The notes below the pieces were generated by a model. The model saw only the letters and a list, made by a program, of their open reading frames with translations. It was not told the origin of the DNA and ran no database searches. A stretch of 12,717 nucleotides of DNA from Chlorokybus atmophyticus. Its lineage: Eukaryota; Plantae; Mesostigma and Chlorokybus algae. This document shows, in pieces, positions 1-12,717 of this stretch. Position 1 is the first letter of the stretch. Each line of letters starts with the position of its first letter. The stretch covers positions 110,087-122,803 of the forward strand of contig RHPI01001168.1 in NCBI GenBank assembly GCA_009103225.1. Direction: 5' to 3'. The position numbers were made by a program, and so were the translations under genes.

Positions 1-737
1 GAACTTGGCCGCATCGGCCTCGTCGTCATGGTCGAAGCCAACTACCTGTCACGGGCAGGTTGGTCAGTGTCACGGTGCAGTGCGGTCATGAAGCATTCAC
101 AGCACCTGACACATGACGTTACGAATAGTGTCCTCCTTGGGATAAACGTGGCTCTCTACCCAGTGGCCGTTTATGATTTCAACGACGGCATCTCGCAAAT
201 GCTGTCCACAGAAGAACAATCCGTTACACACATACACACAGTGTCACAGTGTCACACAGTGCTTACCTCGTTGCCAATCTTCCACTTGCTTGGGGAAGGG
301 TTGCTGACGGCCGAGGTTGCCACGTCACGGCCAAATGCGTTTGGGTTGGGGGTTCCAATCGACCCTCTGCAAGCACAACCACATGAGTCATGCTGCCAGC
401 CATGAAAGATGCAACCCTCACAGTTGCAAAAGAAGAACAACGTGCACAGTGTATCCAGAACGCATGCAGTGAGTCACTGTGCTAGTCATGATAGAAGCAA
501 GCATCCAAGTTAGAAGTTGAGCAAGAAGCAACGTGCACAGTGCATCAAGAACGCATGCAGTCTAGCTTGCCCTTGCGACTGCGGTGTCAGGTGGAGTTGT
601 TGTGATGTGCTGGGCGTTAGCGCGGGGTCTTGCTGCGATTGGTTGGCGACGGTTGCCTGGTTGAACACTGGGGGCAATGTGGACAACTGGCGCCGACCTC
701 CACGACGAGGTGCACTTACGGATGGACCACGAGGCAT
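1..737 (-). CDS. Unknown spliced protein-coding gene, 3' truncated at the window edge. Exons 737-571, 366-267, 201-106, 45-<1
   Basis: ATG at 737 (MPRGPSVSAPRRGGRRQLS...). The introns are 570-367 (GC-AG, phase 2), 266-202 (GTAAG..CAG, phase 0) and 105-46 (GTGCTG..CAG, phase 0). They join without stops into ...PQSQG-GSIGTPNPNAFGRDVATSAVSNPSPSKWKIGNE-HLRDAVVEIINGHWVESHVYPKEDTIRNVMCQ-VVGFDHDDEADAAKF. No family recognised. Confidence 0.7.
438..561. repeat. 33-bp direct repeat pair inside intron 1 of the minus-strand gene
   Basis: caacgtgcacagtgtatccagaacgcatgcagt (438-470) vs caacgtgcacagtgcatcaagaacgcatgcagt (529-561), 31/33 identical. Confidence 0.9.
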
Positions 738-832
738 CTCTCCAACTGATAGTCGGGTGCCGCCTGTTTAGCTGTAAGTGGCGCTGCCGCCTCCAACGCT
801 GCCGCCGCCGGTTGGCCCGCCCGAATGTATGA

Positions 833-842
833 GGCGCGAAAA
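833..842 (-). promoter_or_regulatory. Possible E2F site (TTTTCGCGCC on the minus strand)
   Basis: Matches the E2F consensus TTTSSCGC and lies about 100 nt upstream of the ATG at 737. A short motif that could be chance. Confidence 0.3.
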
Positions 843-919
843 CGAAAATGAGGCGGTTTTGAACGTCTAGAGTCCCGCACTAGAGTCGCACTTGTAGTGC
901 GTCCTTGCTCCTATCGTTG

Positions 920-1081
920 ATGGTACGACTTATGCATTCGTGCCATGCATGCTTCGTACAACCATTGTAACCAATGGTTGTGTCGTAACATTTATGGTAC
1001 GACAGAGGCATCTCTCGTCCAACCCCAGCGATTGCCGTACAATGGCTCTGTCGTACCATCCATGGTACGACAGAGCCATTG
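920..1081. repeat. Hairpin/palindrome array 1 (ATGGTACGAC units in both orientations)
   Basis: ATGGTACGAC at 920-929, 994-1003 and 1062-1071, reverse copy at 1050-1059, one-mismatch reverse copy at 982-991. Perfect 20-bp inverted repeat 1040-1059/1062-1081 with a 2-nt spacer. Smaller hairpins: aaccattg-taac-caatggtt and tgtcgtaacat-tt-atggtacgaca. Confidence 0.9.
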
Positions 1082-1240
1082 CTCGATCAGCCTAAATGGG
1101 AGTTAGCATGCACTTACCCAAACACGCTTCATTGATGGCCGGATGATGGCACGCAGGGGCACCAGGTCGATGACGGGTCGAATGTCAGGCTTGATGTGCC
1201 TGGGTTCGACTAGGAGGCGGAGGACCAGGAGTCGGAGGAG

Positions 1241-1264
1241 GCGGCGGCGGCGGCGGCGGCGGCG
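1241..1264 (+). repeat. (GCG)8 microsatellite, poly-Ala in exon 1 of the pseudogene
   Basis: Eight consecutive GCG triplets in frame with DQESEE-AAAAAAAA-WHILQ. Confidence 0.9.
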
Positions 1265-1898
1265 TGGCACATCTTGCAAGAAGTTGTGGTCGTAAGAGTT
1301 CAAGCAGCGACGCCAGCTACTACCGGTCGCCACGTCATGGATCATGGCAGGCGTTAGCAATGGGGCTGTCCAACATGCATCACCAACATGAGACAAACCA
1401 GCAGGCAAGCCATTAAAGACCATCTTCACACAGAGAGCTGCTTGGTGGCTCCCTTTCTGCAACAGGGAGTGGATCAGGAGCTGCAGTCCTTGGAGCCCCT
1501 TGTCAGAACCATGCGGGACCAATTGCGGCTGTGGGAACAAGCACAAAGGAATGCAGAGGTACGCTCAACAGTCACATGCATTTCCTTGCAAGAGCAATTT
1601 GTTTTTTAGCGCAGTCCATGTGATATATGTAGCGTGGCTGCAGGCCTCCACTATTCACCCATACCCACCCTACAGTCAAGCCGATATTGCGGAAGCAAGA
1701 GCAGATGGACAGAGCTGGGCGGCGGTATGTTGTTGCCAATCTCGCTGTGCATGTTGACTGCAATGTCGGCTCCAATGCATGCCTACCTTTGCATGCTAGG
1801 ATGTGCGTGAGCGTGCGAAGTCGCGCGTGCGTGCCGAACGAAGTAGGCTGGGTTTGAGCACAGGAGCGCGTGGCCATTCGTCCGGCATTCAACCAATA

Positions 1899-1961
1899 GT
1901 GCATCAACCAGCAATGACGCAGTCCATGCAATCATTCGTGCATCAACCAGCAATGCCGCAG
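1899..1961 (+). repeat. 24-bp internal duplication encoding VHQPAM(T/P)Q twice
   Basis: gtgcatcaaccagcaatgacgcag (1899-1922) vs gtgcatcaaccagcaatgccgcag (1938-1961), one mismatch. Confidence 0.9.
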
Positions 1962-2921
1962 GTGACTGTTCGAAGCAACCAACTGATGACGGTGTGACGC
2001 AGTTGACTATTGCAATTGCAGTGTCGCAAGCATGCAGCTAAACCACATGATATTGGTTGACAGCACCAAAGTGCACTAAGTCCTGTTGGAGCTCCTATGC
2101 AAGCCTGGATTCAATCCCATCAACTGGTCCTTCAATCCCACTTGCTGATGGGCGCGGCGGCAATGCGGCATCAGTTTAACATGCATGTTGGCCTGTGGAA
2201 TCCCGACATGTCCATTGGGGCAGTGGCGCATGATGTACCCATGGCTCAAGAGCTCCGTGACGAGTCTGCCATCGAGGGTGGCGGGGAGAGTGTAGCCAAT
2301 ACCACCTTGTCAGCCCCCATGGCTTCCCCTGCTCCATGCAGCCCACGGGCCATTGAGGTAAGTCGCTGTCTTTTATGCTCGTGCCTTGGTAACAATGCGT
2401 CAGGCACTGCATAAGCTTATATTCGTCCTTTGCAATATTGTGAGCCATCTTATCCTGGGTCCTGTACACAGCCCCCCTTGCTGCATGCACAAGTGGTCTC
2501 ACCTGCAGCTCCTGCTCCCCTCCCAGCCAGAGCGCAACCACCTTCCGCGGCACCAGTCCTTCGTGCACTGCCATCTCCTCCACGAGCAGCACCGGTGATT
2601 GCGGGGCAACAATCCTTCTTGCCGCCACCGGCGAGACCACAGCACAATGCAACAACCGATGTGGCTTCTGCACCTACCTTACCCCACCCGCTGCAAGTTG
2701 AAGCCGGCAGTCTGCCCCAAACTCAGGTACTTTATCAGTCACTGTGACTCTTGCCGTCCACAGTTGGACACACCATGTGAGTGCTGTATGCGCATGCAGC
2801 AGGGGTCACCACCTGCCAGCGAGTCATCAGAGGAGCTGGCCGCAACCCGCATACGGCCATCAGTCATGCTAGGTGGCCAGCTCGCCTCATGGGACCACTT
2901 CAATGCGCCAACGGATGGTAA

Positions 2922-3444
2922 NNNNNNNNNNNNNNNNNNNNNNNNNNNNNNNNNNNNNNNNNNNNNNNNNNNNNNNNNNNNNNNNNNNNNNNNNNNNNNN
3001 NNNNNNNNNNNNNNNNNNNNNNNNNNNNNNNNNNNNNNNNNNNNNNNNNNNNNNNNNNNNNNNNNNNNNNNNNNNNNNNNNNNNNNNNNNNNNNNNNNNN
3101 NNNNNNNNNNNNNNNNNNNNNNNNNNNNNNNNNNNNNNNNNNNNNNNNNNNNNNNNNNNNNNNNNNNNNNNNNNNNNNNNNNNNNNNNNNNNNNNNNNNN
3201 NNNNNNNNNNNNNNNNNNNNNNNNNNNNNNNNNNNNNNNNNNNNNNNNNNNNNNNNNNNNNNNNNNNNNNNNNNNNNNNNNNNNNNNNNNNNNNNNNNNN
3301 NNNNNNNNNNNNNNNNNNNNNNNNNNNNNNNNNNNNNNNNNNNNNNNNNNNNNNNNNNNNNNNNNNNNNNNNNNNNNNNNNNNNNNNNNNNNNNNNNNNN
3401 NNNNNNNNNNNNNNNNNNNNNNNNNNNNNNNNNNNNNNNNNNNN
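2922..3444. other. Assembly gap (523 N)
   Basis: Run of N. Confidence 1.
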
Positions 3445-3644
3445 TGGATATGCTTGTGTGAAGTGTATGAGCGTGTGCCACACCTTGCGAACGGACTTAG
3501 CCTCATCTCCCCGTGCATCACATGCCAATTGCAAGTATAGAAGCCCGTGCTTGAGTCTAGGTTGGCTAAGACACGCGCTTGTTACTTGCGCTCAACTCAT
3601 TGGCATAAAGGTGTGCGGGTGTTTGTGGTTGTGGTGGACGTGGA

Positions 3645-6314
3645 ATGCCCGTGGAAACAAGGTCAGGAGCTGGTCTGAAGGAGCTTGAAGTCCCCTTGAA
3701 GGAGAGAGAAGAGTTGCCCGAGAAGGAGGTGCCTACTTCCCCGAGTGAAGGAGACTACGAGGACGAGCCAGCCGGTGACAAGGAAGACCACGAGGAGGTT
3801 GAAGAGGTTGAAGAGGAGGAGCCAGATCTAATGGACACCTTGTTGAAGACGGAGATGGAGGGTGCGCGCACGCGTTTCAGCGGTCGGCCCAACACATTGG
3901 AGCTACAAGACTTCAAGGATAGGTTTGAGTGTCGCATGATCAGCTGGTCGGCACGTGATAGGTCATGGAATGAGCACAAAGCATTTAAGATGATGCCCGA
4001 ATTCTTGGAGGATGAAGCTTTGGGCACGTGGAGGGAGTTCAAGAGGAAGTTGGAGGCACGAGAAGAGGTGTGTAGAGCTGAACATGGAGCTGAGTTTGAG
4101 AAGGAGTGGGCGAAGGTGCAGCCCATGAAGGAGTTCATGATGGTGTTGACGTCGACGTATCCACAATCGACGCCGGCAAAGATGATGGAGCTGATGTATT
4201 TCAAGCGCAAGGATGGTGAGACCCCACGCATGATGTACACGAGGATGGTGAAGTTGTTGGAGGACACGGAGCATGAGGTTGTGTCTAACAAGATGGCCGC
4301 GGTGTTGTACTTGCGTGCATTGGAGGATGGCTTGCGGGAGGCGGTGCAGACCGTGTTGCGAGGAGCGCATCAAGGCGCAAGCTACACGCTTCGTGATGTC
4401 TTCGTTGCAGCCGAGAATGCTCAATGGCAGCAAGAGTATGAGAAGAGCATTGGTTCGATGGCAGAGGGCATGGCGACGCAGCTGTCGGGAGCTACCAAGC
4501 GCACCGATACTGGTCGGCGCGATGGAGGGCAAGCTACAGTCATTAAGTCAGCTCCGGTGAGGAGTGTGATGGCTGCAAACGGTGTTCCTATGGATGCACG
4601 GCATGAGGAGCAGCAAACGGGAGTGTGTTGGAGGTGTGGAGAGGTCGGACACATCGCAAAGTATTGTCCGAAGAGGCAAGGCCTCGTGTGTTCATATTGT
4701 GGGAAGATGGGCCATGATGACAATGCGTGTTGGAGCAAGCATCCGCACTTGCGCGCGGAGGTGCTGAGCGGCAAGACGGTGACCAAGCAAGCACATTCAG
4801 CTCAGGCGGGAAGCTCACAAAGCCATGCGGAGCTGGCGCGTGCAAGCGAGGTGTCCGCGCTCGTTGCCGAAGTGGCCGAGTTGAAGGCGGCGCTAGCGGG
4901 GCTGCGCACGCAGCCGGAACGCAAGCAAAAGGGTGTCCGACAGGAGAAGGATGATGATGATGGAGGTGCGTACGCGTACTTGGCGTATAGCGCGGCGTGG
5001 TGCAGCCCGATGACGGCTACGGCAGCTACGGGGACTGCGCGCGCTGCACCAGCACCTACGGCGGCGGTATCGCCCTACATGCGAGGCAAGGGGGGCCGCG
5101 TCGCAACCTCGGAGGTTTGTAAAGCTGCTGGAGGTCATGAAGAACTGTTTGCACCAGCTAATGCGCGATCACGCGCGGTATCGGCACCGTTGACGGCGAC
5201 GGCGGGAGGCTATGCGCCTGCGCCAGCCATGGAGGTGTCAGCGACGTCGGCGTTGTCAATGCCTTTGGTGAGGAGGGTCATGAGTGTGGAGCAGCATGAT
5301 GGTATGTGTATTGAAGTGAAGAACGATGTGGATGAGGGCAAGATGCAGTCCATGAAGGGTTTGGCATGTTTGTTAGAGACGGCAAGTGCGCAAGTCAGCC
5401 CGGCATGTGCGCGCGTCATGAAGGTGCCAACGGCGGCGCGTGCGGATGCAAGTGCAGTCCATGAGCTGGCGGGAACCCTTCTCCATCAGCCCATGTTGAC
5501 ACTGAAGGATGTCGGATGTACTTTGGAGCGTTTGGAGTGCGTGTTGGGGCCGATGTTGAAGCCCGCGACAGCTGACGCAGCTACGCAAGTCACTTTGGAT
5601 TGCGAGGCAGATGTGACGAGTGAGGAGGAGTTTAGGGCAGTCATCTATGCAGGAAAGAAGCTTCATGAAGTCACGGATAATGAGCAGGAGCTGGAGGTGG
5701 ATGTGCCTATCGTGGAGTTAGCAAACGGCATGCACACGGAGGTGATGGAAGAGCCGGTGCAGCTGGACTCCAAGTCGGACTTGTCGGCGGCGTTGTCGAG
5801 ACCGGCGGAGAGGCTTGATGTTATGGCGACGGTGGCAACGGTGGACAACAAGCATGGTCATGTGCAGCTGAACGGGTACACACCGGAGCGCGTGCTCGTG
5901 GATACATGTGCGGAGCCAGTGATACTTGGAGCGAGAGCGGCGGCGCGCATGGGATTGCAGCCGAAAGATTGGGGGCCATGTCCGTGGCATCTCAAGACTG
6001 CTGGAGGAGGGATGGAGGCCGTGTTTGCGGTGACATTAGAGCCCGTGCAGATCCAATTGACTGCACATGGTGGAGGGCGAACCACTCTTGGTGTTCATTG
6101 CCTTATCACCGAGGGGGGGAGCTATGATGTGCTATTGGGGCAGGAGTTCTTGTATCCAGTGGGAGGAGGAGTGGACAACTGGTTGGAGCAGGGCTTTTTC
6201 AGACCGGGATGGGAGCATGGTGATGGTGAGAAGGCATTCTTTCCGTTACGCGTGAGAGAGGTTGAGGAGGCTCGAAGCGAGGGGGTGGACGGATGCGATG
6301 GTGCGTGTGGATGA
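3645..6314 (+). CDS. gag: Ty3/Gypsy-like Gag-protease polyprotein (capsid-like region, two CCHC zinc knuckles, retropepsin-type aspartic protease), with no RT/RH/INT
   Basis: 889-aa intronless ORF. Capsid-like helices (ELQDFKDRFE…W…KAFKMMPEFLEDEALGTWREF), knuckles CWRCGEVGHIAKYC (4626-4667) and CSYCGKMGHDDNAC (4689-4730), protease motifs RVLVDTCAE (D at 5901) and DVLLGQEFL. Confidence 0.88.
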   Translation: MPVETRSGAGLKELEVPLKEREELPEKEVPTSPSEGDYEDEPAGDKEDHEEVEEVEEEEPDLMDTLLKTEMEGARTRFSGRPNTLELQDFKDRFECRMISWSARDRSWNEHKAFKMMPEFLEDEALGTWREFKRKLEAREEVCRAEHGAEFEKEWAKVQPMKEFMMVLTSTYPQSTPAKMMELMYFKRKDGETPRMMYTRMVKLLEDTEHEVVSNKMAAVLYLRALEDGLREAVQTVLRGAHQGASYTLRDVFVAAENAQWQQEYEKSIGSMAEGMATQLSGATKRTDTGRRDGGQATVIKSAPVRSVMAANGVPMDARHEEQQTGVCWRCGEVGHIAKYCPKRQGLVCSYCGKMGHDDNACWSKHPHLRAEVLSGKTVTKQAHSAQAGSSQSHAELARASEVSALVAEVAELKAALAGLRTQPERKQKGVRQEKDDDDGGAYAYLAYSAAWCSPMTATAATGTARAAPAPTAAVSPYMRGKGGRVATSEVCKAAGGHEELFAPANARSRAVSAPLTATAGGYAPAPAMEVSATSALSMPLVRRVMSVEQHDGMCIEVKNDVDEGKMQSMKGLACLLETASAQVSPACARVMKVPTAARADASAVHELAGTLLHQPMLTLKDVGCTLERLECVLGPMLKPATADAATQVTLDCEADVTSEEEFRAVIYAGKKLHEVTDNEQELEVDVPIVELANGMHTEVMEEPVQLDSKSDLSAALSRPAERLDVMATVATVDNKHGHVQLNGYTPERVLVDTCAEPVILGARAAARMGLQPKDWGPCPWHLKTAGGGMEAVFAVTLEPVQIQLTAHGGGRTTLGVHCLITEGGSYDVLLGQEFLYPVGGGVDNWLEQGFFRPGWEHGDGEKAFFPLRVREVEEARSEGVDGCDGACG

Positions 6315-6362
6315 AGGCGCGTGAAGAGGTCAGCTGGCATTCTCGGGTCGTGAACACCAGCT

Positions 6363-6481
6363 AAAGGGGGTGTAATACGCGCTTGTTGTGAGTGTTGTGT
6401 CATGTGTATGAGTATGTACACTAGTGCGGCAGCTTCGGGAGGATCCCGAGCTAGCAGACATGCATGGAGGAAGCTACAACA
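6363..6481 (+). repeat. Candidate polypurine tract (6363-6370) plus short 3' LTR (6371 to about 6478/6481)
   Basis: AAAGGGGG|TGTAAT…GCTACA(ACA) fits the PPT-TG…CA convention. Unconfirmed because no partner copy is seen. Confidence 0.4.
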
Positions 6482-6591
6482 TGTGAAGGTGGAAAAGGTG
6501 CAGCATGATTAGGCCATGACGAGCTGGTGGACGACATCCTCGCGCAACGATAGGATTTGGCACGACAGGGCTGACTCGTAGTGCAAAGGAG

Positions 6592-7494
6592 TTGATCACC
6601 CTACAGTACGCCCAAGACGCGCTGCATCACCGCATGCGGCATGCCTCGAGGTGGGTGACGAAAGTTTGCAATAAGTGGGAGCAAACGCGGAGAATGCGGT
6701 CTAAACAGACCTCTGGGGATTGGCCGTGGTTGGAACCCATACACGATATGGCCATCCGTAGTACATTGTTGCCCCTCGCCACCCTCGATATGATGGTGTT
6801 GTTGCTGCCGCAGCACCCCGGCAATGTGCAAGAGCTAACTGCGGAGCAGAACTTCGACCTGCTGCAGCAGATGTACCTGTCGATGTCGACTAATGCGGGT
6901 CGAGATGTGTGCCACCGCCTGAGCAAACATACTGGGTGGCAAGTAAAACCATTCGAGCTGTACTTGGCATGCTTTGGCTGGCAGTGGCTGTATGTCATAC
7001 GGCACGTCGAGCTGATTCTGTGGAAGCTCGAAGAAAATGACGATGCGGGGGAGTACACGAGTGACGACAGCCATGTCGAGGGCCTGGATGAACGCATGCT
7101 GGACGAGACCACCAAGACCAGCAGGTGGTGTATGGCGGCAGATGGGCGTCAGGTGATCGAGCAGGCAGTGGAGCGTTATGCTGCGCCATTTAGATGGGAG
7201 TCGCTACGCCTGCGACGCGATAACAGAGTTTGGTGGCAGAGGCAGCTTGCACACCCGCGTGCACCATGTGTGCTGATTTGTCGCATTGAAGAGCCACCCC
7301 CCCCAGCGGATGGGGAGACGCCCTGTTGCAAGAAAGCGATGTGCCATGTCTGCATCATAGCACATCAGAAGACTGTGGCAAATAAATCAAAGAATCTACA
7401 AGCGTGTCCATTCTGCAAGCAACCTCACCCGTTTTGGTCGCCACGCCTGATGCAAGACGCCAACGTGTCGGCGGTGATTTGGCCCCCGCCTTGA
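6592..7494 (+). CDS. RING-finger (C4C4-like variant) protein segment; probably a 3' exon whose true start is near 6513
   Basis: C-terminal CVLIC-x14-CCKKAMCHVC-x18-CPFC (7267-7416) has RING spacing with the usual His replaced. The ORF has no ATG at its 5' end (TTG at 6592), and coding-like sequence continues upstream through a TAG and a frameshift. Confidence 0.65.
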   Translation: MITLQYAQDALHHRMRHASRWVTKVCNKWEQTRRMRSKQTSGDWPWLEPIHDMAIRSTLLPLATLDMMVLLLPQHPGNVQELTAEQNFDLLQQMYLSMSTNAGRDVCHRLSKHTGWQVKPFELYLACFGWQWLYVIRHVELILWKLEENDDAGEYTSDDSHVEGLDERMLDETTKTSRWCMAADGRQVIEQAVERYAAPFRWESLRLRRDNRVWWQRQLAHPRAPCVLICRIEEPPPPADGETPCCKKAMCHVCIIAHQKTVANKSKNLQACPFCKQPHPFWSPRLMQDANVSAVIWPPP

Positions 7495-7782
7495 TGCCAA
7501 TTGTGCATGTATTGTAGTTTTGTGGTGGCCTCCTGTGAACCATGTAGATACATGTATAGTTGCAGCATGGTGCATGGTGCACCAGATTTCTGCTGTTTTA
7601 GAAGCATTGGCTGTACTTGTGTATGATGATTGCCCGGCGCATGAGTCAGTGCATGGCTTGCTTACCTCGCTGGTTTAGAGCGTGGTTGACAGCAACAAAC
7701 TCGGACAGCGCTCTGGGTTCCATGGCATGACAGCACAGTATTACTCTACGATCGTGGTAGTATGCGAGTATCCTTGTACTGT

Positions 7783-7863
7783 AGTACCATTAACAGATGG
7801 AGTACCATTCATGTTGATGCAGTACCATGCATGGTACTGCGCAGTACCATGCATGGTACTGCA
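7783..7863. repeat. Palindrome array 2 (AGTACCAT/ATGGTACT units)
   Basis: AGTACCAT at 7783, 7801, 7821 and 7843; ATGGTACT at 7831 and 7853. The 22-bp perfect palindrome gcagtaccatgcatggtactgc occurs twice in tandem (7819-7840, 7841-7862), giving a 46-bp perfect palindrome at 7818-7863. Confidence 0.92.
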
Positions 7864-7906
7864 ATAGCGTATAAGGTACAGTCGTGCTTCACTTGAAGTT
7901 TGACCC

Positions 7907-7955
7907 ATTTAGGGTTCGTAAGCTGGCAACCCTAAATTGATGCCCATACCCTAAA
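7907..7955. promoter_or_regulatory. Telo-box-like motifs (TTTAGGG/CCCTAAA) upstream of the methyltransferase gene
   Basis: atttagggtt (7907-7916) and aaccctaaat (7928-7937) form a 10-bp inverted repeat; a third accctaaa at 7948-7955 lies 44 nt before the ATG at 7999. Confidence 0.45.
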
Positions 7956-7998
7956 GTCTCGCTCAGTTTGTGGGCAGCCGTGCCGATTCCTATTTTGC

Positions 7999-9712
7999 AT
8001 GATGTCGGCGGCAGCAGTTGAATCACCCTCACCTAGGAGACCATGCTTGGTGTGCCCACAATGCAATGCGTACGTATGTGCCAATGGCCGTAGGCAGCAA
8101 ATGCGAGCACACTTGACCGAATGCCAGCGAGTGCAGACAGTGTGCCACGGTTTTAGTGCTGCTTGCTGGCATCACACCACACACAATGTCGACGAGTTTG
8201 GCTGCCGCCTCGGCCAAGTGCTGCGCAAGGAACCCGAGTTTTTCCATTGCGTGCAGTGCGTGTGCGAATCGTGCTCGCGCTCATGCTTCGAGTGGCGAGG
8301 GGAACCCATGCGCTTCTTCACATGGACAACACCGGGACATGTGGTTAGTGGACAGGTGGTGGATGCTGTGGAGGTAATCCACAAGAGTGGACCGCGACGT
8401 ATCACTGCATGTTATGTTGGGCGTATGCTTATTTCATGCATGTTGAAGCTGTTGTCGCATTCAGAGCAGTCTTGCACGGTGTGGGCGTGGGCAGTTCCAT
8501 CCCCTGGCCGCTGTAGAGGAGGCAGACCATCGACCGTTGGACAGCGCACTGCATCGGCTGCGGAACGCAGTTAAGTTGGGATGCGAGCAGCTGATCGGTG
8601 TGAGTGTCATGGTGCATTGGCCGCTGGATGGGGAATGGTATGCGGGCGTTGTGGAATCATTCAAGCAAGCGTCAGGTCAGCATCGCTTCGTGGCGTGCGA
8701 GATTGAGGACGCATCATATATGCATGGTGCAATGGAAAATGTCTTTGCAAGGCAGCACCGTATAGTATTCGATGACGGTGATCGACCACAAACCATCAAC
8801 TTAAAAGGGCACAACGTATTCGTGTACACATCAATTGACGGGGCACGCCATGTTCTGCGCGCCGGAGGGGAGAACGTCAGTCGCAAAGTAAGCCCGGACG
8901 GCATCATTGTTAGTCCTTGGCCAGCACCACGGCCAGCCTTGACCACATACACGCCATTTGACAACAAGCTGGGACGCACACGCAGACCAAGGGCACTCGA
9001 CCTATTCTGCGGCGGTGGCGGTGCCAGTGTCGATCTATACCACGCAGGCTTTGACGTGACCGGGATGGACATAAGTCCCTCCTCTGAGTACCCGCTGCCC
9101 TTCACACACCGCGATGTATGCACCCTGAGTGCAGGAGAGCTGAGCGAGTACGAGCTCATCTGGGCCAGTCCACCATGCCAGGCCTATTCAGGTGCTATCC
9201 CGGCACCTCAACGGGCGGCACATGGCACATCCTGGAGACACCAGGATATGATACCGCTCGTCCGACGTCTGCTGCTTGCAAGCCAGGTCAAGTTTGTGAT
9301 TGAGAATGTGCCAGGAGCAGCTTCCTCATTCAGACCCAATCTGTCCCTTTGTGGCACGATGTTTGGCCTATCAACTTTCCGATACCGTCTGTTTGAGACA
9401 CAGCCAGTGGTAGCTACCCCACCAGCACGCTGCTCGCACGCGGGCAAGGCAGTTGGACTGCTATCGCCGCACCTGTCCGCTAGCGCGAAGAAGACAATCG
9501 TGACATCAAACGCGCCACAGCAGATGTACCCGGTCTATGGCCTTCCAAGCACCAGGGGCGGCATTGCTGCGTGGCAAACAGCGCTGGGAGTGCCATGGAT
9601 GACCTCGGCCGTTTTCATAGCGAATGCAGTTCCTCCCGCAATGGCGGAGTGCATAGGGCGTCTCATGCTTGAAACAATGGATATGCGCTGTGACTACCCT
9701 CCTGTGTCATAG
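7999..9712 (+). CDS. Zn finger-Tudor-C5 cytosine DNA methyltransferase fusion. Exons 7999-8373 and 8465-9712, with an internal 75-nt intron-like insert at 8676-8750
   Basis: Intron 8374-8464 (GTAATC..TTCAG, phase 0) joins a Cys-rich exon (CPQC-x15-HLTEC; CVQCVCESC) to the 8537-9712 frame. Tudor: LIGVSVMVHWPLDGEWYAGVVESFKQASG/QHRIVFDDGDRPQTINL (8591-8803). C5-MTase motifs in order: I LDLFCGGGG (8996), II GMD, IV ASPPCQAYS (Cys at 9176), VI VIENVPG (9302), VIII RYRLFET, X IANAVPP. Confidence 0.9.
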
Positions 9713-9928
9713 AACTATGAGGCTTGTGTGGTGCACTGTATTGATGCTTAATGCCACACGGCGGACTGATTGTTGAATGTTGCATGGATCATTCGATTGT
9801 AGTGACAGTTGTGCAGTGACAGCTGCCCGGTATTGTACACGTCCACATGCAAAAGTCTTAGCATACGATTAGCAATGCCTAAGTGACTGATATGCTCCAA
9901 ACTCAGAGTAGTGAGACAAGTACATGTG

Positions 9929-12717
9929 TCACGTGGAAGTGCAGTGAATGTTCACCCAATACTTGCCCTCTTGTACACGGGCGCTGTCCTTGTCAAACAT
10001 GGGGAGCAGCTGGACAATGCCTTTTACTTGCTCCAGAGTCACGACATCGAGATGTGGACCGCCTCGACGCTTTTCCCATTCCAGAGCGATGCACTTTGTG
10101 TCGCTCGTCACATCCAGCTTCGTGTACCAGCGGACAAACACGACCTCATTCCACACGCGCTCGCCGCTACCACCTCACACCACCACGCGCAGAAAAAGGA
10201 GTGCCTGAGCCCACCACGTCACGTTCACACCGTCCTCATCACCTTCCAACTCAAGTGTAGAGAACCAAGGCCGCCCATGGAACATCCCAGTTGCGCGCGC
10301 CATGCTGACTCCTGATGTCATGTACACCGCTGCGCCTCCGTTCACCACGCGAACAGCACGCCACCCGTCGGCCAACTCCAGTTGTTCCCTCCTCAACCAG
10401 CTGTCCAGGGTGGCAGGCAGCTTGTCGGCAAATGGAGTCTTCAAGGCGACTTGGCGGCTACGCGCAGATCCGCTCCAGTACGGGCTGGACTCCCTCCTTG
10501 TCAGCACATCCATCCGTAGCAACTTGTCCGTCTTCTCCATGACATTACAGCACTGCTGCCGCGCCTGCGCCATGACCGAGCGCATCTCGGGATCCACGAC
10601 CATGCCATCCTCTCTCACATATTCCGCACAGCTCCATGCCTTCAGGATACGTGCCTGGTAGTCCCGGTTGTTGCCACCACGCGCCCACCGTTTGATATTT
10701 TGGGCGTGCGTCTGCTCCATGCGGTTGGCGCTGAACCAATCTGGGTGTCCACTGCTGACAATTGCCGGCCCAAAATGAGTGAGCTGATGCATCTTCTCGA
10801 TCTTCCAACCTGACTTCTGTGCAGAATATGACGACAGTAGCGGATGCAACACTGCAGCTTTGAAGGCAGCCAGCTCGTTGTCGGCTGTGGTCAGGGTCTC
10901 TCTTGTGTGTTCATGCGCCTTCAGCAACTTCTTGTTCCACTGGGCAAGCGATGCGGCAGCAATGGTGAAGAAATCGTTGCCCTCACTGTCGAGCAGCAAA
11001 CCGTCTGCGAGGACCGGCAGCAGCTGCAGCACCGCCACTTTCTCCACCACCTGAAAGGAGTGGTCGGACAGGAAGAAATCTACTGTGCTTGTGGGTGCCT
11101 TGAAGTGCGAAACCCGCAGAGTCGCCTTGCATGCATTCAGCCTGTGCACATCTGCTCGTGAGCACGTGTTGTTGGCTTTTGTGTTCAACACAAAAGCAAC
11201 ACCAAAGACGTGCCTGGCCTGCAGAATCTGTCTCGTGGATGGACGCATTCGTTCCTTCGCGGCGTCGTACACAGCAGCAAGCAGGTGGTCAATGATGCCT
11301 CCCAGCACATGCATTGCGTCAGGGGCAAGACGAGAGTAGCAGTCAGCTCCCGGCACCCGCGACTGTCGCCAACCCCACAGTGCATTCTGTTGCCAAACCA
11401 CATTGCCTGGTTTCACGGAAAGCCATTCATCCTCACGAATGCCGGTAATTTGACCATTACCTCCTCGACATGCATGGAGTGCTGCTCTTTGAAAGCCTTG
11501 GCTGTCTGGCGTGCATTCCTAACACCGCTATGCAGGTCCGCCCGCAGCTGACGTATTGCTGGTGTGTAGAAGGCCTCGGTTCTCAATTCCCGGTCCTCAT
11601 CCATCTCCAACAGATCTGATTTGGTGACGAGACAAACATCGCAAGGATGTCGTGTTTGGTTGCCCGACACAGTGCGTGCGAGTGTGGCAGTCTCCTACAA
11701 CACGACAAACTCAGATGTTCTACTGACAACATCCTCCATGCACTGTTTGCTGGCGGGCTGCATCCGGTTACAACCATTCATGCCCACTACCTGCAAATCG
11801 CTGATGTAGTTGGCAAGCGCGGGAAACACACGACGCTCAATGCCATTCGGGTCGATGAGCTGCAGACCTTCCAAACTCGCCCGTTTCACATCCCCTAACA
11901 CTACATTCAAAGCGTCATGAAAAATCTCACGTTTCCGAATGGAGAACGATTCCTTGCCCTGCGCCCAGGTGGGATGCCCGGCCACTGCGTGAACCACCGG
12001 CAGAAGCGCTATCATAACAACCCCCATGTTGCTAGCATACATGTCCCAACTGTAGTTGGCAAGCGATGCCATCAGAGGGTAGCCAGAGCGCTTGCCCGCG
12101 CTGTCCAGCGTGGTCTTGTCACTGTATAGAATGGCAGGCGCCAAGTAGGACGCTTCCCCCACCTCTCTCCTCAAATCTACATCCACATCCTTCCACCAAT
12201 CGCCCGCGGAAGGATGGCCAAAGCTGTGCTCGTCACCAGTGTACTGGAGATTGAAGCCATTGGCGGCATGTGGATTGCCATACAACCGTGCGAGCCATAC
12301 ATGCTCCGACCAAGAGCATTACTTACTATGCTGGCCTCAGAATAGATACTGCATCGATACTGCATTAGGTACTGCATTTCACAAACCTTGGCCGGCATAT
12401 ATGTGACGCAGATGTCCTGATCCTCAGGGTCTCCAGGCTTGCGCAGGTCAGCCGTCACGTAGTTCTGATACGGCAGCACACTCGCATGTGCATATGTGAC
12501 ATGGCTCTGATGGTTGAAGCACATGCACCGCACACCGTGAACACACCTCAGACTGAGAGAAAGCAATCGTGGTCCGGAGGTAGCTGGCCGCATGCACACC
12601 GGTCTCCCACTGGAGCTCTTCCGTCAGGAAGTGTGCATTTCGGATGCACTTGATGATCCGCCCCATGTCGGAGGCCGACAGGCCTTGGCCGTTGTTGCAC
12701 TGCACGAATGCCACTGC
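9929..12717 (-). pseudogene. Plavaka-family transposase (PF18759-like), spliced, one premature TGA, 5' end outside the window. Exons >12717-12547, 12464-12387, about 12303-11791, 11694-11461, 11386-11214, 11141-9929
   Basis: Joined exons give the Plavaka motif series in order: LYGNP…GDWW, PAILYSDKTTL…GYPLMASLAN, ALLP, FHDAL, RRVFPALANYISDLQ-ETA…HPCDVCLV, LAPDAMH, KMHQLTHF…AI…GHPDWFSANRMEQTH, FHGRPWF, VFVRWY…VQLLP…YWVN. Splice sites are GT-AG except 11213-11142 (GC-AG) and an uncertain acceptor near 12301-12304. TGA at 10177-10175 is in frame with the C-terminal 82 codons ending at 9929. Confidence 0.88.

Follow-up and report, generated by a model that had tools for sequence, protein, structure and literature searches.

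The 12,717 nt of Chlorokybus atmophyticus DNA analysed here (the window) hold a predicted gene for a cytosine-5 DNA methyltransferase (C5 MTase) next to a gene for a Plavaka-type transposase, which raises the question of whether the enzyme is cargo of the transposon or its neighbour by chance. The initial annotation had described a reader-plus-writer architecture, and this outline held: a Tudor-like domain is followed by an apparently complete C5 MTase, and the gene adjoins a genuine Plavaka transposase. Nothing resembling this Tudor-MTase combination beside Plavaka was found in the protein collections and literature searched.

The MTase lies in an open frame on the plus strand (positions 8447–9712), which runs uninterrupted for 422 codons up to the stop codon at 9710–9712 and also encodes the Tudor-like domain. 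At a GC content of 55%, so long a stretch free of stops would be very unlikely (an estimate of about e^-20) without recent constraint on the frame. Its earliest ATG, at 8609, is located within the Tudor domain, 12 residues behind the start of the alignment with PDB entry 7de9, and a complete protein therefore needs an upstream exon. The candidate is an ORF on the same strand (positions 7999–8574) that opens with ATG-ATG and overlaps the Tudor-MTase frame in a different reading frame. If it serves as first exon, its end would fall on an in-phase GT at about 8343–8373, where there are several such sites, with several GT..AG options. From these signals we infer a splice that joins the two, so that the gene probably contains an intron. 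The zinc finger that had been assigned to this ORF could not be upheld: the ORF is Cys/His-rich (13 Cys and 7 His within the first 125 residues) and had no match in Pfam, PHROG, NCBIfam or PDB.

The C-terminal 240 residues of the open frame form a compact C5 cytosine DNA methyltransferase domain with a very short target-recognition region (TRD; ORF residues 146–384, positions 8972–9688, plus strand). The earlier claim that motifs I, IV, VI, VIII and X are complete was borne out by alignments of 22 and 119 sequences, in which every family-invariant residue is kept. In motif I (FxGxG, SAM binding), D155, F157, C158, G159, G161 and G162 fall into invariant or near-invariant columns. Motif IV, with the Pro-Cys nucleophile (S211-P212-P213-C214), and motif VI (E256-N257-V258) are invariant or nearly so across the family, and motifs VIII (RxR; R282/R284/E287) and X (P366-P367) are conserved. 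Judged by these residues, the domain is apparently a catalytically complete C5 DNA methyltransferase. A search at E<=1e-3 found 3,752 homologues, and the match to phrog_363 reaches 87.8 bits. The family profile matches M.HaeIII, M.HhaI and DNMT2. The match to Pfam PF00145 covers only motifs I–VI and, at 21.2 bits, stays just below the cut-off of 22. Of the HMM searches proposed in the initial annotation, the one for Plavaka gave a clear match (see below), PF00145 narrowly missed its cut-off and no Pfam Tudor family was hit. In the AlphaFold (AF2) model, the MTase part reaches pLDDT >90, and Foldseek relates it with a probability of 1.00 to DNMT3B/3A, DNMT1 and M.HaeIII, the catalytic domains of DNMT3B/3A being the closest structural matches in the PDB. 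The phrog_363 score, the profile matches and the Foldseek result make up for the shortfall with PF00145.

The sequence ahead of the MTase supports, with caveats, a Tudor-like domain of the RDM15/PDS5C/MSH6 (H3K4me1-reader) type (ORF residues 13–98, positions 8573–8830, plus strand). A phmmer search against the PDB returned a single significant match among solved structures for this N-terminal domain, the RDM15/PDS5C Tudor 7de9 (E 2.1e-5, 28 bits, residues 13–52). The cage of the RDM15 Tudor consists of W616, Y623 and Y641, together with D643/D645 (PMC8184781). In the window protein, W616 and Y623 have their aligned counterparts in W28 and Y35. For the Y641-D643-D645 pattern, F78-D80-D82 would fit but is located 25 residues further along, while the segment in register has Ala, Glu and Glu; an insertion of 25 residues, or a duplicated third strand, thus separates the second and third cage positions. 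Compared with the Arabidopsis protein (PDB 7DE9), an H3K4me1 reader linked to RNA-directed DNA methylation, the window protein has two aligned cage aromatics out of three and also an acidic D-x-D pair; it differs by the insertion before the third cage position, by Phe in place of Tyr and by having no PDS5 context. The Tudor domain with cage residues that had been claimed before is supported by the 7de9 match and the first two residues, but the third is displaced and Pfam gives no match. AF2 predicts beta-strands at a weak pLDDT of 50–70, with the insert below 35 (a single-sequence run gave a pLDDT of 42.6). Because of the insertion, the histone specificity of the predicted reader is uncertain.

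These features could also indicate a decaying relic, with a Tudor domain disrupted by the insertion and a frame deprived of its own ATG, the protein being either not made or not able to bind histones. The position of the first ATG inside the Tudor domain, the displacement of the third cage residue by an insert that is disordered in AF2 and the missing Pfam Tudor match would all fit this explanation. However, the long stop-free frame is hard to reconcile with it, every family-invariant catalytic residue is retained, and an upstream ORF that opens with ATG could be spliced on through several in-phase GT..AG pairs. We consider a relic improbable.

The origin of the catalytic domain points away from the familiar eukaryotic enzymes. 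By sequence, the MTase is an "orphan" of the giant-virus/phage type, an affinity that the initial annotation had overlooked. Its nearest kin, at no more than 51% identity, are located on giant-virus-like contigs (31–51% identity to proteins on such contigs), and the wider family is common in phages. In a neighbor-joining (NJ) tree the window MTase forms a clade with the homologues P0002, P0003, P0124 and P0125, nested with P0005 and P0009. P0005 adjoins an NCLDV capsid gene, P0009 is encoded on a 245-kb contig that also bears RNA polymerase and PolB, and another relative, P0123, lies next to genes for TopoII and RNR. The best BFVD match is a methylase of Pithovirus LCPAC201 (E 1.6e-16). The catalytic domain shares all common motifs with the short C5 MTases of giant viruses (Nucleocytoviricota) and phages, for example the Pithovirus LCPAC201 enzyme and PHROG family 363. 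In several of the viral relatives the target-recognition region is extended by a long insert, and sometimes an MBD is present; neither occurs in the window protein. Unlike them, the window gene resides in eukaryotic DNA rich in transposable elements and probably has an intron.

The viral relatives also lack the Tudor domain. A search of 1.84 billion representative proteins gave no alignment to the Tudor segment in any of the 150 top matches, and neither a Tudor domain nor a Plavaka gene was found beside MTase relatives at any of 97 loci (95 searched by tblastn over 1.36 Mb, the other two by the listed Pfam families of called genes only). As far as the sequence tells, Tudor and giant-virus-type C5 MTase in one frame would constitute a reader-writer fusion that is new for this MTase family. 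The proteins of the window are absent from a collection of 15 billion proteins. Close relatives of the MTase are missing there too, which fits a passenger confined to one lineage better than a host gene under conservation.

This kinship opens a route to the present arrangement that needs no transposon, namely transfer of a viral gene into the host. In that case the MTase gene would belong to the host, or be left over from a giant virus that became endogenised; as an orphan DNMT, it would have picked up its Tudor domain later, and Plavaka would have inserted alongside in a repeat-rich region. Orphan DNMTs of viral origin are reported to be widespread among eukaryotes (PMC12344493), and both the giant-virus genes as nearest relatives and the lack of Plavaka linkage at the relatives' loci in the tblastn searches agree with such a history. 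On the other hand, the ORFs scanned in the window contained no further giant-virus hallmark gene, and orphan DNMTs are described as generally having no companion domains (PMC12344493), while this one has a reader. Such a chance adjacency is a serious possibility, if one that we are inclined to doubt, and the remaining evidence on it comes from the transposase and its surroundings.

The transposase gene occupies positions 9932–12717 of the minus strand, as judged by its Pfam match and long open segments, and its 5' part extends past the end of the window. The Plavaka identification was confirmed by PF18759 with 79.5 bits against a cut-off of 26.3; the match spans positions 11788–12243 (minus strand) and profile positions 76–228 of 325. 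The frame is interrupted five times, by three frame changes and two in-frame stops, all of which can be bridged by canonical GT..AG pairs, and the interruptions may be either introns or damage. If they are damage, the intact MTase and the transposase are under different constraints, which would count against the MTase as cargo and in favour of chance adjacency.

The two genes are convergent, tail to tail, and the spacer between them (positions 9713–9931) contains no repeats or family matches. The previously reported distance of 216 nt between the stops is correct when the transposase frame includes its last open segment; with an earlier stop as its end, the gap roughly doubles. In either case, a few hundred nucleotides leave little room for the end of an element plus a 3' UTR, which argues for the MTase being cargo and against a chance neighbour.

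Precedents from other lineages argue in the same direction, since DNA-modifying passengers have repeatedly been reported in Plavaka. In fungi, PlavakaB carries TET/JBP genes (PMC12730594). A giant Plavaka of red algae carries PAG1-3, of which PAG2 combines an N6/N4 DNA methylase (PF01555) with SET, and PAG3 a ParB-like part with a 2OG oxygenase (bioRxiv 10.1101/2025.02.11.637652). In both cases, as in the window, the neighbour of the transposase gene codes for a DNA-modifying enzyme with a chromatin-related module attached, and inverted-repeat arrays are located nearby. The enzyme of the window differs in being a C5 cytosine MTase with a Tudor domain instead of a TET/JBP dioxygenase or N6/N4 methylase-SET, and it is a putative member of the element. 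No PF01555, SET or 2OG domain of the red-algal PAG cassette was found in the window ORFs scanned. An array of palindromic GTACCATGCATGGTAC units is located at 7799–7880, 120–200 nt upstream of the ATG at 7999, and the repeat search detected a second cluster of the motif 6.8 kb to the left (909–1092). These arrays upstream of the Tudor-MTase gene resemble the arrays of inverted repeats that have been reported from the Plavaka of red algae (bioRxiv 10.1101/2025.02.11.637652), which speaks for cargo.

Fungal Plavaka elements end in 5'-TGT..ACA or 5'-CATCA..TGATG and have target-site duplications of 2–3 bp (PMC12730594). Such motifs are too short to be located from a single copy, and one end of the element must fall outside the window, as the transposase runs off it. 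Within the window we saw no terminal repeats, TIR pair, target-site duplications or second copies, which counts against cargo. The mosaic make-up of the region, with an assembly gap and a fragment of a retroelement, likewise counts against cargo and fits chance adjacency. The fragment is an ORF of the retroelement type, identified by domain matches to a gag zinc knuckle and an aspartic protease (positions 3609–6311, plus strand) and followed by no detectable reverse transcriptase or integrase. Between it and the MTase gene lies a 324-codon open frame (positions 6520–7491, plus strand) whose C-terminus is Cys/His-rich and RING-like; this frame may be a further gene of the unit to which the Tudor-MTase gene belongs.

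The gag-protease ORF is probably a neighbour outside that unit. It could conceivably be the carrier itself, as in the retrotransposon-borne DNMTs of Symbiodinium (SymbioLINE-Dnmt and SymbioDIRS-Dnmt3) and of Klebsormidium (PMC5890265), which set a precedent, and the plus strand is shared by the gag-protease ORF, ORF 6520–7491 and the Tudor-MTase gene. However, the ORFs scanned contained no reverse transcriptase, RNase H, integrase or tyrosine recombinase, LTR-like direct repeats were not found within the window, and 1.7 kb with a separate ORF lie between the protease and the MTase gene. Membership of a retroelement is thus very improbable. The Symbiodinium and Klebsormidium elements resemble our case as mobile elements with a C5 DNMT of their own, for which self-regulation by methylation has been considered; they differ in that their DNMT is encoded inside the retrotransposon coding regions, with no Tudor domain mentioned (PMC5890265), whereas the window has a separate, convergent gene whose candidate carrier is a cut-and-paste DNA transposon.

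Taken together, we infer membership of the Plavaka element for the Tudor-MTase gene, and regard it as about equally probable that the gene is carried by the element and that it is not. The reading of the locus that we prefer, a chromatin-guided Tudor-C5 MTase with a viral catalytic domain, most likely an accessory gene of a large Plavaka (EnSpm/CACTA-related) transposon, has in our judgement slightly less than an even chance of being right. Its more specific form, in which a Plavaka cut-and-paste transposon has its own histone-mark-guided 5mC writer made of a giant-virus C5 MTase and an H3K4me1-type Tudor, is put forward tentatively, and we lean somewhat against it.

In this preferred reading, the product of the locus would be a chromatin-guided cytosine-5 DNA methyltransferase. 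It would combine a compact catalytic domain of giant-virus/phage ancestry with a eukaryotic Tudor domain like those of RDM15/PDS5C/MSH6, and a Cys-rich first exon would probably precede both. Histone binding by the Tudor part and DNA methylation by the MTase are predicted from these likenesses. The Tudor barrel would dock on a methylated histone H3 tail, the mark being H3K4me1 by likeness to RDM15, and docking would keep the short-TRD MTase on nearby DNA, leading to de novo 5mC. The gene would travel as a passenger of a large Plavaka transposon whose transposase gene converges on it. The observed/expected ratio of CpG is 0.73–0.94, so that heavy CpG methylation has left no strong footprint, which counts against this reading. 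Self-masking, tuning of its own silencing or silencing of competitors as the purpose of such an enzyme are speculation.

Eukaryotic DNMTs become useful to chromatin on gaining readers, such as PWWP/ADD in DNMT3 and the chromodomain in CMT. The putative docking-then-methylating logic would be the same as for the PWWP of DNMT3 or the chromodomain of plant CMT. DNMT3 (PWWP/ADD), plant CMT (chromodomain), ChloroDNMT (PWWP) and bdelloid N4CMT likewise combine a DNA methyltransferase with a Royal-family reader of histone methyl-lysine; N4CMT, a bacterial 4mC methylase with a chromodomain, is cited with similar cases in PMC12344493. The window protein differs from these in its catalytic lineage, which is a viral orphan and not DNMT1/3/5, in its RDM15/PDS5C-like Tudor reader and in being possibly transposon-borne. 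A viral-type catalytic domain that already has a Tudor reader would be a snapshot of a foreign MTase wired into histone-mark reading. If the two genes are adjacent by chance, the orphan DNMT would still show a novel domain architecture, albeit one of narrower interest.

If the gene is cargo, the epigenetic enzymes of Plavaka, so far TET/JBP, N6-methylase-SET and 2OG oxygenases, would gain a 5mC writer, which would be new. It would be the first reported reader-coupled C5 DNMT carried by a DNA transposon, linking giant viruses, transposons and the epigenetic machinery of the host, and the element could direct cytosine methylation to chromatin states that it selects. It would also make it possible to ask, in a concrete case, whether cytosine methylation is set by mobile elements and not only suffered by them.

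The C-terminal 240 residues of the open frame at 8447-9712 on the forward strand belong, as judged from sequence and a structural model, to a very large family of short C5 DNA methyltransferases (MTases), with 3,317 matches in a word-indexed search and 3,752 in an exhaustive one (best E 8e-59). The initial annotation had reported complete C5-MTase motifs, and this could be confirmed: SAM-binding motif I, the Pro-Cys nucleophile, Glu-Asn-Val, RxR and motif X are conserved, and across two family alignments (22 and 119 members) the window protein retains all invariant and nearly all near-invariant residues. Its target-recognition region is unusually short. Pfam PF00145 covers motifs I-VI only and, at 21.2 bits, stays just under its cut-off of 22. 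Despite this score we assign the domain to the C5 family, because the family profile matches M.HaeIII, M.HhaI and DNMT2 in the PDB, phrog_363 "DNA methyltransferase" scores 87.8 bits, the AlphaFold2 model has a pLDDT >90 throughout, and a Foldseek query with this model retrieves DNMT3B/3A, DNMT1 and M.HaeIII with a probability of 1.00.

The closest proteins found in the exhaustive search share at most about 51% identity with the window MTase, and a metagenome scan with the Tudor-MTase ORF returned distant MTase matches only. In a neighbour-joining tree of 119 sequences, the window groups with the related proteins P0002, P0003, P0124 and P0125 in a five-member clade that has a common C-terminal D-Y-P-P tail. 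This clade is nested within an eleven-member group, members of which are located on giant-virus-like contigs. Within this group, an NCLDV major capsid gene is found 0.5 kb away from P0005, and the 245-kb contig of P0009 also encodes the large subunit of an RNA polymerase and a DNA polymerase of family B. Two relatives outside the 119 sequences of the tree also come from giant-virus-like contigs, where P0123 adjoins topoisomerase II and ribonucleotide reductase genes and P0008 is accompanied by ATG8, RNR and PhoH genes. Among predicted viral structures, the Pithovirus LCPAC201 C5 methylase matches best (E 1.6e-16, 31% identity), ahead of the next one by seven orders of magnitude. The family is common in phages as well: relatives occur on at least 356 IMG/VR contigs, and P0001 adjoins a terminase gene on a phage-like contig. 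In the terms of PMC12344493, the window MTase is, by its sequence, an "orphan" DNMT of viral type, a class that generally lacks companion domains (PMC12344493).

Some members of the family show unusual arrangements. P0003 (L004:2028-3050) and P0124 (L013:447-1616), the closest relatives of the window MTase, sit on dense virus-like contigs and harbor a methyl-CpG-binding domain (MBD) inside the target-recognition region. Such an insert would place a 5mC reader within a 5mC writer. P0001, P0121 and P0122 each contain the same short C5-MTase domain twice, in tandem, within one polypeptide (phage-like contig with terminase). In P0257 (414 aa), the MTase relative follows a DDE transposase domain resembling IS1595/ISXO2 (25.4 bits in Pfam, under the cut-off), which hints that the family is associated with transposases elsewhere too.

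The N-terminal 100 residues of frame 8447-9712 have a single match among solved structures, 7DE9 (E 2.1e-5), in which the RDM15/PDS5C Tudor domain from Arabidopsis binds H3K4me1 (PMC8184781). A Tudor domain with cage-type residues had been proposed for this region, and the alignment bears this out for two positions, W28 falling on cage W616 and Y35 on cage Y623. The third is displaced: F78-D-D80-G-D82 fits the Y641-x-D643-x-D645 pattern, but it appears 25 residues later than expected. At 8681-8782 on the forward strand we noticed two similar short segments, each starting with Q-H-R and 25 residues apart. Only the second contains the F-D-D-G-D cage motif, while the in-register "QHRFV..." segment resembles a degenerate duplicate of the canonical "QHRIV...". 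The third Tudor strand thus looks partly duplicated in frame. An in-frame intron was also considered as the source of the 25-residue insertion and was rejected, since no good GT..AG pair in that stretch is in phase. Pfam yielded no match in the Tudor region, and the region alone found none in a large protein collection at that database size. AF2 reached no more than moderate confidence on the Tudor part and left the insert disordered, and the single-sequence model was of too poor quality for a fold search. Taken from the sequence, the N-terminal part is likely a Tudor-like reader.

In the Tudor-MTase frame, the first ATG is found within the first Tudor strand, 12 residues past the start of the similarity to 7DE9, so that an exon further upstream is required for a complete protein. 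A candidate is the ATG-initiated ORF starting at 7999 on the forward strand, which overlaps the Tudor-MTase frame in a different reading frame and could be joined to it by several in-phase GT..AG combinations. The spliced gene that had been suggested is thus supported in principle, but no tool or relative defines a specific intron, and the frame was analysed unjoined. The "zinc finger" assigned to the 7999 ORF is a guess from its Cys/His-rich composition (13 Cys and 7 His among 125 residues), and the ORF has no family match.

The window (12.7 kb, GC content 55.5%) is draft sequence of a eukaryote. A 522-nt run of N at 2923-3444 marks an assembly gap just upstream of a retroelement-type ORF (3609-6311, forward strand), which is open for 901 codons, has a strong G-over-C skew and encodes a gag-type CCHC zinc knuckle and a retroviral-type aspartic protease. 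Downstream of this frame we found no reverse transcriptase, RNase H or integrase. It is followed on the same strand by a 324-codon frame at 6520-7491, 0.5 kb upstream of the 7999 ORF, with a C-terminal Cys/His-rich, RING-like stretch. The sole PDB similarity of this frame, to the TRIM30 RING, is non-significant (E 0.15), and the viral contigs scanned with it gave no match. Pfam, PHROG and NCBIfam have no match for the 7999 ORF, frame 6520-7491 or the ORFs within 1-2922; Rfam and tRNA scans of the window were negative. An exact look-up in a collection of 15 billion proteins returned no protein identical to ten window ORF variants or to the gag-protease ORF. Six sites in the window carry the palindromic 16-mer GTACCATNCATGGTAC. 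They form two clusters 6.8 kb apart, at 940-1068 and 7802-7859 in the regions 909-1092 and 7799-7880, with 11 strand-matches observed against 0.28 expected by chance. The clusters flank the gag-protease/ORF6520 block, and one of them is just upstream of the Tudor-MTase gene. Both may be arrays for protein binding that belong to a single element, divided by an insertion.

On the minus strand, a transposase gene at 9932-12717 converges tail-to-tail on the MTase gene. Its identification as Plavaka was upheld by Pfam, one segment scoring 79.5 bits against a cut-off of 26.3. The gene runs off the right end of the window, so that the N-terminus of the protein lies beyond it. The frame is interrupted at five points, by three frame changes and two stops in frame, which leaves six long open segments; canonical GT..AG pairs could bridge each interruption. 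From the sequence, the interruptions may be introns or damage. No homologues of the 413-residue transposase ORF were found within the search length limit, which is shorter than full-length Plavaka proteins, and viral contigs scanned with two transposase segments gave no match. Plavaka elements are present across Archaeplastida (PMC13519894).

The Tudor-MTase gene is a candidate cargo of this Plavaka element, a reading to which we give slightly less than an even chance. Only a few hundred nucleotides separate the two genes tail-to-tail, and Plavaka elements are known to bear DNA- and chromatin-modifying genes: TET/JBP in fungi, and an N6-methylase-SET and a ParB-like 2OG oxygenase in red algae (bioRxiv 10.1101/2025.02.11.637652, PMC12730594). 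The gene is also xenologous and lineage-restricted, and the GTACCATNCATGGTAC cluster just upstream of it speaks for the same reading; the palindrome clusters recall the inverted-repeat arrays of red-algal Plavaka. However, the neighbourhood is a mosaic, the transposase is possibly damaged while the MTase beside it is intact, and orphan DNMTs are known to enter eukaryotes from giant viruses without any transposon. That the two genes are adjacent by chance is a substantial and only slightly less probable alternative. Self-BLAST detected no LTR or TIR pair in the window. Published termini of fungal Plavaka are motifs of 3–5 nt with TSDs of 2–3 bp (PMC12730594), too short to place an element end from a single copy. 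In the 97 loci retrieved for relatives of the MTase there is no Plavaka gene, no Tudor domain and no counterpart of the N-terminal ORF, as judged by tblastn for 95 of them (1.36 Mb) and by the listed Pfam families of called genes only for the other two.

The initial annotation knew of no Tudor-fused C5-MTase in a Plavaka element, and our full-text literature searches agree, finding neither a Plavaka element with a C5 methyltransferase nor a Tudor-fused orphan DNMT. The best 150 of the 3,752 matches (1.84 billion representative proteins) all align to the catalytic part only. We also scanned relatives with N-terminal extensions: none has a Tudor domain, and in some there is an MBD insert, a second MTase copy or a transposase domain of IS1595 type. 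Reader-coupled DNMTs are an established concept, and so are transposons that carry epigenetic cargo. Based on the catalytic-only matches, the Tudor-less extended relatives and the literature, the domain combination is, as far as can be seen, new.
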